Shown here: one piece after another, positions 1 through 64,000 of the stretch
Position numbering within the stretch: position 1 is the first letter of the stretch
Layout: every line of letters begins with the position of its first letter
Assembly (NCBI RefSeq): GCF_024298765.1
Contig: NZ_CP101210.1
Source of the DNA: Escherichia coli
GTDB taxonomy: Bacteria; Pseudomonadota; Gammaproteobacteria; Enterobacterales; Enterobacteriaceae
Reading direction: 5' to 3' (one strand)
DNA: 64,000 nucleotides
Translations under genes and position numbers: made by a program
The notes under the pieces: generated by a model
Told to the model about the DNA's origin: nothing
The model's database searches: none
What the model saw: the letters and a program-made list of their open reading frames with translations, nothing else

Positions 1-683
1 CTATTTCGCTGGGTTACATCGGCATCCACGAAACCATTAACGCGCTGTTCGGCGGCGAGCATGTTTACGACAACGAGCAGCTGCGCGCGAAAGGTATTGC
101 GATTGTTGAGCGTCTGCGTCAGGCGGTGGATCAGTGGAAAGAAGAAACTGGCTACGGTTTCAGCCTCTACAGTACGCCGAGTGAGAACCTGTGCGACCGC
201 TTCTGCCGTCTCGATACCGCTGAGTTTGGCGTGGTGCCGGGCGTGACCGATAAAGGTTACTACACCAACAGTTTCCACCTTGATGTGGAGAAAAAGGTGA
301 ACCCGTATGACAAGATCGACTTTGAAGCGCCTTACCCGCCGCTGGCGAACGGTGGTTTCATTTGCTACGGCGAGTATCCAAACATTCAGCACAACCTGAA
401 GGCGCTGGAAGATGTCTGGGATTACAGCTATCAGCATGTACCGTATTACGGCACCAATACGCCGATCGATGAGTGCTACGAGTGTGGCTTTACCGGTGAG
501 TTCGAGTGCACCAGCAAAGGCTTCACTTGTCCGAAATGTGGTAACCATGACGCCTCCCGTGTGTCGGTGACTCGCCGCGTGTGCGGATATTTAGGTAGCC
601 CGGATGCACGTCCATTTAACGCCGGTAAGCAGGAAGAAGTTAAGCGCCGCGTTAAACATTTGGGGAATGGGCAGATAGGTTAA
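1..683 (+). CDS. nrdD: Anaerobic ribonucleoside-triphosphate reductase NrdD, C-terminal part (5' end lies before the window)
   Basis: Open frame from window start to stop at 681-683; translation ends with the glycyl-radical-type C-terminus; followed by nrdG as in E. coli. Confidence 0.9.
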   Translation, partial: ISLGYIGIHETINALFGGEHVYDNEQLRAKGIAIVERLRQAVDQWKEETGYGFSLYSTPSENLCDRFCRLDTAEFGVVPGVTDKGYYTNSFHLDVEKKVNPYDKIDFEAPYPPLANGGFICYGEYPNIQHNLKALEDVWDYSYQHVPYYGTNTPIDECYECGFTGEFECTSKGFTCPKCGNHDASRVSVTRRVCGYLGSPDARPFNAGKQEEVKRRVKHLGNGQIG

Positions 684-704
684 TCTTCACTCTGCGTTAA
701 GCAA

Positions 705-800
<96 letters not shown>

Positions 801-840
801 GGATGCAGCCTACACGCGGACTGATAAGCCAGGCGAAATA

Positions 841-1305
841 ATGAATTATCATCAGTACTATCCTGTCGACATCGTCAACGGCCCCGGCACTCGCTGCACC
901 CTGTTTGTCTCCGGGTGTGTTCATGAATGCCCCGGTTGCTATAACAAAAGCACCTGGCGGGTAAATTCCGGTCAGCCATTTACCAAAGCAATGGAAGACC
1001 AGATCATTAACGATCTGAATGACACTCGCATCAAACGCCAGGGTATTTCCCTCTCCGGCGGCGATCCGCTGCATCCGCAAAACGTGCCGGATATTCTGAA
1101 ACTGGTACAACGCATCCGCGCCGAATGTCCGGGTAAAGACATCTGGGTGTGGACAGGCTATAAACTCGACGAACTCAACGCTGCGCAAATGCAGGTTGTT
1201 GATTTGATTAACGTGCTGGTCGACGGCAAATTTGTGCAGGATTTAAAAGACCCTTCCCTGATCTGGCGCGGCAGCAGCAATCAGGTGGTGCATCATTTGC
1301 GATGA
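841..1305 (+). CDS. nrdG: Anaerobic ribonucleotide reductase activating protein (radical SAM)
   Basis: 154 aa ORF with N-terminal CxxxCxxC-like cysteine cluster (GCVHECPGCYN); downstream of nrdD. Confidence 0.92.
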   Translation: MNYHQYYPVDIVNGPGTRCTLFVSGCVHECPGCYNKSTWRVNSGQPFTKAMEDQIINDLNDTRIKRQGISLSGGDPLHPQNVPDILKLVQRIRAECPGKDIWVWTGYKLDELNAAQMQVVDLINVLVDGKFVQDLKDPSLIWRGSSNQVVHHLR

Positions 1306-1310
1306 TAAGT

Positions 1311-1340
1311 TCCCTGTTACCTGAGTGCAGGCAACAGGGA
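1311..1340. terminator. Imperfect hairpin between convergent nrdG and cybC
   Basis: TCCCTGTT...AACAGGGA inverted repeat with inner CCTG/CAGG; no clean T-tract. Confidence 0.3.
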
Positions 1341-1349
1341 AATAAGGAA

Positions 1350-1739
<390 letters not shown>

Positions 1740-1918
1740 TCACTTCCTTTTTTATTTACACTTCATCCTTCACACTGCCTCATCGACGGCTACGCTCATT
1801 CGCCCGAGTCACGTACTGCGAGTACGCTCCCCGGTCCTCATTCACTTTCCGTCTCGATGCAGTGCGAATGATTTTGTGTAATTTTTTAGTTTATAGCGCG
1901 GCAGGTCGCGCCAGTTTT

Positions 1919-3271
1919 TTACTGCCCGGCGATTTTCATCTCCGGCAACAGCACAGAACCACACTGTATATTACTGCGTGTTTCAATATCGTTACCGACG
2001 GTGACAATATTGCGCCACATATCTTTTAAATTACCTGCGATGGTGATTTCGCTAACCGGATACTGAATTTCGCCATTCTCTACCCAGAAGCCCGCTGCAC
2101 CACGGGAATAATCACCGGTAATGGCACTCACGCCCTGGCCCATCAGCTCCGTCACCACCAGCCCGGTGCCCATCTCTTTGAGCATTTGTTCGAAGCTTAG
2201 CCCTTGTCCGGCAATCCGCCAGTTGTGAATACCGCCCGCATGTCCGGTGCTTTTCAGCCCCAGTTTCCGCGCCGAGTAGCTGGTCAGCAGCCACTGAGTC
2301 AGGATGCCATCTTTAATAATATCGCGACGCTCGGTGCGCACACCTTCGCTGTCGAATGGCGTAGAGGCCAGCCCTTTCAGCAGATGCGGATGCTCTTCAA
2401 TGGTCAGCCAGTCCGGCAGAATTTGTTTACCCAGCGAATCCAGCAGGAAGGTAGATTTACGGTAAACCGATCCACCCGCTATCGCCCCCACCAGATGCCC
2501 AAAAAGCCCGGTTGCCACTTCATTGGCAAAAATGACCGGCGCTTTCATGGTGGAGAGTTTACGCGGTGACAGACGCGATAAAGTGCGGCGAGCACAGTCG
2601 GCCCCGACCCACTCTGGCGTTTGCAGATCGCTCATCGCACGACCAATGGTGTAGGCGTAATCACGCTCCATATCGCCATTTTCTTCGGCAATTACACAGC
2701 TGGAGAGCGAATGACGCGTAGAGCAGTAACCCTGCAACATGCCGTGGCTGTTGCCAAAAACTTTGACACCGTAGTGGCTGTTAAAGCTGCCACCTTCGGT
2801 ATTGGTGATGCGTTTGTCCGCCTGCAATGCTGCCTGTTCTGCGCGGGCCGCCAGTTCAATGGCTTCATCCGGGGAAACTTCCGCAGGGTGGAACAAGTCG
2901 AGATCCGGTGCGTCAAAGGCCAGCAGCTCTTTGTCTGCCACGCCGGCACAGGGATCTGGCGAGGTATAACGGGCAATATCTAGCGCCGCCTGTACGGTGC
3001 GGGCAATGGCCTGCGGGCTTAAATCGGTAGACGATGCGCTACCTTTGCGGTTCTGGTGATAAACAGTGATCCCCAACGCGCCATCGCTATTGAATTCAAC
3101 ATTCTCCACTTCACCATAACGCGTGCTTACGCTAATGCCGGTGGTCTTGCTGACGGCAACTTCTGCACCGTCCGATTTGCCTGAGGCCAACTCCAGCGCA
3201 GTCGAAACTGCTTCTTCCAGAATCTTGCGCTGCGCTTCAACTTGAGAGATTACTTTCATTGCAAGTGCCAT
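1919..3271 (-). CDS. pmbA: Metalloprotease PmbA/TldE
   Basis: 450 aa ORF; conserved position between cybC and yjgA. Confidence 0.92.
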
Positions 3272-3364
3272 AATGTAGAGAGTTTCTCTGAAGTCTAACA
3301 GAGAACCGTTTTTCAGTGCGCATCTTAACTGGTAACATTAGCCTCTTTTTTTAAGGAGCCTGAG

Positions 3365-3916
3365 ATGACTAAGCAGCCCGAAGACTGGCTCGACGACGTT
3401 CCCGGTGATGACATCGAAGACGAAGACGATGAAATTATCTGGGTCAGTAAAAGTGAAATTAAACGCGATGCCGAGGAGCTAAAACGCCTTGGCGCGGAAA
3501 TTGTTGATCTGGGGAAAAACGCGCTGGATAAGATCCCGTTAGATGCGGATCTGCGCGCGGCTATTGAGCTCGCCCAGCGTATTAAGATGGAAGGTCGCCG
3601 CCGCCAGTTGCAGCTCATCGGTAAGATGCTGCGCCAGCGCGATGTTGAGCCTATTCGTCAGGCGCTGGATAAGCTGAAAAACCGCCACAACCAGCAAGTG
3701 GTGTTGTTCCATAAACTGGAAAACCTGCGCGATCGTCTGATCGAGCAAGGTGATGACGCCATCGCTGAAGTATTGAATCTGTGGCCCGATGCCGATCGTC
3801 AGCAACTGCGTACTCTGATCCGTAACGCGAAGAAAGAGAAAGAAGGGAATAAGCCGCCGAAATCCGCGCGCCAGATTTTCCAGTATCTGCGTGAGTTAGC
3901 GGAAAACGAAGGGTAA
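3365..3916 (+). CDS. yjgA: Ribosome-associated DUF615 protein YjgA (DarP)
   Basis: 183 aa acidic/basic ORF divergent from pmbA. Confidence 0.88.
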
Positions 3917-3942
3917 TTTTCGTTGTTGATGTGAGTATGGTT

Positions 3943-4047
3943 TGCCGGATGCGGTGCACCTGTAGGCCTGATAAGACGCATCAAGCGTCGCATCAGGCAC
4001 TATGCTCAAATGCCGGATGCGGCGTGAACGCCTTATCCGGCCTACAC
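3943..4047. repeat. REP/BIME cluster
   Basis: GCCGGATGCGG...CCTTATCCGGCCTACA units plus GGCCTGATAAGACGC...GCGTCGCATCAGGC unit. Confidence 0.8.
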
Positions 4048-4073
4048 ACACTCTATCAGGCTGAGGCTGTGAA

Positions 4074-5447
4074 TTACTGCGCGGCTTCCGCTTTCTTCGC
4101 TAACCCATCCAGCAGTTTCTGATGGATCCCACCAAAACCGCCGTTACTCATCACCAGAATGTGATCGCCCGGCTGAGCGGTTTTCACCACCATATCTGCC
4201 AGCGTATCCACATCGCCGCTCCAGTGTGCAGGCTGAACGCAGGCTTCTGCCACTTCTGCCACCTGCCACGGAATATGCGCCGGTTGCAGCAGGAAGACTT
4301 CATCGGCACGACCTAATGAAGGTGCCAGATCGTCTTTGCAGATCCCCATTTTCATGGTGTTTGAGCGCGGTTCCAGCACGGCAATAATGCGCGCCGTACC
4401 ACCAACTTTGCCACGCAGCGCCGCAAGCGTTGCCAGAATCGCCGTCGGGTGATGGGCAAAATCGTCATATACCGTCACACCATTCGCTTCACCACGCAAC
4501 TCCAGACGGCGACGAGCATTAATAAACGAACCCAGCGCGTTAGCGGCATCTGCCGGCGCTACACCAACATGGCGAGCCGCCGCAATCGCCATCAGGCCAT
4601 TGTGCATATTATGTTCGCCTACCAGCGACCATTTCACTTCGCCCACTTTTTCGCCATCCAGCAAGACTTCCCATTCGGAAGCATCGGTGGTCAGCTTTTT
4701 CGCCTGCCAGTGACCTTGCTCGCCCACCAGCTCCTGCTCGCTCCAGCAGCCCATCGCCATGGTCTGTTTCAGGTTGATGTCATTTTCCGGCCAGATAATA
4801 CGGCCCTGCCCCGGAACGATACGCACCAGATGGTGGAACTGTTTCTGGATCGCTTTCAGGTCGTCAAAGATATCGGCGTGATCGAACTCAAGGTTGTTGA
4901 GGATCAGCGTACGCGGGCAGTAATGGACAAATTTAGAGCGTTTGTCGAAGAAGGCGCAGTCATACTCATCCGCTTCGATAACAAAGAAGTCGCTTTCGCC
5001 CAGACGCGCCGAAACCTCAAAGTTCCCCGGCACACCGCCGATCACAAATCCCGGTTTGTAACCGCACTGTTCCAGAATCCAGGTTGCCATTCCCGCGGTG
5101 GTGGTTTTGCCATGTGTACCGGCAACGGCCAGCACCCAGCGGTCGCGCAGCACAAAATCGTGCAGCCACTGCGGACCTGACATATAAGGGATGTTTTTTT
5201 CCAGTACCGCTTCCACACACGGATTTCCACGGGTCATGGCGTTACCAATAATCACCAGATCCGGCTGTGGATCGAGCTGGCTGGCATCGTAACCCTGAAT
5301 CAGTTCAATGCCTTGCTTCTCAAGTAAGGTGCTCATCGGCGGATACACATTGGCGTCCGAACCCGTTACTTCATGGCCTAACTGGCGCGCCAGCATCGCC
5401 AGACCGCCCATAAACGTGCCACAAATTCCTAAAATATGAATGCGCAT
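4074..5447 (-). CDS. mpl: UDP-N-acetylmuramate:L-alanyl-gamma-D-glutamyl-meso-diaminopimelate ligase (murein peptide ligase)
   Basis: 457 aa ORF with Mur ligase P-loop (GTHGKTTT). Confidence 0.92.
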   Translation of the reverse strand: MRIHILGICGTFMGGLAMLARQLGHEVTGSDANVYPPMSTLLEKQGIELIQGYDASQLDPQPDLVIIGNAMTRGNPCVEAVLEKNIPYMSGPQWLHDFVLRDRWVLAVAGTHGKTTTAGMATWILEQCGYKPGFVIGGVPGNFEVSARLGESDFFVIEADEYDCAFFDKRSKFVHYCPRTLILNNLEFDHADIFDDLKAIQKQFHHLVRIVPGQGRIIWPENDINLKQTMAMGCWSEQELVGEQGHWQAKKLTTDASEWEVLLDGEKVGEVKWSLVGEHNMHNGLMAIAAARHVGVAPADAANALGSFINARRRLELRGEANGVTVYDDFAHHPTAILATLAALRGKVGGTARIIAVLEPRSNTMKMGICKDDLAPSLGRADEVFLLQPAHIPWQVAEVAEACVQPAHWSGDVDTLADMVVKTAQPGDHILVMSNGGFGGIHQKLLDGLAKKAEAAQ

Positions 5448-5622
5448 ACGTCACTATCCTTTTTTAATCTGGCGCTCATTTTACGCATATGTCGGGCAAG
5501 TGAGAAACGCATTTCAGGATAATCCGTAATTTGCTGGCGCGATTCACCTGAGCGCAACATTGGGATTATTTGTTAAGATTGTTGCGGTCGCTTTACTCCA
5601 TAAACATTGCAGGGAAAGTTTT

Positions 5623-6621
5623 ATGAAAACGTTAGGTGAATTTATTGTCGAAAAGCAGCACGAGTTTTCTCATGCTACCGGTGAGCTCACTGCTTTGCTG
5701 TCGGCAATAAAACTGGGCGCCAAGATTATCCATCGCGATATCAACAAAGCAGGACTGGTTGATATCCTGGGTGCCAGCGGTGCTGAGAACGTGCAGGGCG
5801 AGGTTCAGCAGAAACTCGACCTGTTCGCTAATGAGAAACTGAAAGCCGCACTGAAAGCACGCGATATCGTTGCGGGCATTGCCTCTGAAGAAGAAGATGA
5901 GATTGTCGTCTTTGAAGGCTGTGAACACGCAAAATACGTGGTGCTGATGGACCCACTGGATGGCTCGTCCAACATCGATGTTAACGTCTCTGTCGGTACC
6001 ATTTTCTCCATCTACCGCCGCGTTACGCCTGTTGGCACGCCGGTAACGGAAGAAGATTTCCTCCAGCCTGGTAACAAACAGGTTGCGGCAGGTTACGTGG
6101 TATACGGCTCCTCTACTATGCTGGTTTACACCACCGGATGCGGTGTTCACGCCTTTACTTATGATCCTTCGCTGGGTGTTTTCTGCCTGTGCCAGGAACG
6201 GATGCGCTTCCCGGAGAAAGGCAAAACCTACTCCATCAACGAAGGAAACTACATTAAGTTTCCGAACGGGGTGAAGAAGTACATTAAATTCTGCCAGGAA
6301 GAAGATAAATCCACCAACCGCCCGTATACCTCACGTTATATCGGTTCACTGGTCGCGGATTTCCACCGTAACCTGCTGAAAGGCGGTATTTATCTCTACC
6401 CAAGCACCGCCAGCCACCCGGACGGTAAACTGCGTTTACTGTATGAGTGCAACCCGATGGCATTCCTGGCGGAACAAGCAGGCGGTAAAGCGAGCGATGG
6501 CAAAGAGCGTATTCTGGATATCATCCCGGAAACCCTGCACCAGCGCCGTTCATTCTTTGTCGGCAACGACCATATGGTTGAAGATGTCGAACGCTTTATC
6601 CGTGAGTTCCCGGACGCGTAA
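5623..6621 (+). CDS. fbp: Fructose-1,6-bisphosphatase class I
   Basis: ORF 5560-6621; start taken at [10 protein letters not shown] (332 aa) rather than the upstream ORF start. Confidence 0.92.
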
Positions 6622-6629
6622 TCTCCTGC

Positions 6630-6655
6630 GCCTCTCCACACGGAGAGGCGTTTTT
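6630..6655 (+). terminator. Rho-independent terminator after fbp (may act bidirectionally for yjfF)
   Basis: GCCTCTCC-ACAC-GGAGAGGC stem-loop followed by TTTTT. Confidence 0.65.
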
Positions 6656-7649
6656 ATCGCTGCGCAATGTTGACTCTTGTCACAGGCGAACTCTGACGAT
6701 TCTCCCACAGCACCGTTAATCCACGCTGTAATGCTATAAAAATAAACAACAAAATACCGATGGCGATTTTCGTCCACCATGAGCTCAGCGTGCCATCAAA
6801 GTTTATGTAAGTCTGAATCAGTCCCTGAATCGCCACGCCAAAAAGCGTCCCTAATACCGTTCCAACGCCACCACTCAAAAGCGTACCGCCAATTACCACT
6901 GAGGCGATAGCATCCAGTTCCACACCTACGCCCGCCAGCGCATATCCGGCCTGGGTATAAATCGAGAAGACAATCCCCGCCAGTGTCGCCAGCCCGGTAG
7001 AGAGCATATAAATGCGAATAGTGGTGCTGCGAGTGGAAATCCCCATCAGGTTCGCCGACGTTGCGTTGCCGCCAATGGCGTACACCTGATTACCAAAACG
7101 CGTACGATGCGCGAGGAATATGCCGATAACCACCACCGCCAGCATCAGCAGCCCCATCGCACTTAAGCGACCGCCGCCAGGGATTTTCCACGCAAGGCTT
7201 GAGAGCGTGTCATAAACAGGATGGTTTATCGGGATCGACTCTTCCGAAACGAGATAGCTGACGCCGCGCAAAAAGAACATCCCCGCCAGGGTAATGATAA
7301 ATGCCGGGATCTTCAGGGCGTCGATCAAAAGCCCCATAAATGCGCCGAAGGCACAGCCCATCACCAGCACCAGTGGAAACGCCAGCAGCGGCGAGAGGCC
7401 GAAATCGCCAATCACTTTTGCCAGAAACACGCCGGTAAAGGCGATCACCGAACCGACGGAGAGATCGATCCCACCGGAGAGGATCACAAAGGTCATACCA
7501 ACGGCGATTATCCCAAGAAAGGCATTATCAGTCAGGATATTGCAGATCACTCTTGTGGAAGCAAAACCGGGAAACTGGGTCAGACAGTAGAGATAACCCA
7601 ACACAAAGACGCCGATGGTGATCATCAGTGGCAAATTACGTTTTATCAC
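6654..7649 (-). CDS. yjfF: Sugar ABC transporter permease (galactofuranose system)
   Basis: 331 aa multi-TM ORF; last gene of ytfQRT-yjfF cluster. Confidence 0.9.
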   Translation of the reverse strand: MIKRNLPLMITIGVFVLGYLYCLTQFPGFASTRVICNILTDNAFLGIIAVGMTFVILSGGIDLSVGSVIAFTGVFLAKVIGDFGLSPLLAFPLVLVMGCAFGAFMGLLIDALKIPAFIITLAGMFFLRGVSYLVSEESIPINHPVYDTLSSLAWKIPGGGRLSAMGLLMLAVVVIGIFLAHRTRFGNQVYAIGGNATSANLMGISTRSTTIRIYMLSTGLATLAGIVFSIYTQAGYALAGVGVELDAIASVVIGGTLLSGGVGTVLGTLFGVAIQGLIQTYINFDGTLSSWWTKIAIGILLFIFIALQRGLTVLWENRQSSPVTRVNIAQR

Positions 7650-8658
7650 GGTTACGTACCCCTTTAATCAGACTGATAAAGCGTTGCGACTGGACAATCA
7701 GCACGCAAAGCACCACCACCGCTTTCACCACCTGGTTCATCTCCGGCGGAAAGCCAGAAAGCAAAATTCCGGTGTTCATTCCCTGAATAATCAGCGCCCC
7801 CACCACCGAAAGCAGCAGGTTAAAGCGCCCGCCCATCAGCGATCCGCCGCCAATCACCACTGCAAGAATGGCGTCCAGCTCCAGCCATAATCCGGCATTG
7901 TTGGCATCGGCACCGCGAATATCCGCCGCCACGATAATGCCCGCAATCGCCGCACATAGCCCGCTCAACACGTAGGTGAGCATGACGATGATCCGCGTGT
8001 TTACCCCGGCATTTTTTGCCGCCCGAATGTTGATACCAACGGCTTCGATAAACATCCCCAGTGCCGTTTTGCGGGTCAACAGCCAGAACAGGAGAAGCGT
8101 CAGCACCGCAATAATGACTGGCGTTGGCAGGAACAACAGCGATCCACTGCCGAACCAGGAGAGATCCGGTGAGTTAAATGTGACGATCTGTCCGGAGGTG
8201 ATCAGTTGCGCCACGCCGCGCCCGGCGACCATCAGGATCAGGGTGGCGACAAACGGCTGAATTTTGAGGATCGCTACCAGTATGCCGTTCCACAATCCTG
8301 CCAGGATGCCAGTGCCCAGGGCGCTTAACAAAACAATTGGCAGGCTGAATCCCGCGACCGTCATCGCAGCCGTTGTGGCTCCGGCGATAGCCATCACCGC
8401 CCCTACGGAGAGATCAATCCCACCGGTGGCGATAACCAGCGTCATGCCAATCGCCAGTAGCGCAACGGGGGCCGCACGGTTAAGAATGTCGATAGGGCTA
8501 CCGAACAAACGCCCATCCTGAAGCACCACCTGCCAGAAATGTGGGGCCACCAGGCTATCAACCAGCAGCACCAGCAACAGTGCCGCCAGCTGCGGCATTC
8601 CTGTTGGCCAGCGAAAACGCCTTTTCGGCGGCGTAGTGTCCGGGAGAGATTGAGGCAT
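7636..8658 (-). CDS. ytfT: Sugar ABC transporter permease
   Basis: Multi-TM ORF; start placed at ATG (MPQSLP...) preceded by GGAGA Shine-Dalgarno, 340 aa; ORF track starts 8 codons upstream at TTG. Confidence 0.88.
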   Translation of the reverse strand: MPQSLPDTTPPKRRFRWPTGMPQLAALLLVLLVDSLVAPHFWQVVLQDGRLFGSPIDILNRAAPVALLAIGMTLVIATGGIDLSVGAVMAIAGATTAAMTVAGFSLPIVLLSALGTGILAGLWNGILVAILKIQPFVATLILMVAGRGVAQLITSGQIVTFNSPDLSWFGSGSLLFLPTPVIIAVLTLLLFWLLTRKTALGMFIEAVGINIRAAKNAGVNTRIIVMLTYVLSGLCAAIAGIIVAADIRGADANNAGLWLELDAILAVVIGGGSLMGGRFNLLLSVVGALIIQGMNTGILLSGFPPEMNQVVKAVVVLCVLIVQSQRFISLIKGVRNRDKT

Positions 8659-8671
8659 CACACTGTTCTCC

Positions 8672-10174
8672 TTACGCCGCAATGGCGTTCATGATCGCCG
8701 GAACGGAAAGCTCTGCCAGCGGGATCTCCGCCACCTGTTTGCGATCGCGCATGATAATCACCCGATCGGCATAGCCCACCAGCTCTTCCAGCTCGGAGGA
8801 GATCACCAGCAGCGCCAGCCCATCGGCGCACAGCGTTTCAATCAGGCGGATGATCTCGGCGTGGGCACCAACATCAATTCCGCGCGTTGGCTCGTCGAGA
8901 ATCAGAAATTGCGGTCGGGTCAGTAGCCAACGTGAAAGCAACACTTTTTGCTGATTGCCGCCGGAGAGAAATTCAATCGGTTGTTCGGTGGAAGGTGTGC
9001 GAATGCCAAGCTGGCGGATAAAGCGTTCGGCAATCTCTTGCTGTTCTTTACGGGAAATAGGTCGTAGCCAGCCGCGCTGGGCCTGGAGAGCGAGGATGAT
9101 ATTTTCCCGCACCGAGGCGGCGGCGATAATGCCATCGGTTTTCCTGTCTTCCGGGCAGAAGCCAATGCCCAGTACCGAAGCCTGATGTGGCGAGCGTAGC
9201 GTTTGCAGTTTGCCTTTGATCAACGCCGTGCCGCTATCAGCAGGTTTGATACCGAAGATCACTTCGGCGGTTTCGGTACGTCCTGATCCCAGCAAGCCTG
9301 CCAGACCGACGATCTCGCCGGGGCGTACTTCGAGATCAAACGGCGCGATCGTTCCTTTTTTGCCGTAATTTTTGAACGCGGCAACAGGTTTGTCGCTCAG
9401 CAATGTTCTCCCGGCACGCTGAAGCGCGTGGGTGTCCAGTTCACGCCCCAGCATCATTTTTACCAGTTCGATCTGCGGTAGCTCGCGGGTTTCCCGACAG
9501 CCCACAAAACTGCCGTTACGTAAGACGGTGATCCGATCGCTGACCTGATAGACCTGATCGAGAAAGTGAGTGACGAAGATCAGACTGACGCCGCGATCGC
9601 GAAGCTGACGCATCAGGCCAAACAGTAACTCTACTTCCTGAGTGTCGAGACTGGCGGTGGGTTCATCGAGGATCAGCACTTTGGCGGAGAGATCGATAGC
9701 CCGGCAAATGGCGACGATTTGCTGCATCGCGACTGAAAAGCGGTTGAGCGGTTCGCGCACGTCGAGGGAGAAACCGTAAGATGCCATCAGTTCGGTGGCG
9801 CGCTTTTCTATCTCTTTACGGCGTAGAAGGCCGAAACGTTTGGGTTCGCGACCTATGAATAGATTATCAGCGACCGACATATTGGGTAGCAGGTTGACTT
9901 CCTGATAGACGGTGCCGATGCCGAGTTGTTGTGCGTGGGCGGTGTTTTTCGGTGAGATAGCCTGGCCTTCCAGCCAGATAGTGCCGCGATCGGCGTGGTA
10001 TACACCGGTTAATGCTTTGATGAGCGTCGATTTTCCCGCCCCGTTTTCACCGAGCAGCGCCATGATTTCACCACGGCGCAGGCTGAAATCAACGTTGTCT
10101 AACGCTTTGACACCGGGGAAAAATTTACTTAATCCTTCGGTGCGGAGGATTTCCTGGTGTTGGTCGGTCGTCAT
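8672..10174 (-). CDS. ytfR: Sugar ABC transporter ATP-binding protein (duplicated ABC domains)
   Basis: 500 aa ORF with two Walker A motifs (GENGAGKST and GLLGSGRTE) and two LSGG signatures. Confidence 0.92.
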   Translation of the reverse strand: MTTDQHQEILRTEGLSKFFPGVKALDNVDFSLRRGEIMALLGENGAGKSTLIKALTGVYHADRGTIWLEGQAISPKNTAHAQQLGIGTVYQEVNLLPNMSVADNLFIGREPKRFGLLRRKEIEKRATELMASYGFSLDVREPLNRFSVAMQQIVAICRAIDLSAKVLILDEPTASLDTQEVELLFGLMRQLRDRGVSLIFVTHFLDQVYQVSDRITVLRNGSFVGCRETRELPQIELVKMMLGRELDTHALQRAGRTLLSDKPVAAFKNYGKKGTIAPFDLEVRPGEIVGLAGLLGSGRTETAEVIFGIKPADSGTALIKGKLQTLRSPHQASVLGIGFCPEDRKTDGIIAAASVRENIILALQAQRGWLRPISRKEQQEIAERFIRQLGIRTPSTEQPIEFLSGGNQQKVLLSRWLLTRPQFLILDEPTRGIDVGAHAEIIRLIETLCADGLALLVISSELEELVGYADRVIIMRDRKQVAEIPLAELSVPAIMNAIAA

Positions 10175-10204
10175 GGTTTCCCCCGGTGTAAAGCGTGCTC
10201 CCAG

Positions 10205-10305
10205 TAGGCATGATAAGACGCGGTAAGCGTCGCATCAGGCTTCAGCGCACCACCGCCGGATGCGGCGCGAGCGCCTTATCCGGCCTACGAATCGGCATCA
10301 GGCAT
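10205..10305. repeat. REP/BIME cluster
   Basis: GATAAGACGCG...CGTCGCATCAGGC and GCCGGATGCGGCGCGAGCGCCTTATCCGGCCTAC units between ytfR and ytfQ. Confidence 0.8.
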
Positions 10306-10313
10306 AGCAACCC

Positions 10314-11270
10314 TCAATACCCCATATTTTTCTTCTTCTCTAACTCTTCTTTTGCGGTATCAGGCAGATAAAGGATGGATTTGGTCAGAGTTAGCTTTTC
10401 AGGCATGGTGCCGTCTTTTTTATATTTCTCCAGCGCATCAAAAGCGGGGCCTGCCATGTTCGGCGTCAGTTCAACGCTGGCGTTCGCTTCGCCATCAATC
10501 ATCGCTTTGTAGATGTCCGGCACGCCGTCGATAGAGCCTGTCAGGATATCTTTGCCCGGTTTCAGGCCCGCTTCTTTAATTGCCTGAATTGCACCAATCA
10601 CCATGTCATCGTTATGGGCGTAAACCATGCAGATGTTTTTGCCGTTGTTTTCCGCTTTGATAAAGCTCTCCATCACTTCTTTGCCTTTGCTGCGGGTGAA
10701 GTCACCTGACTGCGAGCGGATAATTTTGATATTTGGCGCATTCTTAATGGCTTCGGCAAAGCCTTTCTTACGGTCAATGGCGACGCTGGCCCCAACGGTG
10801 CCCTGCAGCTCCACCACGTTGCATGGTTTGCCATTCACTTCTTTTACCAGCCAGTCACCAATCAACTTGCCTTCGAGGATGTTGTCGGCGGTGACAGTGG
10901 TCATATAGAGAGATTTGTCTTTCACATCGATGGAACGGTCAAGCAAGAAGACCGGGATTTCGGCATCTTTCGCCTCTTTTAATACCGGTTCCCAACCCGT
11001 CGCCACCACCGGAGCGATAAAGATCGCATCCACCCCTTGTGCGACGAAGGAACGTACCGCTTTAATCTGGTTTTCCTGCTTTTGCTGACCATCGGCAATT
11101 TTCAGTGTGATACCGCGTTTTTCGGCTTCACTTTTCGCCACATTGGTTTCTGCGGCGCGCCAGCCGGATTCCGATCCGACCTGCGAAAATCCTACGGTTA
11201 ATGGAGCGGCCAACGCCATAGACGACATGGCTGCCGAGACTGCAGAGACTACAAGTAAGCGTTTCCACAT
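10314..11270 (-). CDS. ytfQ: Periplasmic sugar-binding protein (galactofuranose ABC transporter)
   Basis: 318 aa ORF with N-terminal signal peptide; heads the ytfQRT-yjfF cluster. Confidence 0.92.
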   Translation of the reverse strand: MWKRLLVVSAVSAAMSSMALAAPLTVGFSQVGSESGWRAAETNVAKSEAEKRGITLKIADGQQKQENQIKAVRSFVAQGVDAIFIAPVVATGWEPVLKEAKDAEIPVFLLDRSIDVKDKSLYMTTVTADNILEGKLIGDWLVKEVNGKPCNVVELQGTVGASVAIDRKKGFAEAIKNAPNIKIIRSQSGDFTRSKGKEVMESFIKAENNGKNICMVYAHNDDMVIGAIQAIKEAGLKPGKDILTGSIDGVPDIYKAMIDGEANASVELTPNMAGPAFDALEKYKKDGTMPEKLTLTKSILYLPDTAKEELEKKKNMGY

Positions 11271-11341
11271 AGGGTTGTCCTCGTCGGGGTAATTATTATT
11301 GGTGAAAAGATGTTCGCGAAAAAACTATAGACAATTCGTTA

Positions 11342-11360
11342 TGTAACGGATTGCGTTACA
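11342..11360. promoter_or_regulatory. Inverted repeat TGTAACG-gattg-CGTTACA in ytfQ upstream region, candidate operator
   Basis: 7-5-7 perfect palindrome ~70 bp upstream of the ytfQ start. Confidence 0.3.
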
Positions 11361-11510
11361 TCACACTTCAAAAAAGTAAATAAAACGTTAATCACAAGTT
11401 TGTAATCGCTTTCATCTCACTATGAAAAATGCGGCTACGGTTATGGATTTTCCTGCTCTGTATACCGTCTTAAAACTGGCGAAAAAGGAAAATGAAGACG
11501 AAAACAAGCG

Positions 11511-11538
11511 AAGACATTCGGCGCGAGTTGGCTATAAT
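11511..11538 (+). promoter_or_regulatory. Putative sigma70 promoter of ppa
   Basis: -35 AAGACA (11511-11516), 16-nt spacer, -10 TATAAT (11533-11538), ~40 nt upstream of the ppa ATG. Confidence 0.4.
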
Positions 11539-11579
11539 ACTCGGCACTTGTTTGCCACATATTTTTAAAGGAAACAGAC

Positions 11580-12110
11580 ATGAGCTTACTCAACGTCCCT
11601 GCGGGTAAAGATCTGCCGGAAGACATCTACGTTGTTATTGAGATCCCGGCTAACGCAGATCCAATCAAATACGAAATCGACAAAGAGAGCGGCGCACTGT
11701 TCGTTGACCGCTTCATGTCCACCGCGATGTTCTATCCGTGCAACTACGGTTACATCAACCACACTCTGTCTCTGGACGGTGACCCGGTTGACGTACTGGT
11801 CCCGACTCCGTACCCGCTGCAGCCGGGTTCTGTGATCCGCTGCCGTCCGGTTGGCGTACTGAAAATGACCGACGAAGCCGGTGAAGATGCGAAACTGATT
11901 GCTGTTCCGCACACCAAGCTGAGCAAAGAATACGATCACATTAAAGACGTTAACGATCTGCCAGAGCTGCTGAAAGCGCAAATCGCTCACTTCTTCGAGC
12001 ACTACAAAGACCTCGAAAAAGGCAAGTGGGTTAAAGTTGAAGGTTGGGAAAACGCAGAAGCCGCTAAAGCTGAAATCGTTGCTTCCTTCGAGCGCGCCAA
12101 GAATAAATAA
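11580..12110 (+). CDS. ppa: Inorganic pyrophosphatase
   Basis: 176 aa ORF recognised as E. coli Ppa ([32 protein letters not shown]...). Confidence 0.95.
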
Positions 12111-12451
12111 GTTCTTCTGGCGCAATAACCCTGAACACCGGGCTTCGGTTAGTAAGGGTTTTTTTATGCCCGCAATTTATAAACTCTCTACTCCACTATT
12201 ATTATTTTCAGCAGTTGAAAGGCTTGAACGGTAAGAACAAGCTAAACTCGACCACCATTTTGCTGTTCATAGCCACTTGCTGGAAGTTAGCCGGCCTCAC
12301 TCATACTCACCGTTCAAAGCGTGTCCCCGTTTTACCCCTGTACATTTGTTAACGCCAGCAGAGTTTTTTATGCGATTGCAGATATGGAAAGCGGCCCGGA
12401 GAGAAAAGCAAAAGATGGGAAAGTTACAAAAAAAATCGCGAGATACATCGC

Positions 12452-12478
12452 ATAAAACAACGCCACCCGAAGGTGGCG
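12452..12478 (-). terminator. Rho-independent terminator downstream of ytfP (bidirectional in appearance)
   Basis: CGCCACC-CGAA-GGTGGCG hairpin flanked by T-rich sequence on both strands. Confidence 0.6.
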
Positions 12479-12489
12479 TGCTTTTATTA

Positions 12490-12831
12490 TTACTTATCCC
12501 TGTCTAACCAGTCGCCGCTTTCAATTAGCTTTAATCCATCGACGGGTCGTTGATAAACGTACATCCATGCACTCCCGTACGGCGTCTGAATCAACTGGCG
12601 CGCGTATTCACCGCCCCTGGTGCGCAAGGCATCAAGTTCGGCCAGCGTGGCGTTATCAATACGATAAACTTCACCGTGTACTGTTCCGTTCCCCGGAACT
12701 GCGCCTGGATAGTGGCCCAGGCTATACAACTGGTAGTTATCGATACTGAAATCGCCCAGTAACTGGGCATTGGTCATCCAGTGACTGTTGCCTTGTTTGT
12801 GGCGTAAACTGCCGTAGACAAATATTCGCAT
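12490..12831 (-). CDS. ytfP: Gamma-glutamylcyclotransferase-family protein
   Basis: 113 aa ORF immediately downstream of tamB. Confidence 0.88.
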   Translation of the reverse strand: MRIFVYGSLRHKQGNSHWMTNAQLLGDFSIDNYQLYSLGHYPGAVPGNGTVHGEVYRIDNATLAELDALRTRGGEYARQLIQTPYGSAWMYVYQRPVDGLKLIESGDWLDRDK

Positions 12832-12833
12832 TG

Positions 12834-18385
<5,552 letters not shown>

Positions 18386-18548
18386 TTAAACGGCTTAACA
18401 AAAATCCAGTAATATGGATTAAAAAGCAGACTAAACCCAAAATATTTCTTATGTTTTACTTTAGACCTATTCACGGTGGTTATTGTGTGCAAATACGCCT
18501 CTTGTTACAACCTTAACCCCAATGACCGATTTTCGGGAGAGCGACACC

Positions 18549-19187
18549 ATGAGTTTATTTGATAAAAAGCATCTGGTTTCCCCCGCCGATGCCCTGCCTG
18601 GACGTAACACCCCGATGCCCGTAGCCACACTGCATGCGGTCAACGGTCACTCAATGACCAATGTACCTGACGGAATGGAGATTGCCATTTTTGCGATGGG
18701 TTGTTTCTGGGGTGTGGAGCGTCTGTTCTGGCAGTTACCCGGCGTTTACAGCACCGCCGCAGGCTATACCGGCGGCTATACGCCAAATCCGACTTATCGG
18801 GAAGTGTGCTCCGGCGATACTGGCCATGCCGAAGCGGTGCGCATTGTTTACGATCCATCCGTCATCAGCTATGAGCAGTTGCTACAAGTATTTTGGGAGA
18901 ATCACGATCCCGCCCAGGGAATGCGTCAGGGCAATGACCACGGCACGCAGTATCGTTCAGCGATTTATCCGCTGACCCCAGAACAGGATGCCGCCGCTCG
19001 CGCCAGTCTGGAACGTTTTCAGGCGGCGATGCTTGCCGCCGATGACGATCGTCGCATCACCACGGAAATCGCTAACGCCACACCGTTTTATTATGCCGAA
19101 GATGACCACCAGCAATATCTGCATAAAAACCCGTATGGTTACTGTGGAATTGGCGGAATTGGCGTCTGTCTGCCGCCGGAAGCATAG
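18549..19187 (+). CDS. msrA: Peptide methionine sulfoxide reductase A
   Basis: Start taken at [10 protein letters not shown] (212 aa); contains GCFWG active-site motif. Confidence 0.92.
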
Positions 19188-19232
19188 CGTTACGGGTACA
19201 AATGTAGATTGTTGATAAAGTGCATTTTGTTT

Positions 19233-19335
19233 ATGCCGGATACGGCGTAAACGCCTTGCCCGGCCTACAAAATCGTCCAAATTCAATATATTGCGGGGAC
19301 TGCGTAGGCCTGTTCGGCATAGCGCATCAGGCAGT
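19233..19335. repeat. REP cluster
   Basis: GCCGGATACGGCGTAAACGCCTTGCCCGGCCTACA and GTAGGCCTG...CATCAGGC palindromic units. Confidence 0.75.
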
Positions 19336-19509
19336 TTTTCATTTTTCAGCTGTCTGAATTTTAACCCTCTGGCGGCTTTACAGTACCTTACGCTATACTA
19401 GCCACTGAAAATGCCGGTTCACTTTCTTCGAATCGGCTTTCAATGTGTATTTCACACAAATTAATCAACTTCCCCTTCCGAGGATCTGGCCTGAAAGGTC
19501 GGATAAGAT

Positions 19510-20853
19510 ATGTTAAACAGTATTTTAGTCATACTCTGTTTGATCGCTGTAAGTGCGTTCTTCTCGATGTCCGAGATCTCGCTTGCCGCCTCACGCAAAA
19601 TCAAACTTAAACTGCTGGCTGATGAAGGCAATATAAATGCCCAACGCGTTCTGAATATGCAGGAAAATCCCGGCATGTTCTTTACCGTGGTCCAGATCGG
19701 TCTGAACGCAGTGGCGATTCTCGGCGGTATCGTCGGTGATGCGGCATTTTCTCCAGCTTTTCACAGCCTGTTCTCCCGCTATATGTCGGCAGAACTCTCT
19801 GAGCAACTGAGCTTTATTCTCTCTTTCTCGTTAGTGACTGGCATGTTTATCCTGTTTGCGGATTTAACCCCGAAACGCATCGGTATGATTGCGCCAGAAG
19901 CTGTGGCTTTGCGTATCATCAACCCGATGCGCTTCTGCCTGTACGTTTGCACCCCGCTGGTGTGGTTCTTCAACGGACTGGCGAACATAATCTTCCGTAT
20001 TTTCAAACTGCCAATGGTACGTAAAGATGACATCACTTCTGATGATATCTACGCGGTAGTGGAAGCCGGTGCGCTGGCGGGCGTGTTACGTAAACAGGAA
20101 CACGAGCTGATTGAAAACGTCTTTGAGCTGGAATCCCGTACCGTTCCGTCTTCAATGACACCGCGTGAAAACGTGATTTGGTTTGATCTCCACGAAGATG
20201 AGCAAAGTCTGAAGAATAAGGTGGCGGAACATCCGCACTCTAAGTTTCTCGTCTGTAATGAAGATATTGACCACATCATCGGCTATGTCGATTCTAAAGA
20301 CCTGCTGAACCGCGTGCTGGCTAACCAAAGCCTGGCACTGAACAGCGGCGTACAAATTCGCAATACGCTGATTGTGCCGGATACGTTAACCCTTTCAGAG
20401 GCGTTGGAAAGTTTTAAAACCGCAGGTGAAGACTTCGCGGTGATCATGAACGAGTACGCACTGGTAGTGGGGATCATCACCCTCAACGACGTGATGACCA
20501 CGCTGATGGGCGATCTGGTCGGTCAGGGGCTGGAAGAGCAGATTGTCGCCCGTGATGAGAACTCATGGCTGATAGACGGCGGCACGCCTATTGACGACGT
20601 CATGCGCGTGCTGGATATTGACGAGTTCCCGCAGTCGGGCAACTACGAAACCATCGGCGGCTTTATGATGTTTATGCTGCGTAAGATCCCGAAACGCACC
20701 GATTCGGTGAAATTCGCCGGCTACAAATTTGAAGTGGTGGATATCGATAACTACCGCATCGACCAGCTGCTGGTGACCCGAATCGACAGCAAAGCCACCG
20801 CCCTTTCGCCAAAACTGCCTGACGCTAAAGATAAAGAAGAAAGCGTCGCGTAA
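19510..20853 (+). CDS. ytfL: Inner-membrane CNNM/HlyC-CorC family protein with CBS domains (polyamine exporter PaeA)
   Basis: 447 aa ORF with N-terminal TM region. Confidence 0.9.
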   Translation: MLNSILVILCLIAVSAFFSMSEISLAASRKIKLKLLADEGNINAQRVLNMQENPGMFFTVVQIGLNAVAILGGIVGDAAFSPAFHSLFSRYMSAELSEQLSFILSFSLVTGMFILFADLTPKRIGMIAPEAVALRIINPMRFCLYVCTPLVWFFNGLANIIFRIFKLPMVRKDDITSDDIYAVVEAGALAGVLRKQEHELIENVFELESRTVPSSMTPRENVIWFDLHEDEQSLKNKVAEHPHSKFLVCNEDIDHIIGYVDSKDLLNRVLANQSLALNSGVQIRNTLIVPDTLTLSEALESFKTAGEDFAVIMNEYALVVGIITLNDVMTTLMGDLVGQGLEEQIVARDENSWLIDGGTPIDDVMRVLDIDEFPQSGNYETIGGFMMFMLRKIPKRTDSVKFAGYKFEVVDIDNYRIDQLLVTRIDSKATALSPKLPDAKDKEESVA

Positions 20854-20868
20854 CCCCAGAAACATCAA

Positions 20869-20896
20869 CGGCTCCTGAATCAGGAGCCGTCTTATT
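20869..20896 (+). terminator. Rho-independent terminator after ytfL
   Basis: CGGCTCCTG-AAT-CAGGAGCCG hairpin followed by T-rich tract. Confidence 0.6.
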
Positions 20897-20930
20897 ACTG
20901 CATAGCACTTTTTACTGCATAGCACTTTGG

Positions 20931-21137
20931 TTAAGCCATCTCTGTTTGCAGACGCATAACCTGACGGTTAACTTCGGACATCACTGACAAATGCAGCTTA
21001 TCCTTCACTTTTGGGATAAGAATCTTACCCTTATCAAATTCAAAAGCGCCAACGTCCTTGATGTATAACCGTCCACGGAACAGGATCTTTACGTACTTCG
21101 CCACCTGAAGTGGGTTGTACCGTTGGAAAATTTTCAT
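20931..21137 (-). CDS. ytfK: Small DUF1107 protein YtfK
   Basis: 68 aa from [15 protein letters not shown]...; ORF track extends 22 codons upstream. Confidence 0.85.
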
Positions 21138-21461
21138 TGTTATCTCCTGCTGAGTATTACGCCTTTGCGGTGCCACAATCGGCCCAACTATTATGAGGCG
21201 CAAATTTTAATGCCTAGTGACTATAGACTATCCGGGCAATGTTTCCACCGCGTATAACTTTTTTTACCTAAAGGTTACAATTATTCAGAATTATCTTTTT
21301 ACCGAAGCGCGGTCTTCAGTATAAGCATTCATTTTTCATATGATTTGTGCGCTTGACCGCAAACTGGCATCACACTTGCGGGAAATTCGATAAATAGCAC
21401 ATATGATTAAAACTCAGACCCAAGTGGTCGGATCACCTGCATATCATAAGAAGGAAACACC

Positions 21462-22016
21462 ATGACCCTACGCAAGATTCTGGCACTCACCTGCCTGCTG
21501 TTGCCGATGATGGCTTCCGCACATCAGTTCGAAACCGGTCAGCGAGTGCCGCCGATTGGCATCACCGATCGTGGCGAGTTGGTGCTTGATAAAGATCAGT
21601 TTAGCTACAAAACCTGGAACAGCGCGCAGTTAGTGGGAAAAGTGCGAGTACTGCAACATATTGCTGGTCGCACCTCTGCAAAAGAGAAAAACGCGACGCT
21701 GATTGAAGCGATTAAATCAGCGAAGTTACCGCACGATCGTTACCAGACCACCACCATTGTTAACACCGACGACGCGATTCCGGGTTCCGGCATGTTTGTG
21801 CGCAGCAGTCTGGAGAGTAATAAAAAGCTTTATCCCTGGTCGCAGTTTATTGTCGATAGCAATGGCGTCGCGCGCGGTGCCTGGCAGCTGGATGAAGAAA
21901 GTTCCGCTGTAGTGGTGCTGGATAAAGACGGTCGCGTGCAATGGGCCAAAGACGGGGCACTCACACAGGAAGAGGTGCAGCAAGTGATGGACCTGCTGCA
22001 AAAGTTGCTCAAATAA
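21462..22016 (+). CDS. ytfJ: Periplasmic protein YtfJ
   Basis: 184 aa ORF with signal peptide MTLRKILALTCLLLPMMASA. Confidence 0.9.
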   Translation: MTLRKILALTCLLLPMMASAHQFETGQRVPPIGITDRGELVLDKDQFSYKTWNSAQLVGKVRVLQHIAGRTSAKEKNATLIEAIKSAKLPHDRYQTTTIVNTDDAIPGSGMFVRSSLESNKKLYPWSQFIVDSNGVARGAWQLDEESSAVVVLDKDGRVQWAKDGALTQEEVQQVMDLLQKLLK

Positions 22017-22037
22017 TGGCAATAACATAAATTCTGC

Positions 22038-22069
22038 AAAAATAATTTTCCCCTATCGTTATCTATGGG
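22038..22069. terminator. Hairpin between convergent ytfJ and ytfI
   Basis: TTCCCCTATC-gttatctatg-GATAGGGGAA inverted repeat. Confidence 0.45.
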
Positions 22070-22105
22070 ATAGGGGAATTAAGCCTCTGAGTTCTTACGC
22101 CGAAC

Positions 22106-22861
22106 TCATACTGGTAACGCTAGTTGCTTTTTTTTAAACGCCTCAATGGTTGATTTATATTTCTCGCAAATCTCCTCTTCGGTAATATCACTATCTACGG
22201 CCAGATTCGCACTTACTATCGCATCCACTTGTTCGGCTAATTCCACTTGTTGGCAACCTGCATTAACCAGAAAATTATAAATAAGAGAGTAATCTTCATC
22301 CTCCAAAACAACAGAGGAACCATTACGAAAACGTTCATCCCCTCCATAGATTTTAAGCGCAAAGCCCAAAGATTCTATGACTATGGCAAAATTATCATCA
22401 ATTATTTTTTCGTAAATATACCATCCATCGCATTCTTTAATTCCACCTCCTGGTATTTGGAGGTCAAATTTACCCCGTTTTAATTTACTTACTATATCAT
22501 CCAATACAGCATAACCTAAAGACACGTCACCAAACGCCTGGCGAATATAACCTTTAATCCTTTCCGGTATGTCAGACTGTTTTTTCTGCAGAATATCCCA
22601 GGCATACAATCTTCTGTTTTGTTCTAACGGAAACTCGCGGTTTTTGAAATCCATGAATGAGTTATACTCATTTATTGTTATGGGAATTTCTTCGTATTCA
22701 AATCCACTGCCTCGCAATGTCATTATATATTCGGCACCGTTATCTTTAAGGCTGAAACTGATAAGAAACTTATCCATGGCGTTAACAGTTTCATTTTTTG
22801 ATGAAAGTACCTGATAACTATTTTTATCAATCTGAGTTGCGCAACGAAAGAACTCCCTCAA
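22106..22861 (-). CDS. ytfI: Uncharacterised protein YtfI (AT-rich gene; 5' region apparently frameshifted, see findings)
   Basis: 251 aa ORF from a TTG start; reading frame stays open 43 codons further upstream and an ATG-initiated ORF in another frame precedes it. Confidence 0.7.
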   Translation of the reverse strand: MREFFRCATQIDKNSYQVLSSKNETVNAMDKFLISFSLKDNGAEYIMTLRGSGFEYEEIPITINEYNSFMDFKNREFPLEQNRRLYAWDILQKKQSDIPERIKGYIRQAFGDVSLGYAVLDDIVSKLKRGKFDLQIPGGGIKECDGWYIYEKIIDDNFAIVIESLGFALKIYGGDERFRNGSSVVLEDEDYSLIYNFLVNAGCQQVELAEQVDAIVSANLAVDSDITEEEICEKYKSTIEAFKKKQLALPV

Positions 22862-23227
22862 AGTTAACAGGCTATCATAATTTGAAGTCCAATCTTTTTT
22901 ATTAAATGCATGCTGGATATTGTTAAAAAATTGTTTGAATGTGTTTTTGTATGCGATGATTTTACGAATAACTCCACCGCACCAATAAAATTATTGTGTC
23001 TGATCCTGGGTAACATATGGCTACCTTATTTTATTTGGTTATTTTATGTCGCCATTAAATATCTCATTATAGAAGTAAACTATCAAAAAACGCTCATTAT
23101 TAAAATATAACTTATTAGTAATTGAATTTTTGCACTTTAAATACAATCTCTTTTTATTTATAACTTTTTAGGTTGGGAGAAATCAGGATGGCAGAATCAG
23201 GAAATACACTGTTTCTGCCATCTGAAT

Positions 23228-23968
23228 TTAGTAAATAGACACTCTGAACCCCGGATTCAGGAACGACTCGCGCGGAGTGTAATCCAGCGGTTTACCCTGC
23301 CAGTCGTGAACGTGCGCTCCGGCAGCTGCGGCCACAGCATGTCCAGCGGCGGTGTCCCAAATATTCGTTGGTCCGAAGCGCGGGTACAGCTGCGCCTGCC
23401 CTTCCGCCACAAGGCAGAATTTCAGCGAAGAGCCGATGGACGTGGTCTGATGTTCGCCAAGCTGTTGCAGATACTCTTTCAGCTCCGCATCTGCATGGGA
23501 TCGGCTAATAACGACCAGTGGCGGGCGCGCATCACGGACCTGAATCTGCTTGCGCACGCCGCACTCTTCTTTCCACGCTTTGCCTTCTGCCGCGCTGTAC
23601 ATTACGTTCATTACCGGCGCATACACCACGCCTATAATCGGTTTGCCGTGGTCGATGAGCGCAATGTTAACGGTGAATTCGCCATTGCGTTTAATAAACT
23701 CTTTAGTACCATCCAGCGGGTCTACCAGCCAGTAACGCTGCCAGTGCTGACGGACTTCCCAACCGGGAGGATCTTCTTCAGAAAGGACCGGAATATCCGG
23801 TGTCAGCGTACGTAAACCGTCCATGATAACGGTGTGTGCGGCAATATCCGCTGCCGTTACCGGAGAATTGTCCGCTTTGCTGACGACGTCCATCGGTTTC
23901 GTCCCGTCGTAGACCTGCATAATGGCATCGCCTGCATTCCGTGCAAGCTGGCATACTTGATCTAACAT
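23228..23968 (-). CDS. cysQ: 3'(2'),5'-bisphosphate nucleotidase
   Basis: 246 aa ORF, inositol monophosphatase family motifs (WLVDPLDGT). Confidence 0.92.
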
Positions 23969-24157
23969 TTCTCCACCTCGTCTCTGTGAGCGGTGTTAAC
24001 TTATTGTTTTACTTATACCCTATCGTTAATGAATGCGCCAACTGTGATAGTGTCATCATTTTCAAAGCGTAAAATTGTGGCATTCTTCACTGTTCTATAA
24101 GTAAGACGTTTATTCTCCCTTTTCTTTCGTATTCCCGATGATAAAAGGATGTCCCTG

Positions 24158-26101
24158 ATGATTAAGTTTAGCGCAACGCTCCTGGCCACGCTGATTGCCG
24201 CCAGTGTGAATGCAGCGACGGTCGATCTGCGTATCATGGAAACCACTGATCTGCATAGCAACATGATGGATTTCGATTATTACAAAGACACCGCCACGGA
24301 AAAATTCGGACTGGTACGTACGGCAAGCCTGATTAACGATGCCCGCAATGAAGTGAAAAACAGCGTACTGGTCGATAACGGCGATTTGATTCAGGGGAGT
24401 CCGCTGGCAGATTACATGTCGGCGAAAGGATTAAAAGCAGGTGATATTCACCCAGTGTATAAGGCATTAAATACGCTGGACTATACCGTCGGCACGCTTG
24501 GCAACCATGAGTTTAACTACGGTCTGGATTACCTGAAAAATGCGCTGGCGGGAGCGAAATTCCCTTATGTAAATGCCAACGTCATTGACGCCAGAACCAA
24601 ACAGCCAATGTTTACACCGTATTTAATTAAAGACACCGAAGTGGTCGATAAAGACGGAAAAAAACAGACGCTGAAGATTGGCTATATTGGCGTCGTACCG
24701 CCGCAAATCATGGGCTGGGATAAAGCTAATTTATCCGGGAAAGTGACGGTGAATGATATTACCGAAACCGTGCGCAAATACGTGCCTGAAATGCGCGAGA
24801 AAGGTGCCGATGTCGTTGTCGTTCTGGCACATTCCGGGCTGTCTGCCGATCCGTATAAAGTGATGGCGGAAAACTCAGTTTATTACCTCAGTGAAATTCC
24901 GGGCGTTAACGCCATTATGTTTGGCCATGCTCACGCCGTTTTCCCAGGTAAAGATTTTGCTGATATCGAAGGAGCTGATATCGCGAAAGGCACGCTGAAT
25001 GGTGTTCCGGCGGTAATGCCAGGCATGTGGGGCGATCATCTTGGTGTGGTCGACTTACAACTCAGTAATGACAGCGGTAAATGGCAGGTAACACAGGCGA
25101 AAGCGGAAGCACGACCGATTTACGACATCGCTAATAAAAAATCCCTCGCGGCGGAAGACAGCAAGCTGGTAGAAACACTCAAAGCCGATCACGATGCCAC
25201 ACGCCAGTTCGTCAGCAAGCCAATCGGTAAATCTGCCGACAATATGTATAGCTATCTGGCACTGGTGCAGGACGATCCGACCGTGCAGGTGGTGAACAAC
25301 GCGCAAAAAGCGTATGTCGAGCATTACATTCAGGGCGATCCGGATCTGGCAAAACTGCCAGTGCTTTCAGCTGCCGCACCGTTTAAAGTTGGTGGTCGCA
25401 AAAATGACCCGGCAAGCTATGTGGAGGTGGAAAAAGGTCAGTTGACCTTCCGTAATGCCGCCGATCTTTATCTCTATCCCAATACGCTGATTGTGGTGAA
25501 AGCCAGCGGTAAAGAGGTGAAAGAGTGGCTGGAGTGCTCCGCCGGACAGTTTAACCAGATTGATCCTAACAGCACGAAACCACAGTCACTCATCAACTGG
25601 GATGGTTTCCGCACCTATAACTTTGATGTGATTGATGGTGTGAATTATCAGATTGATGTTACCCAGCCTGCCCGTTATGACGGCGAGTGCCAGATGGTTA
25701 ATGCCAATGCGGAAAGGATTAAGAACCTGACCTTTAATGGCAAGCCAATTGATCCGAACGCCATGTTCCTCGTTGCCACCAATAACTATCGCGCTTACGG
25801 CGGCAAATTTGCCGGTACGGGCGACAGCCATATCGCTTTTGCTTCACCGGATGAGAACCGCTCGGTGCTGGCAGCGTGGATTGCTGATGAGTCGAAACGT
25901 GCGGGGGAAATTCACCCGGCGGCAGATAACAACTGGCGTTTAGCACCAATAGCTGGCGATAAGAAACTGGATATCCGTTTCGAAACCTCTCCATCAGATA
26001 AAGCCGCGGCGTTTATTAAAGAGAAAGGGCAATATCCGATGAATAAAGTCGCGACCGATGATATCGGGTTTGCGATTTATCAGGTGGATTTGAGTAAGTA
26101 A
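24158..26101 (+). CDS. cpdB: 2',3'-cyclic-nucleotide 2'-phosphodiesterase / 3'-nucleotidase (periplasmic)
   Basis: Start at [19 protein letters not shown] (signal peptide), 647 aa; metallophosphatase plus 5'-nucleotidase C-terminal region. Confidence 0.92.
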
Positions 26102-26113
26102 TACACTTCTTTT

Positions 26114-26212
26114 TCGGCCTACAAATCATCAACCGCATCCGACACTTTTGTCGGATGCGATGCTGGCGCATCTTATCCGTCCTACAAGTCATACACCGTA
26201 GGCCGCGCATCC
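26114..26212. repeat. REP-like palindromic units
   Basis: CGGATGCG...CGCATCCGAC-type inverted repeats between cpdB and ytfH. Confidence 0.6.
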
Positions 26213-26217
26213 TGCAG

Positions 26218-26598
26218 TTACGCCGCACGTTCATCCCGCACCGCCAACACCTCGGGCAAATTCAACTCAATCCAGTCCGCCAGTGCAGCAACCTTTTCGC
26301 TCACCTGCTCGCCCAGCGGCGTGAGGCTATATTCCACATGCGGCGGCACCACCGGATACGCGATACGGTTAAGAAAACCATCCTGCTCTAGCGCCTGTAA
26401 CGACTGCGCAAGCATCTTTTCACTCACCCCGCCCATTTTGCGCCGCAGGTCGCTAAAGCGATGAGTACCTTCGCGTAGCGCCACCAGAATCAACACCCCC
26501 CAACGGCTGGTGACGTGTTTCAAAACCTCGCGCGACGGACACTGTTCAGCGAAGAGATTTCCCTCTTTCAGTTGTTGCGACAGGCTAACCTGACTCAT
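26218..26598 (-). CDS. ytfH: HxlR-family transcriptional regulator
   Basis: Start at MSQVSLSQQLKEG (126 aa); divergent from ytfG. Confidence 0.88.
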   Translation of the reverse strand: MSQVSLSQQLKEGNLFAEQCPSREVLKHVTSRWGVLILVALREGTHRFSDLRRKMGGVSEKMLAQSLQALEQDGFLNRIAYPVVPPHVEYSLTPLGEQVSEKVAALADWIELNLPEVLAVRDERAA

Positions 26599-26686
26599 CT
26601 CATACTTACCTTTTTGTACGTACTTACTAAAAGTAAGTTTAGGTGTTAGCGTATTTAAACACAAGACAAAACGATGGAGACTTCCT

Positions 26687-27547
26687 ATGATCGCAATTAC
26701 TGGTGCCACTGGCCAACTTGGTCACTATGTTATTGAATCCTTGATGAAAACGGTTCCTGCCAGCCAAATAGTGGCTATCGTTCGTAATCCGGCAAAAGCC
26801 CAGGCACTGACAGCACAAGGCATTACCGTGCGTCAGGCTGACTACGGCGATGAAGCCGCACTGACATCTGCACTTCAGGGAGTGGAAAAACTACTGCTGA
26901 TCTCTTCCAGCGAAGTGGGTCAACGTGCCCCGCAGCATCGTAATGTTATTAATGCCGCAAAGGCGGCTGGTGTGAAATTTATCGCTTATACCAGTCTGCT
27001 TCACGCGGATAAATCTCCGCTCGGCCTCGCCGATGAGCACATTGAGACGGAGAAAATGTTGGCTGATTCTAGCATCGTTTACACCCTGCTGCGCAACGGC
27101 TGGTACAGCGAAAACTACCTCGCCAGCGCCCCGGCAGCACTGGAACACGGCGTATTTATCGGTGCGGCGGGCGATGGCAAAATCGCCTCAGCAACGCGGG
27201 CAGATTATGCGGCAGCTGCGGCACGCGTGATTAGCGAAGCCGGTCACGAAGGCAAGGTTTACGAACTGGCGGGCGATAGTGCCTGGACGCTGACACAGTT
27301 AGCGGCAGAACTCACCAAACAGAGCGGCAAACAGGTTACCTATCAAAACCTGAGCGAAGCTGATTTCGCTGCGGCACTGAAAAGCGTCGGACTGCCTGAT
27401 GGACTGGCGGATATGCTGGCGGATTCTGACGTTGGCGCATCGAAAGGCGGTCTGTTTGATGACAGCAAAACGCTTAGCAAATTGATTGGCCGCCCAACGA
27501 CAACGTTAGCCGAAAGCGTAAGCCATCTTTTTAATGTTAATAACTAG
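26687..27547 (+). CDS. ytfG: NAD(P)H:quinone oxidoreductase (NmrA-like)
   Basis: 286 aa ORF with N-terminal Rossmann motif ITGATGQLG. Confidence 0.9.
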   Translation: MIAITGATGQLGHYVIESLMKTVPASQIVAIVRNPAKAQALTAQGITVRQADYGDEAALTSALQGVEKLLLISSSEVGQRAPQHRNVINAAKAAGVKFIAYTSLLHADKSPLGLADEHIETEKMLADSSIVYTLLRNGWYSENYLASAPAALEHGVFIGAAGDGKIASATRADYAAAAARVISEAGHEGKVYELAGDSAWTLTQLAAELTKQSGKQVTYQNLSEADFAAALKSVGLPDGLADMLADSDVGASKGGLFDDSKTLSKLIGRPTTTLAESVSHLFNVNN

Positions 27548-27654
27548 TTAATTAAAGTGGCATCCTCCCGCATCCTCTCTGATAATGACGGGATGCCGGG
27601 AGCAATCATGTCTGCTTCCTGAACTTTCTTCTGACAGACCAATGGATGCCAGTA

Positions 27655-28620
27655 ATGATTAGCGGCGTGCTGTACGCCCTGTTAGCAGGGTTGATGTGGG
27701 GGCTTATTTTTGTCGGGCCGTTGATCGTACCGGAATACCCGGCGATGTTGCAGTCGATGGGGCGTTACCTGGCGCTAGGGTTAATTGCGCTGCCCATTGC
27801 CTGGCTGGGACGCGTGCGTCTGCGTCAGTTGGCGCGTCGCGACTGGCTTACCGCCTTGATGCTCACCATGATGGGCAACCTTATCTATTACTTCTGCCTT
27901 GCAAGTGCCATTCAACGTACTGGCGCGCCTGTTTCCACGATGATTATCGGCACCCTGCCGGTGGTGATTCCCGTTTTTGCCAATCTGCTTTATAGCCAGC
28001 GCGACGGCAAACTCGCATGGGGAAAACTCGCCCCGGCACTGGTTTGTATTGGCATCGGCCTGGCGTGTGTGAATATTGCTGAGTTAAACCACGGACTCCC
28101 CGATTTTGACTGGGCACGTTATACCTCAGGCATCGTGCTGGCGTTAGTTTCCGTAGTCTGCTGGGCATGGTATGCCCTGCGCAACGCCCGCTGGCTGCGG
28201 GAGAATCCCGACAAACATCCGATGATGTGGGCGACGGCGCAGGCGCTGGTCACGCTGCCGGTTTCTCTCATCGGCTATCTCGTCGCCTGTTACTGGCTGA
28301 ATACGCAAACGCCGGGCTTCTCCCTACCCTTTGGCCCCCGTCCGCTGGTGTTTATTAGTCTGATGGTTGCGATAGCCGTGCTTTGCTCATGGGTTGGCGC
28401 ACTCTGCTGGAACGTCGCCAGCCAGCGATTACCGACAGTGATTCTCGGGCCGCTGATTGTTTTCGAAACGCTGGCAGGCTTGCTGTACACCTTTTTGTTA
28501 CGCCAGCAAATGCCGCCGCTAATGACGCTGAGCGGTATCGCGCTGTTAGTGGTTGGCGTGGTCATTGCAGTCAGAGCAAAACCAGAAAAACCTTTAACTG
28601 AATCTGTCTCAGAAAGTTGA
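27655..28620 (+). CDS. ytfF: Inner-membrane DMT/EamA-family transporter
   Basis: Multi-TM ORF; start taken at MISGVLYALL (321 aa). Confidence 0.85.
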   Translation: MISGVLYALLAGLMWGLIFVGPLIVPEYPAMLQSMGRYLALGLIALPIAWLGRVRLRQLARRDWLTALMLTMMGNLIYYFCLASAIQRTGAPVSTMIIGTLPVVIPVFANLLYSQRDGKLAWGKLAPALVCIGIGLACVNIAELNHGLPDFDWARYTSGIVLALVSVVCWAWYALRNARWLRENPDKHPMMWATAQALVTLPVSLIGYLVACYWLNTQTPGFSLPFGPRPLVFISLMVAIAVLCSWVGALCWNVASQRLPTVILGPLIVFETLAGLLYTFLLRQQMPPLMTLSGIALLVVGVVIAVRAKPEKPLTESVSES

Positions 28621-28678
28621 CACGCTGGCAGTGAGTTAAATAAGCCTCTGCTACGTAAGGGTTATAGCTTTTGCCTTA

Positions 28679-28701
28679 AAGATGCATTTAAAATGCATCT
28701 T
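28679..28701 (+). promoter_or_regulatory. NsrR operator upstream of ytfE
   Basis: Perfect 11-1-11 palindrome AAGATGCATTT-A-AAATGCATCTT, 27 nt upstream of the ytfE ATG. Confidence 0.7.
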
Positions 28702-28727
28702 ATCTTATTAAGAATGAGGTATCAGCT

Positions 28728-29390
28728 ATGGCTTATCGCGACCAACCTTTAGGTGAACTGGCGCTCTCTATTCCTCGCGCTTCGGCTCTGTTTCGTAAAT
28801 ATGATATGGATTACTGCTGTGGCGGTAAGCAGACGCTGGCGCGCGCGGCGGCACGTAAAGAACTGGATGTTGACGTCATTGAAGCCGAACTGGCAAAGCT
28901 TGCTGAACAACCGATTGAGAAAGACTGGCGTAGCGCCCCGCTGGCAGAAATCATCGACCATATCATCGTGCGCTACCACGATCGCCATCGCGAGCAGCTG
29001 CCGGAGCTGATCCTGCAAGCGACTAAAGTCGAGCGCGTTCACGCCGACAAACCGAGCGTGCCAAAAGGGCTGACAAAATACCTGACTATGCTGCATGAAG
29101 AGCTTTCCAGCCACATGATGAAAGAAGAGCAGATCCTCTTCCCGATGATCAAACAAGGCATGGGCAGCCAGGCAATGGGGCCAATCAGCGTAATGGAAAG
29201 CGAGCACGATGAAGCGGGTGAACTGCTGGAAGTGATCAAACACACCACCAATAACGTCACACCGCCGCCAGAAGCCTGCACCACCTGGAAAGCGATGTAT
29301 AACGGTATCAATGAATTGATTGATGACCTGATGGATCACATTAGTCTGGAAAATAATGTACTGTTCCCGCGCGCGCTGGCGGGTGAGTGA
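28728..29390 (+). CDS. ytfE: Iron-sulfur cluster repair di-iron protein (RIC)
   Basis: 220 aa ORF; hemerythrin-like His/Glu-rich repeats; NsrR box upstream. Confidence 0.93.
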
Positions 29391-29403
29391 TTTGTTCGAT
29401 CAA

Positions 29404-29434
29404 CGCACCTGGTTTACACAATCAGGTGCGTTTT
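29404..29434 (+). terminator. Rho-independent terminator after ytfE
   Basis: CGCACCTG-gtttacacaat-CAGGTGCG hairpin followed by TTTT. Confidence 0.65.
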
Positions 29435-29636
29435 CAAATGCTTTGAGTTATTCACCACTCCGGGACAATCTTTTGTATCTACTGAACTGGGAAAATTCAT
29501 TATTCAGCCAATAATAAGTTCCTTCAACGGTTACTAACTTATTTTTTTCATTAATATAATTACTTATTCATCGCTCCTGTATAAGCCAGAATAAAATCAC
29601 CCATTCCCTAGTTTTTACGTGTACATCCAGCTACCG

Positions 29637-30704
29637 CTACGCTTCCACCCACACCGACCCGCCATCATGGCGGTTCATCAGCGACCACAGCACATGGAAT
29701 TTCTCGCCTCTTTTATACTCCCCCTCCATTTTCCTGTCCGTCCATTCTGGCATCTGCTCTCCCTGCTCCAGTGTCACCGTCGCTTGTCTACCTTCTACAA
29801 AAATCGACCACTCCCCGCTATGAGGACAAGCTTCACCGCTAAAGGCCGCTATCCGCTGCCGGTCTGTAACATACTGCGCTTCGCGCTGTGGCCAGTTGTA
29901 CAACTCCTCCGGCATGCCCTGTGGGAAAAATCCCTCCGGCGGCACATTGATAAATCGGTTTGCCACCCGCCGTATACGTTTCCAATTGCATTTTGCCCAC
30001 GCCCCGCTTTCCCAGTAATATTCTTGTATCCCAGCCTCGTTGACATACTTCGTTCGTACCCGCCCCTGCCAAGCCTCGGGAATATGTTCACTCCGGTACA
30101 ACAGTTGGGCGCTGGCATCTGGGATATCCGGCAGATACAGGCCAGCCACCGTTACCGGGTCATCCTCACGCAGGTATACGCTACTATCCAGCTCATACAA
30201 CGGTAATTGCATCGGCAGGGCCAGCGGGCCGTGCAGACTTTCCTCATAATAATAAGTCAGTTCGCCGTCATACCAGTATCCGCCCGAGGTACGTCTGATT
30301 AAATTATTATAATGTGCACCTCGCCATTTCAGTCTGTCATACTGTTTTTGCGCGGCGAGTGACATCCAGTCCGACGGATAATCAATTAGTCCTTTCATAT
30401 CACTGCTAATATTGCCCCCGGATTGCAGTACCCGCAGGTCCCCCTGCTGTAGCTGAATAAAGTCATACTGTACCGACTTTAAAGTACTGCGGATATTGGG
30501 CAACACTCGCCCGCCCCAGACGACGTCAATCTGCTCGCACAGCGGACGACGGCGCACATCCAGCGGCATGGCCTTGCTCCACTCTGCCACCTGTCGCTCG
30601 CACAGCTCGACAAACTCCTGCCACCCCTCAAAACGACGCCGATAATATTCCGGCGACATTATTCTTTCCAGCAACCAGCACTCCTGTGGATGTAATATAG
30701 CCAC
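29637..30704 (-). CDS. Hypothetical Trp/Tyr-rich cytoplasmic protein (355 aa from GTG with AGGAG Shine-Dalgarno; ORF track gives 373 aa from ATG at 30758)
   Basis: Long ORF in the ytfE-cycA insertion; no signal peptide, no TM segment, no motif I recognise; 16 Trp by my count. Confidence 0.6.
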   Translation of the reverse strand: MAILHPQECWLLERIMSPEYYRRRFEGWQEFVELCERQVAEWSKAMPLDVRRRPLCEQIDVVWGGRVLPNIRSTLKSVQYDFIQLQQGDLRVLQSGGNISSDMKGLIDYPSDWMSLAAQKQYDRLKWRGAHYNNLIRRTSGGYWYDGELTYYYEESLHGPLALPMQLPLYELDSSVYLREDDPVTVAGLYLPDIPDASAQLLYRSEHIPEAWQGRVRTKYVNEAGIQEYYWESGAWAKCNWKRIRRVANRFINVPPEGFFPQGMPEELYNWPQREAQYVTDRQRIAAFSGEACPHSGEWSIFVEGRQATVTLEQGEQMPEWTDRKMEGEYKRGEKFHVLWSLMNRHDGGSVWVEA

Positions 30705-30958
30705 TTTATCTCCTGATTTATTAATTAATTGTCTATTGATACTTTTATTTCGGTACATAAATATTTGTTTGCAACTGAGACACAGCTATATACATATCCA
30801 CTTCATCTATCATCGGTACGCTGACCGTCAAAATAGACGCTGCGTTTATCGGCAGCGAAAGCGCCGAATGCCTGAAAACTGGCGGCATCAACATTAGGTT
30901 CACCGGATGGATTTTTCAGGACTTTGCCTGCCCAAAGGACAGAACGTCCATCGGTGAG

Positions 30959-31237
30959 TCAGGTATGCTGGCAATCCCCCTCATCATCGCAATCGAACTT
31001 ATCGGGATTAAAATCGGACAGTAACCGGGAATCTTGTTTATTGGCTAAATTGGCAATGCGCCAGAGGCGGGACAAATTAACGTCCGGCAGTTCGGAGAGG
31101 ATCTCATCTTTTTTCCCCTTCTGTTCGGCAACGTAAACAGTGCCTTTCTCCTGCTGGCGGTAATAAAAATCCGCGCCCCAGGAAGGTGAAATGGAGAGAG
31201 GTAATGCGGCGATTAATAACCAACTGCGCTTAACCAT
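30959..31237 (-). CDS. Hypothetical small secreted protein (signal peptide, acidic Cys-containing C-terminus)
   Basis: ORF 30959-31261; start taken at ATG giving MVKRSWLLIAALPLSISPSWGA signal peptide; C-terminus DCDDEGDCQHT. Confidence 0.5.
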   Translation of the reverse strand: MVKRSWLLIAALPLSISPSWGADFYYRQQEKGTVYVAEQKGKKDEILSELPDVNLSRLWRIANLANKQDSRLLSDFNPDKFDCDDEGDCQHT

Positions 31238-31321
31238 AATGAACTCTGCAATGAGTGGCAAAGATTCACGGTAAGCCCGCGCCTGGGGGGATGTCGATGA
31301 CGGTAAGTTTTTTTAGGAATG

Positions 31322-31350
31322 TATAAAGACAAAGGCACCCGCAGGTGCCT
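31322..31350 (-). terminator. Putative terminator downstream of cycA
   Basis: AAGGCACC-CGCA-GGTGCCTT hairpin followed on the minus strand by a T-rich tract. Confidence 0.5.
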
Positions 31351-31371
31351 TTCAGAGTGATAAACGCGGCA

Positions 31372-32775
31372 TTACTTCGCCATGCGTTTTTTACCAATAA
31401 ACAACCAGCCCAGCCCCAGCAAGATAAACCATAACGGGGTAACTATCAGCGCCTGGCGAGTGTCATCTTCCAGTGTCAGCAGCACGATCACGAACACAAA
31501 GAACGCCATACATACCCAGCACATCAGCTTACCGAGCGGCATCTTGTAGATTGATTTCTCATGCAGGTGCGGACGCTGTTTGCGATACACCAGGTACGAG
31601 CAAAGGATAATCGTCCAGACGAACATAAACAGGATCGCGGAAACCGTCGTGATCATCGTGAACGCACCAATCACGCTGGGATTCACATACAACATCACCA
31701 CGCCGCCGAGCAGACAGATGCAGGAGAAGGTCAGCCCTTTCGCGGGTACTGCGCGCTTAGAGAGTTTAGCGAACGCTTTCGGTGCCACACCTTCCTGCGC
31801 CAGACCAAACAGCATACGGCTGGTAGAGAAGACGCCACTGTTAGCGGAAGACGCCGCAGACGTCAGCACCACAAAGTTAATCACGCTTGCGGCAGCAGGC
31901 AGACCTACCAATACAAACAGTTCAACAAACGGGCTTTTCTCCGCGACCACCGAACTCCACGGCGTCACAGACATAATCACAATCAGCGCGAAGACGTAGA
32001 ACATAATGATACGGATCGGAATGGAGTTAATCGCGCGTGGCAGTGATTTCTCCGGATCTTTGGTTTCCGCAGCTGTTGTACCTACCAGCTCAATCCCCAC
32101 GAAAGCGAAAACCGCTATCTGGAATCCGGCAAAGAAGCCACTTAAACCTTTCGGGAACCAGCCGCCATCATTCCACAAATGCGTGAATGACGCTTCCACG
32201 CCAGTCGGTGACTGGAAGTGCATCATCACCATGATCAAACCAACGACAATCAGTGACACGATGGCGACAATTTTGATCATCGCAAACCAGAACTCCATCT
32301 CACCGAACATTTTTACCGTGGCGAGGTTTAGAACCAGTAACAGAATGATCACGGATAACGAAGCAACCCAGTCAGAAAGCCCAGGGAACCAGAATTGCGC
32401 ATATGCGGTAATGGCAACGACATCTGCCATCCCGGTTACTACCCAACAGAACCAGTAGGTCCAACCAGTAAAATACCCTGCCCACGGCCCCAGTAGATCG
32501 GAAGCGAAGTCACTAAAAGATTTGTATTCCAGATTCGAAAGCAGCAATTCCCCCATTGCTCGCATCACGAAAAAGAGCATAAAACCGATGATCATATAAA
32601 CGAAGATGATCGACGGTCCGGCAAGACTGATTGTTTTACCGGAACCCATAAACAGCCCCGTACCAATGGCCCCACCAATGGCAATAAGCTGGATATGTCG
32701 GTTTGTGAGATTGCGCCGTAGCGACTGTTCAGCCGGAGCCTGTTCTTCGGCAACGACTTTTACCTGATCTACCAT
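31372..32775 (-). CDS. cycA: D-serine/D-alanine/glycine:H+ symporter (APC family)
   Basis: 467 aa 12-TM ORF recognised as CycA (MVDQVKVVAEEQAPAEQSLRRNLTNRHIQLIAIGG...). Confidence 0.93.
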   Translation of the reverse strand: MVDQVKVVAEEQAPAEQSLRRNLTNRHIQLIAIGGAIGTGLFMGSGKTISLAGPSIIFVYMIIGFMLFFVMRAMGELLLSNLEYKSFSDFASDLLGPWAGYFTGWTYWFCWVVTGMADVVAITAYAQFWFPGLSDWVASLSVIILLLVLNLATVKMFGEMEFWFAMIKIVAIVSLIVVGLIMVMMHFQSPTGVEASFTHLWNDGGWFPKGLSGFFAGFQIAVFAFVGIELVGTTAAETKDPEKSLPRAINSIPIRIIMFYVFALIVIMSVTPWSSVVAEKSPFVELFVLVGLPAAASVINFVVLTSAASSANSGVFSTSRMLFGLAQEGVAPKAFAKLSKRAVPAKGLTFSCICLLGGVVMLYVNPSVIGAFTMITTVSAILFMFVWTIILCSYLVYRKQRPHLHEKSIYKMPLGKLMCWVCMAFFVFVIVLLTLEDDTRQALIVTPLWFILLGLGWLFIGKKRMAK

Positions 32776-33083
32776 GTTTTTTTCTTCCTGTACCTGTCTG
32801 TGTTGTTCAGGCTCTGCGGCCTTTTGTACGTCTATGATACGACGAATCTGTATCGGGACTCATCGATATTAGGTAAGAATAAGCGGGATGAATACTAAGA
32901 TTTAAATATTATGTTAATTACATGTTGAATTTGAGGGTCATATCACTCTGGTAACGCGAAACAGCTCACAAAAATAACCGCAACAGAGCCATTTGCAACA
33001 TAAAATATCGACAGTAAGCAAATTCTAGTTTTTACGCTCTGTTGTCCATTCCCCTCAAATCTGAGGGGAACAGAATGCGCTGC

Positions 33084-33704
33084 TTAGAGGATTTCCAGCA
33101 GTTCGACTTCAAACACCAGGGTGCTGAACGGAGGGATGGACGCGCCTGCGCCACGCTCGCCATATGCCAGTTCCTGCGGGATAGTCAGTTCCCATTTAGA
33201 ACCTACCGGCATCAGAGTCAGTGCTTCAATCCAGCCAGGGATCACGCCATTAACCGGGAATTCAGCTGGCTCGCCGCGAGCAACGGAGCTGTCAAACACG
33301 GTGCCGTCGATCAGTTTTCCGGTGTAATGAACACGAACGCGGTCGGTACGTGCCGGAATTGCGCCTTCACCCTGGTTGATCACGCGGAATTGCAGGCCAG
33401 ATTCGGTGCTATTTACACCTTCTTTTTTGGCGTTTTCTTCCAGGTATTTCACACCTTCAGCAGCCATCGCCTGGAAACGCTGACGACGAACGGCATCGGC
33501 GCGTTCGTGGATTTCACGCAGCGCGCGGTGCACCACATCAACCGGAACAGCCGGATGTTTGCCTTCCAGCGCATCGGCAATGCCTGCAACCAGTGCTTCT
33601 GGCAGCAGCCCTTCCAGGCCAGATTCACTCAGTTGTTGCCCTACCTGCAAACCAATGCCGTAGCTTGCTTGCGCTTCGATGGTGTCAAAAGTTGGGGTGG
33701 TCAT
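33084..33704 (-). CDS. fklB: FKBP-type peptidyl-prolyl cis-trans isomerase
   Basis: Start at [18 protein letters not shown] (206 aa); FKBP domain at C-terminus. Confidence 0.92.
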
Positions 33705-33921
33705 CGTATTTCCTTTCTTAGGGTATAAAGTAGCGGGCAGCATATCAGCCACACTTCTTTGGGTAAAACTTTGTCGCGGGAATGATGACAAATCCCGGGG
33801 AAAAAGAAACAATAGCAATATCCCGTATGAATATAATAAAGGCGGGTTTACCACGGACATCATAGCGTTAGCTTATTCATAGGCTATGATTGAGGAACAA
33901 GACGCGGAGCAGGAGGAAACC

Positions 33922-34560
33922 ATGCCCGGGCGCTTTGAACTAAAACCAACCCTGGAGAAAGTCTGGCACGCGCCGGACAATTTTCGCTTCATGGACCCGC
34001 TGCCGCCGATGCATCGTCGGGGGATCATTATTGCCGCCATTGTATTGGTGGTCGGATTTCTGCTTCCATCTGATGATACGCCCAACGCGCCGGTGGTGAC
34101 GCGTGAAGCACAGTTAGATATTCAGTCGCAATCACAACCACCGACAGAAGAACAGCTGCGGGCGCAATTAGTTACGCCACAAAATGATCCTGATCAGGTG
34201 GCTCCGGTCGCTCCAGAACCAATACAGGAAGGCCAGCCAGAAGAACAGCCGCAAACCACCCAAACGCAACCATTCCAGTCAGATAGCGGAATTGATAATC
34301 AATGGCGCTCCTATCGTGTCGAACCTGGTAAAACGATGGCGCAACTGTTCCGCGACCACGGACTGCCCGCTACCGATGTCTATGCCATGGCGCAGGTAGA
34401 AGGCGCGGATAAGCCACTGAGTAATTTGCAAAACGGGCAGATGGTGAAAATCCGCCAGAACGCCAGCGGCGTGGTGACGGGCTTAACCATTGATACGGGG
34501 AATAATCAACAGGTCCTGTTTACCCGCCAGCCGGATGGCAGTTTTATTCGTGCGCGGTAG
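33922..34560 (+). CDS. ytfB: Cell-division-associated protein YtfB (OapA/LysM-like C-terminus)
   Basis: Start at [10 protein letters not shown] (212 aa); single TM segment and Pro/Gln-rich linker. Confidence 0.88.
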
Positions 34561-35191
34561 ATGAAGGGTCAACCAAAAGCCAGCTAAGGATTGTCTCTTT
34601 GATGACCTTACGTCTGGCTTCCAGTGCCTGGGGTGAAACCATACTGATGTGATAAACCAGGCCAAGCGTATGCTGGTTGATCAAATAATATCCCCCAAGC
34701 GCAGCAATATTAATATTCACCTGCAATGGGTCGATATCTGGCTTAAAAATATTGTGTTTCTTCCCTTCATCCAATAAGGATTCCATTAACTGCAAGTGCG
34801 CATGGTTAATTTCTAAGAGACGCTGTGATTTTGCATAATGCACACCTTTACTTTGATTTTCACTATGCACAATTTTTAAAAACCAGGGATTAGAAATATA
34901 ATAATCCCATGTAAAATCGATTATTTTCTCAATGGCTTTCTGTGGCGGAAGATCTGAGAAATCAAGGGCCTTTTCTTTTTGTCGAATATCGTTCCAGGTA
35001 TATTCCAGTACTTCGATAAATAAATTTTCTTTATTACCAAAGTGGTGATAAACCGTCTGTTTACTGCACCCCGCGGCCTTGACGATATTATCGACTCTGG
35101 CCCCTTCGTAACCATATTCGGCAAATTCATTAACCGCGCATAACAGCAGCTTTTCTTTCAGGCTCTGTACGTTGCTGGTATCAAGATACAT
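34544..35191 (-). CDS. TetR/AcrR-family transcriptional regulator
   Basis: HTH region [44 protein letters not shown]; start taken at [11 protein letters not shown]-rich; divergent from the downstream operon. Confidence 0.8.
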
Positions 35192-35313
35192 AACGCTTCC
35201 CCACGACCTCTTCGTGGTGACTATCATAACCTGATTTGATTTCAGCTTCAGAAAAAAGGGCAAAAACTTGTACTTTCATCAGGTTATCAAATGTCCTGTG
35301 ATCGCCATCGCAT

Positions 35314-35335
35314 ATCAACCAACTAGATGGTTGAT
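35314..35335. promoter_or_regulatory. Candidate TetR operator (inverted repeat ATCAACCA-actaga-TGGTTGAT)
   Basis: Perfect 8-bp arms in the divergent intergenic region between the TetR gene and the SDR gene. Confidence 0.35.
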
Positions 35336-35403
35336 CTTTTTATCCTCCAGTCGCAAGCTAATCATCACTAAGGAAACAAAATTCAAAAAAAGAGAGCTAT
35401 TGT

Positions 35404-36195
35404 ATGAAATCCACTCGTCCTGTTGCCGTGATTACCGGAGCCGCACGTGGTATTGGAAAGGGCTGTGCGCTGGAGCTTGCGCGTGGCGGATTTAATCTGC
35501 TGATTAATGATCGTCCGGATACCGATAGCGTAGAAAAATTACATGCCACACAACAAGAATGTCTGGCGGAAGGCGTGGAAGTGATTTGCTTCCCTGCTGA
35601 TGTTGGCGATCTCTCCCTGCATGAAGAGATGCTCGACGCAGCGCAAAACCAGTGGGGACGTCTGGACTGCCTGCTCAACAACGCAGGCATTTCAGTGAAA
35701 AAACGCGGTGATCTTCTCGACCTCGAACCAGACAGCTTCGACCAAAATATTGCCATTAACACCCGCGCACCGTTCTTCCTCGCTCAGGCATTCAGTAAGC
35801 GCTTACTGGCACAGCCGAAACCGGAAGCAGAACTGCCGCACCGCTCGATTATTTTCGTCAGTTCCATCAACGCCATCATGCTGGCGATGAATCGCGGCGA
35901 ATATACCATTGCCAAAACTGCCGTCTCTGCCGCTGCTCGTCTGTTTGCTGCTCGCCTTTGTAATGAACAAATTGGCGTTTATGAAGTGCGTCCTGGTCTC
36001 ATCAAAACCGATATGACTATTCCGGCAACGGCCTATTACGACGAACTGATTGCCAAAGGTCTGGTGCCGTGGGGACGTTGGGGTTATCCGGCTGATATTG
36101 CTTCCACTGTCCGCGCGATGGCGGAAGGTAAACTGATTTACACCTGTGGTCAGGCGGTCGCCATCGACGGCGGCTTAAGTATGCCGCGCTTCTGA
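35404..36195 (+). CDS. Short-chain dehydrogenase/reductase (SDR) family oxidoreductase
   Basis: 263 aa; TGAARGIG cofactor motif near the N-terminus. Confidence 0.85.
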   Translation: MKSTRPVAVITGAARGIGKGCALELARGGFNLLINDRPDTDSVEKLHATQQECLAEGVEVICFPADVGDLSLHEEMLDAAQNQWGRLDCLLNNAGISVKKRGDLLDLEPDSFDQNIAINTRAPFFLAQAFSKRLLAQPKPEAELPHRSIIFVSSINAIMLAMNRGEYTIAKTAVSAAARLFAARLCNEQIGVYEVRPGLIKTDMTIPATAYYDELIAKGLVPWGRWGYPADIASTVRAMAEGKLIYTCGQAVAIDGGLSMPRF

Positions 36196-36204
36196 GGCTG
36201 AATC

Positions 36205-37047
36205 ATGAGAGATCTGTTACAACGCCCGGATTTATTCAGTATCAATACCGCGACACTGGGCTATAAAACGCCGCTGCCCGCCATTATTGATGCCTGCGCC
36301 GCACGCGGTATTGGCGCCATTGCCCCCTGGCGCAGGGAGTTGCAGGGTGAAGATCTCCAGCAAATCGCCCGCCAGCTTGCTGCCAGTAACATAAACGTTT
36401 CCGGTTTGTGCCGTAGCACCTACTACACCGCACCGACGCTGGCGGAGCGCAAACTGGCGATTGACGATAACCGCCGGGCGCTGGACGACGCCGCTGTACT
36501 GAACGCCGCCTGTTATATGCAGGTGGTTGGCGGTCTGCCAATGGGAACAAAAGATCTGTATGAAGCGCGGGAACAAGTGAAACAAGGGATTCGCCAGTTA
36601 CTGCCACATTCGAAAGAGGTCGGCGTGCCGATTGCGCTGGAGCCGCTACACCCGATGACCGCAGCCGATCGTTCCTGTTTGTGCACGTTACGTCAGGCGC
36701 TGGACTGGTGTGATGAACTCGATCCCGATGGCGAATTTGGCCTCGGCGTGGCGGTAGATGTCTACCATGTCTGGTGGGACCCGGATCTCGCCAGTCAGAT
36801 CCTGCGTGCCGGAAAACGCATCCTCGCGTTTCATGTTTCCGACTGGTTAGTGCCGACCACCGATCTGGTCAATGACCGTGGAATGCCGGGAGATGGTGTC
36901 ATCAATATTCCGTCAATTCGTCGGCTGGTTGAAAACGCCGGATTTAATGGCGCTATTGAACTGGAAATATTCTCACCGTACTGGTGGCAGAAAGATATTA
37001 ACAGCACGCTGGATATTAGCGTCGATCGCATCGCACATTATTGTTAA
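36205..37047 (+). CDS. Sugar phosphate isomerase/epimerase (xylose-isomerase-like TIM barrel)
   Basis: 280 aa; family assigned from overall resemblance only; 9-nt gap to SDR gene. Confidence 0.7.
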   Translation: MRDLLQRPDLFSINTATLGYKTPLPAIIDACAARGIGAIAPWRRELQGEDLQQIARQLAASNINVSGLCRSTYYTAPTLAERKLAIDDNRRALDDAAVLNAACYMQVVGGLPMGTKDLYEAREQVKQGIRQLLPHSKEVGVPIALEPLHPMTAADRSCLCTLRQALDWCDELDPDGEFGLGVAVDVYHVWWDPDLASQILRAGKRILAFHVSDWLVPTTDLVNDRGMPGDGVINIPSIRRLVENAGFNGAIELEIFSPYWWQKDINSTLDISVDRIAHYC

Positions 37048-37056
37048 GGAATAATC

Positions 37057-37833
37057 ATGAGTGACCAACCCGTTCTGTTCAGCAGAGCGGCGGCTTCTTG
37101 CCGCCTGACATTGAACCGTGAAGATAAATGTCATGCTATTAATGAAGAAATGATCGAATCTCTCGACCATTATTTAAATGAAATTGAAAACGACACCACA
37201 TTACGATTAGTCGAATTAACGGCAACCGGCGATAAATTCTTTTGTGCGGGCGGCGATATTAAATCGTGGTCGGCCTATTCGCCATTAGATATGGGCAGAA
37301 AATGGATTAAACGCGGTAACGAGGTTTTTAATCGCCTGCGCAACTTACCCCAATTAACCGTTGCGAATCTCAACGGTCATACCATCGGTGGCGGTATTGA
37401 ACTTGCCTTGTGCTGCGATATTCGTATCGCTCGCCCCGGCGCGAAATTCTCTAACCCGGAAGTGATGCTCGGCATGGTGCCTGGCTGGATGGGCATTGAA
37501 CGCGTGCTTAATCAGGTTGGCCCGGTGGTCGGTCGCCAGATGCTGATGCTGGGTAAACGCCTGACGGCGCAGGAAGCTCAGGTGGCGAATTTAATTGATG
37601 AAGTGGTAGAAAAAGAACAGGTGGAAAGCTGGATGGCGAACCAGTTAGCGCAGCTGGAAAAATGTGGTCCGGTGGCACTGGCACATATTAAGCAACTGAT
37701 TCTGGCGCTGGAAAATAAACACGCCGATTACTCCCACCAGTTACTGGCTGGATTAATGTCCGCCACTCAGGATTGCCAACAGGCGACGCACGCATTTGCC
37801 GAAAAAGCCGGCGTGAGCTTCCACAATCAATAA
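37057..37833 (+). CDS. Enoyl-CoA hydratase/isomerase (crotonase) family protein
   Basis: 258 aa; crotonase-fold motifs (FCAGGDIK, GHTIGGGIELAL). Confidence 0.85.
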   Translation: MSDQPVLFSRAAASCRLTLNREDKCHAINEEMIESLDHYLNEIENDTTLRLVELTATGDKFFCAGGDIKSWSAYSPLDMGRKWIKRGNEVFNRLRNLPQLTVANLNGHTIGGGIELALCCDIRIARPGAKFSNPEVMLGMVPGWMGIERVLNQVGPVVGRQMLMLGKRLTAQEAQVANLIDEVVEKEQVESWMANQLAQLEKCGPVALAHIKQLILALENKHADYSHQLLAGLMSATQDCQQATHAFAEKAGVSFHNQ

Positions 37834-37842
37834 GGAAATTGT

Positions 37843-39384
37843 ATGCGTAAGTTATCAACCGCCGAGACACTGGCGGCGCAAATTCAGGACGGCGCAACCA
37901 TTGCCATTAGCGGCAACGGCGGCGGCATGGTGGAAGCTGACCATATTCTGGCCGCCATTGAAGCGCGCTTTCTGCAAACCGGACACCCGCGCGATCTGAC
38001 ATTAATCCACTCGCTGGGTATTGGCGATCGCGACAGCAAAGGCACTAACCGTTTTGCTCACGCCGAAATGCTCAAACGCATTATTGCCGGACATTTTACC
38101 TGGTCGCCCAAGATGCAGGAACTGGTGAAAAGCAATGCTATTGAAGCCTACTGTTTCCCTGGTGGCGTAATTCAGGCACTGCTGCGGGAGATCGGTGCCG
38201 GACGTCCGGGGCTTTTTACCCACGTTGGGCTGGGATCGTTTGTTGATCCACGCAATGGTGGCGGTAAGTCGAATGAATGCACGACCGACGACCTGGTAGA
38301 ACTGATTGAAATCGACGGTGAAACCAAACTCCGCTATCGCCCTTTCAAAGTGGACTACGCGATTTTGCGCGGCACCTATGCCGATCCGCGTGGCAACGTT
38401 AGCCTCGAAGAAGAAGCGATTGATATGGATAGCTATTCGATGGCGCTGGCAGCACACAACAGTGGCGGCAAAGTGTTTGTACAGGTGCGCGATGTACTGG
38501 AAGCTGGCGCCATTGAACCTCGCAAGGTCAAGCTACCGGGGATTCTGGTCGATGGTATCGTTGAACACCGCGAACAACCGCAAACCTATCTTGGCGGTTA
38601 CGACCTGACCATCAGCGGTCAGCATCGCCGTCTAAGTTCTAACGACGCTATTGAACTGGTTAGTCATCCGGTGCGTCGCCTGATTGCCCGTCGGGCAGCG
38701 CGGGAACTGGCGGCAGGTGCTTCAACCAACTTTGGCTTTGGTATTCCCGGCGGTATTCCTGGGGTTGCACTGCGCGAAGGCGTGCCTTATCAAAGTTTGT
38801 GGCTGAGTGTAGAACAGGGTGTACATAACGGCATGATGCTGGATGATGCTCTGTTCGGCTGCGCCCGTAACGCCGATGCCATTATTCCATCACTCGATCA
38901 ATTCGAATTCTACAGTGGCGGCGGTATCGATATCACCTTCCTCGGCATGGGAGAGATGGATCGGTACGGTAACGTCAACGTATCCCATCTCAATGGCAAT
39001 CTCATTGGCCCCGGCGGCTTCCTCGAAATTGCGCAAAACGCCCGTAAAGTGGTGTTCTGCGGTACGTTCGACGCTAAAGGCAGCAAGATTGATGTAACGC
39101 CTGATGGCCTGCATATCGCCCAGTCAGGTCAAATCCCCAAACTGGTTACCCAGGTGGAAAAAATTACTTTTAGCGCCGCATACGCACAGCAAAGCAGTCA
39201 GGAAGTGCTGTATATCACCGAACGTGCGGTATTCCAGTTAACGGCAGAAGGCGTTGAATTAATTGAGATCGCCCCTGGCGTAGAGATTGACCGCGACATT
39301 CTGCCGTATATGGCCTTCCGTCCGATTATCAGGCACCCACGCCTGATGGAAAGTAGCCTGTTTACGCCAATGGAGGATGCATGA
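37843..39384 (+). CDS. Family I CoA-transferase (fused alpha/beta; propionate/acetate CoA-transferase-like)
   Basis: 513 aa; assigned by resemblance to YdiF/Pct-type CoA transferases. Confidence 0.75.
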   Translation: MRKLSTAETLAAQIQDGATIAISGNGGGMVEADHILAAIEARFLQTGHPRDLTLIHSLGIGDRDSKGTNRFAHAEMLKRIIAGHFTWSPKMQELVKSNAIEAYCFPGGVIQALLREIGAGRPGLFTHVGLGSFVDPRNGGGKSNECTTDDLVELIEIDGETKLRYRPFKVDYAILRGTYADPRGNVSLEEEAIDMDSYSMALAAHNSGGKVFVQVRDVLEAGAIEPRKVKLPGILVDGIVEHREQPQTYLGGYDLTISGQHRRLSSNDAIELVSHPVRRLIARRAARELAAGASTNFGFGIPGGIPGVALREGVPYQSLWLSVEQGVHNGMMLDDALFGCARNADAIIPSLDQFEFYSGGGIDITFLGMGEMDRYGNVNVSHLNGNLIGPGGFLEIAQNARKVVFCGTFDAKGSKIDVTPDGLHIAQSGQIPKLVTQVEKITFSAAYAQQSSQEVLYITERAVFQLTAEGVELIEIAPGVEIDRDILPYMAFRPIIRHPRLMESSLFTPMEDA

Positions 39385-41453
39385 GTCAGCTTGATGAGGC
39401 CATCCTTGATGCACTGACACACGTTACTTTCCCAAAGGGTTTTGCACAGGCAGAACCCGCATGGGTTGTCACGGTAGACGGTGTTGATTACCCACTCTGG
39501 AAAACAGATGCCCTGGTAGTCGGCAGTGGTGCAGCCGGGCTACGTGCAGCTGTGGAACTTAAACGCCGCCAGCAAAATGTGTTAATCGCCACCGCCGGGT
39601 TATATATGGGGACATCGGCATGTTCTGGCTCTGATAAACAAACACTGTTTACCGCCGCTACCGCGGGCAACGGCGACAACTTCGCCAAACTGGCAGAGGC
39701 ACTGGCGAGCGGTGGGGCGATGGATCACGACACCGCTTATGTCGAAGCGGTAGGTTCTCTGCACACTCTTGGCGGGTTGCAATATCTTGGTCTGGAATTA
39801 CCGGAAGATCGCTATGGCGCGATTCTTCGTTATCAAACCGACCATGACGAAGCCGGGCGTGCAACCTCGTGTGGGCCGCGTACCTCAAGGTTAATGGTGA
39901 AAGTGCTGCTGGAAGAAGTACAGCGTCTTGCTATCCCAATGTTGACCAGTGCAACAGTGATTAAACTGCTGCATCAGCGTGACGAAAACGGTGAAGACCG
40001 TGTGGCGGGGGCAATCCTCGCGACCGGTCATCGCGCCCATAACCCATGGGGGCTGGCAATTGTGACTGCGCCCAATGTGGTACTGGCAACAGGAGGGCCT
40101 GGCGAGCTTTATCGCGACAGTGTGTATCCACACAAATGTTTCGGCTCGCTGGGGCTGGCGCTGGAGGAAGGTCTGACGCTAACCAATCTGACTGAAAGCC
40201 AGTTTGGTATCGGCACACCGCGCAGCACGTTTCCGTGGAATTTGTCCGGCACCTATGTGCAGGTGATCCCGTATATCTATTCCGTGGATGCCGAGGGCAA
40301 CGAGTATAACTTCCTCGCGGATTACTATCGCACCACCCAAGAGCTGGCTTCAAACATTTTCCGTAAAGGCTATCAGTGGCCGTTCCACGCCACGCGGGTA
40401 ATGGATTTTGGCTCCAGCTTGTTAGATATGGCGGTGGCGCAAGAGCAGCAACATGGTCGCCAGGTGTTTATGGATTTCAATCGCAATCCTGAAGTGGTGC
40501 CGGGTGACCTGCCCTTCTCATTAGATCGACTGGACGACGACGTTCGCGCGTATCTGGAAAATAACGACGCTCTGGCACCATCGCCCATCGAACGACTGCA
40601 ACGAATGAATCCGCTGTCTATCTCGCTGTATAAGATGCACGGTTACGATCTCACCACGCAGCCATTGCAGTTTGCCATGAATAATCAGCATATGAATGGC
40701 GGCATTGAAGTGGATATCTGGGGACAAACATCTCTGCCCGGTTGTTTTGCTGTGGGGGAAGTTGCTGGCACACACGGCGTCACCCGACCTGGCGGTGCGG
40801 CATTGAATGCCGGGCAGGTTTTTGCTGTTCGTCTGGCACGTTTTATTGGTTGCACGCAAAAGCGGAATATTGATGGAGATATAGCACAGCTGGCAGCTCC
40901 GGCACTGGCTTCTATAAGAGAGATCATTACTCAGGCGCACGATAACGGAACCGGGATGCCGTTGTCGGTTGTGAGGGAAAAAATTCAGGCACGAATGTCT
41001 GACCATGCGGGATTTATTTGTCATGCCGATAAAGTCCGACGCGCCACTCGTGATGCCCTGCTATTGAGTGAATTTGTGCAACGGCATGGATTGGCAATCA
41101 AACATGTGGGTGAAGTTGCCGAGCTGTTTATGTGGCGGCATATGGCGCTGACTTCTGCCGCGGTATTAACACAATTAACGCATTATATTGATGCTGGTGG
41201 TGGTAGCCGTGGGGCGCGTATGGTTATAGATCCACAAGGCAAATGCCTACCACAAACTCGTCGCGGCGCAAAAGAAGAATGGCGTTTTCGCTCTGAACTC
41301 GCTGAAGACAAAAATCACAAATTAACAATTCAATATTCGCAAGGTTCTTTTATTACCGAAGTAAAGTCTTTACGTATTCAACCGTGTATTAACGGTATTT
41401 ACTTTGAAAAAAACTGGCCAGACTTTTTAAAGGGAGACATTTACACACAATAA
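39381..41453 (+). CDS. FAD-dependent oxidoreductase (fumarate reductase/succinate dehydrogenase flavoprotein-like)
   Basis: 690 aa; dinucleotide-binding motif VVGSGAAGLRAAVEL; ATGA overlap with the upstream CoA-transferase. Confidence 0.75.
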   Translation: MSQLDEAILDALTHVTFPKGFAQAEPAWVVTVDGVDYPLWKTDALVVGSGAAGLRAAVELKRRQQNVLIATAGLYMGTSACSGSDKQTLFTAATAGNGDNFAKLAEALASGGAMDHDTAYVEAVGSLHTLGGLQYLGLELPEDRYGAILRYQTDHDEAGRATSCGPRTSRLMVKVLLEEVQRLAIPMLTSATVIKLLHQRDENGEDRVAGAILATGHRAHNPWGLAIVTAPNVVLATGGPGELYRDSVYPHKCFGSLGLALEEGLTLTNLTESQFGIGTPRSTFPWNLSGTYVQVIPYIYSVDAEGNEYNFLADYYRTTQELASNIFRKGYQWPFHATRVMDFGSSLLDMAVAQEQQHGRQVFMDFNRNPEVVPGDLPFSLDRLDDDVRAYLENNDALAPSPIERLQRMNPLSISLYKMHGYDLTTQPLQFAMNNQHMNGGIEVDIWGQTSLPGCFAVGEVAGTHGVTRPGGAALNAGQVFAVRLARFIGCTQKRNIDGDIAQLAAPALASIREIITQAHDNGTGMPLSVVREKIQARMSDHAGFICHADKVRRATRDALLLSEFVQRHGLAIKHVGEVAELFMWRHMALTSAAVLTQLTHYIDAGGGSRGARMVIDPQGKCLPQTRRGAKEEWRFRSELAEDKNHKLTIQYSQGSFITEVKSLRIQPCINGIYFEKNWPDFLKGDIYTQ

Positions 41454-41545
41454 TTTCCAATATTTCCTCTGTACCTGATTTTTATTGCCTATTACATGGA
41501 AATACCAACAACCAGGGTTTATTAATATAATTAAAAGGTTTAAAA

Positions 41546-42823
41546 ATGAATAAAATAAAGAATTATCGATGGTATATGATTGCCCTCGTATGCTTTATCA
41601 CTGTAATCAATTATCTGGACAGAACGGCGTTAGGTATTGCGGCTCCAACGATTATGGAGACAACCGGAATAACCAAAGAACAATATTCATGGATTGTCAG
41701 TGCATTCCAGTTGGCCTATACATTAGGGCAACCGGTAATGGGCTTCTTTATTGATACCGTGGGTCTGAAGTTAAGTTTTGCGATATGTGCCGCAATTTGG
41801 GGCCTGGCGACAATGGGCCATGCACTAACCGGAACGTGGTCTGGTCTGGCATTTATGCGCGCCCTGATGGGTTTCAGCGAAGCGTCGGCAATTCCGGCGG
41901 GTGTAAAAACCGCATCAACATGGTTCCCGGCAAAAGAGCGTGGCGTGGCGACAGGTGTTTTCAATATGGGCACCTCACTCGGCGCGATGCTTGCTCCACC
42001 GTTGATTGCCTGGTGCATTATGTTTCATAGCTGGCAATTTGCGTTTATTGTTTCAGGTAGCCTTGCTTTGCTCGCGGCTTTATTTTGGTTCTTTTGTTAT
42101 AAAGATCCGAAAGATGCCAAACGCCTTTCTGATGAAGAGCGCCACTATATTGAATCAGGACAAGAACAGCATCTTAAAACAGATAAGAAAGAAAAAACAT
42201 CAATCAAGCATATCCTCAGCCAACGTAATTTCTGGGGGATTGGCATCGCGCGTTTTCTCGCAGACCCGGCATGGGGAACCATTAACTTCTGGGTGCCGAT
42301 TTTCTTCGTCGAAACGCTGCATTTTAGCCTGAAAGAAATTGCCATGTTCGTCTGGCTGCCTTTCCTGCTGGGCGATCTCGGCTGTTTAGCCAGTGGTTTT
42401 GTCGCGAAGTTCTTCCACGATCGCGGCGTGAGTTTAATTAACTCACGAAGAATTACCTTCACTATTGCAGCCGTCATTATGATGACGATTGGCCTGGTGA
42501 GTATTGTCGAAAATCCCTACATTGCCGTATTACTGATTAGTATTGGCGCGTTCTCGCATCAATGCCTTTCTACTGTAGCAGCAACTCTGGGTGGCGATCT
42601 GTTCAAAAAAGACGAAGTAGCTACCGCAGTGGGTATGGCAGGAGCCTGTGCGTGGAGCGGTCAGTTGATTTTCAACCTGTTCATCGGGGCATTCGTTCAC
42701 ATTATCGGCTTCGCGCCGTTCTTTATTGCCCTGGCTTTCTTTGACATTATTGGCGCCATTGCGCTGTGGATGCTTATCAAAGTTAAAGACGAAGAACTAC
42801 AAGTACAGTTAGCGACAAGCTAA
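41546..42823 (+). CDS. MFS transporter (anion:cation symporter family, hexuronate/glucarate-transporter-like)
   Basis: 425 aa 12-TM ORF; N-terminus NYLDRTALGIAAP typical of ExuT/GudP-like carriers. Confidence 0.82.
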   Translation: MNKIKNYRWYMIALVCFITVINYLDRTALGIAAPTIMETTGITKEQYSWIVSAFQLAYTLGQPVMGFFIDTVGLKLSFAICAAIWGLATMGHALTGTWSGLAFMRALMGFSEASAIPAGVKTASTWFPAKERGVATGVFNMGTSLGAMLAPPLIAWCIMFHSWQFAFIVSGSLALLAALFWFFCYKDPKDAKRLSDEERHYIESGQEQHLKTDKKEKTSIKHILSQRNFWGIGIARFLADPAWGTINFWVPIFFVETLHFSLKEIAMFVWLPFLLGDLGCLASGFVAKFFHDRGVSLINSRRITFTIAAVIMMTIGLVSIVENPYIAVLLISIGAFSHQCLSTVAATLGGDLFKKDEVATAVGMAGACAWSGQLIFNLFIGAFVHIIGFAPFFIALAFFDIIGAIALWMLIKVKDEELQVQLATS

Positions 42824-42832
42824 TTATTTTAC

Positions 42833-42875
42833 ATAGAAACGCTATAATTTAGCTTTGTAGCGTTTCTATTTTTCT
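42833..42875 (+). terminator. Rho-independent terminator after the MFS gene
   Basis: ATAGAAACGCT...AGCGTTTCTAT 11-bp stem followed by TTTTCT. Confidence 0.6.
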
Positions 42876-42960
42876 CATAAATTAAACGTCTCTTCCAAAA
42901 CGTTCAGTATCTACTGGCATTGCTTCGCAAATTTATGATTTAGATATCAAAATAACTATT

Positions 42961-44228
42961 CTAAATTGCCCCCCTGAATGCCTCTGCCATTAACTCTTGC
43001 TCACGACCAGGTAATCGAAGACGCTCGGCAATGATTCGCCACTGACTGACAATCCCTCTAAAATTAGCAATAATGTCATCTGCTTCTGTCAAACCAAGTC
43101 GAAAATACTCCGCAACTTCTCGAGCTAATTCCAAATCAAGTGCATTATCATTTCTGTAATATTGAGTTTTAGACCGTCAGACCTGGCAACAGGATTCAAA
43201 TCATATGCCTCAGAAAGCCGCCAACCTTTTCCCGGTATCAAGATATATCCATGATTACGTAAATGGTCATCGGTATTAGAAACAAGAATATTAAAAACAA
43301 TCCTGGACCAGAGTTCCTTAAGGTCAGTATTAGTCTGCGCTCCATGTCTGATAAGAACATCTGCTAATTCCAGATAACTCACACCTGTAGAGGCATCTTC
43401 ACCATCCTGATGCCTGGTTAGTGTCATAGCCGAAGCAAAATGCAGACGCCTTCCCGCATTAGTGCGGTCAAAACGACGAACCATAAAACAATGGTAATTG
43501 CTGGCAAATTTATGCGCCTGAGCAGGTGCAACATTCAGTCCACAGCCAACAGCAAGTGCATTAACGACCATTTCCCATCCACCAACATCATACTCATCTT
43601 TTACACTGGGAAATTTAGCGATGTAGAGATGCCCAGCTTCATCAACAACACTGGCTTTCGGACGTGCCCCCCCTAATGATCCCCCCGGAGCGATTAGCAT
43701 TCTTAACCATTTTTGCCCCATTAGCTCTTTATTATCAGGATCTTCTTCAATTGCCCGGCTAGCCCTTTCCAGACTCGCTATTTCGGTAAATGGTGGGGCT
43801 GCAACATCAATGCGATTATCAAGAAACTCTCCAGCGTCTTCACGTTTGTATCGAAGAGCCCCAACCCGATAAAGATCATGAACACCTAGTAGATAATCAG
43901 ACTCATAAAGGTGGGAGTCTTTATCACATAACCCGTCTCGAATATCCCTCTCAAAACGACGCTTCATTAGCATACGCCCCCAACGATCCGGGCAGGAATC
44001 ACTAAATGCACCAAATTTATCCTTTGGAGGAATTGGGTACTGTGCTCCCTCATACAACATTATTTCAGGATCTAACTGAATGAAATTAAGTGAAGGATCT
44101 GCAAGCGCCTTTTTATCGTACTCAAACTCAAATATCTCACGCGTCCGAGTGCGGCGACTGTGTAAATAACCAATCCGCTCCGGACCATCCAGGCCTTCCC
44201 AATCCGCATACACTCCGATTAATGCCAT
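42961..44228 (-). pseudogene. HipA-family serine/threonine kinase toxin, frameshifted (367-aa ORF plus ~56 codons continuing in another frame)
   Basis: HipA motifs (APGGSLGGARPK, DDHLRNHG, AYDLNP); ORF stops at 43125 but frame continues to stop at 42961 after a 1-nt shift in an A run near 43151-43153. Confidence 0.7.
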
Positions 44229-44230
44229 AA

Positions 44231-44722
44231 TTAATTTCCTTTTAACGGTTTTTTTATCGGTTTTAATAGTGCTGCAAGAGAGGTTGATGTTTCTCCTGTA
44301 ATAGATGGCGTCGAGCCTTCTGCCAGTGCTGTTAAATCCGTGGTGAGATGACCTTCTTTCTCGTGCCTCATCTGCAATGAGGCTGTCTGAGAACCTTCTT
44401 CATTCTTACTTGATGCACGAGAAAGCCCTCTTTTTTTAATCAAACGGGAATCCTGGAGCTGACGCCCTAAGTCGTCTTCAGCTGCAAGCTTATTTAAATC
44501 CGTTTCCAGGCCCAAAACCTGCATCACAGACAAATATGCCCCTATCGTGACCCCTGCACTTCCTGACTCCAGAGAGCGCAATGTTATTGGCGACATCCCA
44601 GCACGTTCAGCAACTTGCTTTGCGGTAAGCCTGCGTCGTAAACGAGCAAGTTTCAGCCGCTCACCAAATTCACTAAGCATCTGATTCGTATAAGGGAGTA
44701 ACGGTGCTGTTTTTTTACCCAT
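44231..44722 (-). CDS. HipB-like XRE-family HTH antitoxin with long Ser/Thr-rich C-terminal extension
   Basis: 163 aa; [26 protein letters not shown]; stop 2 nt before hipA-like start. Confidence 0.75.
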
Positions 44723-44742
44723 AGTGATAATATTTTATCTTT

Positions 44743-44763
44743 TTATGGCTATGATAGCCATAA
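44743..44763. promoter_or_regulatory. Perfect 21-bp palindrome TTATGGCTAT-G-ATAGCCATAA upstream of hipB-like gene (candidate autoregulatory operator)
   Basis: 10-bp arms, 21-41 nt upstream of the hipB-like start codon. Confidence 0.4.
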
Positions 44764-45076
44764 TATTAGCATTTATTGGATTGAACGCACCTGCAAAGCG
44801 TTCAAGATTACGAAAGTGATGGTATTTTATCTTTTTATATATAAAAACAATAAAATAACAGCACATTCATATATAACATATTGTTTTTATTATCATACAA
44901 GTGAGACGATCGCTGTATTGATGCTTTTGTCGTGTTTTACGCGTAAAAAACATGACACGAACTACCAGCGGCGAGGCTGGGGGCCAGGTATGGGTACTGC
45001 GAACTTTTTATAAAAGGAATAGCAAGAGATTTATGGAGGGAACGTCTGTTTCTGCGGTTTTTATCACTTAAAAGCA

Positions 45077-45103
45077 AAACGCCGACCACTGGTCGGCGTT
45101 TTT
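45077..45103 (-). terminator. Rho-independent terminator downstream of rplI (bidirectional in appearance)
   Basis: GCCGACC-ACT-GGTCGGC hairpin flanked by A-run and T-run. Confidence 0.65.
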
Positions 45104-45123
45104 ACGTCTCGTTGAATAACGAA

Positions 45124-45585
<462 letters not shown>

Positions 45586-45614
45586 TCAAAGTCGTATTAA
45601 TGGACCGTGACCGA

Positions 45615-46161
<547 letters not shown>

Positions 46162-46167
46162 CAGAAA

Positions 46168-46581
<414 letters not shown>

Positions 46582-46661
46582 TTATTCAGCCTCCTGTCTG
46601 GGTCAGCCGAATCCCGGGGAGGCAAGGAACGTGTTAAAGGTCGGCTGAAAAATGACGCGTT

Positions 46662-46690
46662 ATAGTACTGACATACCCCGCTAAACTCAA
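46662..46690 (-). promoter_or_regulatory. Putative sigma70 promoter of the rpsF-priB-rpsR-rplI operon
   Basis: On the minus strand: -35 TTGAGT, 17-nt spacer, -10 TACTAT, ~95 nt upstream of rpsF. Confidence 0.35.
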
Positions 46691-46890
46691 GGCCAGCCGA
46701 CAAATAAATCTCATCCTTCACCAAATCGTACTAACACGCTGATTTGAAGTTCATCACACTTCATCATGGTGTTTTTTTGAACAACTGCATCAGAAATGGT
46801 CACCATCCACTTCTTTATCATTGATTAAAATTAAATCAGAAGATCACCACAAGAGGAGAGCACACAAAGTCAGCCGTCGAGGAGGTATCT

Positions 46891-47166
46891 ATGTTCAGCC
46901 GTGTTTTAGCCCTTCTGGCTGTGCTTTTGCTAAGTGCAAATACATGGGCAGCCATTGAAATTAATAACCACCAGGCCAGAAATATGGACGATGTGCAAAG
47001 CTTAGGCGTGATTTATATCAATCATAATTTCGCCACTGAAAGCGAAGCGCGTCAGGCATTAAATGAAGAGACAGATGCGCAGGGCGCAACGTACTACCAC
47101 GTGATTCTGATGCGGGAACCGGGGAGTAACGGCAATATGCACGCCAGCGCGGATATTTATCGCTAG
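46891..47166 (+). CDS. yjfY: Periplasmic DUF1471 (YdgH/BhsA/McbA-like) protein
   Basis: 91 aa ORF with signal peptide. Confidence 0.88.
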   Translation: MFSRVLALLAVLLLSANTWAAIEINNHQARNMDDVQSLGVIYINHNFATESEARQALNEETDAQGATYYHVILMREPGSNGNMHASADIYR

Positions 47167-47206
47167 CACCAGGTATAACCAACGAAACATTGCCATAGTT
47201 TGCTTT

Positions 47207-47231
47207 GCCCCCTTTTCAGGGGGCTTTTTTT
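47207..47231 (+). terminator. Rho-independent terminator after yjfY
   Basis: GCCCCC-TTTTCA-GGGGGC hairpin followed by TTTTTTT. Confidence 0.7.
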
Positions 47232-47294
47232 GAAAAACGGCTGCGGACTTAGACCAGTTATCTCCCGAAGAAGGAAATCTCCGCAGCGCGTGTT

Positions 47295-47981
47295 TTACTT
47301 CTGCCCGTAATAGGCGTTGGGACCGTGCTTACGCATGAAGTGTTTATTCATGAGATAGCTGTCGATGTGATTCAGTTGCGGGTTAATGCCGCGGGCAATC
47401 CACGCCATTTTCGCCACTTCTTCCATCACCACCGCGTTATGCACCGCATCGTGAGCATCTTTCCCCCAGGCGAATGGCCCGTGCTGATACACCACAATTC
47501 CCGGCGTATGCAGCGGCTCGGCGTCACCCAGCGTTTCGATAATCACTTTGCCAGTGTTTAGCTCGTATTCCCCCTGCACTTCTTCTTCGCTTAACCCGCG
47601 CGTACAGGGGATATCGCCAAAGAAGTAGTCAGCGTGCGTGGTGCCTAATGCCGGGATAGCCAGCCCCGCCTGCGCCCATGCGGTGGCATGCGTGGAATGG
47701 GTATGGACAATGCCGCCAAGCGACGGATAACGGCGGTAGAGTTCAAGATGCGTCGCGGTGTCGGAAGACGGACGATACTCCCCTTCCACCACCTTGCCGC
47801 TCATATCAACCACCACCATATCGTCTGCTTTCATGGTTTCGTAGGCAACGCCGCTGGGCTTGATCACCACCAGCCCGCGTTCGCGGTCAATGGCGCTGAC
47901 GTTGCCCCAGGTAAAGGTCACCAGCCCGTAGCGCGGCAGATCCATATTGGCTTCAAATACCTGCTGTTTTAGCTTTTGCAT
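47295..47981 (-). CDS. ulaF: L-ribulose-5-phosphate 4-epimerase
   Basis: Start at [15 protein letters not shown] (228 aa); class II aldolase fold; 1-nt overlap with ulaE stop. Confidence 0.9.
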
Positions 47982-48835
47982 TATGCCGCCTCCACCATGC
48001 CGGCTTTGGCCATGCGCGCTTTCACCCAATCACGCGCTTTCGCCACTTCTGCCGCCGGGTCTTCCGCCGTTTCGCTCCACATCTCAATCAGGTACGGCCC
48101 GCAATAACCACTCTGTTTGAGCGTTTCGAAGCAACGTTCGAAATCCACTACACCTTCGCCAAACGGGACGTTTTTGAAGACGCCTGGTTTGGTGTCTTTC
48201 ACATGCACCGCGACGATATGCCCGATCCCGGCCTGCAACTCCATCTGCACGTCGTTGTCCCACGCCGACAAGTTGCCGATATCCGGGTAGAGCTGGAACC
48301 ACGGGTTGTTAAGATAGTGCGCGTAACCCAGCGCCTTGCTGATGGAGTTCATCAACGGGTAATCCATGATCTCCATCGCCAGCGTCACCTGCGCGCGGCT
48401 TGCCATCTCAACGCTCTCTTTCAGGCCGTCACGGAAACGACGACGCGTTTCGTTATTGGCTTCCTGATAGTAAACGTCGTAGCCCGCCAGTTGGATCACG
48501 CGAATACCGACATCCTGGGCGAACTGGATAGCTTTGCGCATAATCTCCAGCCCCTGCGCCCGCACTGCGTCATCTTCGCTGCCCAGCGGGAAACGACGAT
48601 GAGCAGAAAGGCACATGGACGGCACGCGCACGCCGGTTTCAACAATCGCGTTCACCAGCGCCAGACGCTGCTCGCGGCTCCAGTCGAGGCGCGACAGGCG
48701 ATCGTCCGTTTCATCTACCGAAATCTCGACAAAATCGAAGCCTAACGTTTTTGCCAGTTGCAGCCGTTCCAGCCAGCACTCCCCGGCGGGGAGCGCTTTT
48801 TCATAGATGCCAAGCGGGATTTGTTTGGACAACAT
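47981..48835 (-). CDS. ulaE: L-xylulose/L-ribulose-5-phosphate 3-epimerase
   Basis: 284 aa TIM-barrel ORF in ula operon. Confidence 0.92.
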
Positions 48836-48844
48836 ATCCGCTCC

Positions 48845-49495
48845 TTAGCCCCACAGTTCAGCGATGGAACGTTTGAACTGACGTGCGGCCTCCACCGGAG
48901 AAGCGGCATCACGAATGCTGCGACCAGCGATAAACACATGAATCGGAATGCCTTTAAACAACGGCAGATCTTCCAGCGCCAGACCACCGGTGACGGTGAC
49001 TTTGAAGCCCATATCGGAAAGACGTTTGATCGCGGTAATGTCCGCTTCGCCCCACGCCACACCTGCGGCCTGTGCGTCACGGCTGCGGTGATAAACCACC
49101 TGCCCAATGCCTGCGTCGCGCCACTGTTGCGCCTGTTCCCAGGTCCAGTAACCGGTCAGTTCGATCTGCACGTCGCCGTTAAACTCTTTTGCCACGTCCA
49201 GCGCACCTTTAGCTGTGTTGATATCCGCACAGCAAATCACGGTCACCCAGTCAGCGTTAGCTTCGAAGCACATACGAGAAAGGATTTTGCCCGCATCGGC
49301 AATTTTGGCGTCTGCCAGTACGATTTTGTGCGGGTAAAGCGCTTTCAGATCGCGAACCGCACGCACGCCTTCGCCCACGCACAGAATGGTACCCACTTCG
49401 ATAATGTCGACTTCTTCGGCAATCAGGCGAGTGGTTTCATAGGCGCTATCCATAGTCTGGTTGTCCAGCGCGACCTGCAACATCGGTAATGACAT
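48845..49495 (-). CDS. ulaD: 3-keto-L-gulonate-6-phosphate decarboxylase
   Basis: Start at [14 protein letters not shown] (216 aa). Confidence 0.9.
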
Positions 49496-49508
49496 TTTCA
49501 ATTCCTTC

Positions 49509-49973
49509 TTAAGCTGCCGCGTTGGTGCGGTCAATGAGATCCAGTACTTCCTGCTCGGTACGGCAGGCACGTAAACGGTCGAAATTCTCTTCATCTTCAA
49601 ACAGATTGACGATCTGCATGATGCCCACTTCCTGGTGAGTGTTGGCATCGACCGCCGCCATGGTGATGAGGATATCCACCGGATCGTTATCTTCGTGGTT
49701 GAACTCCAGCGGCTTTTTCAGCGTCACCAGCGCAAAACCGGTTTTCTTAACGCCCTCTTCCGGGCGACCGTGCGGCATTGCCAGGCCGGGTGCGAGCACA
49801 AAGTACGGACCGTGCTGTTCAACCGCATCCAGAATCGCCTGGTAGTAACGCGGCTCGACAACATCCGCCGCCACCAGCAGGTCAACGCCGATTTTTACTG
49901 CGTCCTGCCATGTCTCAGCTTCAGCCTGCAGGCGGATGGATTTATTCTCCGCCAGCGAATCACGTAATTTCAT
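49509..49973 (-). CDS. ulaC: Ascorbate-specific PTS EIIA component
   Basis: 154 aa ORF. Confidence 0.9.
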
Positions 49974-49982
49974 GGCGCGTCC

Positions 49983-50288
49983 TTACTTCACGTCCTGCGG
50001 AAAATGCTCTTTGATCACTTCCAGCAATTTCGGGCCAAAGTCGGCAGGAGAGAGCATATTGCGCACGCCAACCACATATTTGTTGCCGGTCACAGTGATT
50101 TCGCCCGCAATATGGGTAGAAGCGATGATGATATCCGCGCCGCTCAACTCGCTTTTGTATTCGCCAACCGCGCAGCTGTTTACCGTGTGGTCAATGTTCG
50201 ACTGGGTTAAAAACTGGTCCACTTTCATTTTCATGATCATGGAACTGCCTTGTCCGTTGCCACACACAGCCAGAATACGTACGGTCAT
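49983..50288 (-). CDS. ulaB: Ascorbate-specific PTS EIIB component
   Basis: Start at [16 protein letters not shown] (101 aa), phospho-Cys motif. Confidence 0.9.
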
Positions 50289-50303
50289 AATCAAAACTCC
50301 TTA

Positions 50304-52055
<1,752 letters not shown>

Positions 52056-53120
52056 ATGAGTAAAGTGAAAAGTATCACCCGTGAGTCCTGGATCCTGAGC
52101 ACTTTCCCGGAGTGGGGTAGCTGGCTGAATGAAGAAATTGAGCAAGAGCAGGTCGCCCCTGGCACTTTCGCAATGTGGTGGCTCGGCTGTACCGGGATCT
52201 GGTTGAAATCGGAAGGTGGCACCAACGTTTGCGTTGATTTCTGGTGCGGTACTGGCAAACAAAGTCACGGTAACCCGTTCATGAAACAGGGTCACCAGAT
52301 GCAGCGCATGGCTGGCGTGAAAAAACTGCAGCCAAACCTGCGCACCACCCCGTTTGTTCTTGATCCGTTTGCGATTCGCCAGATCGACGCGGTACTGGCA
52401 ACTCACGATCACAACGATCATATCGACGTCAACGTCGCTGCTGCCGTGATGCAGAACTGTGCTGATGACGTACCGTTTATCGGACCGAAAACCTGCGTGG
52501 ATTTATGGATTGGCTGGGGAGTACCGAAAGAGCGTTGCATCGTGGTCAAACCAGGCGATGTGGTAAAAGTGAAAGACATTGAAATTCATGCCCTTGACGC
52601 GTTCGATCGTACTGCACTGATCACCCTACCAGCGGATCAAAAAGCGGCTGGCGTGCTGCCAGACGGCATGGACGATCGCGCAGTAAACTATCTGTTCAAA
52701 ACACCGGGCGGTTCTCTGTATCACAGCGGCGATTCCCACTACTCTAACTACTATGCAAAACATGGCAACGAGCATCAGATCGACGTGGCTTTAGGTTCAT
52801 ACGGCGAAAACCCACGCGGTATTACCGACAAAATGACCAGTGCTGATATCTTGCGTATGGGCGAAGCGCTGAATGCTAAAGTAGTGATCCCGTTCCACCA
52901 CGATATCTGGTCAAACTTCCAGGCCGATCCGCAAGAGATCCGCGTGCTGTGGGAGATGAAAAAAGATCGCCTGAAGTATGGCTTCAAGCCGTTTATCTGG
53001 CAGGTCGGCGGCAAATTTACCTGGCCGCTGGATAAAGACAACTTCGAGTACCACTATCCGCGTGGTTTCGATGATTGCTTCACTATTGAACCAGATCTGC
53101 CGTTCAAGTCGTTCCTGTAA
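52056..53120 (+). CDS. ulaG: L-ascorbate-6-phosphate lactonase (metallo-beta-lactamase fold)
   Basis: Start at [21 protein letters not shown] (354 aa); HDHNDH metal-binding motif. Confidence 0.92.
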
Positions 53121-53132
53121 TCTGTCGCTTGT

Positions 53133-53161
53133 ACCGGATAGCGTGGAGATGCTCGCGCTAT
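53133..53161 (+). terminator. Hairpin downstream of ulaG
   Basis: CCGGATAGCG...CGCTATCCGG 10-bp inverted repeat; no clear T-tract. Confidence 0.4.
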
Positions 53162-53227
53162 CCGGCATAGTATTTCCTGGCTATTTCAAATATCATCTAA
53201 AAAAATCAAATTTTATCGGAATAGCTC

Positions 53228-53983
53228 ATGACTGAAGCACAAAGACATCAAATCCTCCTGGAAATGCTCGCACAATTGGGCTTTGTGACCGTTGAGAAAG
53301 TCGTTGAGCGTCTGGGAATTTCGCCTGCCACTGCACGACGCGATATCAATAAACTTGACGAAAGCGGCAAACTGAAAAAAGTGCGCAATGGCGCAGAAGC
53401 TATTACCCAACAGCGCCCGCGCTGGACGCCGATGAATCTGCATCAAGCGCAGAATCACGATGAAAAAGTACGTATTGCTAAAGCGGCCTCGCAGCTGGTT
53501 AATCCGGGCGAAAGCGTAGTCATCAACTGCGGCTCCACCGCGTTTCTGCTTGGGCGGGAAATGTGTGGCAAGCCAGTGCAAATCATCACTAATTATCTAC
53601 CGCTGGCAAATTACCTGATCGATCAGGAGCATGACAGCGTGATCATTATGGGCGGACAGTACAACAAAAGTCAGTCCATCACTTTAAGCCCGCAAGGCAG
53701 CGAAAACAGTCTCTATGCCGGGCACTGGATGTTTACCAGCGGCAAAGGGCTGACAGCAGAAGGGTTGTATAAAACCGATATGCTGACGGCAATGGCAGAG
53801 CAGAAGATGCTAAGCGTGGTAGGGAAACTGGTGGTACTGGTTGAGAGCAGTAAGATCGGCGAACGCGCGGGAATGCTTTTTAGCCGTGCCGATCAAATCG
53901 ATATGCTGATCACCGGCAAAAATGCTAACCCGGAAATCCTGCAACAACTGGAAGCGCAAGGGGTCAGCATTCTGCGTGTTTAA
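53228..53983 (+). CDS. ulaR: DeoR-family repressor of the ula regulon
   Basis: 251 aa; N-terminal HTH ([22 protein letters not shown]). Confidence 0.92.
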
Positions 53984-54729
53984 AGATGCTGGCGGAAAAA
54001 TGTCACGGCAGCATCTAACGCCTCAGGCGTAATGCGGTGACGCACGCCTGGCTGCCATGAACAGGTTAGCAGTTTATCCCGTCCCGTCTCGCTTAAGGCC
54101 TGCTGCAAACGTAGTGATTCGTCGGCAGGCACGACGTCATCGTCAAGGCCATGCCACAGCAGTAGAGGTCTGTCACCAAGTTGTTCCAGGTGGTTTGTCG
54201 CTTCCCACTCTGCCAGCGGCGCGACAATGTTATTGAATTCATTCTGCTGTGCTGCCGTTTCAGATATCAGCGGTGGAAACAGTGAACGGGCGAGCGATGT
54301 AAAATAGCCCGATCCCATCATGCTGGCGGTACATTTCACCGTGGGGTGGCGAGCGGTAATTCCCAGTGCCGTCATCGCGCCCATCGACGCGCCACCGACT
54401 GCCAGACGGTCATCAAGCAGCCAGTTTTCTTCGGCTATTGCCGCACGTAAAGTAGTGAATTCCTGCATACTTTGTAGCAAGATTTGCCAGAATTGATTTA
54501 ACCGCCGCGCTGCGTCGCCACTAAAACGACTACCGTGATCGGGCGCATCCGGCATGATCACCCGCAAACCAGCCTGCGCCAGCGCAACGGCAAAATAGCT
54601 ATACACCAGACTGGACGAAGTAAAGCCGTGATAAAAAATCGCGCACGGTAACGGGGTATCTTTTTGCCCGACAGGATAAGCATGAAGAACGGGAATATCT
54701 GCCAGCTCGCGTGATTCTATTTCAATCAT
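53980..54729 (-). CDS. yjfP: Alpha/beta-hydrolase-fold esterase
   Basis: 249 aa; GASMG nucleophile-elbow motif; 4-nt convergent overlap with ulaR. Confidence 0.9.
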
Positions 54730-54910
54730 CTGTCTCTCCTTTTTGTCTGGTATGACATGAAGAAATCCTTAGCACAAGTTTCTGCTGGCGGTATTAGTTC
54801 ATAATGTTGAGAAGTGGGTTACGCTTTCATCACGTTTTCATTCGAAAATCGCGTACCAGGTAACAATTCGGGAACATTCCCCCAAAGTTAAATTAATAAG
54901 GCACTACACT

Positions 54911-55240
54911 ATGGTTAGCAGGAAACGTAATAGCGTTATTTACCGGTTTGCCAGTTTATTATTGGTGTTGATGTTAAGTGCCTGTAGCGCACTGCAAGGT
55001 ACGCCACAGCCAGCACCGCCAGTAACCGACCATCCGCAAGAGATTCGCCGCGACCAGACGCAAGGGTTACAGCGAATAGGTAGCGTAAGCACGATGGTTC
55101 GGGGTTCTCCGGATGACGCATTAGCAGAAATCAGAGCGAAAGCTGTCGCTGCAAAAGCTGATTATTACGTTGTCGTCATGGTGGACGAAACCATCGTCAC
55201 AGGACAGTGGTATTCACAAGCCATTTTGTACCGTAAATAA
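54911..55240 (+). CDS. bsmA: Biofilm/stress lipoprotein BsmA (YjfO)
   Basis: 109 aa; lipobox LLVLMLSAC. Confidence 0.88.
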   Translation: MVSRKRNSVIYRFASLLLVLMLSACSALQGTPQPAPPVTDHPQEIRRDQTQGLQRIGSVSTMVRGSPDDALAEIRAKAVAAKADYYVVVMVDETIVTGQWYSQAILYRK

Positions 55241-55388
55241 ATCAGACAACTTACATAGTCAGCTTTACATTGCTTTGCGTCCCTATGCGTTTACCTGTGC
55301 ACAATAAATTACCGGCTGGAAGCCTGGGCGTTTATTACCGCGATGGAATGCCCTGCAACATGTGGGGAAACGAAAAATGGAGCTGACG

Positions 55389-55664
55389 ATGAAACAATTC
55401 CTTGCCTCACCCTCGCTGCAATTAGTGACTTATCCTGCGAGCGCCACGGCACAGTCTGCAGAATTCGCCAGTGCTGACTGCGTGACAGGCCTGAATGAAA
55501 TAGGTCAGATCTCAGTTAGCAATATTTCAGGGGATCCGCAGGACGTGGAACGTATCGTGGCGTTAAAGGCTGATGAACAAGGTGCGTCATGGTACCGCAT
55601 TATTACCATGTACGAAGACCAGCAGCCTGATAACTGGCGCGTACAGGCGATCCTGTATGCGTGA
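55389..55664 (+). CDS. yjfN: Periplasmic DUF1471 protein YjfN
   Basis: Start at MKQFLASPSLQL preceded by GGAG (91 aa). Confidence 0.85.
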   Translation: MKQFLASPSLQLVTYPASATAQSAEFASADCVTGLNEIGQISVSNISGDPQDVERIVALKADEQGASWYRIITMYEDQQPDNWRVQAILYA

Positions 55665-55689
55665 GTGTCATCTACAGCAAATGAACAAT

Positions 55690-55722
55690 GCCGGATGCGG
55701 CGCGAGCGCCTTGTCCGGCTAA
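55690..55722. repeat. REP element
   Basis: GCCGGATGCGGCGCGAGCGCCTTGTCCGGC palindromic unit between yjfN and aidB. Confidence 0.75.
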
Positions 55723-55771
55723 CAATTTTCACATATTTCATTGAGTTAATCGAAACCAGCGTCGTATACAC

Positions 55772-57415
55772 TTACAAACACACTCCTCCCGTCGCCCGCA
55801 GCAATAAATCATTCTGGATCTGCTCTGACAACCGTACGCCGCCGCGCGTATCTAACATCACCTGACACCACGCCTGCGCCATTGGCGGAGAGGCATATTT
55901 CAACATTTGCGCACCGCAGCCCAGCAGGAATAGCTGATGAGTAATCTCTCGCCCCAGTTCTTCAGCAGGCTTACGCAGCTGCTGCTGTAAACGACGAACC
56001 GCGCGATCAAAATAGCGATCCTGCCCTTTCACTTCCACAAATGCTTCCGACAATAAGTCGTATACACCCGCTTGCTTATTGAGCACGCGCAGTACATCCA
56101 GGCACATAATATTACCGGAACCTTCCCAAATACTGTTTACCGGCATCTCCCGGTAAAGCCGCGGCAGCTCGCTCTCCTCGCAATAACCAATGCCACCCAG
56201 CACCTCCATCGCTTCGGCCACAAACGGCATACCTCGTTTGCAGATCACAAATTTCGCCGCAGGCGTAAATAAACGCGCCCACAGGGCTTCTTTGGCATCG
56301 GCACGCCGGTCCCAGGCTCGCGCAAGACGAAACAGCAACGCCGTTTGCCCTTCAAGCTGAAGTGCCATGCGACTTAAGACATGACGCATAAGGGGCTGTT
56401 GGATCAATGGATTACCAAAAACATGGCGTTGATGTGCATGATAAATCGCTAGCGAAAATGCACGGCGCATCATGGCATGGCTACCCAGGGCGCAATCAAA
56501 ACGCGTCATCCCACCCATTTTCAGGATCAGACGAACTCCTTCCCCTTCCTGCCCCAACAACCAGCCAATGGCATCCTGAAACTCCACTTCGCAGCTGGCG
56601 TTAGAGCGATTACCCAGCTTATCTTTCAGCCGCTCGAGGCGAATCGCGTTGCGTTGCCCGTCAGGCAAAAAGCGCGGCACAAAAAAGCAGGACAAACCGC
56701 CCGTAGTCTGCGCCAGCACCAGATGCGCATCGCTTTGCGGCACCGAGAAAAACCATTTATGCCCCACCAGCCGATAAGAGCCATCTTCCAGGCGCTCTGC
56801 GCGGGTGGTGTTGCTCATGACATCGGAACCGCCCTGCTTTTCCGTCATTCCCATGCCAATCAACAAACCGCGTTTTTGCCCACCTGGCAATAAGTGAGAA
56901 TCGTAGCGATCGCTCAACAGCGGCGTGGTCCAGTCCTGAAACGGCGCGGGTAACATCTGTAACAGCAATGGCGTGGCGGCAAAGGTCATCGTTATCGGAC
57001 ATAACGACCCTGCCTCAACCTGTGCGTGCAACATAAAACGTGCCGCGCGCGCCACAAATGCGCCGGAGCGAGCGTCTTCTTCCCAGGCAAGATTGTGCAC
57101 CCGATTGGTACATAGCGCCTGCATCAGCAGGTGCCAGGCGGGGTGAAAACGCACATCGTCCAGACGCCGCCCCTGGGCATCGTAGCGCAATAATTCAGGC
57201 GGATTCACATTCGCCAGCCGCCCCAGTTCAAGGGATTCAGCCGTCCCTAACTGCTGACCAATACTGGCTAGAAAATCGCTATCCCAGCCAGCACCTTCAC
57301 GCGTTACCGCTTCGCAGAGCGCGCCATCAGACAGGTATAAGTTGCTGTTATTTAATGGTATAGGTTGATTAAAAACGGTGTGAGTTTGCCAGTGCACTGT
57401 GTCTCCCTCCATCAA
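55772..57415 (-). CDS. aidB: Acyl-CoA dehydrogenase-family protein AidB (adaptive response)
   Basis: 547 aa ORF; exact start uncertain (possibly a few codons downstream). Confidence 0.9.
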   Translation of the reverse strand: MMEGDTVHWQTHTVFNQPIPLNNSNLYLSDGALCEAVTREGAGWDSDFLASIGQQLGTAESLELGRLANVNPPELLRYDAQGRRLDDVRFHPAWHLLMQALCTNRVHNLAWEEDARSGAFVARAARFMLHAQVEAGSLCPITMTFAATPLLLQMLPAPFQDWTTPLLSDRYDSHLLPGGQKRGLLIGMGMTEKQGGSDVMSNTTRAERLEDGSYRLVGHKWFFSVPQSDAHLVLAQTTGGLSCFFVPRFLPDGQRNAIRLERLKDKLGNRSNASCEVEFQDAIGWLLGQEGEGVRLILKMGGMTRFDCALGSHAMMRRAFSLAIYHAHQRHVFGNPLIQQPLMRHVLSRMALQLEGQTALLFRLARAWDRRADAKEALWARLFTPAAKFVICKRGMPFVAEAMEVLGGIGYCEESELPRLYREMPVNSIWEGSGNIMCLDVLRVLNKQAGVYDLLSEAFVEVKGQDRYFDRAVRRLQQQLRKPAEELGREITHQLFLLGCGAQMLKYASPPMAQAWCQVMLDTRGGVRLSEQIQNDLLLRATGGVCL

Positions 57416-57480
57416 TGGCAGTCACCATTAGTATGGTCACTGCCATGGATTCATGACAGAAAGAGATTGCTAAAACATTC

Positions 57481-58644
57481 TTATCCAGCAATGTAATGCG
57501 GAACGAAACGTGAGGTGTCTTTGGTGATCAGCGTGTTATCTTCACGGATCCCCATTCCGCACGCTTCATCATCGACAATCCAGCTACCGATGAGTGTGTA
57601 GCTATCGCCAAATCGCGGCAGAGGTTGAAACGCCTGGTAGATCATCGGTTCATCGGCGTAATCACCATCAGCGTGGTCAACAACGTTATTCTGACCGTCG
57701 AAAATGGTGACGTTTCCGCCTTCGCGCGAGTAAATCGGTTTACGCACATAGCTTTCGCCAGCGGCAATCTGCGGTTTTTCACCATCGAACCAGGATGCAA
57801 GAAGGTTAGGATGACCAGGGAAGAAGCGCCAAAGCAGCGGCATTAGCCCTTTATTACTCAAGATACTTTTCCATAACGGCTCCACCCATTGCTCGCGACG
57901 CTTGCGCAGCAGCGGACCGTTATCGTCACGCATCATCCACTCCAGCGGATACAGCTTAAATGCACGCTGGATGACATTATCATCAAGATCGGTCAGCACA
58001 CCGCCGACGCCCAAACCGAGATCTTCAATGTAGATAAACCGCGACTCCTGCCCTGCCTGCTCGGCGCAGTCCTGCAAGTACAGCACGGTACTCCTGTCTT
58101 CGTCGGTGTCCTGACAGCAGCAAAAATAAAACGGTTCCCGACTGTAAAGCTCGCTAAAGCGTGAAATCAGGCGCTCCTGAATGGCATTGTACTGATCGGC
58201 ATCGCGCGGAATAACGCCGCTGCGCCGGGCATCTTCCAGCCACAACCACTGGAAATAAGCCGACTCGTACAATGAAGTTGGCGTATCGGCGTTGTACTCC
58301 AGCAACTTAACCGGTGCATTACCACACCAGGCAAAATCCATACGGCCATACAACGAAGGATCGCGTGCGCGCCAGCTTTCGGCGATCACATCCCAGTACA
58401 ACGGCGGGATCGCCAGTTGCGTCAGGATCTCTTCGTCTTTAACCGCGCGATCCACCACCTCAAGGCACATCTGATGCAGTTCCGCAGTCGGTTTTTCGAT
58501 CTGCTCTTCAATCTGGCGCAGAGTAAAACGGTAAGCTCGACTCTCGTCCCAATAGATTTCATTGTCGATGATATGAAAGTCGAAACCGTTGTCAGCGGCG
58601 ATCTGGTCCAGATCCCGCCGTACAGGAACGTTGTGTCTCAGCAT
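57481..58644 (-). CDS. yjfC: Glutathionylspermidine synthase-like ATP-grasp protein
   Basis: Start at MLRHNVPVRRDLDQ (387 aa); last gene of the yjfI-yjfC cluster. Confidence 0.88.
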   Translation of the reverse strand: MLRHNVPVRRDLDQIAADNGFDFHIIDNEIYWDESRAYRFTLRQIEEQIEKPTAELHQMCLEVVDRAVKDEEILTQLAIPPLYWDVIAESWRARDPSLYGRMDFAWCGNAPVKLLEYNADTPTSLYESAYFQWLWLEDARRSGVIPRDADQYNAIQERLISRFSELYSREPFYFCCCQDTDEDRSTVLYLQDCAEQAGQESRFIYIEDLGLGVGGVLTDLDDNVIQRAFKLYPLEWMMRDDNGPLLRKRREQWVEPLWKSILSNKGLMPLLWRFFPGHPNLLASWFDGEKPQIAAGESYVRKPIYSREGGNVTIFDGQNNVVDHADGDYADEPMIYQAFQPLPRFGDSYTLIGSWIVDDEACGMGIREDNTLITKDTSRFVPHYIAG

Positions 58645-58646
58645 GA

Positions 58647-59285
58647 TTAGCCTCCCCAATGCCCACGGGCGCTGGAAGAACGACCATAGCCGCCGCGGGA
58701 AACGGTTGACACTTTTTTGGTGGTAAAGCCGCCCGAAGAGTAAGACTCTTTTTTGCCAGAACCGGAGCGCCAGGAGTAATCACCAGAAGTGTTGCGCCAG
58801 ACGGGGCGCGAAGCAAATGAGGATCCGCCGCTGTTATAGACGAACGGCTCATCGCGATCTTTACGAATAACCCGGCTTAACAAAAATCCAGAAACGACCG
58901 GGATCCAACTCTGTTCAACATTGTCGTAGTAGCAATTTTCGTACTTAGACTGACAATTCTGCTGAGTCATATTCTTCGGAACATCGGCATAAAACGCCGC
59001 TTTGGCGTTGTTCCAGCCACGCGCGCAAATGTCTGCATTATTACCGTCATCAATACAATCCTGCACAGTCGCGTAAAACGTTCCGTCGCCGTCGTTATCG
59101 ACATCGCCACTATCTCCACAACCTTTCAATACGAAAAAAGCGGCACCGCCCATTAGCGCCAACGTTAAGTATTTTTGTGCGTAGCGATTGCGGCGCGGCT
59201 CAAAAGGATTATGCGGTCTACCAATGCGACTGATTGCCCCATGTCCGATATTTTTGTTATTTCTGGATTTGCGTTTTCTGGCCAT
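58647..59285 (-). CDS. yjfM: DUF1190 protein YjfM
   Basis: 212 aa; Gly/Ser-rich C-terminus, one TM segment. Confidence 0.88.
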   Translation of the reverse strand: MARKRKSRNNKNIGHGAISRIGRPHNPFEPRRNRYAQKYLTLALMGGAAFFVLKGCGDSGDVDNDGDGTFYATVQDCIDDGNNADICARGWNNAKAAFYADVPKNMTQQNCQSKYENCYYDNVEQSWIPVVSGFLLSRVIRKDRDEPFVYNSGGSSFASRPVWRNTSGDYSWRSGSGKKESYSSGGFTTKKVSTVSRGGYGRSSSARGHWGG

Positions 59286-59294
59286 GATCGTCCA

Positions 59295-59693
59295 TTACCA
59301 TGTCATACAAGCTGCGTTAAAAATACCGCCAGCCAGCGCGGCGGTTCCCATAAACATTCCTGCTGCGGTATTGTGATTAATAATTTTTTCGCTTAATGCG
59401 GGCATATAAAGCCTGACGCCAGCAAAAACGAGTAATTGAATCACCAGAGCAATCCCGCCCCATGCGAAATAGTCTGGAATACTCACCGCATTGATTGCCG
59501 CACTGGATAAGGGGATCACGTACCCCAACAATGTTCCGCTGAACGCCAGTGCCGCCGCGGTGTTATTATTTTTGATTAACTGCCATTCGTTGTGCGGTGT
59601 AATTTTGGAGTAGATAAACAGAAAAATAATCACCATAGCCACGCCAATAAAAAAATAAGCGCTAAAGGCAAGAAATGAATCCAGTATATGCAT
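59295..59693 (-). CDS. yjfL: DUF350 inner-membrane protein YjfL
   Basis: Start at MHILDSFLAFSAYFF (132 aa), four predicted TM helices. Confidence 0.85.
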   Translation of the reverse strand: MHILDSFLAFSAYFFIGVAMVIIFLFIYSKITPHNEWQLIKNNNTAAALAFSGTLLGYVIPLSSAAINAVSIPDYFAWGGIALVIQLLVFAGVRLYMPALSEKIINHNTAAGMFMGTAALAGGIFNAACMTW

Positions 59694-59710
59694 CGTAAAC
59701 GTCCTTGTAA

Positions 59711-60370
59711 TTAACCAATAATATGAAGTGATGTCAGCGGGATATCGACCCCCAGCGCGCGCGAAAATAACCACTCCGGCTCGCCGAGATCATTAAAAGA
59801 TTCCTCACCATTTAACAGCAGATATTCGTAAGTATCTTCGGTCACTTGCCGTTGATAGCCCATGGTAAAATTATGGACCTCCCATTTGGCATGGTTTTGA
59901 TTTTCTACTTTTTCCAGCATGTAGACGGGTTCGATATTTCCCGGTTCTTCGCTATTAAAAAATCGCTGCCAGCGTTTTTCCTGCCAGTTTAAGGTCATTG
60001 CCCCCATCGCTTTGGCATTGATCGCCTCGCGCCAGTGACTCTCTTTACTGATACCGTAGCTCTCTTCATAGACAAAGAGCTTGATATCATCAATGTCATC
60101 AATATCTTCGCCGCCAGTGGTATTGATTTGCAGAAACTCATCGCCTGAAGTGTAGTAGCGGAAAATCTGGCTACCGCCGCCCAGATCGATGCGGCTGACA
60201 GCGGCTACCGTAAATTCCTCACCCGGCAGCGCAATCAGCAATTCATCTTCCAGCAAACGAAACGCTAACGTGTCGAGCGTAAAGCCACTATTGAGATGAA
60301 GTCCCAGAGGACCGCGAGCGATAGCAGGCTTATTATCCTTGCCAAACAGACGCTGGAAAAAACCAGACAT
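59711..60370 (-). CDS. yjfK: DUF2491 protein YjfK
   Basis: 219 aa ORF. Confidence 0.88.
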   Translation of the reverse strand: MSGFFQRLFGKDNKPAIARGPLGLHLNSGFTLDTLAFRLLEDELLIALPGEEFTVAAVSRIDLGGGSQIFRYYTSGDEFLQINTTGGEDIDDIDDIKLFVYEESYGISKESHWREAINAKAMGAMTLNWQEKRWQRFFNSEEPGNIEPVYMLEKVENQNHAKWEVHNFTMGYQRQVTEDTYEYLLLNGEESFNDLGEPEWLFSRALGVDIPLTSLHIIG

Positions 60371-60419
60371 ATTTTATCCTTAAAATAGTTGCCAGCCTTG
60401 CAGTGAGGCTGGCAAAAAA

Positions 60420-61118
60420 TTACTCGCCCTGTTGGCGTTGCAGTCTTGCTAATACATCCTGGGCGCTACTTTTATTGCTACCGCCAATTCCGGCTTCCGC
60501 CAGCTTTTCATCAAGATCGCGACCGTCTGCGACTTTTTCCAACTGTGCGGCAGCATCCAGGCGAGCCTGACGTTCGGCCTGACGCGTTTGCAGGCGTTTT
60601 AAGGATTCTGCCGCTGTCGAAACGCTGGAAGATGCGCCAACGGTAGAGGTCGTTACAGCCTGTTGTGCACGCTGCATGGCTTCAGTAGCTTTAACGACTT
60701 CCATTTGCTGCTCAAACTGAGCGATACGCTGCGCTGTCGCTGTAACTGCTTTTTCCACGCCATCACGAGAGACTTCCAGATTCGACAACACTTGCTCTTC
60801 AGCGGTAATGAGATTCTCAAGGCGCGCGATTTCTTCAGCAACTTCGTTAATCAACGACGGATTAACGTTCTTGCTTAACGCTTCCAGCGCACGAGCTTCC
60901 AGACTGGCTTTGCGCTCACGTAAATCTTTCAGCTTATCGTGACTTAATTTCACCCGCGCCAGCAGATCAACGCGAGATTTTCCGGCTTTATCGAGTTCAG
61001 CTTTAGCGTCACGAATATGCTGTTCCAGCATGCGCACGCCCTGGGTTTCTTCAATGGATTCTTCCGCCTGGGAGATAAACGATTTCCCCAGCGTAAATAA
61101 ACTTTTTAAAATCCCCAT
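60420..61118 (-). CDS. yjfJ: PspA/IM30-family protein YjfJ
   Basis: 232 aa; extended coiled-coil-like sequence. Confidence 0.9.
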   Translation of the reverse strand: MGILKSLFTLGKSFISQAEESIEETQGVRMLEQHIRDAKAELDKAGKSRVDLLARVKLSHDKLKDLRERKASLEARALEALSKNVNPSLINEVAEEIARLENLITAEEQVLSNLEVSRDGVEKAVTATAQRIAQFEQQMEVVKATEAMQRAQQAVTTSTVGASSSVSTAAESLKRLQTRQAERQARLDAAAQLEKVADGRDLDEKLAEAGIGGSNKSSAQDVLARLQRQQGE

Positions 61119-61136
61119 AAATACCCGTCCTTGTAA

Positions 61137-61538
61137 TTAGTGTGAATATTCTTCTGTAATTTCAGCCAGATCCAATGCGTTATCTACCAGCGAGGTTATC
61201 TCAAGCAGGATATCTTCAAGAGAAGATTTAAGCGATAACGCACCGAAAACAATGTAATACTCTTCCTGTTGCACGCTGGAGATCCCTACCGATGACAATG
61301 GCATCATCTTCTGATTTCTTAATAAGAAGGTATTAAATTCATCTGTATTGCTGATACAACTTACCGGACAAATAAAGGTTTCGATAATCATTTGGCGGGA
61401 AGTAAATAGAATATTGATTTGCAAATCGCCATAATCATTCATTTTAATAATTAATGCGTTCTCGCTATTTGTTACATCAATATTTTGTTCAGGTACAGTT
61501 TGCAGCGCCGTCGCCAGCGCCAACGGATTCCATGTCAT
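61137..61538 (-). CDS. yjfI: DUF2170 protein YjfI
   Basis: 133 aa; first gene of the cluster. Confidence 0.88.
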   Translation of the reverse strand: MTWNPLALATALQTVPEQNIDVTNSENALIIKMNDYGDLQINILFTSRQMIIETFICPVSCISNTDEFNTFLLRNQKMMPLSSVGISSVQQEEYYIVFGALSLKSSLEDILLEITSLVDNALDLAEITEEYSH

Positions 61539-61618
61539 ATATTATTCCATATAAATTAAGTTTAAATATTAATAAAATGAATATTTGCAGTACGTAATTA
61601 TCTTACCAGCTATAGACA

Positions 61619-61649
61619 AAAAAAAACCATCCAAATCTGGATGGCTTTT
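61619..61649 (-). terminator. Rho-independent terminator downstream of rlmB (bidirectional in appearance)
   Basis: A8 - CCATCCA-AATC-TGGATGG - CTTTT. Confidence 0.7.
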
Positions 61650-61664
61650 CATAATTCAGAGGAA

Positions 61665-62396
61665 CTAGCTGCGCTGACGAACCGCTTCAAATAAGCAAAT
61701 TCCGGTTGCAACCGAAACGTTCAGGGAAGAAACACTTCCTGCCATTGGGATGCTGATCAACTCATCGCAATGTTCACGGGTCAGGCGACGCATACCTTCA
61801 CCTTCCGCGCCCATCACCAGCGCCAGGCGTCCGGTCATTTTGCTCTGATAGAGTGTATGATCCGCCTCGCCTGCCGTACCGACGATCCAGATATTCTCTT
61901 CCTGCAACATACGCATGGTGCGCGCCAGATTAGTCACCCGAATCAGCGGAACGCTTTCTGCCGCACCACAGGCCACTTTTTTCGCCGTGGCGTTGAGCTG
62001 TGCGGAGCGATCTTTCGGCACAATCACCGCATGAACACCAGCGGCGTCCGCGCTACGCAGGCACGCGCCGAGGTTGTGCGGATCGGTTACGCCGTCGAGG
62101 ATCAGCAGGAACGGTTGATCGAGCGAAGCGATCAGATCCGGCAGATCGTTTTCCTGATACTGCCGTCCTGGCTTCACACGAGCGATAATGCCCTGATGCA
62201 CGGCACCGTCGCTTTTCTCGTCGAGATATTGGCGGTTTGCCAACTGGATAACCACGCCCTGAGACTCAAGGGCGTGAATCAGCGGTAACAGACGTTTATC
62301 TTCACGGCCTTTTAAAATAAAGACTTCCTGAAAACGTTCAGGGGCGCGCTCCAGCAGGGCCTGCACTGCGTGGATGCCGTAAATCATTTCGCTCAT
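61665..62396 (-). CDS. rlmB: 23S rRNA (guanosine2251-2'-O)-methyltransferase (SpoU/TrmH family)
   Basis: 243 aa ORF immediately downstream of rnr. Confidence 0.93.
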
Positions 62397-62486
62397 TAAT
62401 GTACTCGTTATTTACGTTTTGCCGGGAGCGCCACGCTTGCCCGGCCTACGGATAATTCACCCTCTTCTGTTTGAAGAGGGTAATGA

Positions 62487-64000
62487 TCACTCTGCCACTT
62501 TTTTCTTCGCCGCACGCTTCGCTTTGGTCGCTGCGGCTATTTTCTGCGTTTTCGCCGATGGCTTTTTCGCTTTTCTCGCGTCTTTCTTCGCTGCTTTCGG
62601 CTTCGGTTTTTTCTCGCCGCGGAAGGCGCTGTCTGGCTCAAAGTTGACCTTTTTGCCGACCTGACGCCGCTTGCCGCCTTTTTTGCCTGCATCGCCTTTT
62701 TTCGCTTTCTCGCGCGCCGTTTTACCGACGTTGCGCGGTGCGCGTTCGCTGGAGATCAGGCTAAAGTCGATTTTGCGCTCGTCCATATTAACCGCTTCGA
62801 CGCGAACTTCCACGCGATCGCCCAGGCGATAAGTCTGGCCGCTGGATTCGCCCATCAGGCGTTGCCCCACCTGGTCAAAGCGATAGTAGTCATTGTCCAG
62901 CGAAGAGACATGGACCAGACCATCAATGAACAAGTCATCCAGGCGAACAAAGAAGCCAAAACCAGTGACGCTGGAAATTACGCCTTTAAAGACGTTACCT
63001 ACCTGGTCGAGCATGAAGTCACACTTCAGCCAGTCAGCCACATCGCGCGTTGCTTCGTCGGCACGACGTTCCGCCATCGAACAGTGCTGACCCAGTTGCA
63101 GCATCTCTTCCATCGAATAATGGTAGCCGCCGGTTTCAGTGGTATTCCCCTGATGCCCCTGCTCTTTCGCCAACAGATACTTAATGGCGCGGTGCAGCGT
63201 CAGGTCAGGATAACGACGAATCGGCGAAGTAAAGTGCGCATAGGACTGCAATGCCAGACCGAAGTGACCACGGTTTTCCGGATCGTAAATCGCTTGTTTC
63301 ATCGAGCGCAACAGCATGGTTTGCAGCATTTCTGCGTCAGGACGGTCAGCAACCGATTCCAGCAGTTCCGCGTAGTCACGCGGTTCCGGCTTGTTACCGC
63401 CAGGCAATTCCAGCCCCAGTTCCGCCAGCACTGAACGGAAAGAGGTTATTGCTTCAGTGCTCGGCTTGTCGTGAATACGGAACAGTGCCGGTTCTTTGGC
63501 CTTCTCAACGAAACGCGCCGCCGAGATATTCGCCAGAATCATGCACTCTTCAATTAACTTGTGTGCGTCGTTACGCTGGGTCTGTTCGATACGCTCAATA
63601 CGGCGTTCAGCGTTGAAAATGAACTTCGCTTCTTCGCTCTCAAACGAGATCCCGCCGCGTTCTTCACGGGCTTTATCCAGCACTTTATAGAGGTTATGCA
63701 GCTCTTCGAGGTGCTTAACCAGCGGGGCGTACTGCTCGCGCAGATCCTGATCGCCCTGCAGAATATGCCAGACTTTGGTGTAGGTCAGACGCGCGTGAGA
63801 GCTCATCACCGCTTCATAGAATTTGTAGCCCGTCAGGCGACCTTTCGACGAAATGGTCATCTCACACACCATACACAGGCGGTCTACCTGCGGGTTGAGC
63901 GAGCACAGGCCGTTAGAGAGCACTTCCGGCAGCATCGGGATAACCTGCGAAGGGAAGTACACCGACGTACCACGGTTACGCGCTTCTCTGTCCAGCGGTG
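62487..64000 (-). CDS. rnr: Ribonuclease R, C-terminal part (5' end lies beyond the window)
   Basis: Frame open to window edge; S1 domain and Lys-rich basic tail ([12 protein letters not shown]...[12 protein letters not shown]). Confidence 0.92.

Follow-up and report, generated by a model that had tools for sequence, protein, structure and literature searches.

Strain variation at the ytfB-rplI locus of Escherichia coli: an old catabolic operon deleted in K-12 and a separate hipBA-like cassette with a frameshifted kinase gene

Introduction

HipA-family kinase toxin-antitoxin systems of Escherichia coli include hipBA of strain K-12 and hipBST of strain O127 (Gerdes et al. 2021, PMC8262856). 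Hexuronate TRAP transporters, such as STM3169-3171 of Salmonella, form a second group of described systems, and in the systems known so far hexuronates enter the UxaC/UxuAB or Udh pathways rather than being passed to CoA-dependent enzymes. A third group comprises the FAD_binding_2 flavoproteins NadB, SdhA, and FrdA. Finally, K-12 itself carries a ytfA'-yjfZ locus between ytfB and rplI. Here we compare these systems with the DNA found at the same chromosomal site in a 64,000-nucleotide stretch of an E. coli genome (contig NZ_CP101210.1), referred to below as the window. From position 33800 to position 45700 the window was 100% identical to E. coli 20Ec-P-124, and over its whole length the identity was 99.98%, apart from a copy of ISApl1 that lies about 5 kb from the block in 20Ec-P-124 and is missing from the window. 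We consider it likely that the locus combines an ancestral operon, deleted in K-12, with a toxin-antitoxin cassette that was acquired separately and has a broken toxin gene, and that the regulation and pathway proposed below apply.

Results and Discussion

K-12 carries a deletion derivative of the locus

The flanks of the K-12 ytfA'-yjfZ locus are 98 to 99% identical to those of the window, but K-12 lacks the 5' end of the TetR gene, the promoter, the five enzyme genes, the MFS gene, and hipBA. In K-12 strain ER1709 the ytfB-rplI interval held only a TetR fragment and yjfZ, in agreement with the original prediction that K-12 would lack the block and have only ytfA and yjfZ at this site. When the window was compared with ER1709 by blastn, and K-12 with a second haplotype (form B, described below), homology ended at position 34946 and restarted at 45071, so that the segment missing from K-12 spans positions 34947-45070 (10,124 bp). 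The predicted absence from K-12 of about 10.5 kb (34544-45110) therefore held for this segment but not for the first 403 bp, which are present in K-12 as ytfA'. This K-12 gene, annotated as "missing N-terminus," corresponds to the 3' 403 bp of the window TetR gene (34544-34946). In place of the missing segment, K-12 has 1,082 bp made up of a 102-nt relic of the short-chain dehydrogenase/reductase (SDR) gene, the yjfZ upstream region, and yjfZ. The relic contains in-frame stops, and its mismatches are evenly spread over codon positions.

Because remnants of the operon are kept in K-12, we conclude that K-12 represents the derived, deleted state; with its synteny in other species (below), the operon is read as old and ancestral in Escherichia. 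In K-12-type strains the operon would have been lost by deletion, with ytfA' and a decayed SDR relic left behind. The relic is 15 to 20% diverged whereas the adjoining ytfA' is 98% identical, a gap that a simple single-deletion history does not explain. One might instead suppose that the lineage of the window gained a single accessory block of about 10.5 kb at an ancestral K-12-like site holding ytfA and yjfZ only, and the absence of the segment from K-12, the AT-rich TetR, MFS, and hipBA genes, and the absence of the five enzyme genes from 43% of complete genomes would all fit such a gain. This is very improbable, however, since it is already contradicted by the nature of ytfA' as a truncated TetR gene with an SDR relic beside it; the synteny conserved in other Escherichia species and in Entomohabitans, as well as the separate breakpoints and distribution of hipBA (1040 genomes versus 3114 for the enzyme genes), also speak against it.

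Distribution and haplotypes of the locus

The five enzyme genes were present in 3114 of 5426 complete E. coli genomes (57%), the hipBA block in 1040, the yjfZ block in 2514, and a TRAP transporter block in 1444; either the near-full window form or the yjfZ form, scored where at least 80% of the 11.9-kb query was matched, was found in 1646. Outside E. coli, the order fklB-ytfB-TetR-SDR-TIM-ECH-CoAT-FADox-MFS-rplI was kept in E. whittamii, at 91% nucleotide identity, and in E. albertii as far as a contig end within the FADox gene, while the contig from a cryptic Escherichia clade spans CoAT to rplI only. The TetR, enzyme, and MFS genes occupy the same site in these three and in Entomohabitans, where identity of the operon proteins is 77 to 89% and the MFS gene is separated from rplI by two other genes. 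Because E. fergusonii, Salmonella, and Citrobacter were absent among the 80 loci listed, the operon may alternatively have been gained early in Escherichia, with transfer to or from Entomohabitans.

Within E. coli, two further forms share the TetR gene, a promoter palindrome, and the five enzyme genes with the window, at nucleotide identities of 92% to 99% depending on the segment. Form B (e.g., isolate AF57) has the operon and MFS gene followed by yjfZ, which occupies the slot held by hipBA in the window; the two forms run collinearly as far as about 42849/42869, and collinearity returns at 45071. Form C (e.g., strain E50) has three TRAP genes in place of the MFS gene and lacks both yjfZ and hipBA, and its recombination breakpoint falls inside the flavoprotein gene at about window position 41221. 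The slot is bounded on the left by a hairpin terminator 3' of the MFS gene (42833-42869, plus strand), which has counterparts in form B and E. whittamii, and on the right by the rplI terminator hairpin (45076-45102, minus strand), with core homology resuming from about 45070. It holds yjfZ in other strains and just 44 bp in E. whittamii. The ytfB-rplI interval is thus a multi-haplotype, strain-variable chromosomal locus of which the window displays one common haplotype, made up of two independent units with different histories (34544-42869 and 42870-45070). The idea of one accessory block had to be abandoned: the operon and a 2.2-kb hipBA cassette are separate, K-12 is a deletion derivative, and the enzyme genes are found in 57% of genomes.

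The TetR gene (40.4% GC), the MFS gene (46.9%), and the hipBA region (42.6%) are indeed richer in AT, as had been judged by eye, than ytfB (54.6%) and fklB (56.0%), the window mean being 50.9%; the five enzyme genes, at 49.7 to 55.2%, are ordinary for E. coli. The AT-rich TetR gene is not foreign and is conserved across the genus. Inspection of open reading frames, annotation, and repeats in the block (34544-45110) revealed no transposase or integrase gene, no tRNA gene, and no flanking direct or inverted repeats, which bears out the expectation that mobility genes would be lacking. It is hardly credible, then, that the region as a whole is a genomic island or integrative element that was mobile until recently and whose genes for mobility have disappeared or are located beyond its limits. 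Insertion sequences do occur in and around the locus, namely IS609 beside yjfZ in O157 and other strains, IS2 within hipA (strain CT30), ISVsa5 within the operon (strain E06), and the ISApl1 copy of 20Ec-P-124, which could be taken to favor such an island. Yet the last of these is missing from the window, the enzyme genes have an E. coli-like GC content, matches were almost all chromosomal (3162 of 3163 places for the operon and all 1050 for hipBA), and all five hipBA strains that were inspected had the cassette at one position, with the MFS gene on one side and rplI on the other. The region is an ordinary strain-variable locus, and the view that it is old and variable, and not a mobile element of recent arrival, stands.

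The TetR gene and a candidate operator

The window encodes a full-length TetR/AcrR regulator of 215 amino acids (34544-35191, minus strand; RefSeq WP_001317585.1), recognized by N-terminal matches to TetR-family models and transcribed divergently from the operon. An inverted repeat in the divergent promoter region, the 22-bp palindrome ATCAACCAAC(T/C)AGATGGTTGAT (35314-35335), is a candidate TetR operator. Between E. coli and Entomohabitans the neighboring intergenic DNA has diverged, yet both arms of the palindrome are unchanged and variation is confined to the central T/C. The TetR repressor probably binds this palindrome and would come off it in the presence of the substrate or of a CoA-ester intermediate.

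Enzymes, transporters, and the proposed pathway

The first gene of the operon, on the plus strand like those that follow, encodes an SDR of 263 amino acids (35404-36195) that matched NCBIfam model NF009386 with 420 bits (cutoff, 250); it alone exceeded an NCBIfam equivalog cutoff, every other enzyme match falling below. Next come a xylose-isomerase-like TIM-barrel protein of 280 amino acids (36205-37047; Pfam PF01261, E = 1e-37) and a crotonase-family enoyl-CoA hydratase/isomerase of 258 amino acids (37057-37833), the latter matching NCBIfam enoyl-CoA hydratase models at E values of about 1e-44, all under the equivalog cutoffs. The TIM-barrel protein had the uncharacterized structures 3QC0 and 3JU2 (SMc04130) as its closest solved relatives (E, about 2e-85). 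A fused family I acyl-CoA:acetate/3-ketoacid CoA-transferase of 513 amino acids (37843-39384) was recognized from its RefSeq name and from matches to FadX and to the PcaI and PcaJ halves in NCBIfam. The 3' end of its gene overlaps by 4 nt the start of the gene for a 690-amino-acid FAD_binding_2 flavoprotein (39381-41453; Pfam PF00890, E = 2e-27), which has only remote relatives among PDB structures (E, about 1e-9) and whose last ~78 codons are just 57% identical in TRAP-form alleles. The MFS transporter (41546-42823; 425 amino acids) belongs to the anion:cation symporter (D-galactonate-type) family (TIGR00893, 315 bits); it is 99% identical in E. whittamii, and its gene is exchanged for the three TRAP transporter genes in the 1444 genomes noted above.

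The flavoprotein is the signature enzyme of the operon. As a distant FAD_binding_2 relative of NadB, SdhA, and FrdA, it keeps the His of "...QHMNGG" and the Arg of "HGxxR," but Gly stands in place of the catalytic His that follows the "QF" motif in NadB and SdhA, extra sequence is present at the C terminus, and partner genes for an iron-sulfur protein or membrane anchor are lacking. Because of the His-to-Gly replacement, its chemistry may differ from that of fumarate-reductase-type enzymes.

A search of the literature turned up neither a paper nor an experiment dealing with this operon, and the pathway proposed here therefore rests on family-level annotation. As to substrate class, the MFS transporter and the alternative TRAP transporter both indicate a sugar acid, which would most likely resemble a hexuronate. 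The TRAP-form binding protein was closest to 4OVR, 4X8R, 4N8Y, 4N15, 4N91, and 4MHF (E values of 6e-72 to about 1e-58), and its similarity was greatest to the 4N91/4MHF/4X8R/4N8Y cluster of hexuronate TRAP transporters. The window carries the MFS gene instead of the TRAP genes. The proteins 4N8Y, 4X8R, 4N91, and 4MHF bind D-glucuronate and/or D-galacturonate (PMC11668362, PMC7660916). The enzyme set suggests CoA-thioester chemistry. After uptake of the organic acid, most likely a hexuronate-like sugar acid, the CoA-transferase would activate it as a CoA thioester, beta-oxidation-like steps would be carried out by the flavoprotein (as a dehydrogenase or ene-reductase), the hydratase, and the SDR, and the TIM-barrel protein would act as an isomerase or dehydratase on a sugar-like intermediate. 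Two points weigh against this scheme: it is unusual for sugar acids to occur as CoA thioesters, and the operon has neither a thiolase nor a lyase gene.

A possible, though less probable, substrate is a hydroaromatic or alicyclic acid (quinate, shikimate, or cyclohexanecarboxylate like) or a short 3-oxo or 3-hydroxy acid, as in a reductive route of the 3-oxopropionate/acrylyl-CoA type. The CoA-transferase, hydratase, 3-ketoacyl-type SDR, and ene-reductase-like flavoprotein would make a complete beta-oxidation-like or reverse set for such compounds. TIM barrels of the xylose-isomerase-like superfamily include dehydroshikimate dehydratases, inosose dehydratases, and hydroxypyruvate isomerase, and the protein encoded here gave weak TIGR03234 and IolO matches. 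In homologous clusters of other genera the adjoining transporters are of the shikimate, aromatic-acid, or fucose type (ShiA-like in Raoultella and PcaK-like in Brenneria), so the family as a whole has no single substrate class. In favor of a sugar acid, both E. coli transporters indicate such a substrate and many flavoprotein homologues are housed in carbohydrate clusters, where their neighbors include sugar ABC transporters, Gfo/Idh/MocA and GMC oxidoreductases, PfkB kinases, and LacI regulators.

The hipBA-like cassette

The DNA between the two terminators is a hipBA-like cassette of about 2.2 kb (42870-45070), delimited by its breakpoints relative to form B and E. whittamii; with these breakpoints and its own distribution, it is a unit separate from the operon. 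The five strains in which it was located next to rplI were 20Ec-P-124, ATCC 25922, Ecol_745, Z135-3, and M-17, and a 139-nt hipA remnant adjoins rplI in Escherichia sp. MOD1-EC7003. Relatives 72 to 76% identical are found on Azotobacter and Pantoea plasmids. The GC content of the hipA-like gene is 44.8% and that of the HTH gene 45.9%, with GC3 values of 0.37 to 0.38 versus about 0.55 in the flanks. The cassette would be a horizontally acquired type II toxin-antitoxin system, inserted between the two terminators, in which the HTH protein acts as antitoxin and autorepressor, neutralizing a HipA_C kinase toxin.

A HipB/HipA-like pair had been predicted beside the TetR gene and six-gene operon, and although the gene list matches, neither member is quite as predicted. 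The putative antitoxin/repressor, an intact XRE-type HTH protein (44231-44722, minus strand; Pfam HTH_31, E = 7e-11), has 163 amino acids rather than the ~88 of canonical HipB, with the HTH at residues 18 to 75 followed by a tail of ~90 amino acids, and scored 30 bits against the HipB-type model TIGR03070 (cutoff, 71.65). The HipA_C-family Ser/Thr kinase gene (42961-44228, minus strand) is a pseudogene in the window according to RefSeq ("frameshifted"), frame analysis, and allele alignments: a 1-nt deletion in an A4 run (T3 on the plus strand, 43151-43153) leads to a stop at 43125-43127, after 367 of 422 codons. With the kinase inactivated, the HTH gene is the sole intact gene of the cassette in the window strain. 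As in hipBA and hipBST, the HTH gene lies directly upstream of the kinase gene, in the hipBA order, and the catalytic motifs of the kinase are conserved; in contrast to those systems, the kinase gene is frameshifted in the window, and its product resembles K-12 HipA only very remotely (phmmer E, about 0.2) and HipT of hipBST only weakly (E = 2e-8). The intact allele matched Pfam HipA_C at residues 184 to 397 (E = 1.5e-46), and the N-terminal HipA domain was not significantly detected in it.

Three different frameshifts were found in the kinase gene in three lineages, the M-17 allele being intact, and truncated and intact products were each present on at least 1000 contigs. That the exact 367-residue product is so common, that it retains the Gly-rich loop GGSLGGARPK, the catalytic motif NTDDHLRNHG, and the YD motif, that two of the three frameshifts fall in homopolymer runs (A4 and G7), and that the HTH gene was intact in all five strains examined might indicate that the pair still works in the window strain as a toxin-antitoxin, persistence, or phage-defense module, with either an active 367-residue kinase or a frameshift that is bypassed or phase variable. 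We regard this as unlikely. The last 55 residues, located inside the HipA_C match or immediately beyond it, are out of frame, the third frameshift is outside any homopolymer run and fits plain decay, and none of the PADLOC defense models matched the kinase. Truncated K-12 HipA, moreover, loses toxicity. Upstream of the HTH gene, a repeat search of the AT-rich promoter region (44723-44871) identified two 24-nt direct repeats (44723-44746 and 44815-44838) and an inverted partner (44844-44871), which are candidate operator sites.

Genes between ytfB and rplI

Nine genes lie between ytfB (33922-34560, plus strand) and rplI (45124-45573, minus strand). A TetR/AcrR regulator gene (34544-35191, minus strand, 215 aa) is followed by six plus-strand genes that encode an SDR (35404-36195, 263 aa), a xylose-isomerase-like TIM-barrel protein (36205-37047, 280 aa), a crotonase-family hydratase (37057-37833, 258 aa), a fused family-I CoA-transferase (37843-39384, 513 aa), a FAD_binding_2 flavoprotein (39381-41453, 690 aa), and an MFS transporter of the anion:cation symporter family (41546-42823, 425 aa). 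The first five of these are separated by 9-nt gaps or a 4-nt overlap, a 92-nt gap lies upstream of the MFS gene, and a hairpin terminator (42833-42869) lies downstream of it. The last two genes, both on the minus strand, encode a HipA_C kinase (42961-44228, 422 codons when intact) and an HTH protein (44231-44722, 163 aa). The GC content of the five enzyme genes (49.7 to 55.2%) showed no deviation from the host; the hipBA block deviated from host composition, with 42.6% GC and GC3 values of 0.37 to 0.38.

Neither the open reading frames nor the RefSeq annotation of 34544-45110 included an integrase, transposase, or relaxase gene, and a search of this block for flanking direct repeats or an att site returned only short repeats at chance level. 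No tRNA gene was found within the window by an Rfam scan at the gathering threshold, and no RNA family was matched inside the block. Promoter and terminator scans gave matches no commoner than in shuffled sequence, except for the two boundary terminators. Over 33800-45700, the window matched E. coli 20Ec-P-124, which was isolated from a pig in Japan, with 100% identity.

An ancestral operon deleted from K-12

The original prediction held that K-12 has only ytfA and yjfZ at this site. This was borne out by the annotation of the K-12 derivative ER1709, in which the interval contains only yjfZ and a TetR/AcrR pseudogene ("missing N-terminus"), and by the homology between K-12 and the window, which ends at 34946 and restarts at 45071. 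The K-12-absent segment is therefore 34947-45070 (10,124 bp). The observation was thus real and its interpretation partly right, but what had been read as one accessory block consists of two parts, and a single insertion event was rejected on account of operon remnants in K-12 together with synteny in outgroups.

The K-12 gene "ytfA" corresponds to the 3' 403 bp of the window TetR gene, with 98% identity. Directly beside this remnant (ytfA'), a 102-nt piece of the ER1709 locus (L005:3607-3708) is homologous to window positions 35493-35594, inside the SDR gene. Identity of this piece to every intact allele is 79 to 85%, two in-frame stops are present, and its mismatches are distributed 7/5/7 over the three codon positions. 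The stops, the low identity, and the even spread of mismatches indicated that the piece is a decayed relic, and the presence of two operon leftovers indicated that K-12 represents the deleted state. The SDR relic is 15 to 20% diverged from intact alleles, whereas the neighboring ytfA' is so little changed. Two histories could account for this: a very old deletion haplotype in which recombination has homogenized ytfA', or an unusual history of the SDR relic itself. Variable presence of ytfA in E. coli has been described previously (PMC6790063), in a study in which every E. albertii and E. fergusonii strain examined had the gene.

For the survey of synteny, the flavoprotein was used to scan one genome per species. 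The order fklB-ytfB-TetR-SDR-TIM-ECH-CoAT-FADox-MFS-rplI recurred in other species, in whole or as far as the contigs reach. E. whittamii was collinear over 33063-42826 with 91% nucleotide identity, E. albertii was collinear up to a contig end within the flavoprotein gene, and the contig of Escherichia sp. MOD1-EC7003 spans only CoAT to rplI. In Entomohabitans teleogrylli, the operon proteins were 77 to 89% identical to those of the window, comparable to its fklB (87%) and rplI (95%) products. A further genome, L012, is labelled E. coli and carries a version of the operon with a TRAP transporter. Its flanking genes are only 91 to 95% identical to those of the window; we therefore rejected it as an ordinary E. 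coli, and these identities suggest that it is probably the representative of a cryptic-clade species. Together, these results support the conclusion that the operon is ancestral at the ytfB-rplI site and was lost by K-12. K-12 is accordingly a misleading reference here: the ancestral state looks like an accessory island when compared with it, and its "ytfA" is the stump of the operon's regulator.

The slot before rplI and the HipA-family cassette

The second part of the block is a hipBA-like cassette (42870-45070), which fills a slot between the MFS terminator and the rplI terminator. Form B, which carries the operon, MFS gene, and yjfZ, aligns collinearly with the window up to and including the MFS terminator and once more beyond 45070, and the slot between holds about 2.2 kb in the window versus 1,055 bp with yjfZ in form B (L006:2631-3685, a form B locus). 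The slot of E. whittamii is only 44 bp long. In Escherichia sp. MOD1-EC7003, a 139-nt hipA remnant (90% identical) adjoins rplI. The slot of Entomohabitans (L015:13657-15169) contains genes for a MaoC-like (R)-specific enoyl-CoA hydratase, which may belong to the same pathway as the operon, and for an EamA/DMT transporter. These differing contents indicated that the slot between the two terminators is a small hotspot. No terminal repeats bounding the hipBA cassette were found. E. albertii has an intact copy, and relatives (72 to 76% identical) occur beside HTH genes on Azotobacter and Pantoea plasmids.

The kinase was checked for the Gly-rich loop, the catalytic D-H-x-[KR]-N, and the Mg-binding Asp. 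All of these motifs were present (GGSLGGARPK, NTDDHLRNHG, and AYDLNP) and align with those of HipT. The HipA_C domain was matched in Pfam with an E value of 1.5e-46 on the intact allele of strain M-17, and the N-terminal domain Couple_hipA (PF13657) reached only E = 0.25. With phmmer, the kinase gave an E value of 2e-8 against HipT of E. coli O127 and of about 0.2 against K-12 HipA, making it a distant HipA relative. The HTH gene lies directly upstream in the same operon, with 2 nt between its end and the start codon of hipA (44226-44228); its product matched Pfam HTH_31 (E = 7e-11) and scored under the cutoff of the HipB-specific model TIGR03070. No PADLOC model matched the kinase, no clade of such kinases is recorded as experimentally tested in Table 1 of PMC8262856, and the window protein goes unmentioned in the supplementary data to the Hip-kinase phylogeny paper.

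Despite its HipA_C domain, the window kinase does not have an intact reading frame. An A4 run is cut to A3 by a 1-nt deletion (T3 on the plus strand, 43151-43153), and the resulting frameshift stops the 422-codon reading frame at codon 367, so that 55 conserved residues at the C terminus are read in another frame. In ATCC 25922, a single G is added in a G7 run within the codons of the Gly-rich loop; Ecol_745 and Z135-3 are both missing 1 nt at a third site; and in M-17 the gene is intact (422 aa). At least 1000 contigs were found to encode this exact truncated product, and at least 1000 the intact one; the HTH gene was intact in all five strains examined. We considered the possibility that hipA frameshifting is programmed or phase variable. 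This was judged unlikely, as one of the three frameshifts lies outside homopolymer runs. The cassette shows recurrent, independent inactivation of a putative toxin gene alongside retention of the partner HTH gene. From its sequence, the cassette is a putative toxin-antitoxin system of the HipA family, acquired independently and predicted to be toxin-dead in the window strain. A separate disruption of hipA, by IS2, was seen in strain CT30.

Haplotypes at ytfB-rplI in E. coli

Population counts were made over 5426 complete E. coli genomes, with at least 80% coverage required for the enzyme genes. All five enzyme genes were found in 3114 genomes (57%), nearly always on the chromosome, and 1646 genomes matched the 11.9-kb query over at least 80% of its length. 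The hipBA block was present in 1040 genomes (19%), the yjfZ block in 2514 (46%), and the TRAP block in 1444 (27%). Four major haplotypes were distinguished, the remainder being rarer states. Haplotype A, the window form with the operon, MFS gene, and hipBA, accounts for about 1040 genomes, and its carriers include ATCC 25922, APEC O1, ST131 isolates, and M-17. Haplotype B (operon, MFS gene, and yjfZ) accounts for about 600; haplotype C, which has the operon and a TRAP transporter without yjfZ or hipBA, for about 1440; and haplotype D, the K-12-type deletion with yjfZ, for about 1900. Many haplotype D genomes, such as O157:H7, also have IS609 (tnpA plus tnpB), which in O157:H7 and others sits beside yjfZ. 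In strain E06, ISVsa5 lies within the operon.

From fklB to the TIM-barrel gene, identity between E. coli haplotypes was 97 to 99%, and flanking core genes differed by 1 to 2%. The CoA-transferase and flavoprotein genes (37843-41221), by comparison, were only 92 to 96% identical, and this 4-to-8% divergence against the low divergence of the flanks indicated either old allelic lineages recombining at the locus or introgression. In haplotype C, about 78 residues at the flavoprotein C terminus were only 57% identical to those of the window, the remainder being 95 to 98% identical, and the DNA breakpoint falls at about window position 41221, inside the flavoprotein gene (TRAP haplotype, L004:9423-12585). 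This contrast indicated that the TRAP genes were acquired along with a diverged homologue's 3' end. These results indicated that ytfB-rplI is a normal multi-haplotype locus of E. coli, made up of an ancestral operon and an independently acquired HipA-family cassette.

A practical consequence concerns yjfZ, a proposed universal qPCR marker that a published assay treats as a signature gene conserved in all E. coli/Shigella (PMC11057252). It is missing from about half of the complete genomes because it is merely one of several occupants of the slot, and a yjfZ qPCR would miss strains of the hipBA or TRAP haplotype.

Regulation and possible function of the operon

The divergent regulator matched TetR-family N-terminal models with E values of about 1e-12 and is annotated as TetR/AcrR by RefSeq. 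The 212-bp TetR-SDR intergenic region contains a 22-bp palindrome (35314-35335) whose arms do not vary among Escherichia and Entomohabitans, while the rest of the region has diverged between E. coli and Entomohabitans. Such conservation is what a TetR operator would be expected to leave, and the palindrome is a candidate for that site.

The CoA-transferase, hydratase, SDR, and flavoprotein resemble one turn of beta-oxidation, to which a TIM-barrel isomerase/dehydratase is added; there is no thiolase gene in the operon, and the flavoprotein is not an acyl-CoA dehydrogenase. With succinate dehydrogenase, fumarate reductase, and L-aspartate oxidase it shares FAD_binding_2 but not the full catalytic His/Arg set. 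Relative to NadB and SdhA, the His after "QF" is Gly, a later His and an Arg are kept, and the proton-donor Arg could not be aligned. A scan with the flavoprotein returned 324 related stretches, and the family is spread over Proteobacteria, Planctomycetota, Verrucomicrobiota, and Lentisphaerota. Neighbors of its members elsewhere include genes for SDR, TIM-barrel, and Gfo/Idh/MocA proteins; for GMC oxidoreductases, sugar ABC transporters, LacI regulators, and PfkB kinases; and for CoA-transferases and hydratases. Such neighborhoods placed the family in carbohydrate-like metabolism.

The MFS transporter belongs to the D-galactonate-type anion:cation symporter family. The TRAP binding protein of haplotype C has its nearest relatives in a cluster of solved proteins, four of which bind D-glucuronate and/or D-galacturonate (PMC11668362, PMC7660916). 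That two unrelated organic-acid transporters serve the same enzymes pointed to a carboxylate substrate, which, judged from these homologies, is most likely a sugar acid. We infer both the substrate and the order of reactions. Literature searches on yjfZ/ytfA and on the combination of gene products yielded no description of the locus or operon, and those on PDB 7VPF and SMc04130/3JU2/3QC0 yielded nothing useful.

Taken jointly, these features make it conceivable, though somewhat short of probable, that the operon encodes a previously undescribed, CoA-dependent way of using a hexuronate-like sugar acid or some other organic acid of host or dietary origin, that its key enzyme belongs to an uncharacterized family of 690-aa flavoproteins, and that allelic divergence (as much as 8% for the CoA-transferase and flavoprotein genes), with the exchange of MFS for TRAP transporters, reflects long-term niche-dependent selection. 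If so, its deletion from K-12 would be the reason that the operon went unstudied. Nothing about the locus was mechanistically surprising overall. The five-enzyme operon is carried by over half of E. coli, among them the main lineages of extraintestinal pathogens that were examined (such as ST131, ATCC 25922, and APEC O1).

Other features of the window

Outside the block, Rfam matched the rpsF leader and five sRNAs of four families (ES239, naRNA4 twice, STnc450, and ES036), with positions given as 46561-46645, 24035-24157, 3965-4042, 10207-10285, and 19269-19448. About 2 kb of extra DNA lies at 29400-31370, between ytfE and cycA. It contains a pseudogene fragment (~30809-31237) and a minus-strand ORF of 355 to 373 aa (29637-30758; RefSeq "hypothetical protein" WP_001317586.1) that had no NCBIfam or Pfam match. 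In ATCC 25922, ytfE directly adjoins cycA. The window comes from a close relative of 20Ec-P-124 and not from that genome itself: the whole window was 99.98% identical to 20Ec-P-124, save for a 1,063-bp ISApl1 element (IS30 family) found only in 20Ec-P-124, at the point equivalent to window position ~29549-29555.

Follow-up and report, generated by a model that had tools for sequence, protein, structure and literature searches.

The window that we analysed is a stretch of 64,000 nucleotides of the Escherichia coli chromosome, in which cycA, fklB and ytfB lie to one side of the locus of interest and rplI to the other. At this locus the minus-strand gene ytfA and a plus-strand SDR gene diverge from a 212-bp gap, the SDR gene being the first of six genes that form the target operon. 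The operon was delimited from open reading frames, Pfam, NCBIfam and RefSeq annotation, and ytfA from Pfam and the RefSeq annotation of an identical locus:

34544–35191, minus strand: ytfA, TetR/AcrR-family regulator, 215 aa
35404–42823, plus strand: target operon, six genes
35404–36195, plus strand: SDR, operon gene 1
36205–37047, plus strand: xylose-isomerase-like TIM barrel, operon gene 2
37057–37833, plus strand: enoyl-CoA hydratase, operon gene 3
37843–39384, plus strand: CoA-transferase, 513 aa, operon gene 4
39381–41453, plus strand: FAD oxidoreductase, 690 aa, operon gene 5
41546–42823, plus strand: organic-anion-type MFS transporter, operon gene 6

At the far side of the regulator gene, ytfB (plus strand) and ytfA (minus strand) share 17 bp at their 3′ ends (34544–34560), and no terminator is evident between them, so that the convergent transcripts must overlap.

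YtfA carries the Pfam domains TetR_N (PF00440, 1.9e-14) and TetR_C_29 (PF17938, 4.4e-30), and its AlphaFold model (pLDDT 90) shows an all-helical TetR fold with 11 helices. The nearest solved structures are 3npi, the uncharacterised protein DIP1788, and then E. coli RutR (TM 0.72–0.79, Foldseek). Two database proteins (P0064 and P0067) look frameshifted in the HTH region. Searches of NCBIfam and of PDB sequences gave no specific function for YtfA, the TIM-barrel protein, the CoA-transferase or the FAD enzyme. YtfA is known only from a listing as a TetR-family regulator of variable presence (PMC6790063), and literature searches with the site sequence described below, with ytfA and TetR, and with the gene neighbourhood returned no functional study and no paper containing the site sequence.

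Within the 212-bp gap, the sequence-only reading had pointed to a perfect inverted repeat with an ACTAGA spacer, some 70–90 bp upstream of the SDR gene, and its placement proved exact to the base. Positions 35314–35335 read ATCAACCAACTAGATGGTTGAT, with 8-bp perfect arms (ATCAACCA and TGGTTGAT) around the 6-bp spacer ACTAGA, and the repeat lies 69–90 bp upstream of the SDR ATG (35404) and 123–144 bp from the ytfA ATG (35191). Because the central CTAG is itself palindromic, the whole element can be described as a 22-bp dyad with 10 of 11 pairs. We distinguish the full element from its core, neither of which is assigned to a strand:

35314–35335, no strand: candidate YtfA operator ATCAACCAaCTAGaTGGTTGAT, a 22-bp palindrome, from the sequence, inverted-repeat detection and conservation
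35317–35332, no strand: operator core AACCAAC-TAG-ATGGTT, 16 bp, with 7 of 8 dyad pairs

About 11 bp separate the half-site centres, a spacing that would suit one TetR dimer, and a dyad of 22 bp falls inside the 15–30 bp size class of operators. On the scale of the 64-kb window the palindrome alone is not beyond chance: first-order Markov shuffles of the window gave 0.73 ± 0.88 22-mers with at least 10 of 11 pairs per 64 kb, and three were found, while perfect 8-6-8 repeats were expected 1.29 ± 1.1 times per 64 kb, and six were found. Inside the 212-bp gap itself, about 0.002 dyads of such quality are expected. The other two dyads with at least 10 of 11 pairs, both 22 bp long and G+C-rich, lie at 31331–31352 (AAAGGCACCCGCAGGTGCCTTT) and 33049–33070 (TTCCCCTCAAATCTGAGGGGAA), immediately beyond the 3′ ends of cycA and fklB, for which they probably serve as terminators. 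We count the palindrome of the ytfA–SDR gap as real because of its conservation across loci and not because of the quality of its symmetry.

In order to follow the element across species, we gathered orthologous loci from E. whittamii, E. albertii, one cryptic Escherichia, Klebsiella spallanzanii, Salmonella, Citrobacter, Lelliottia, Leminorella and Entomohabitans, together with five more distant contigs in which the identity of the regulator is 57–67%; over the 15 loci this identity ranges from 57 to 99%. The footprint alignment was made from 13 intergenic regions, and a 14th and a 15th locus, checked separately, both conform. The scan of the genome collection also returned 20 alphaproteobacterial TetR loci (34–42% identity); none of the 20 carries the operon, and we therefore called them paralogs and left them out of the footprinting. 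At all orthologous loci the first four operon genes are syntenic, and the divergent arrangement of the TetR gene and the SDR, TIM-barrel, enoyl-CoA hydratase and CoA-transferase genes is kept.

The palindrome was found at all 15 loci and is the best-conserved 22-bp block of the intergenic alignment, with a mean column identity of 0.91 versus 0.66 elsewhere. Across Enterobacterales it is kept along with the regulator and the operon, whereas the DNA on either side has diverged. The longest invariant runs among the 13 sequences, AACCAAC (columns A135–C141) and GGTTG.T (its GGTTG being columns G147–G151), are the two arms of the palindrome. In its E. coli type the core is AACCAACTAGATGGTT, in its distant type AACCAACTATTTGGTT, and both keep 7 of 8 dyad pairs. 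Substitutions in the outer ATC of the left arm (ACC, TCC, CTA, CTT or TTT) are not compensated, and in one ortholog the left arm is TTGACCAAC; the outer GAT of the right arm is kept, presumably as part of the putative −35 hexamer described below. The invariant core of the site is paralleled by the recognition helix of the regulator, which is invariant among YtfA orthologs.

Across the 15 loci, the distance from the dyad centre to the SDR ATG is 74.5–89.5 bp and that to the ytfA ATG is 118.5–348.5 bp; judged from these distances, the site travels with the operon promoter and not with ytfA. At first sight Entomohabitans teleogrylli (L006, ~3665–3990) might pass for a locus lacking the site, as its ytfA–SDR gap measures 423 bp instead of the usual ~210 bp; we rejected this, as the palindrome is present at the usual distance from the SDR gene and the extra DNA, an unrelated G+C-rich insert of ~215 bp, lies between ytfA and the operator, adjoining ytfA. 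The most distant ortholog (L057, 57% regulator identity) carries, in addition to the usual site, a second operator-like dyad, AACCAACCGAATGGTTGG, at L057 3822–3847. This second dyad sits directly downstream of the putative −10 hexamer and over the predicted start, a two-operator layout that has no parallel at the other 14 loci, and a position from which only repression would make sense.

Within E. coli, a 1.9-kb query around the palindrome is 100% identical to many RefSeq genomes. The intergenic alleles fall into two classes that are only 82–85% identical to each other; we aligned three representatives of the divergent class, and all three carry the same 22-mer. The palindrome of strain H10407 differs at the centre only (CCAG instead of CTAG). 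We searched for further sites with a position weight matrix over the 64-kb window and, in complete genomes, through near-identical 32-mers containing the site. The matrix, built from the aligned sites, found no second site in the window, where the next best match scored 14 bits compared with 34 bits for the palindrome. Of 5426 complete E. coli genomes, 3143 contain a 32-mer with the site, almost without exception in a single copy (one genome has it in two places), and this number matches that of the genomes with the locus (3139), that is, 58% of E. coli. A single-copy site bound to its locus fits a dedicated local regulator.

A scan of positions 35100–35500 for consensus sigma-70 promoters found none, and the promoter model that we propose for the operon therefore rests on conservation. 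It comprises the following elements, listed with the CRP box upstream of them and the candidate −10 hexamer of ytfA:

35297–35312, no strand: CRP box TGTGATCGCCATCGCA, matching TGTGA-N6-TCACA at 9 of 10 positions, centred at 35304.5
35331–35336, plus strand: putative −35 hexamer TTGATC, overlapping the right arm of the palindrome, from a conserved hexamer with fixed spacing
35354–35359, plus strand: putative weak −10 hexamer CAAGCT, from an invariant A at −11 and T at −7
35223–35228, minus strand: putative −10 hexamer of ytfA, TATGAT, from invariant columns A41, A44, T45 and A46

At the −35 position all 15 loci have TTGATC, TTGATA or TTGTTC, followed at exactly 17 bp, through a spacer free in sequence, by a −10-like hexamer of the form [C/T]AnnnT (15/15: CAAGCT, CATCTT, CATTTT, CATCGT or TAAGTT). 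In the alignment of 13 sequences the −10 block reads GCAnnnT, and columns A173 and T177, corresponding to hexamer positions 2 and 6, are invariant. We read TTGATC-17 bp-[C/T]AnnnT as the likely signature of a −35/−10 pair with a weak −10, from which transcription of the operon is predicted to start near 35366. Other −10 candidates, TATCCT (35341–35346), GCTAAT (35357–35362) and TATCAA (35285–35290), were rejected, as the conserved A at −11 and T at −7 are absent or the spacing is non-canonical. Relative to the predicted start the palindrome spans about −52 to −31, with its centre at −41.5. The failure of the scan to find a strong sigma-70 promoter fits dependence on an activator.

On the other side of the gap, the invariant columns A41, A44, T45 and A46 correspond to T1, A2, T3 and T6 of the minus-strand hexamer TATGAT, which places the predicted start of ytfA near 35216 and the operator about 108 bp upstream of it (about 320 bp in one species, Entomohabitans, where it is further off). 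With the putative ytfA promoter at this distance, the gap does not look like a compact shared divergent promoter, and autoregulation through the site is doubtful. Between ytfA and the CRP box there is also a 10-bp perfect inverted repeat, ATAACCTGAT / ATCAGGTTAT (35226–35235 / 35278–35287), with arms 42 bp apart. It was considered as an operator and rejected, because its left copy coincides with the putative ytfA −10 and because it is perfect in the present allele only; elsewhere just ATAAC/GTTAT remains.

The CRP box abuts the palindrome on the side away from the SDR gene. It is conserved at all 15 loci, with 8–10 of 10 matches to the consensus, lies 19–20 bp from the dyad centre and is centred at −61.5 (−60.5 in six loci) relative to the start predicted from the −10-like hexamer. 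Matches to the CRP consensus number two in the window, with 1.6 expected, so that the box by itself is within chance. CRP ChIP-seq in ETEC H10407 gave a high-confidence peak with the site TGTGATCACTATCGCA, listed as ‘ETEC-specific/ytfA’ (PMC4287617), and the H10407 sequence identifies TGTGATCACTATCGCA as the orthologous box abutting the palindrome; in RefSeq coordinates the published peak centre falls about 200 bp away from this box. The box is thus occupied by CRP in vivo in a related strain. The only other CRP-like match of the window, at 46743–46758, is TTTGAAGTTCATCACA, the reverse complement of TGTGATGAACTTCAAA, which the same study lists as an H10407 CRP ChIP-seq site between yjfY and rpsF (PMC4287617). 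GATC (Dam) sites occur in both conserved boxes, at 35300–35303 in the CRP box and at 35333–35336 in the TTGATC shared by the −35 and the operator arm, the second of these sites being conserved in 13 of the 15 loci.

Taken together, these features make it very likely that the palindrome is the operator of YtfA and that YtfA represses the operon by occluding the −35 hexamer while CRP activates it. One YtfA dimer would sit on the dyad AACCAAC-N2-3-GGTTG, with half-site centres about 11 bp apart, and would cover the −35 TTGATC and the stretch up to a class-I CRP site at −61.5. Bound YtfA would then bar RNA polymerase, through both sigma region 4 and the alpha-CTD, from a promoter that would be intrinsically weak and in need of cAMP-CRP. 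A ligand bound to the C-terminal domain of YtfA would release it from the operator, and the operon would be on only in the presence of inducer and the absence of glucose. The candidate ligand is a transported organic acid or a CoA-thioester intermediate, the latter being conceivable given the CoA-transferase and the enoyl-CoA hydratase in the operon. If the model is right, transcription of the operon should start near 35366, depend on CRP and be derepressed in ytfA mutants.

The sequence-only reading had regarded the repeat as a TetR-family operator, set between the regulator and its operon in the divergent promoter region, through which the catabolic operon would be repressed in a ligand-responsive way. 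Size, conservation and overlap with the putative promoter speak for the operator; a compact promoter shared by both genes is not indicated, as the ytfA promoter would lie about 108 bp off. An operator of the adjacent TetR-family regulator, governing the operon, is therefore an interpretation that the sequence comparisons support with three refinements: the operator appears to serve the operon only, its functional core is probably the 16-bp element, with a right arm that would double as the −35, and the promoter is likely to depend on CRP as well. It is adjacency and co-occurrence, and these only, that suggest the assignment of the site to YtfA, and part of the conservation of the right arm could stem from promoter function, as this arm contributes to the putative −35 hexamer.

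As an operator the site is new; its kind is thoroughly familiar, and mechanistically it holds nothing unexpected. In TetR/tetO, QacR/IR1 and AcrR/acrAB, a palindromic operator of 15–30 bp, with half-sites about one helical turn apart, lies over the core promoter, and repression is relieved by a ligand. The present locus resembles these systems in its divergent regulator gene and in the size of the palindrome; an overlap of the palindrome with the core promoter is predicted. It differs from tetR/tetA in its long 212-bp gap, in an operator that would lie on the operon promoter only, about 108 bp from the predicted start of the regulator gene, and in the likely dependence on CRP as well; the tight overlap of two promoters and the autoregulation of tetR/tetA are not evident here.

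Among characterised proteins, RutR is the one structurally closest to YtfA, and the half-site core ACCA/TGGT is common to both. Nevertheless, the two proteins are only 26% identical, their recognition helices differ (SKQTVYHHF in YtfA, SKTNLLYYF in RutR), and RutR has multiple targets whereas the YtfA site is single-copy. The RutR box is the 16-bp TTGACCAnnTGGTCAA, in which 2 bp separate ACCA from TGGT (PMC2475637). We rejected the palindrome as a RutR box, as ACCA and TGGT are 6 bp apart here and the arms are thus 4 bp closer in the RutR box. The likeness to RutR is at best a weak lead that a reading head of this type may recognise ACCA, and not a sign of membership.

With the logic of lac the locus would share a CRP box at a predicted −61.5, a core promoter of weak elements and a repressor site specific to the pathway, and by analogy expression of the operon should need both cAMP-CRP and inducer. 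In contrast to lac, the repressor would be of the TetR and not of the LacI family, and the operator would lie between CRP and the −35 instead of over the start, a placement that depends on the predicted start. Weak sequence and structure matches to the acyl-CoA-sensing TetR proteins FadR of Bacillus and KstR2 reach into the ligand domain; however, the scores are far under the family cut-offs (46.8 bits versus a cut-off of 200 for FadR) and the operator sequences are unrelated.

The geometry that suggests occlusion of the −35 would also place the dyad centre at exactly −41.5, the classical position of a class-II activator, and YtfA could accordingly be an activator that, when bound to its ligand, recruits RNA polymerase in a tandem, class III-like arrangement with CRP at −61.5. 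The very weak −10 (2–3 of 6 matches) and the absence of a stand-alone promoter in the scan indicate that some activation is needed, and a few TetR-family proteins are known as activators. However, CRP alone could supply this activation, the conserved TTGATC beneath the site is recognisable as a −35 that sigma must contact, and the second site of L057, over the predicted start, is in a repressor position. The great majority of local TetR regulators that diverge from catabolic operons are repressors, and we consider activation by YtfA unlikely. Equally small is the chance that we give to a more unusual outcome, in which either the site is of the class-II type and YtfA is a ligand-dependent co-activator beside CRP or, with YtfA as repressor, the inducer is a CoA-thioester made by the CoA-transferase of the operon. 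The former would be an unusual role for a local TetR-family regulator; in the latter case the site could serve directly as a biosensor for the substrate of the pathway.

The link between YtfA and the site is not a physical one, and RutR, present in every E. coli, reads half-sites of the ACCA/TGGT type too; another factor, global or unlinked, might therefore bind the palindrome while YtfA acts elsewhere or is irrelevant. Yet the motif of a global factor would recur, and this site is single-copy and restricted to genomes with the ytfA locus. Nor is the RutR box matched, with its 2-bp in place of a 6-bp ACCA-TGGT spacer, and the locus contains no further regulator gene. Together with the parallel between the invariant recognition helix of YtfA orthologs and the invariant core of the site, this makes binding by another factor improbable.

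It is more improbable still that the symmetry is incidental, with the right arm, which overlaps TTGATC, mattering as a −35 only and the left arm being kept for contact with the alpha-CTD or for an UP-like contact: a single palindrome as good as this one could arise by chance in 64 kb, but the left arm AACCAAC is equally invariant and is not A/T-rich as an UP-like element would be, the second full dyad of L057 lies away from any −35 position, and 7 of 8 dyad pairs are kept in both the E. coli-type and the distant-type core through different central bases.

Similarly remote is the idea that the palindrome, followed by the T-run CTTTTTAT, acts as an RNA hairpin, either as a plus-strand terminator or as a leader attenuator, for instance on transcripts that read through from ytfB or that begin at a promoter upstream of 35314. 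A terminator scan flags the 8-bp stem, 6-nt loop and T-run, the RNA folds at −9 kcal/mol (z = −3.1), and most orthologs are T-rich 3′ of the repeat. However, the stem is weak (3 G-C pairs of 8) and would shrink to 6 A/T-rich base pairs in distant orthologs, there is no plus-strand gene end close by (that of ytfB, at 34560, is 754 bp off), and the element is kept at loci where the neighbour is not ytfB. Changes in the arms are uncompensated, the outer two pairs each being broken in 4 of 13 sequences, and the paired fraction (81.8%, compared with 81.5% when shuffled) and the covariation are not above shuffles. Given also that an Rfam search gave no match and that the conserved −35/17/−10 geometry sets the repeat upstream of the predicted start, we rejected a rho-independent terminator or attenuator.

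Repression by YtfA at a CRP-activated promoter thus remains the preferred reading, and the candidate operator, the promoter model and the CRP site provide a concrete handle on an accessory pathway that is absent from K-12. The locus is found in about 58% of complete E. coli genomes and in many Salmonella, Citrobacter and related genomes. A reporter carrying 35290–35403 in a ytfA+ background could reveal the inducer and hence the substrate of the pathway. In K-12 MG1655, the operator and the whole operon are lost, with yjfZ in their place, and the ytfA pseudogene is a 402-bp 3′ remnant of the regulator gene (L058 3695–4096; 4427694–4428095); a CRISPRi screen handles K-12 ytfA as a pseudogene. 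The regulator, its putative operator and a CoA-dependent organic-acid operon have escaped study because K-12 keeps just this remnant and YtfA has merely been listed.

In E. coli MDR_56 (NZ_CP019903.1 1719309–1722547), an IS4-like element, ISVsa5, lies inside the TetR gene, and the annotation shows two TetR pieces. This strain is a natural knock-out of the regulator, in which constitutive expression of the operon would be expected if YtfA is a repressor.

Downstream of the operon, a HipA-family toxin gene (42961–44228, minus strand) adjoins a HipB-like HTH gene (44231–44722). The hipA-type gene is split into a 367-aa open reading frame and, in a different frame, a C-terminal piece of 57 aa, and is therefore probably frameshifted; the annotation of strain 104 marks the gene as frameshifted.

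Follow-up and report, generated by a model that had tools for sequence, protein, structure and literature searches.

A conserved six-gene operon of Escherichia coli with a possible role in CoA-dependent catabolism of an imported organic acid

In Rhodopseudomonas palustris, the bad/ali pathway for cyclohexanecarboxylate processes a ring acid by CoA activation, alpha,beta-dehydrogenation, hydration by a crotonase-type hydratase and the action of an SDR hydroxyacyl-CoA dehydrogenase. The cai carnitine operon also uses a crotonase, CoA transfer and a flavin step, with the type III transferase CaiB, the acyl-CoA dehydrogenase (ACAD) CaiA and the BCCT carrier CaiT. A precedent for sugar-acid catabolism via acyl-CoA intermediates with MFS uptake is the deoxyribonate pathway of Klebsiella michiganensis, whose cluster (BWI76_RS23695-23730) encodes a CoA synthetase, a hydroxyacyl-CoA dehydrogenase, a thiolase, a glycerate kinase and a lactonase (PMC6365646). 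Here we describe an E. coli operon, located in a 64,000-nt stretch of DNA (the window), that resembles each of these systems in part. Its proposed pathway follows the same reaction logic as bad/ali, a likeness of logic and not a shown orthology: the operon has a transferase in place of the ligase, an SdhA/FrdA-like flavoprotein in place of the ACAD and an additional TIM-barrel enzyme, whereas bad/ali has a BadI-type ring-cleaving crotonase and an ACAD. The operon encodes neither an ACAD nor a second crotonase, and neither a thiolase nor a ring-cleaving enzyme. With cai, it has in common the crotonase, CoA transfer and the flavin step, but its transferase belongs to family I, its flavoprotein is FrdA-like and its carrier is of the MFS or TRAP type. 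The original prediction had likened the operon to cai or enoate-reductase pathways built from different protein families; the difference in families is confirmed for the transferase, dehydrogenase and transporter, while the resemblance amounts to a loose analogy, the crotonase being the only cai-defining family present. Gene content rules out identity with cai and with respiratory fumarate reductase, and the K. michiganensis cluster was likewise rejected as the identity of the operon, given its different enzyme set and its own locus tags (PMC6365646).

Table 1. Features of the operon and its regulatory region, in window positions.
Feature	Position	Strand	Description	Basis
SDR oxidoreductase gene	35404-36195	+	classical SDR, 263 aa	NF009386 (420 bits); NNAG and Ser-Tyr-Lys motifs; PDB matches
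Xylose-isomerase-like TIM-barrel gene (AP_endonuc_2)	36205-37047	+	280 aa	PF01261; PDB matches
Crotonase-family enoyl-CoA hydratase gene	37057-37833	+	258 aa	NCBIfam; PDB matches; catalytic Glu pair
Fused family I CoA-transferase gene	37843-39384	+	513 aa, YdiF/propionate-CoA-transferase type	2ahu match; aligned Glu
SdhA/FrdA/NadB-superfamily flavoprotein gene	39381-41453	+	690 aa	FAD_binding_2; AF2 model; fold search
MFS anion:cation symporter gene	41546-42823	+	425 aa, probably DgoT/ExuT-like subfamily	TIGR00893
Divergent TetR/AcrR-family regulator gene	34544-35191	-	215 aa; 648 nt from RefSeq start	
Probable TetR operator palindrome	35314-35335	no strand	ATCAACCA-N6-TGGTTGAT, TetR/SDR intergenic region	
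Intrinsic terminator	42833-42877	+	15-bp stem, then T-run	

The six genes form a single operon (Table 1). Each of the first three intergenic gaps (SDR/TIM, TIM/crotonase and crotonase/CoA-transferase) measures 9 nt, the CoA-transferase and flavoprotein genes share an ATGA overlap, and an AT-rich spacer of 92 nt separates the flavoprotein gene from the MFS gene; the RefSeq annotation of an identical E. coli strain contains the same six genes. Gene number, coordinates, gaps, overlap and terminator are exactly as first predicted, as judged by ORF positions and by the stem and T-run at 42833-42869, and all six family calls proved correct upon profile-HMM annotation with NCBIfam, Pfam searches on orthologues and PDB sequence searches. 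The unit is nevertheless larger than the predicted six genes, since it also takes in the divergent TetR gene and a conserved palindrome. Orthologues of the regulator carry TetR_N and TetR_C_29 domains, and in all related clusters the SDR and TIM-barrel genes are accompanied by a regulator whose C-terminal domain is of this family. The palindrome core CAACCAAC(T/C)AGATGGTTGATCTTT does not vary between E. coli, E. albertii, K. oxytoca and Salmonella, in contrast to its flanks, which diverge. A TetR_N domain, a divergent arrangement and a conserved palindrome, features of a local TetR repressor, are thus all present, and the palindrome is predicted to be, probably, the TetR operator. In the TetR/SDR intergenic region, a simple promoter scan did not return any sigma-70 match.

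Catalytic residues are preserved in the SDR, the crotonase and the CoA-transferase. The SDR retains an intact set (NNAG92, Ser153/154 and Tyr167-x3-Lys171) and matches PDB entries 4da9 and 4one at about 1e-56. The crotonase has the ECH_1 fold with Glu115 (GGGIE115) and Glu135 (PE135) at the canonical 20-residue spacing, its best PDB matches being 3-hydroxypropionyl-CoA dehydratase and short-chain enoyl-CoA hydratase. In the CoA-transferase, both CoA_trans halves reside in one chain, as indicated by pcaI-like and pcaJ-like NCBIfam matches and by PF01144 in orthologues. It aligns over its full length (1e-113) with E. coli K-12 YdiF, an acetate/short-chain acyl-CoA transferase (PDB 2AHU) of the same fused alpha/beta family I fold; YdiF is a paralogue whose own genomic partners differ. 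Glu324 aligns with YdiF Glu333, which acts in catalysis by forming a thioester between enzyme and CoA. The TIM-barrel protein is closest to 3qc0 and 3ju2 (1e-85), two structures of unknown function; its matches to the IolO, Hyi, OtnI, FrlC and IolI models are weak and fall below the curated equivalog cutoffs (28, 25, 21 and 22 bits against isomerase cutoffs of 300-353; IolI at 2e-5 in the PDB search), and we regard it as a putative keto-sugar or keto-cyclitol isomerase/epimerase.

The 690-residue flavoprotein belongs to an uncharacterised family within the SdhA/FrdA/NadB superfamily. It shares with these enzymes the four-domain fold, the FAD_binding_2 domain and a His/Arg pair of the carboxylate site, and its AF2 model (pLDDT 90.9) finds FrdA/SdhA as the closest solved folds at 15-18% identity. 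His437 and Arg469 are conserved, and the capping domain, including its Arg, is not alignable. The equivalent of NadB His244 is an invariant glycine, Gly276, so that the second active-site His is replaced; while the dicarboxylate site of SdhA, FrdA and NadB consists of two His and two Arg, the full set is not found here, and no His of the flavoprotein aligns with the covalent-FAD position. Unlike respiratory fumarate reductase and succinate dehydrogenase, it has no iron-sulfur partner gene: neither FrdB/SdhB iron-sulfur nor membrane-anchor genes were seen in the window or at the related loci. No Pfam family covers the last part of the protein, about 200 residues at the C-terminus, and fold searches of the PDB and AFDB50 returned no functionally annotated close relative or curated homologue. 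The family comprises hundreds of 50%-identity clusters from many phyla, with no characterised member.

The carrier is a swappable cassette, either MFS or TRAP, always of the organic-anion type. The MFS gene had been proposed as the carrier of the operon; its anion:cation type is the probable assignment, but it is only one of two interchangeable cassettes. TIGR00893, the model for the ACS subfamily (DgoT/ExuT/GudP), is by far its best-matching family, at 314.7 bits and thus below the cutoff of 395, and its GC content is 0.44-0.46 compared with 0.51-0.56 for the enzyme genes. A DctQMP TRAP system replaces it in 1468 E. coli genomes, and the E. coli TRAP proteins share more identity with those of a Rhodocyclaceae operon (75% for DctP, 85% for DctM) than the enzymes do. 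The best PDB matches of this DctP are 13 DctP-type binding proteins (1e-71 to 1e-56), some of which, namely 4x8r, 4n8y, 4n91 and 4mhf, have glucuronate or galacturonate as ligand (PMC7660916, PMC11668362). In STM3169, the ligand-binding residues are Arg150, Arg170 and Asn210 (PMC7660916). Alignments of DctP to 4ovr, 4x8r, 4n8y and 4n15 show conserved GARS, RVQ and AEN motifs, which are taken to carry the STM3169-type Arg/Arg/Asn residues. Judged by sequence, the protein resembles glucuronate/galacturonate binders, and such a ligand is predicted. In these motifs and in its match values it is akin to the hexuronate TRAP systems (STM3169, Apre_1383, Bpro_3107 and Bamb_6123), with roughly 45-50% identity by eye; however, its N-terminal binding loop differs (QDKSHP against PADYP), and the E. 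coli TRAP allele is linked to CoA enzymes and not, as in hexuronate systems, to UxaC/UxuAB.

The enzyme genes are present in 3117 of 5426 complete E. coli genomes and are deleted from K-12, where the pseudogene ytfA, a remnant of the TetR regulator, is the only part of the unit left; a full-text literature search returned ytfA only in listings as a variably present TetR gene. The locus also occurs in E. albertii, E. marmotae, the K. oxytoca group and some Salmonella, at the same site as in E. coli for K. oxytoca and some Salmonella. The order TetR/SDR-TIM-crotonase-CoA-transferase-flavoprotein is kept in Klebsiella, Salmonella, Sodalis, Rhodocyclaceae and Uliginosibacterium, the same gene order being found in Betaproteobacteria. 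A PLSDB search indicates that the locus is essentially chromosomal, its matches being very large records. Three sister clusters retain the TetR_C_29 regulator, the SDR (46-48% identity) and the TIM barrel (54-57%); the CoA-transferase is confirmed in one (53%), and next to another lies a CoA_trans gene. In all three, an ACAD occupies the place of the flavoprotein, in one case, the Marinobacterium variant, with ETF/ETF-QO alongside. These ACADs score well against cyclohexane-1-carbonyl-CoA dehydrogenase models; the DUF993 protein accompanying the ACAD variant matched no NCBIfam model.

In our preferred, still tentative reading, the genes form a catabolic operon under TetR repression and encode a CoA-dependent, beta-oxidation-like route that acts on an imported six-membered-ring polyhydroxy carboxylate. 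The substrate would most likely be a hexuronate or deoxy-uronate, or else a hydroxylated cyclohexane or cyclohexene carboxylate. The acid would enter via the MFS carrier, or via TRAP in the alternative allele, and would relieve TetR binding at the conserved palindrome. The YdiF-type CoA-transferase would then make the thioester, and the SdhA/FrdA-like flavoprotein may carry out alpha,beta-dehydrogenation beside the carboxyl or thioester group, the reaction performed by the ACAD in sister clusters. Subsequently, the crotonase would hydrate or dehydrate the enoyl-CoA, the SDR would interconvert hydroxy and keto groups, the TIM-barrel enzyme would isomerise or epimerise the keto intermediate, and the same CoA-transferase would hand the CoA on. 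We infer the substrate class and the order of these steps, as well as the level, free acid or thioester, at which the flavoprotein acts. The ACADs in its slot argue for dehydrogenation of the thioester. We also count the flavodoxin gene behind the Salmonella-plasmid and Sodalis copies of the operon in favour of this route. On the other hand, the CoA-transferase and crotonase genes are scattered across the flavoprotein tree, being absent from Brenneria, the sister of the enterobacterial clade, and from the sister of the Rhodocyclaceae clade, so the flavoprotein may act on a free acid, like all its characterised relatives. In FrdA and NadB, the equivalents of His437 and Arg469 hold a carboxylate that is free, which also counts against the CoA-dependent reading, as does the absence of a thiolase or ring-cleaving enzyme. 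As the carrier of the Brenneria cluster is of the PcaK-like aromatic-acid type, the proposed substrate class is less certain. The general logic first predicted, in which an organic anion is taken up, receives CoA by transfer, is hydrated and passes through a flavin-dependent step, is supported by the TRAP and MFS anion carriers and by the ACAD-bearing sister clusters.

An unlikely but serious alternative is a sugar-acid pathway leading to 2-keto-3-deoxygluconate (KDG) or a similar compound, in which the flavoprotein, SDR and TIM-barrel enzyme would oxidise, isomerise and reduce the free acid and the CoA-transferase and crotonase would be accessory. Across phyla, the neighbours of the flavoprotein family are mainly sugar and sugar-acid genes, which suggests sugar-acid chemistry rather than beta-oxidation: KdgK, Eda, Gfo/Idh/MocA and GMC oxidoreductase genes adjoin it in Alphaproteobacteria and Planctomycetota, and KdgK-like kinases (23 loci), Eda (10 loci), an Eda-KdgK fusion and sugar ABC transporters lie near family members. 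The KdgK/Eda-linked members, however, share only 37-55% identity with the E. coli flavoprotein, which weakens the point. The SDR-flavoprotein pair is the most widely conserved one, consistent with this route, and the uronate-like TRAP binding protein fits this alternative as well. The enterobacterial operon encodes no sugar-acid-type dehydratase, a gap that CoA-assisted beta-elimination of water by the CoA-transferase and crotonase might fill; it equally lacks a kinase and an aldolase of its own, which speaks against the route. The two CoA enzymes might otherwise clear away a short hydroxy-acid fragment, for example 3-hydroxypropionate. In favour of the sugar-acid alternative are also the closeness of the crotonase to 3-hydroxypropionyl-CoA dehydratase and short-chain hydratases, that of the transferase to the short-chain enzyme YdiF, and an extra aldehyde dehydrogenase gene adjoining the pair in Alphaproteobacterial variants. 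The ACADs of the sister clusters weigh against a KDG route.

More doubtful is a reductive anaerobic electron sink modelled on fumarate, urocanate or caffeate reduction, in which an alpha,beta-unsaturated acid or enoyl-CoA would be reduced with flavodoxin, for instance shikimate-type acids to cyclohexanecarboxylates. The fumarate-reductase fold, a flavodoxin gene that follows the operon in two lineages (the Salmonella-plasmid and Sodalis copies) and GltD-like or OYE-like redox partners beside distant family members are in line with this reading, as are the IolI-like TIM barrel, the inositol-dehydrogenase-like Gfo partners and the PcaK-like carrier in Brenneria. Yet the ETF-QO of the Marinobacterium variant indicates the oxidative direction, the operon is present in aerobic Alpha- and Betaproteobacteria, and respiratory or energy-coupling genes are absent. 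Finally, it is very improbable that the operon is an orthologue of a characterised pathway (cai, the K. michiganensis acyl-CoA route for deoxyribonate or the canonical hexuronate genes), because, despite the shared logic of CoA transfer plus crotonase and the sugar-acid precedent in K. michiganensis (PMC6365646), the type III transferase, ACAD and BCCT carrier of cai are all missing here, the Klebsiella cluster has different enzymes and its own locus tags, and a generic SDR model is the only NCBIfam equivalog whose cutoff any operon protein reaches. Gene content and NCBIfam cutoffs thereby largely rule out whole-operon orthology to a described pathway. That the operon is uncharacterised, as originally predicted, is borne out: every homologue bears a generic name, and full-text literature searches found no paper on it.

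Returning to the CoA-dependent ring-acid route, we suggest, with more reserve than for the route itself, that the flavoprotein may represent a new functional family of soluble alpha,beta-dehydrogenases/ene-reductases, able to take the place of ACADs and acting on ring acids of a sugar-like kind or on the CoA thioesters of these, and that the operon may be a previously unknown CoA-dependent uronate-like or hydroaromatic route, present in most gut E. coli and invisible in K-12. A majority of sequenced E. coli strains carry the locus; through its loss from K-12 it escaped classical genetics. Once its substrate is named, a further nutrient would be placed among those that define enterobacterial niches in the gut or the environment, and a function for one member of the flavoprotein family would annotate all its clusters. 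An SdhA-like enzyme in the role of an acyl-CoA dehydrogenase would, if true, be new enzymology.

An ORF check of the window recovered the six genes of the original prediction at its positions, all on the + strand, with the tight packing it described (three 9-nt gaps at the operon start and an ATGA overlap between the CoA-transferase and flavoprotein genes) and a terminator 3' of the MFS gene, formed by a 15-bp stem and a T-run. Its family calls were all borne out by NCBIfam, Pfam and PDB sequence searches, which assign a classical SDR, an AP_endonuc_2 TIM barrel, a crotonase (ECH), a FAD_binding_2 flavoprotein and an ACS-type MFS carrier; the CoA-transferase (CoAT) is a fused family I enzyme that matches YdiF at 1e-113 (PDB sequence search). 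RefSeq annotation of an identical E. coli strain lists the same genes under generic names. The proposed unit omits a divergent TetR gene and an intergenic palindrome. The flanks of the palindrome vary among E. coli, E. albertii, K. oxytoca and Salmonella but its core does not, the pattern expected of a repressor operator, and we regard it as a putative operator.

Coordinates of the operon and associated features (L090, L091 and L095 are loci with related genes, each in its own coordinates)
Feature	Coordinates	Strand	Location or context
Six-gene operon	35404-42823	+	
Divergent TetR gene	34544-35191		
Palindrome ATCAACCA-N6-TGGTTGAT	35314-35335		TetR/SDR intergenic region
hipA-like toxin gene and helix-turn-helix antitoxin gene	42961-44722	-	Between operon and rplI
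DUF993 protein	L091 7829-9004		With acyl-CoA dehydrogenase-SDR-TIM variant
DUF993 protein	L095 6832-7998		With acyl-CoA dehydrogenase-SDR-TIM variant
DUF993 protein	L090 5644-6813		With acyl-CoA dehydrogenase-SDR-TIM variant

The window lies on the E. coli chromosome between ytfB and rplI, and of 5426 complete genomes of the species, 3117 carry the ECH-CoAT-FAD segment. In K-12, the TetR gene is reduced to the pseudogene ytfA and yjfZ stands where the operon would be; the operon has gone unstudied because K-12 keeps only this remnant. K. oxytoca and some Salmonella carry the same seven genes at the same site. A complete copy (protein identity 65-79%) is also found on a Salmonella IncFII-type plasmid fragment (L088 1-18846), where it adjoins Tn3 resolvase and transposase genes and has a gene for a FldB-like flavodoxin after the MFS gene; apart from this copy, a PLSDB search returned almost no plasmid-borne ones. 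The hipA-like and antitoxin genes occupy the position of yjfZ in K-12 and of an EamA gene in Klebsiella and Salmonella; the hipA-like gene is frameshifted according to RefSeq in the identical strain, and its ORF in the window spans only 367 aa.

The operon's transporter is an interchangeable cassette, either MFS or TRAP. In a second E. coli allele a DctQMP TRAP system replaces the MFS gene (MFS, n=1685 genomes; TRAP, n=1468). Within 41454-42823, an AT-rich spacer of 92 nt leads up to the MFS gene, across which the GC content falls to 0.44-0.46, below that of the enzyme genes; this fits a transporter cassette gained separately. The E. coli MFS protein shares only ~50% identity with its Klebsiella or Salmonella counterpart. 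Rhodocyclaceae and Uliginosibacterium repeat the order TetR / (MaoC) SDR-TIM-ECH-CoAT-FAD / DctQMP. The DctP and DctM encoded there are 75% and 85% identical to those of E. coli, more than the enzymes are, and we therefore treat the TRAP system as a cognate importer. Insertion sequences strike the locus repeatedly (L086, 9946-11915; search hits H1, H2 and H56-H60), with ISVsa5 within the operon region of two strains, IS1 in dctM of EC-TO75 and IS1 in dctP of several strains. A decayed allele of some E. coli and Shigella (L087, 9001-11960) has a TIM barrel cut to 207 aa and a split CoA-transferase, its TRAP genes still being intact.

TRAP systems transport carboxylates. The top PDB matches of the TRAP binding protein are 13 DctP-type binding proteins (1e-71 to 1e-56), among which 4x8r, 4n8y, 4n91 and 4mhf bind glucuronate or galacturonate and 4n15 was the template on which STM3169, a glucuronate binder, was modelled (PMC7660916, PMC11668362). 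Its GARS, RVQ and AEN motifs are kept in alignments to the PDB relatives, and we take them to carry the STM3169-type Arg/Arg/Asn binding residues (PMC7660916). A uronate-like binding protein in a transporter of this class points to a carboxylated six-membered-ring polyol as the probable substrate.

Judged by their sequence motifs, the operon enzymes look active: Glu324 of the CoA-transferase aligns with the catalytic YdiF residue Glu333, Glu115 and Glu135 of the crotonase stand at the canonical distance from each other, and the SDR contains an NNAG motif and Ser-Tyr-Lys. The TIM barrel matches two structural-genomics proteins of unknown function at 1e-85, whereas its similarity to IolO, Hyi and IolI is weak. 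Neither a thiolase nor a ring hydrolase is encoded in the operon. The structural model of the flavoprotein is confident (pLDDT 90.9) and can be superposed on FrdA/SdhA over their full length, with 15-18% identity. The protein retains, as His437 and Arg469, the His/Arg pair that binds the substrate carboxylate in NadB and FrdA; an invariant Gly takes the place of the other active-site His, and the capping domain is unalignable. No homologue with a curated function was found in sequence or structure databases.

Scanning one genome per species with synteny scripts, we found SDR+FAD to be the most conserved pair across flavoprotein family loci. In Brenneria the set is TetR-SDR-TIM-FAD, the carrier is PcaK-like and CoA enzymes are absent; the arrangement is TetR-SDR-Gfo/Idh/MocA-TIM-MFS-FAD in Pseudescherichia, Phytobacter and Mangrovibacter, and TIM-Gfo-SDR-FAD in Lentisphaeria and Opitutia. 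One Lentisphaeria MAG (L008 7052-12082) has these four genes amid the housekeeping genes tig, clpP, clpX and ksgA, and neither a transporter nor a regulator lies close by. In Alphaproteobacteria the flavoprotein accompanies a sugar ABC transporter, LacI, two GMC oxidoreductases, a levoglucosan-dehydrogenase-like Gfo and a KdgK-like kinase, at some loci with CoAT, ECH and aldehyde dehydrogenase in addition; in Planctomycetota (37-40% identity) it accompanies SDR, Eda, KdgK and a GltD-like or OYE-like redox protein. CoAT+ECH are scattered over the family's neighbour-joining tree and form no single clade. The main rival reading is a free sugar acid route, in which the flavoprotein, SDR and TIM barrel would work toward 2-keto-3-deoxygluconate and CoAT+ECH would be a CoA-assisted dehydratase or side-product module; we consider it unlikely. 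A distant relative (39% identity) in a Desulfobacterales MAG (L065 1-18777) is flanked by two acryloyl-CoA-reductase-like acyl-CoA dehydrogenases (ACADs), with CoAT, ECH, two MaoC dehydratases, an IlvD-type sugar-acid dehydratase and a DapA-type aldolase nearby.

A comparison that started from the TIM barrel turned up three sister clusters in which this protein (54-57% identity) is accompanied by the SDR (46-48%) and the TetR_C_29 regulator. They have an ACAD, of short-chain or cyclohexanecarbonyl-CoA type, and a DUF993 protein where the operon has its FrdA-like flavoprotein and crotonase. A CoA-transferase is confirmed in one (53% identity), a CoA_trans gene adjoins another, and one of the three also has ETF and ETF-QO. 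The DUF993 protein, matched by no NCBIfam model, may stand in for the crotonase. The exchange of flavoprotein for ACAD is the strongest indication that the former would perform an α,β-dehydrogenation equivalent to the ACAD step, and the FldB-like flavodoxin gene that follows the operon in two lineages suggests an electron partner. The second rival, a reductive pathway serving as electron sink, appears quite improbable.

We tentatively favor a TetR-controlled, CoA-dependent pathway resembling β-oxidation, whose substrate would be a uronate-like acid or a hydroxylated alicyclic one. Orthology to cai, to which the operon had been likened, was rejected on gene content, and orthology to the Klebsiella deoxyribonate pathway (PMC6365646) because that cluster is a different one; no operon of this kind and no protein of the flavoprotein family has been characterised. 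The pathway follows a familiar overall logic; what is unfamiliar is the enzyme set, above all the SdhA/FrdA-type flavoprotein in the dehydrogenase slot. The operon is a well-defined, testable lead rather than a surprise.

Follow-up and report, generated by a model that had tools for sequence, protein, structure and literature searches.

Does the HipA-like kinase gene on the minus strand of an Escherichia coli sequence of 64,000 nucleotides (contig NZ_CP101210.1; the whole stretch analyzed is hereafter called the window) still encode a toxin and, if it does not, is the single missing base that interrupts it a property of the strain or of its assembly? The initial annotation, made from the sequence alone, had described a HipA-like frame broken by a one-base deletion and had left open two accounts, one in which the toxin is inactivated and one in which the assembly is at fault. 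The analysis described here favors the first of these: the window very probably carries a vertically inherited pseudogene of the toxin of a type II toxin-antitoxin system, the truncated product of which is most likely non-toxic.

The minus-strand open reading frame had been said to stop at 43125, and both the sequence and the list of open reading frames bear this out. From its start at 44228, the frame comprises 367 codons and finishes with ...LKLNITEMIMHLIWN, its C-terminal end reading ...GLKLNITEMIMHLIWN. In a frame offset by one base, the coding sequence resumes from 43152 as NDNALDLELAREVAEYFRLGLTEADDIIANFRG...AFRGAI* and continues to a stop codon at 42961-42963 (in full, read one base back from 43152: NDNALDLELAREVAEYFRLGLTEADDIIANFRGIVSQWRIIAERLRLPGREQELMAEAFRGAI*). 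The run at the junction, 43151-43153, is AAA within the surrounding letters ACAGAAATGA, and the A3/A4 site was placed by aligning the window allele with six other E. coli alleles. Inserting one A into this run gives 1269 nt and 422 aa, as had been anticipated (a protein of about 422 aa), and the repaired protein is identical at 422/422 residues to the intact protein of strain NU14 (WP_001173915.1). At the DNA level, the deletion aside, the window gene differs from the intact NU14 allele by four synonymous changes only, which indicates that the lesion is recent. The identity of the downstream frame to an intact orthologue, together with its high conservation across genera, is far beyond chance. 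The initial annotation was right that the offset frame reaches a stop at 42961 but too short in its estimate of about 56 codons: native sequence is gone from residue 360 onward, and 63 residues are missing. The window gene thus lacks an uninterrupted frame of the length typical of the HipA family, stopping after 367 codons where relatives have 420-424 aa. The features of the locus are collected in Table 1.

Table 1. Features of the hipA-2 locus in the window, and one-base lesions of the same gene among complete E. coli genomes.
Feature	Window position	Strand	Haplotype or strains	Genomes	Remarks
hipA-2 pseudogene, whole	42961..44228	minus			1268 nt; intact allele 1269 nt, 422 aa
Truncated reading frame	43125..44228	minus			native residues 1-359, then 8 out-of-frame residues (MIMHLIWN), stop
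A3 run, one-base deletion after codon E359	43151..43153	minus			A4 in intact alleles
Stranded C-terminal coding remainder, out of frame	42961..43152	minus			native residues 360-422 and stop
Gly-rich (ATP-binding) loop APGGSLGGARPKAS	43650..43691	minus			invariant in orthologues; kept in truncated product
Catalytic loop SNTDDHLRNHG	43248..43280	minus			kept in truncated product
Mg-binding motif AYDLNP	43191..43208	minus			kept; 13 residues upstream of frameshift
G6 tract and G7 tract	43681-43686 and 43667-43673	minus			encode Gly-rich loop of hipA-2
HTH (Xre-type) gene, intact	44231..44722	minus			163 aa; upstream of toxin; xre-3, HipB-like, presumed antitoxin/autorepressor
Terminator-like hairpin	42833..42869	plus			between convergent MFS transporter gene and hipA-2; consensus scan only
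C deletion, gene nt 505 (codon 169)			ST131-type haplotype	545 of 1044 complete genomes	
G7 to G8 in Gly-rich loop, A at nt 575			Nissle 1917, F11, ATCC 25922	119	
G7 to G8			NU14-like haplotype: APEC O18, PMV-1, MS20655	18	
A4 to A3 (window allele)			mostly avian-source isolates	71	

The locus has been published as hipA-2/xre-3 (TA28) of the AIEC strain NRG857c, where it lies between ribosomal protein (rps/rplI) genes and a fatty-acid metabolism cluster (Bustamante and Vidal, 2020; PMC7232551). The NRG857c coordinates in that study match the intact gene that we retrieved (NRG857_21375, 4,541,917-4,543,185, 1269 nt), which occupies the same locus as the window gene. In NRG857c the locus is transcribed and stress-induced, with induction by bile salts, the induction reported being that of the transcript, and hipA-2/xre-3 was called a pseudogene in CFT073 (PMC7232551). 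The CFT073 gene is 1270 nt long and frameshifted in RefSeq, one base over the intact allele, like the G8 alleles of Table 1; its lesion differs from that of the window, which is a change from A4 to A3 at codon 359/360. The HTH partner of CFT073 is intact in current RefSeq and identical to that of the window.

Whether the missing base is genuine was the second half of the question. A single base in a homopolymer is a typical sequencing error, and the public assembly of strain MS1170 has several extra G's in hipA-2 that resemble homopolymer errors; the isolate could on this account be truly A4, with an intact gene. However, at three or four A's the run is very short, and the same allele has been recovered many times over. 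Of 5426 complete E. coli genomes, 1045 contain the 1851-bp region, on the chromosome every time, and in 71 of the 5426 an 81-nt probe over the site finds a match of 100% identity, at A3. These 71 come from various laboratories and sequencing platforms, and the isolates are of chicken, turkey, pig, dog, human and water origin. When a one-base gap is allowed (A4), the probe matches 409 genomes of the same haplotype, UTI89, NRG857c, 536 and Nissle 1917 among them. Gene calls on at least 1000 public contigs (NCBI, JGI, ENA and Logan), the Logan and ENA assemblies included, give exactly the truncated product of 367 aa, and the A3 allele travels with private linked markers of its own, namely an A at gene nt 1252, which is synonymous, and, just 3' of the stop, a deletion of 5 bp. 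The presence of one allele in 71 complete genomes, and of its product on at least 1000 contigs, rules out the assembly-error option of the initial annotation, and the probability that we would still assign to it is minute. PGAP gives the identical sequence of strain 104 the label 'type II toxin-antitoxin system HipA family toxin, frameshifted'. The hipA-2 pseudogene is therefore real, ordinary and already known, being annotated in RefSeq at a published locus; our literature search found nothing on a HipA pseudogene in ST131 or on the protein accession.

Several observations accompany this allele. The 5-bp deletion (ATTCG, window 42943/42944) is shared by strain 104, which is also A3; the other five alleles in the comparison lack it. 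Strain names suggest that the window lineage is an avian-associated one of the O78:H4 type. In three avian A3 strains (NZ_CP032078.1, NZ_CP095836.1 and NZ_CP095830.1), IS2 is inserted within the matched region, which looks like a second blow to an already dead locus. In MS1170 (NZ_CP056077.1), the extra G's fall in three separate G runs and the gene is annotated 'frameshifted; internal stop'; this looks like homopolymer sequencing error rather than biology, and it calls for caution with allele counts that depend on single assemblies.

A genuine A3 run could nonetheless be read through: a programmed -1 frameshift, or transcriptional slippage at the A run, might yield full-length HipA-2 at a low level and hence an attenuated toxin, and a -1 shift after GAA would give exactly ...TENDNALD.... 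However, the site, ACA GAA ATG, is not a slippery heptamer of the X XXY YYZ type, and a run of three A's is too short for transcription to slip on it efficiently. No shift is needed in the 409 E. coli genomes of the same haplotype or in any orthologue examined, all of which are in frame, and the orthologues of Yersinia and Pseudomonas have other codons here (GAG GCG and GAT GCG). Because the in-frame alleles are ancestral and in the majority, the A3 configuration is a derived lesion and not a conserved signal. We reject a programmed frameshift because the site has neither the anatomy nor the conservation of one, and recoding of either kind is exceedingly improbable.

What the intact gene encodes determines what the lesion removes. 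The initial annotation had recognized HipA motifs in the frame, and this identification is confirmed: Pfam HipA_C (PF07804) covers residues 184-397 of the repaired protein (E=1.5e-46), and the Gly-rich, catalytic and Mg-binding motifs all lie upstream of the frameshift. In the window's own frame, the PF07804 domain is cut at residue 359 and 38 domain residues are lost. Across 82 diverse relatives (33-82% identity), G187, R189, K191 and N325 are invariant and D320, H322 and D343 nearly so; most of the few invariant or near-invariant positions fall in these three motifs. An AlphaFold2 model of the intact sequence has a pLDDT of 95.5 and a pTM of 0.94; its alignment used the 82 diverse representatives, and a model from 28 close homologues (pLDDT 44) was discarded. 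The best Foldseek match to this model is full-length E. coli HipA (3DNV; TM 0.71-0.72, about 18% identity), and the top matches are HipA of E. coli and Shewanella (3DNV, 3TPT and 4PU5), with TM 0.65-0.72 over the whole length. A full-length HipA fold with the N-terminal subdomain is thus predicted for the intact sequence, and for the intact sequence only.

HipA of E. coli K-12 is a kinase that phosphorylates GltX (PDB 3DNT/3DNV). The hipA-2 locus is like K-12 HipBA in having the HTH gene first and the kinase second, in its full-length fold (TM 0.71) and in its three motif types, but it is unlike it in sequence, the identity of about 18% falling short of a close relationship to clade I HipA. 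In a family profile, positions 214-339 align with K-12 HipA residues 200-334 (about 1e-13), and positions 214-405 align with residues 95-294 of the 312 in the Legionella HipT chain, the segment lost from the window product aligning with the C-terminal helices of HipT. A phmmer single-sequence search of the PDB at E<=1e-3 returned only HipT proteins, without K-12 HipA, and the closest solved sequences are those of HipBST from E. coli O127 and Legionella (7AB3-5 and 8EZR; E=1e-8 to 1e-23). HipT, however, is without the N-terminal subdomain, which is the separate protein HipS, whereas hipA-2 has it fused; HipBST has three genes, and the hipA-2 locus, with two genes and a kinase that carries its own N-terminal beta-rich subdomain, does not belong with it. 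Nor does it belong with YjjJ/HipH, the only NCBIfam model that matches the hipA-2 product (NF007297; 41.5 bits against a cut-off of 401), as YjjJ is described as monocistronic with an N-terminal HTH fused (PMC8262856). Among the PADLOC defence models there was no meaningful match, the kinase being marginal (E=0.006) and the HTH protein generic only. The window gene is a HipA-family kinase gene that by sequence lies far from canonical HipA.

The segment past the frameshift is not dispensable by the measure of its conservation. Relatives at 72-82% identity are all 420-424 aa long, both those of Enterobacter, Salmonella, Yersinia, Pectobacterium, Brenneria, Serratia and Pluralibacter and those of Azotobacter, Pseudomonas, Stenotrophomonas, Achromobacter, Alcaligenes, Herbaspirillum and Burkholderia. 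The initial annotation had noted that its reading would fall if orthologues ended at the same position and the downstream frame were poorly conserved; instead, they run on to 420-424 aa and the downstream part is well conserved. In an alignment of 28 sequences, this segment is among the best-conserved parts of the protein: D361, N362, A363, L364, L368, R370, E371, V372, R377, Q396, W397, R409, Q411, M414 and F418 are invariant in the 28 orthologues, as are I386, I387, A401 and L406, and the stretch GLKLNIT-x-x-DNALDLELAREVA-x-YFR is largely so. The AlphaFold2 model places helices at 366-371, 373-376, 380-394, 397-403 and 408-421, and these lost helices are part of the C-terminus of the HipA fold that aligns over its full length with solved HipA. 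The 63 lost residues are conserved and supply the kinase domain with its C-terminal helices; without them the protein most likely misfolds and has no toxicity. The 367-aa product is accordingly judged, from conservation and predicted structure, to be most likely inactive as a kinase, and the inactivated-toxin option of the initial annotation gains support from the same two sources. Experimental C-terminal truncations of HipA were searched for in the literature, and none were found.

Two bases separate hipA-2 from the HTH gene upstream of it, in the same orientation. The pair recurs amid different neighbors in Yersinia mollaretii (HTH protein of 171 aa) and Pseudomonas (180 aa), so that an adjacent upstream HTH gene, the hipBA organization, is conserved in unrelated contexts. 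The HTH proteins have in common an N-terminal region of about 95 residues that is nearly invariant, a variable linker and a C-terminal LAxLLKPxKK. The window protein is unlike its K-12 counterpart in its greater length, its variable linker and this conserved C-terminus; the canonical partner, according to the supplement of PMC8262856, is 88 aa against 163 aa here, about half the length. Within the linker (residues 103-125), nine amino-acid differences between the window and NU14 are clustered, and the same residues are unalignable in the Yersinia and Pseudomonas partners. The HTH protein of the window (WP_000516891.1) is the same, and intact, in strain 104, 25DN, MS1170 and CFT073, and the HTH gene is intact in every hipA-2 allele inspected. 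Inverted repeats lie upstream of it, and a promoter scan of the region gave nothing better than shuffled sequence. Gene order and distribution suggest that the HTH-kinase pair behaves as a mobile type II toxin-antitoxin module arranged like hipBA, in which the HTH protein would be the antitoxin.

The surroundings of the pair are those of an accessory island. The window's minus strand reads ulaA-F, yjfY, rpsF, priB, rpsR and rplI, then the HTH gene, an order taken from the identical region of strain 104. The edge of the island lies about 53 nt past rplI, just beyond the rplI terminator (45076-45102), at window position ~45070; only those ~53 nt after rplI are common to nearly all E. coli, and the sequence beyond is found in full in 1039 genomes. 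From ~45070 to ~35000, the island holds the HTH-hipA-2 pair and genes for an MFS transporter, an FAD oxidoreductase, a CoA transferase, an enoyl-CoA hydratase, a ketoacyl reductase and a TetR protein; the TetR gene adjoins ytfB, and the fatty-acid/CoA metabolism cluster lies between TetR and HTH-hipA-2. About one fifth of complete E. coli genomes carry the hipA-2 island. An Rfam scan found nothing in or beside the hipA-2 locus. Elsewhere in the window, it gave at gathering level the RpsF leader (46561-46645), the sRNA ES239 (24035-24157), naRNA4 (CssrE; 3965-4042 and 10207-10285), STnc450 (19391-19448) and ES036 (19269-19311), which are ordinary enterobacterial elements, none of them near hipA-2.

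The window's lesion is one of several in this gene. By aligning seven alleles and then applying site-specific probes to complete genomes, we found a frameshifted toxin in about 753 of 1044 carriers (72%), distributed over the haplotypes of Table 1; in strain 446, a G6 variant sits atop the ST131-type lesion. Only the E. coli allele has the G6, G7 and A4 runs; the orthologues of Yersinia and Pseudomonas use GGT/GGC and other codons there. These runs, and the change in G7 length on at least three backgrounds, would be expected if homopolymer slippage switched the toxin reversibly on and off. Phase variation of this kind is nevertheless highly unlikely: each allele is fixed within its clonal group, unmixed, the runs are short and unconserved in orthologues, and the ST131-type lesion lies outside any homopolymer. 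Taken together, the parallel lesions are the familiar decay pattern of a chromosomal toxin-antitoxin module.

Two of the other haplotypes have peculiarities of their own. In the ST131-type allele (L005:1023-2290), the base lost is a C, its equivalent in the window being the C at 43724, and the deletion turns AAAGAGCTAATGGGG into AAAGAG-TAATG-GGG. A 168-aa N-terminal fragment results, its TAA overlapping an in-frame ATG. This ATG, preceded by an SD-like AAAGAG, opens a frame of 252 codons that begins shortly ahead of the Gly-rich loop and reaches the native C-terminus. Judged from this arrangement, the ST131-type allele may be a translationally coupled split, a two-piece HipA kinase, loosely like HipS/HipT but divided at a different point. 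In the haplotype of 25DN and Rb-23, A192T falls in RPKAS, a segment of the Gly-rich loop that is invariant apart from this change, and strain Rb-23 has A192T with an intact frame (WP_001173916.1).

The lesions in other lineages also bear on whether the window's truncated protein could still act, be it as a toxin of reduced strength, alongside the HTH protein as its partner or corepressor, or as a decoy with a dominant-negative effect. Its retention of every catalytic motif is a point against inactivation; the whole N-terminal domain is kept as well, the frame is long and belongs to an operon that in NRG857c, where it is intact, is transcribed and induced under stress (PMC7232551), and the A3 allele persists in a successful lineage. 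Yet the missing 63 residues are kinase-domain residues that rank with the best conserved, and in other lineages frameshifts at residue 168 or within the Gly-rich loop abolish the kinase altogether, the outcome for the genome being the same. Such lesions indicate simple loss of function, and residual function of the 367-aa protein is improbable, if less remote than error, recoding or phase variation. Retention of the HTH gene is uninformative on residual toxicity, because that gene is also intact where the toxin breaks before the Gly-rich loop.

The reading that we prefer, that of an inherited pseudogene, can be set out as a sequence of steps. The module consists of an Xre-type HTH gene and a gene for a predicted Ser/Thr kinase of full-length HipA fold, in the island next to rplI. 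Replication slippage or a simple deletion changed A4 to A3 after codon 359 in the window lineage. The product of 367 aa keeps its N-terminal domain and its Gly-rich, catalytic and Mg motifs and lacks the last 63 residues, and this protein is most likely misfolded and non-toxic. The HTH gene is left intact, as an orphan regulator or putative antitoxin.

Why the toxin has been lost repeatedly is a separate matter. At least four independent one-base frameshifts have struck the toxin gene, the HTH gene being intact in every allele inspected, and an active HipA-2 kinase may have been selected against in successful extraintestinal lineages, as opposed to decaying neutrally; we advance this only tentatively and think it rather unlikely, though far from negligible. 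Were it true, the E. coli-specific G6, G7 and A4 runs would be the mutational route. The convergent loss of hipA-2 over several lineages, named uropathogenic and avian-pathogenic strains included, is of mild interest.

For practical purposes, the pseudogene label that RefSeq already applies is the right one for the window gene, and no inventory of toxin-antitoxin systems or of persistence should credit the strain with a functional second HipA toxin. Similarity-based scoring of toxins overcounts hipA-2, since about 72% of the complete E. coli genomes with the locus have it frameshifted. The intact HTH-kinase module is widespread and strongly conserved, and its natural intact and broken alleles are ready material for tests of toxicity and of targets.

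Follow-up and report, generated by a model that had tools for sequence, protein, structure and literature searches.

In a 64,000-nt stretch of the Escherichia coli chromosome (hereafter, the window), we found a HipB-like protein of 163 aa whose long C-terminal tail is, judging from structural models, best explained not as a Ser/Thr-rich substrate region but as a docking motif on a disordered tether. Our favored reading, which we hold to be somewhat better than an even bet, is that the protein is the antitoxin and autorepressor of a HipA-family module, that it carries a disordered leash ending in a kinase-docking motif, and that it is an orphan in this particular genome. The analysis established the gene itself, its domain layout, its conservation pattern, its pairing with a kinase gene, and the pseudogene state of that kinase here.

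HipA kinases are the founding persistence toxins. To our knowledge, how HipB restrains HipA is understood for two systems only, which differ from each other, and we know of no characterization of the long-tailed HipB family other than one structure deposited in 2026. The family is widespread (Enterobacterales, Pseudomonas, Burkholderia, and Achromobacter) and would represent a third HipB layout, in which a terminal docking motif is joined to the helix-turn-helix (HTH) domain by a long disordered leash.

The hipB-like gene and its chromosomal setting

The hipB-like gene (xre-3) lies at positions 44231 to 44722 on the (−) strand and comprises a 163-aa ORF plus a stop codon. Its product is identical to RefSeq WP_000516891.1, which carries the name "helix-turn-helix domain-containing protein"; the RefSeq annotation was read from E. 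coli strain 104, which matches the window at 100% DNA identity. The ORF is a genuine gene. A preliminary description, made from the sequence of the window, had proposed a HipB-like XRE antitoxin gene far longer than the 88-aa HipB of K-12, and both points were borne out by a Pfam HTH_31 match at residues 18 to 75 (E-value of 6.6e-11) and by the length of 163 aa. The stop codon (TAA, positions 44233 to 44231) is followed by 2 nt and then by the ATG of a kinase gene at position 44228.

To the right of the locus lie rplI-rpsR-priB-rpsF and the ula operon, which are parts of the E. coli chromosome, and to the left lies an accessory cluster encoding a CoA-transferase, an oxidoreductase, and an MFS transporter. 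A pattern scan revealed a terminator-like hairpin at positions 42833 to 42869 on the (+) strand, between the convergent MFS-transporter and kinase genes. No family reached threshold in an Rfam scan of positions 42500 to 45300. In the anti-phage defense catalogue PADLOC, we obtained generic HTH matches and a kinase match at chance level only; the phage genomes searched contained no copy of the locus, and only nine plasmid records contained a relative.

The locus had already been listed as a putative type II pair, hipA-2/xre-3 (TA28), in adherent-invasive E. coli (PMC7232551, Front Microbiol 2020). According to that survey, hipA-2 mRNA is induced 8- to 32-fold by bile salts, the pair is absent from K-12, both genes are pseudogenes in CFT073, and Xre-3 of NRG857c is given as 294 nt with no domain identified. 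The hipA-2/xre-3 pair of NRG857c and LF82 is the same locus, flanked by the rpsF-rplI ribosomal genes on one side and by a fatty-acid metabolism cluster on the other, and the LF82 DNA is 98.6% identical to the window. Since Xre-3 was listed from the internal Met67, its HTH domain and tail architecture went unnoticed in the survey.

The partner kinase is a pseudogene in the window and in most E. coli carriers

The hipA-2-like kinase gene (positions 42961 to 44228, (−) strand) has lost 1 nt in an A-run near position 43151, at codon 359, which splits it into ORFs of 367 aa (positions 43125 to 44228, (−) strand) and 57 aa (positions 42961 to 43134, (−) strand). The kinase is thus frameshifted in the window, whereas that of LF82 and NRG857c is intact (422 aa). 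RefSeq likewise notes the gene as "frameshifted", and we placed the deletion by DNA alignment with LF82 and its intact kinase (WP_001173917.1). The preliminary description had overlooked this pseudogene state. The frameshift removes the last 63 residues, and the window kinase matches HipA_C (E-value of 1.4e-44) over profile positions 2 to 175 of 213 only, compared with positions 2 to 213 for the intact LF82 protein (E-value of 4.7e-46).

Among 31 kinase sequences, three motifs do not vary: the Gly-rich loop (GGSLGGxRPK), the catalytic motif (DDHxRN), and the YD motif. The Pfam profile Couple_hipA remained below threshold with the LF82 kinase (E-value of 0.11), and the NCBIfam search returned only a sub-threshold match to YjjJ, with no HipA equivalog matched. 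By sequence, the kinase stands far from K-12 HipA, and its best matches in the PDB were HipT chains (E-value of 2e-8). Foldseek aligned the kinase model with full-length HipA of E. coli and Shewanella over 460 to 480 columns (E-value of ~1e-12, TM-score up to 0.71). By its model, the intact kinase is a full-length HipA that includes the N-terminal subdomain, unlike HipT.

The locus was present in 1,047 of 5,426 complete E. coli genomes and was always chromosomal. Junction-specific queries of 40 to 42 nt found the deletion of the window in 72 genomes and the deletion of the AZ146 type, which removes a C at about kinase nt 505, in 545 genomes. The kinase is dead in at least 617 of 1,040 E. coli carriers (at least 59%). 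Further lesions include an additional G in a G7 tract in THO-006 and several G insertions plus an internal stop in MS1170; E2348/69 combines one kinase deletion with one deletion in the A7 tract of hipB itself. The hipB gene was intact in five of the six E. coli alleles inspected. The kinase has been inactivated several times independently in E. coli with the long-tailed HipB retained, and these recurrent frameshifts may serve as an indirect pointer to a putative toxin-antitoxin function. The E. coli population therefore offers a natural experiment in which the toxin was repeatedly lost and the long-tailed antitoxin kept.

The gene pair is a hipBA-type module conserved across Proteobacteria

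The preliminary description had taken the 2-nt spacing as a sign of a bicistronic module, and comparison with related loci agreed: of 80 gamma- and betaproteobacterial loci, 62 have a kinase gene directly downstream of the HipB homologue, both genes being full-length. The gaps between the two genes are −4 (an ATGA overlap), −1, or +2 nt, and the paired kinases measure 415 to 430 aa and are 60 to 80% identical to the LF82 protein. At least eight related loci encode a HipB with an intact terminal motif (see below) and neither a kinase nor a replacement toxin downstream. A Hymenobacter plasmid carries a full-length kinase (55% identical) paired with a HipB of 107 aa, which stops 12 residues beyond the N-terminal domain and lacks both linker and motif.

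Gerdes et al. (2021, mBio) define hipBA-type modules by gene organization: an HTH hipB gene directly precedes the gene for a HipA-homologous kinase, in the same orientation. By this criterion, the locus is a two-gene hipBA-type module. All four core kinase motifs (Gly-rich loop, activation loop, catalytic motif, and Mg-binding motif) are found in the intact allele, unlike the window kinase itself, which is truncated after codon 359. Motif searches in about half of Table S1 of the published Hip tree (clades I to XI) found no member of this kinase family.

The N-terminal domain of HipB is strongly conserved

Codons 1 to 94 (positions 44441 to 44722, (−) strand) encode an invariant N-terminal peptide, the XRE HTH (residues 18 to 75, which also matches Pfam HTH_3), and an extra helix bearing the motif D-x-L-G-R-x-L-Q-D. 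Fifty invariant alignment positions fall within residues 1 to 94, and the 51st is L149 in the terminal motif of the tail. Residues 1 to 99 match the HipB of PDB entry 9U9G (E-value of 9.5e-31), and the AlphaFold confidence (pLDDT) of the domain is about 80 to 83, both for HipB alone and for a fusion with the kinase. Against the curated NCBIfam models, HipB scored 17.1 bits with NF007271 (the K-12 HipB equivalog; cut-off of 79) and 30.3 bits with TIGR03070 (the Y4mF / couple_hipB subfamily; cut-off of 71.65), that is, below both cut-offs. We take residues 1 to 94 to form a DNA-binding and dimerizing HTH domain.

We also considered Met67 as the start of HipB, which would give the 97-aa protein of the 294-nt Xre-3. 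This start was rejected because the 10-residue N-terminal peptide is invariant in all relatives, so that Met1 is the true start. The extent of the domain bears on the length of the tail, which had been put at about 90 aa: the extension is real, but since conservation and the 9U9G match reach residues 94 to 99, the true tail is shorter, at about 69 aa (residues 95 to 163).

Conserved inverted arms upstream of hipB form a candidate operator

Two inverted-repeat arms precede the gene on the (−) strand. The proximal arm (positions 44723 to 44733) adjoins the start codon and extends into the ribosome-binding region, and the distal arm (positions 44763 to 44773), whose coding-strand sequence is AATGCTAATAT, doubles as an extended −10 element (TGnTAATAT). 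Across genera, the distal arm follows the consensus (A/G)TGCTAATATT at about −51 to −41, and the proximal arm follows AATATTA(G/T)CAC, ending at the ATG. Both arms, spaced 25 to 29 nt apart, were found with at least 9 of 11 matches in 66 of 79 loci, compared with 7 of 79 shuffled controls. In Pseudomonas loci, the two arms are altered in concert (AATATT to ATTATT in one, AATAAT in the other), a pattern that fits a symmetric protein-binding site.

These conserved arms are likely to be a candidate HipB operator, with a hairpin in the 5′ UTR as what may be an alternative. The HTH domain probably recognizes the arms, which flank its own promoter and ribosome-binding site. A perfect palindrome at positions 44743 to 44763 was also considered as a conserved operator and set aside, as it is specific to E. 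coli and the outer arms are the conserved elements.

The tail combines a variable linker with a conserved terminal motif

The preliminary description had regarded the tail as low in complexity. It is not uniformly so: a variable, Ser/Thr-rich linker (codons 95 to 143; positions 44294 to 44440, (−) strand) leads to a conserved end of 20 residues. The linker contains 27% S+T, 14% K+R, and 12% D+E, has no conserved column, and corresponds to an unconserved stretch of 45 to 70 residues across homologues; between the HipB proteins of the window and LF82, 16 of 21 substitutions are located in it. Disorder prediction, which had been suggested for the extension, agreed for this segment: the linker is predicted to be disordered, with a pLDDT of 30 to 43 in both AlphaFold models.

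The terminal motif (codons 144 to 163; positions 44234 to 44293, (−) strand) reads T145-S146-x-x-L149-A-x-L152-L153-K-P, followed by a K/R cluster. Anchored on the terminal leucines, 72 unique sequences yielded the consensus [T/S/N](−4) [T/S/A](−3) x x L(0) [A/S] x L(+3) [L/I/F](+4), and then three to five Lys/Arg. Its distance from the C terminus is always 11 to 19 aa (79 sequences).

Had the extension arisen from a mis-called stop, it should be unconserved or absent in relatives, and it is neither. Among the 77 full-length HipB proteins drawn from 80 genome loci, all 77 possess a tail after the N-terminal domain, 55 to 186 aa in length (median of 70), with a median composition of 21% Ser+Thr and 18% Lys+Arg. 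Homologues of 150 to 185 aa share 56 to 68% identity over 95 to 100% of their length (E-values down to 1e-92) and come from Salmonella, Serratia, Yersinia, Erwinia, Pectobacterium, Enterobacter, Azotobacter, Stenotrophomonas, Burkholderia, and Achromobacter.

A wider search with the N-terminal domain alone against 1.8 billion cluster representatives (at 50% identity) returned 125 representatives with the signature of this domain, 111 of which (~90%) have a tail of at least 40 aa; the median tail measures 77 aa. A relaxed version of the motif, with hydrophobic residues at i, i+3, and i+4, occurred within the last 32 aa of 91 of the 111 long-tailed representatives, where shuffling predicts 12, and in 19 of 156 linker windows (12%). 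Twelve of the 125 representatives are short-tailed and end in a Lys/Arg cluster without the motif. The tail is thus an accessory of a large proteobacterial clade and no requirement for pairing with this kinase family; since the Hymenobacter kinase pairs with a motif-less HipB of 107 aa, the tail cannot be indispensable for neutralization.

Structural models predict docking of the terminal motif on the kinase

To model the pair, HipB was joined through a 30-residue Gly-Ser linker to the intact LF82 kinase, and AlphaFold2 was run on this single chain with an alignment of 31 sequences (LF82 and 30 natural pairs fused alike). With the caveat that the fusion and HipB-alone models were built on different alignments, the pLDDT of HipB residues 141 to 150 was 81 in the fusion vs 51 for HipB alone, and that of residues 151 to 160 was 69 vs 57. 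The N-terminal domain served as an internal control, with the same pLDDT (82 to 83) in both runs, and the linker stayed below 45 in both, at about 30 in the fusion (residues 94 to 141). In the fusion, a beta-bridge forms at residues 144 to 145 and a helix at residues 146 to 150, and the bridge is missing from HipB alone; the bridging strand must come from the kinase because the HTH domain is all-helical. The models thus predict that the terminal motif folds as a short amphipathic helix and docks on the kinase, and that the linker before it is disordered.

The structure 9U9G fits a disordered free tail and gives it experimental support, as only 77 to 85 residues per chain are modelled out of 153 aa. 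In Shewanella, HipB has a flexible C terminus that lacks order in the free protein and gains it in a hydrophobic pocket of HipA (PMC4150777), and typical type II antitoxins neutralize their toxin via a C-terminal stretch that folds on it (PMC3376134). Removal of the K-12 HipB tail, by comparison, leaves its affinity for HipA unchanged (PMC3376134).

According to the reading we favor, a leash of ~50 disordered residues would bear, at its far end, a short amphipathic helix and then a basic patch. In the presence of the kinase, the terminal motif would fold onto it as a second, tethered contact that helps keep the toxin inactive, and docking would probably also shield the free end of HipB; by analogy with other HipBA pairs, the HTH domain probably binds the kinase as well. 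Neutralization and autoregulation by HipB are what we infer from this arrangement. In the window, where the kinase is frameshifted, the orphan HipB would most likely repress only its own promoter. Should the motif clamp the kinase in this way, a ~20-residue peptide might be tried on this kinase clade, either as a binder or as a probe. Counting against docking are the retention of the motif in the orphan HipB loci (at least eight) and in most E. coli, the motif-less HipB of Hymenobacter, and the dispensability of the K-12 tail for HipA affinity.

Alternative explanations for the tail

The tail could instead be mainly a degradation signal through which Lon or another AAA+ protease keeps free HipB short-lived, a role that we consider unlikely, though worth keeping in view. 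The precedent is K-12 HipB, whose unstructured 16-aa C terminus is required for degradation by Lon, transfers instability to GFP, and is dispensable for binding HipA and DNA (PMC3376134); the predicted disorder of the present tail, its unmodelled state in 9U9G, and the retention of the motif in orphan HipB genes point the same way. However, the last residues vary (…KGN, …GEK, …DKQ), unlike C-terminal tags of the ClpX type, and the i, i+3, i+4 hydrophobic pattern is typical of a binding helix whose model confidence rises only with the kinase. A degron would be compatible with docking, which could protect it. We give distinctly less credence to a role independent of the kinase, in which the basic end and the helix touch DNA or a second HipB dimer and bridge operator arms lying ~40 bp apart. 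Such a role would account for the persistence of the motif at loci that have lost the kinase and in E. coli lineages whose kinase is dead, for the Lys/Arg cluster with which short-tailed relatives still finish, and for arms that, at 25 to 29 nt from each other, are too distant for one HTH dimer. Yet kinase loss may simply be recent, the motif does not pack against the HTH domain in the HipB-alone model (pLDDT of 51 to 57), and the gain in confidence needs the kinase. As for an annotation artefact, by which a mis-called stop or read-through of non-coding DNA created the extension, its probability is negligible: at 77 loci of many genera, the stop lies at the same position relative to the kinase start and both tail and motif are present, and the 294-nt listing for NRG857c stems from an internal start codon with the same stop.

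The remaining alternative, in which the kinase would use the tail as a substrate, or bind it as a pseudosubstrate, and a Ser/Thr before the terminal helix would switch antitoxin binding, is in our view improbable. A Ser or Thr does occur at −4 or −3 relative to L149 in 72 of 72 unique sequences, and the E. coli segment S-L-A-A-L-L-K-P loosely resembles, when compared by eye, the kinase Gly-rich loop S-L-G-G-A-R-P-K. On the other hand, 15 of the 72 sequences have Ala at −3 and 27 have Asn at −4, the Ser/Thr positions of the linker are unconserved, and the predicted helix begins at residue 146, so that the semi-conserved Ser/Thr sits at the expected N-cap. Ser and Thr are the usual N-cap residues at the start of a helix. 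Our literature search for HipA phosphorylating HipB found no report. The phospho-substrate reading thus appears to be the weakest supported, the Ser/Thr richness being located in the unconserved linker. A more specific form, in which the leash is a switch operated by the kinase, either through phosphorylation of T145/S146 or as a pseudosubstrate resembling the Gly-rich autophosphorylation loop, seems to us a shade more improbable still; if it were true, the toxin would set its own restraint, giving HipBA a new way to sense the toxin:antitoxin ratio. We separately examined mimicry of the Gly-rich loop as a family-wide feature and discarded it: only part of the family has Ser at −1 and Lys-Pro at +5/+6, and because the residues it requires are conserved in that part alone, any such mimicry is not family-wide.

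Comparison with known systems

The closest structural relative, HipB of Pseudomonas fluorescens 2P24 (PDB 9U9G, released 2026-04-01), belongs to the same protein family in another genus; in Foldseek, it is 60 to 61% identical to the N-terminal domain of the window HipB, with a target TM-score of 0.75 to 0.81. A literature search found no publication for this entry or for 2P24 HipB, and the PDB contained no structure of the cognate 2P24 kinase, HipT being the best kinase match by sequence.

Shewanella oneidensis HipB shares with the present protein its position as an XRE antitoxin upstream of a full-length HipA, an extra N-terminal segment, and a flexible C terminus (PMC4150777). Its tail, however, has ~10 residues and ends in Gly-Trp-Tyr, whereas the leash of the window HipB has ~50 residues and its anchor is an L-x-x-L-L helix with a basic cluster and no terminal Trp; the two kinases are ~17% identical. 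The K-12 HipB/HipA pair has the same gene order, an HTH antitoxin, a HipA kinase fold (Foldseek E-value of 8e-13), and an unstructured HipB C-tail, but K-12 HipB is only 88 aa long and its 16-aa tail is a Lon degron dispensable for HipA binding (PMC3376134). A hipBA of the K-12 type also occurs in these strains, at a different locus that the survey lists as hipBA-1 (PMC7232551).

AtaR, Phd, and RelB also combine an N-terminal DNA-binding domain with a disordered C-terminal region, which takes on structure upon binding the toxin; their folds and toxin classes are unrelated, and the window HipB differs in presenting a short motif after a long unconserved spacer. The HipBST systems of E. coli O127:H6 and Legionella share an HTH HipB encoded upstream of a HipA-superfamily kinase whose catalytic motif is H-L-R-N. 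Unlike HipBST, the window locus lacks hipS, with only 2 nt between the two genes, and its kinase retains the N-terminal subdomain; in HipBST, the neutralizer is HipS rather than HipB.

Conserved and lineage-specific elements upstream of hipB

We found that the region immediately upstream of hipB (44231-44722, minus strand) contains a pair of inverted arms at 44723-44733 and 44763-44773, of the type TGCTAATATT ... AATATTAGCA. Across genera, 66 of the 79 loci have these arms upstream of hipB and, in Pseudomonas, both show a concerted change. Judged from the sequence, the pair is a candidate operator, and it overlaps both the ribosome-binding site and an extended -10 element. A perfect 10+10 palindrome (44743-44763; TTATGGCTAT-g-ATAGCCATAA) separates the arms; it is present in E. 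coli and absent from the other genera examined.

Inactivation of the kinase gene with retention of hipB

The kinase gene downstream of hipB (hipA-2-like; 42961-44228, minus strand) was inactivated independently by different frameshifts in several E. coli lineages (loci L002-L006 among the compared genomes), with hipB remaining intact. Specifically, among the ~1,040 E. coli carriers, the deletion of an A found in the window's kinase gene is common to 72 genomes, and deletion of a C at kinase nt ~505 is common to 545. In at least eight related loci from other genera, the kinase gene is entirely gone and hipB is retained. Two runs of G, one of six (G6) and one of seven (G7), encode the Gly-rich ATP-binding loop of the kinase (codons for APGGSLGGARPK; window ~43660-43690). 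In THO-006 and MS1170 a G8 run at this place shifts the frame; these G8 alleles could reflect on/off switching by slippage, or a sequencing error in the homopolymer.

Variation in the antitoxin linker and C-terminal end

Comparison of the window with LF82 over 1.9 kb revealed 21 substitutions, 16 of which fall inside a 68-nt patch (44350-44417; hipB codons 103-125) encoding part of the variable linker and produce nine amino-acid changes there; only two positions differ in the adjoining kinase gene. The E. albertii allele of the patch is similar to the LF82-type allele. The patch may mark a short tract acquired by recombination; otherwise it is a region of local hypervariability. Within it, the window allele contains a 7-bp hairpin (GCCTCAT-ctgca-ATGAGGC; 44365-44383) that the LF82 allele lacks and that may have arisen by chance.

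Among distant relatives (L088 on a Hymenobacter plasmid, L087 on a Thiothrix plasmid, and family representatives P0242-P0263), HipB proteins of 104-117 aa have neither the linker (leash) nor the C-terminal motif and carry a Lys/Arg cluster directly at the end. The kinase partnered with the short Hymenobacter HipB is 55% identical to the E. coli kinase.

A published survey (PMC7232551) tabulates the antitoxin of strain NRG857c, Xre-3 (NRG857_21370), at 294 nt and gives no domain for it. That length matches a gene call beginning at the internal Met67, by which the HTH domain is left out.

In E. coli O127:H6 E2348/69 (L003), hipB itself is frameshifted at codon 156, in an A7 tract encoding Lys-Lys directly after the LLKP motif, and only the basic C-terminal end of the product is altered. 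Three avian E. coli strains (CT30, EC31, and EC12) have an IS2 insertion within the 2.3-kb stretch spanning the module.

Follow-up and report, generated by a model that had tools for sequence, protein, structure and literature searches.

Two inverted pairs of a conserved 18-bp box form the probable operator region of a hipBA-like module in Escherichia coli

The 350-bp intergenic region lying between the rplI terminator and a minus-strand HTH/HipA gene pair of Escherichia coli carries four copies of an 18-bp box organized as two inverted pairs, an architecture that is conserved among proteobacteria and accompanies the HTH gene. With a probability that we estimate at roughly three in four, and on the basis of sequence comparisons, this region would be the operator and promoter of a hipBA-like type II toxin-antitoxin operon, autorepressed by its HipB-like protein through the four boxes. 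A palindrome and a direct repeat, which had first drawn attention to the region in a first-pass annotation, are fragments of this larger conserved pattern. All positions given hereafter refer to the window, i.e. the whole stretch of 64,000 nucleotides that was analysed, which derives from an E. coli chromosome and shows 100% identity to strain 104.

Genomic context and carriage of the module

The features of the region are collected in Table 1. The HTH protein is composed of an HTH domain (residues 10-92), followed by a disordered linker and by a conserved C-terminal LAALLKP helix. The start of hipA at 44228 is located 2 nt past the end of this 163-aa HTH gene and in the same orientation, and the HipA_C toxin domain (PF07804) is recognized with an E-value of 1.4e-44 in the ORF of the window and of 9e-47 in the intact allele. 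An XRE/HTH gene immediately upstream of a HipA_C-encoding gene, both in the same orientation, is the gene arrangement of a HipBA-type module, and this order, HTH then hipA, recurs in the majority of the 80 homologous loci compared in this study. In strain 104, RefSeq names the two genes “helix-turn-helix domain-containing protein” and [quoted passage not shown]. In the window, the reading frame is shifted by the loss of one nucleotide from an A-run (about 43150-43153). In other strains hipA is intact and encodes a 422-aa protein (e.g. in locus L004). The antitoxin gene and its putative operator being intact and hipA being inactivated, the module is decaying on the toxin side first.

The module is accessory in E. 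coli, being present in about 1046 of 5426 complete genomes (about 19%), always beside rplI, and its carriers include ST131 and other extraintestinal lineages. In E. coli genomes deprived of it, homology to the window restarts at about 45070 and different genes, such as TRAP-transporter genes, are found beside rplI. The segment downstream of rplI is a replacement hot spot (window 41546-45070 compared with 1099-3943 of locus L002). The window strain has an MFS transporter gene and the hipBA-like module there, and in other E. coli the FAD-dependent oxidoreductase gene common to both is followed by three TRAP-transporter genes; E. albertii and one E. coli strain harbour an extra MaoC-dehydratase gene at this place. 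The stretch of about 200 bp extending from box 4 to the rplI terminator (44865-45070) is conserved in the E. coli alleles and in E. albertii. It includes a GC-rich sequence, CCAGCGGCGAGGCTGGGGGCCAGG, bears no annotated gene and gives only sub-threshold Rfam matches.

Table 1. Genes, boxes and other sequence features of the hipBA-like locus
Feature	Position	Strand	Remarks
HipA-family kinase gene, pseudogene here	42961-44228	-	Pfam HipA_C E=1.4e-44; frameshift
HipB-like XRE/HTH antitoxin gene	44231-44722	-	163 aa; Pfam HTH_31 E=6.6e-11; HTH_3
Box 1, pair 1, start-codon-proximal	44724-44741	+	reads GTGATAATATTTTATCTT on the plus strand; PWM 19.4 bits
Perfect 21-bp palindrome	44743-44763		inner 9 nt of box 2 and 12 of the 13 spacer nt
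Box 2, pair 1, distal	44755-44772	-	reads ATGCTAATATTATGGCTA on the minus strand; PWM 20.3 bits
Predicted extended -10 TGCTAATAT, inside box 2	44763-44771	-	predicted from sequence
Box 3, pair 2	44816-44833	+	GTGATGGTATTTTATCTT; PWM 12.8 bits; orientation as box 1
Box 4, pair 2	44847-44864	-	GTGCTGTTATTTTATTGT on the minus strand; PWM 14.0 bits
rplI intrinsic terminator	45076-45102	-	upstream limit of the hipBA-associated segment

A box design shared by the family

A search for homologues of the HTH protein gave 2361 matches, 20 of which, from different genera, were aligned. Eighty homologous loci from gamma- and beta-proteobacterial genomes were then compared, their upstream regions being aligned at the start codon, and an 18-nt position weight matrix (PWM) of the box was refined on these upstream regions themselves. 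The resulting consensus is GTGCYAWTATTCTGGCWN, with T2, G3, A6, T8, A9, T10, T11 and C16 as the strongest positions. About 3.4 sites per region were detected in 82 upstream regions, compared with 0.02 in shuffled regions. Read on the gene strand, the boxes form inverted pairs composed of a “+” box, a 13-nt spacer and a “-” box, with a start-to-start offset of 31 nt (about three helical turns) from which only two pairs depart, so that each pair spans 49 bp. The proximal pair is positioned at -50/-19 or -49/-18 from the ATG in 67 of the 82 regions and ends 0-1 nt before it, and a second pair of the same geometry occurs 67-156 nt further upstream in 51 of them. No helical phasing was detected between the two pairs (mean resultant length of 0.33).

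Each box contains a weak internal dyad, TGCYA-N6-TRGCA, whose outer half is strong and whose inner half is weak. The boxes are asymmetric, their inner halves differing between the two orientations, and the most conserved part is the central TATT rather than the outer half-sites, which is unusual for the simple palindrome of an HTH dimer. Another motif, TGGC-N7-GCCA, was considered as a conserved central dyad and discarded, since, of 69 distinct loci, no more than 10 have GCC at this place in the spacer, and most of these are from related Pseudomonas.

In the window, box 1 and box 2 occupy the positions of the family (-19/-18 and -50/-49, each found in 67/82 regions), with a gap of 1 nt between box 1 and the ATG of the HTH gene. 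Box 4 is the inverted partner of box 3 at an offset of exactly 31 nt, and this second pair is placed 92 bp upstream of the first. The possibility that the upstream pair regulates a divergent gene was rejected, since no ATG abuts its outer box and since the upstream neighbours differ, the module being preceded by rplI in E. coli and E. albertii and by an autotransporter gene in Salmonella. Elsewhere in the window, the box matrix gives its top score (20.9 bits) to an isolated site, ATGCCATTATTCCATCAC, at 38876-38893, which falls inside an acyl-CoA:acetate/3-ketoacid CoA-transferase gene according to coordinate mapping to locus L001. The scan revealed no partner box for this site, which is therefore probably a chance occurrence.

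The direct repeat as part of the array

The first-pass annotation had reported a 16-nt direct repeat, TATTTTATCTTTTTAT, preceded by a similar AGTGAT motif at each copy. Both copies are exact (44731-44746 and 44823-44838), and inclusion of the AGTGAT motif, which is the start of a box, extends the repeat to 24 nt with 22/24 identity (44723-44746 and 44815-44838, at a spacing of 92 nt); no direct repeat of such a length is expected by chance. The core of the first copy is box 1 and that of the second is box 3, each with a few flanking bases, while the inverted partner box located 31 nt upstream of each copy on the gene strand had been overlooked; a repeat search lists both partners as inverted repeats. 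The proposal of an autoregulatory operator with repeated regulator sites upstream of the hipB-like gene is thus retained as a likely one for the direct repeat, whose two copies represent two of the four family-conserved boxes.

The two pairs do not present the same degree of conservation within the species. Of the 1050 E. coli genomes that match the 65-nt stretch 44716-44780, which comprises pair 1 with its flanks, 1022 have it without any change; in a divergent allele, the spacer is changed and the boxes are retained. For the pair-2 stretch, only 87 genomes have exactly the sequence of the window, and 952 others depart from it by 1-3 nt. Pair 2 is polymorphic across the E. coli alleles, scoring 10-15 bits, with a 30-nt offset in one allele, and box 3 of the majority allele reaches 15.3 bits, compared with 12.8 in the window. 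The strain EC23HZZ201 (locus L088, 2507-2600, compared with window 44722-44864) possesses one box pair only, fused to the ATG and made, on the gene strand, of a pair-2-type “+” box and a “-” box directly abutting the ATG. This arrangement is consistent with the product expected from a recombination between the direct-repeat boxes. The hipA gene of this strain is degraded, only fragments being found.

The single pair of EC23HZZ201, which fits either a recombination between the repeats or an ancestor devoid of the duplication, could also be invoked in favour of the direct repeat being a non-functional scar, left by a local duplication or by a target-site duplication around an inserted, palindrome-bearing segment of 68 bp. 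This explanation is extremely unlikely, as two pairs occur at variable distances in the majority of the loci, in distant genera and with unrelated intervening sequences, which indicates an ancient and maintained duplication rather than a recent scar. The insertion of a mobile element with target-site duplication is likewise not supported, both copies of the repeat coinciding with box positions conserved in distant genera.

A palindrome restricted to one lineage

The second element initially reported, the perfect 21-bp palindrome TTATGGCTAT-G-ATAGCCATAA, is likewise exact at 44743-44763 and located just upstream of the hipB-like start, 21-41 nt from the ATG (44722, minus strand). Under a first-order Markov null model matched in composition, 0.29 palindromes with arms of 10 nt or more would be expected in 64 kb, and about 0.006 in 375 bp of the local composition. 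The 64-kb window contains five distinct perfect palindromes of this kind. Three others than the present one are located at 20868-20913, 26135-26158 and 28679-28701, the first of them being adjoined by an exact 17-nt direct repeat with a 17-nt spacing (20895-20913).

A reading in line with the first-pass annotation takes the palindrome itself as the principal operator, the direct repeats being accessory sites. In its favour, the palindrome is perfect far beyond chance, spans the predicted transcription start and is fixed in about 97% of the E. coli carriers, with outer arms of 8 bp in common with E. albertii. Comparison of the homologous loci, which the same annotation had advised and which was performed here on 80 of them, makes this assignment improbable: the direct repeats are conserved as boxes and the palindrome is not shared. 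On the gene strand, its left arm mostly corresponds to the last 9 nt of box 2. The right arm belongs to the 13-nt spacer, and it is this spacer arm that is not conserved. In Serratia, the boxes of pair 1 are identical and the spacer is unrelated and non-palindromic; so is the spacer of Salmonella, whose pair-1 boxes differ at three positions in total, despite a nearly identical HTH domain in both genera. The paralogue of the HTH gene carried by an integrative and conjugative element (ICE) in E. coli has near-identical boxes separated by another spacer, TATAGGTATTGAA, and in the allele 382634_2f, likewise located beside rplI, the boxes are retained and the palindrome is broken by 6 differences. 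Furthermore, the half-site order of the palindrome is opposite to that inside the conserved box, and the 10-nt arms of the window are an outlier among 75 loci, in which the longest arm is typically of 3-4 nt.

The palindrome is therefore specific to the main E. coli allele and not a conserved operator. In E. albertii, which shares the same synteny, the arms are of 8 bp with a 5-nt loop; two substitutions separate the main E. coli allele from this sequence, and each of them lengthens the pairing. The dyad axis of the 49-bp pair is 5 bp off the centre of the palindrome. The conserved dyad is, according to these sequence comparisons, the 49-bp box pair, and the palindrome is real, non-random and lineage-specific; it could have arisen through selection for an extra site or through a quasipalindrome template-switch event, both of which are possible.

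Predicted promoter and leader

A consensus scan revealed no classical sigma-70 -35/-10 promoter on the gene strand between 44600 and 45130, which favours the reading of an extended -10 element inside box 2. Positions 2-3 of the equivalent boxes are TG in 74 of 75 loci, and positions 5-10 read TATTAT or TAATAT in 68 of 75, the complete arrangement (TGnTAWTAT) being found in at least 90% of the loci, and no conserved -35 element was observed upstream of box 2 across the homologous loci. From this sequence, transcription is inferred to start at about 44755-44757, giving a leader of about 32 nt that would consist of the spacer and box 1. No recognisable Shine-Dalgarno sequence was found in the leader of the enteric loci. 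The alternative idea of duplicated promoter elements, also put forward at first for the repeat, is doubtful, as the corresponding hexamer of box 4 (TGTTAT) has a G in place of the essential A at -11 of a -10 element, which makes pair 2 unlikely to provide a second promoter in E. coli. A sigma-54 reading of TGGC-N7-GCC was discarded on account of its GG-to-GC spacing of 8 nt instead of 10.

The position of this predicted promoter also bears on a quite improbable explanation, according to which the box pairs would act as RNA, forming 49-nt leader hairpins transcribed from further upstream, the proximal one occluding the translation start and exerting a translational or attenuation control. Both 49-nt units fold at -11.8 and -11.5 kcal/mol (z about -3.3 compared with shuffles), 79.8% of the cells are paired, the covariation score exceeds those of all 500 shuffles and the transition mismatches are mostly compatible with G-U pairing (149 vs 36). 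However, the predicted -10 sits in the 5' arm, so that this arm would not be transcribed, and the within-locus similarity is equally high for boxes that do not pair with each other (proximal “+” vs upstream “-”), with an observed/expected identity at position 7 of 0.79/0.50 for non-partners and of 0.62/0.42 for true partners. Moreover, 36-52% of the sequences lack pairing at the stem columns 7/43, 4/46, 14/36 and 15/35, no partner-specific compensatory base changes of the sort that mark a cis-regulatory RNA hairpin were found, and no Rfam match attained the gathering score, the sub-threshold ones being near the rplI terminator. The equal similarity of non-partners rather suggests a site variant common to all boxes of a lineage, as if a co-evolving protein read all four of them.

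The HTH protein as the predicted binder

Several observations point to the HTH protein of the module as the one which reads the boxes. The neighbouring genes of the module vary between genera, yet the boxes still accompany the HTH gene, and the proximal pair is even kept at orphan HTH paralogues lacking hipA (loci L003, L009, L050, L055, L060 and L065). The 95 N-terminal residues of the protein are nearly invariant across 20 genera and are followed by a variable linker, and a full-length HipA with 60-82% identity is encoded directly downstream in most loci. In the structure model of the HTH protein, pLDDT values are 76-88 for residues 11-50 and 77-82 for residues 51-70, and fall to 60-67 by residue 90. 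The model resembles the HipB structures of Shewanella (4PU7) and of E. coli K-12, including K-12 HipB-operator complexes, and PDB entry 9U9G matches residues 1-99 of the protein (E=1e-30, about 60% identity).

One of the orphan paralogues is located on an integrative element of E. coli GPEC709 (locus L003, 3583-4120), together with a MobH relaxase, an integrase and AbiE genes. It shows about 82% DNA identity and possesses the proximal pair, with no upstream pair and no hipA downstream. Judged by its sequence, this paralogue is an orphan antitoxin-like repressor.

It is very improbable that the boxes are bound by a host factor, for example a nucleoid protein with a preference for AT-rich DNA, instead of the HTH protein of the module. 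The AT-rich core of the box (AATATT/TTATT) would fit with such a factor, but the boxes are found together with the HTH gene in two classes of proteobacteria, in genomic surroundings that are unrelated and also on an ICE, G3 and C16 as well as the strict 31-nt geometry are foreign to nucleoid-protein sites, and the 65-nt sequence of pair 1 occurs nowhere else in E. coli genomes.

The association of the boxes with the HTH gene, the structural match with HipB and the precedents of four-operator arrays make autorepression the most likely mechanism. In the proposed scheme, a dimer of the HipB-like HTH protein would bind each box, with HipA probably acting as co-repressor. Pair 1 would cover the promoter, whose predicted extended -10 lies within box 2, and also the 5' leader as far as the start codon, box 1 ending 1 nt before the ATG; its occupancy would thereby shut off the transcription of the operon. 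Pair 2, which is weaker in E. coli, could provide auxiliary operators that contribute to cooperativity or to the local concentration of the repressor.

In a more specific and rather unlikely version of the binding, the 49-bp pair would constitute a single bipartite operator for a HipB/HipA assembly, in which two dimers three turns apart are bridged by HipA, the second pair serving for looping and the palindrome being either a new extra site or a template-switch product. If true, this assembly would bury the -10 element and, the box being directly adjacent to the ATG in two classes of proteobacteria, the translation-initiation region as well, a repression geometry unlike that of the K-12 and Shewanella hipBA promoters.

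Comparison with known HipBA systems and other operators

HipB-type arrays comprise several, typically four, sites of 16-18 bp, and the four 18-bp dyad sites found here upstream of the hipB-like gene are of this type. Conversely, the models available for characterized systems were all below their cut-offs: the K-12 HipB equivalog PRK09726 of NCBIfam (17.1 bits vs a cut-off of 79), the couple_hipB model (30.3 vs 71.65), the YjjJ model (37.5 vs 401) and Pfam Couple_hipA (13.4 vs 22.5). The module therefore belongs to a distinct subfamily and is not the K-12 system. PADLOC gave generic HTH matches for the antitoxin only and none for HipA, and an attempted placement of the HipA of the window among the HipA clades of Gerdes 2021 gave no resolved clade.

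In K-12, hipBA is controlled by four HipB operators (O1-O4) of sequence TATCC-N8-GGATA, with gaps of 10, 21 and 10 bp (PMC4150777). The present locus resembles it by its four 18-bp dyad-type sites, placed before a hipB-like gene which is itself followed by the gene of a HipA kinase, and by the grouping of these sites in closely spaced pairs (PMC4150777). The repression in K-12 by an HTH antitoxin with its toxin partner is the scheme also predicted here. The present locus differs by an unrelated box sequence, by the asymmetry of the boxes and their inversion within the pair, by a within-pair gap of 13 bp (31 bp start-to-start) with a variable distance between the pairs, by the proximal box abutting the start codon and by a 163-aa antitoxin whose disordered linker is long.

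The hipBA operon of Shewanella oneidensis also possesses four HipB operators, GTGTA-N6-TACAC, separated by gaps of 34 bp, one of the copies reaching the coding start region of hipB (PMC4150777). As in the present boxes (TGCYA-N6-TRGCA), the half-sites start with GTG/TG and are separated by N6, and the two proteins resemble each other in their HTH fold (4PU7). In Shewanella, however, the sites are symmetric and follow one another at even spacing rather than forming inverted pairs; in the boxes described here, conservation is highest in the central TATT.

The closest solved relative of the HTH protein is the HipB of Pseudomonas fluorescens 2P24 (“antitoxin HipB”, PDB 9U9G, released 2026-04-01), with which it shares the N-terminal MxKKTAPL arm, this comparison concerning the protein structure only. 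In the literature searched, no publication was found on 9U9G, on the HipB of P. fluorescens 2P24 or on the four-box operator. The binding of an Acidovorax HipB to its promoter has been published, by EMSA, for a protein that may or may not belong to the subfamily of the HTH protein of the window.

Outside toxin-antitoxin systems, the HTH fold of the restriction-modification C protein C.Esp1396I is a structural neighbour of that of the window. C.Esp1396I forms a tetramer on a 35-bp operator, with two dimers on adjacent sites located immediately upstream of its own gene and overlapping the promoter. The C-protein system differs by its role in restriction-modification control, its function as both activator and repressor, its shorter operator and its lack of a toxin partner. 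Altogether, the array is a probable operator array of a known kind, whose box sequence and pair geometry were not found described.

Conclusions

The general understanding of toxin-antitoxin autoregulation is left unchanged by this four-box array, which would represent an ordinary kind of self-regulating control region. At the level of the family, the map of the boxes steers effort away from a palindrome that is not common to its members. The four boxes, the fixed 31-bp geometry of the pairs and the predicted location of the promoter inside a box provide a precise map for operator work on a HipA subfamily whose antitoxin structure was only recently solved, and relatives of the module are widespread, in Serratia, Salmonella, Pseudomonas and Burkholderia.
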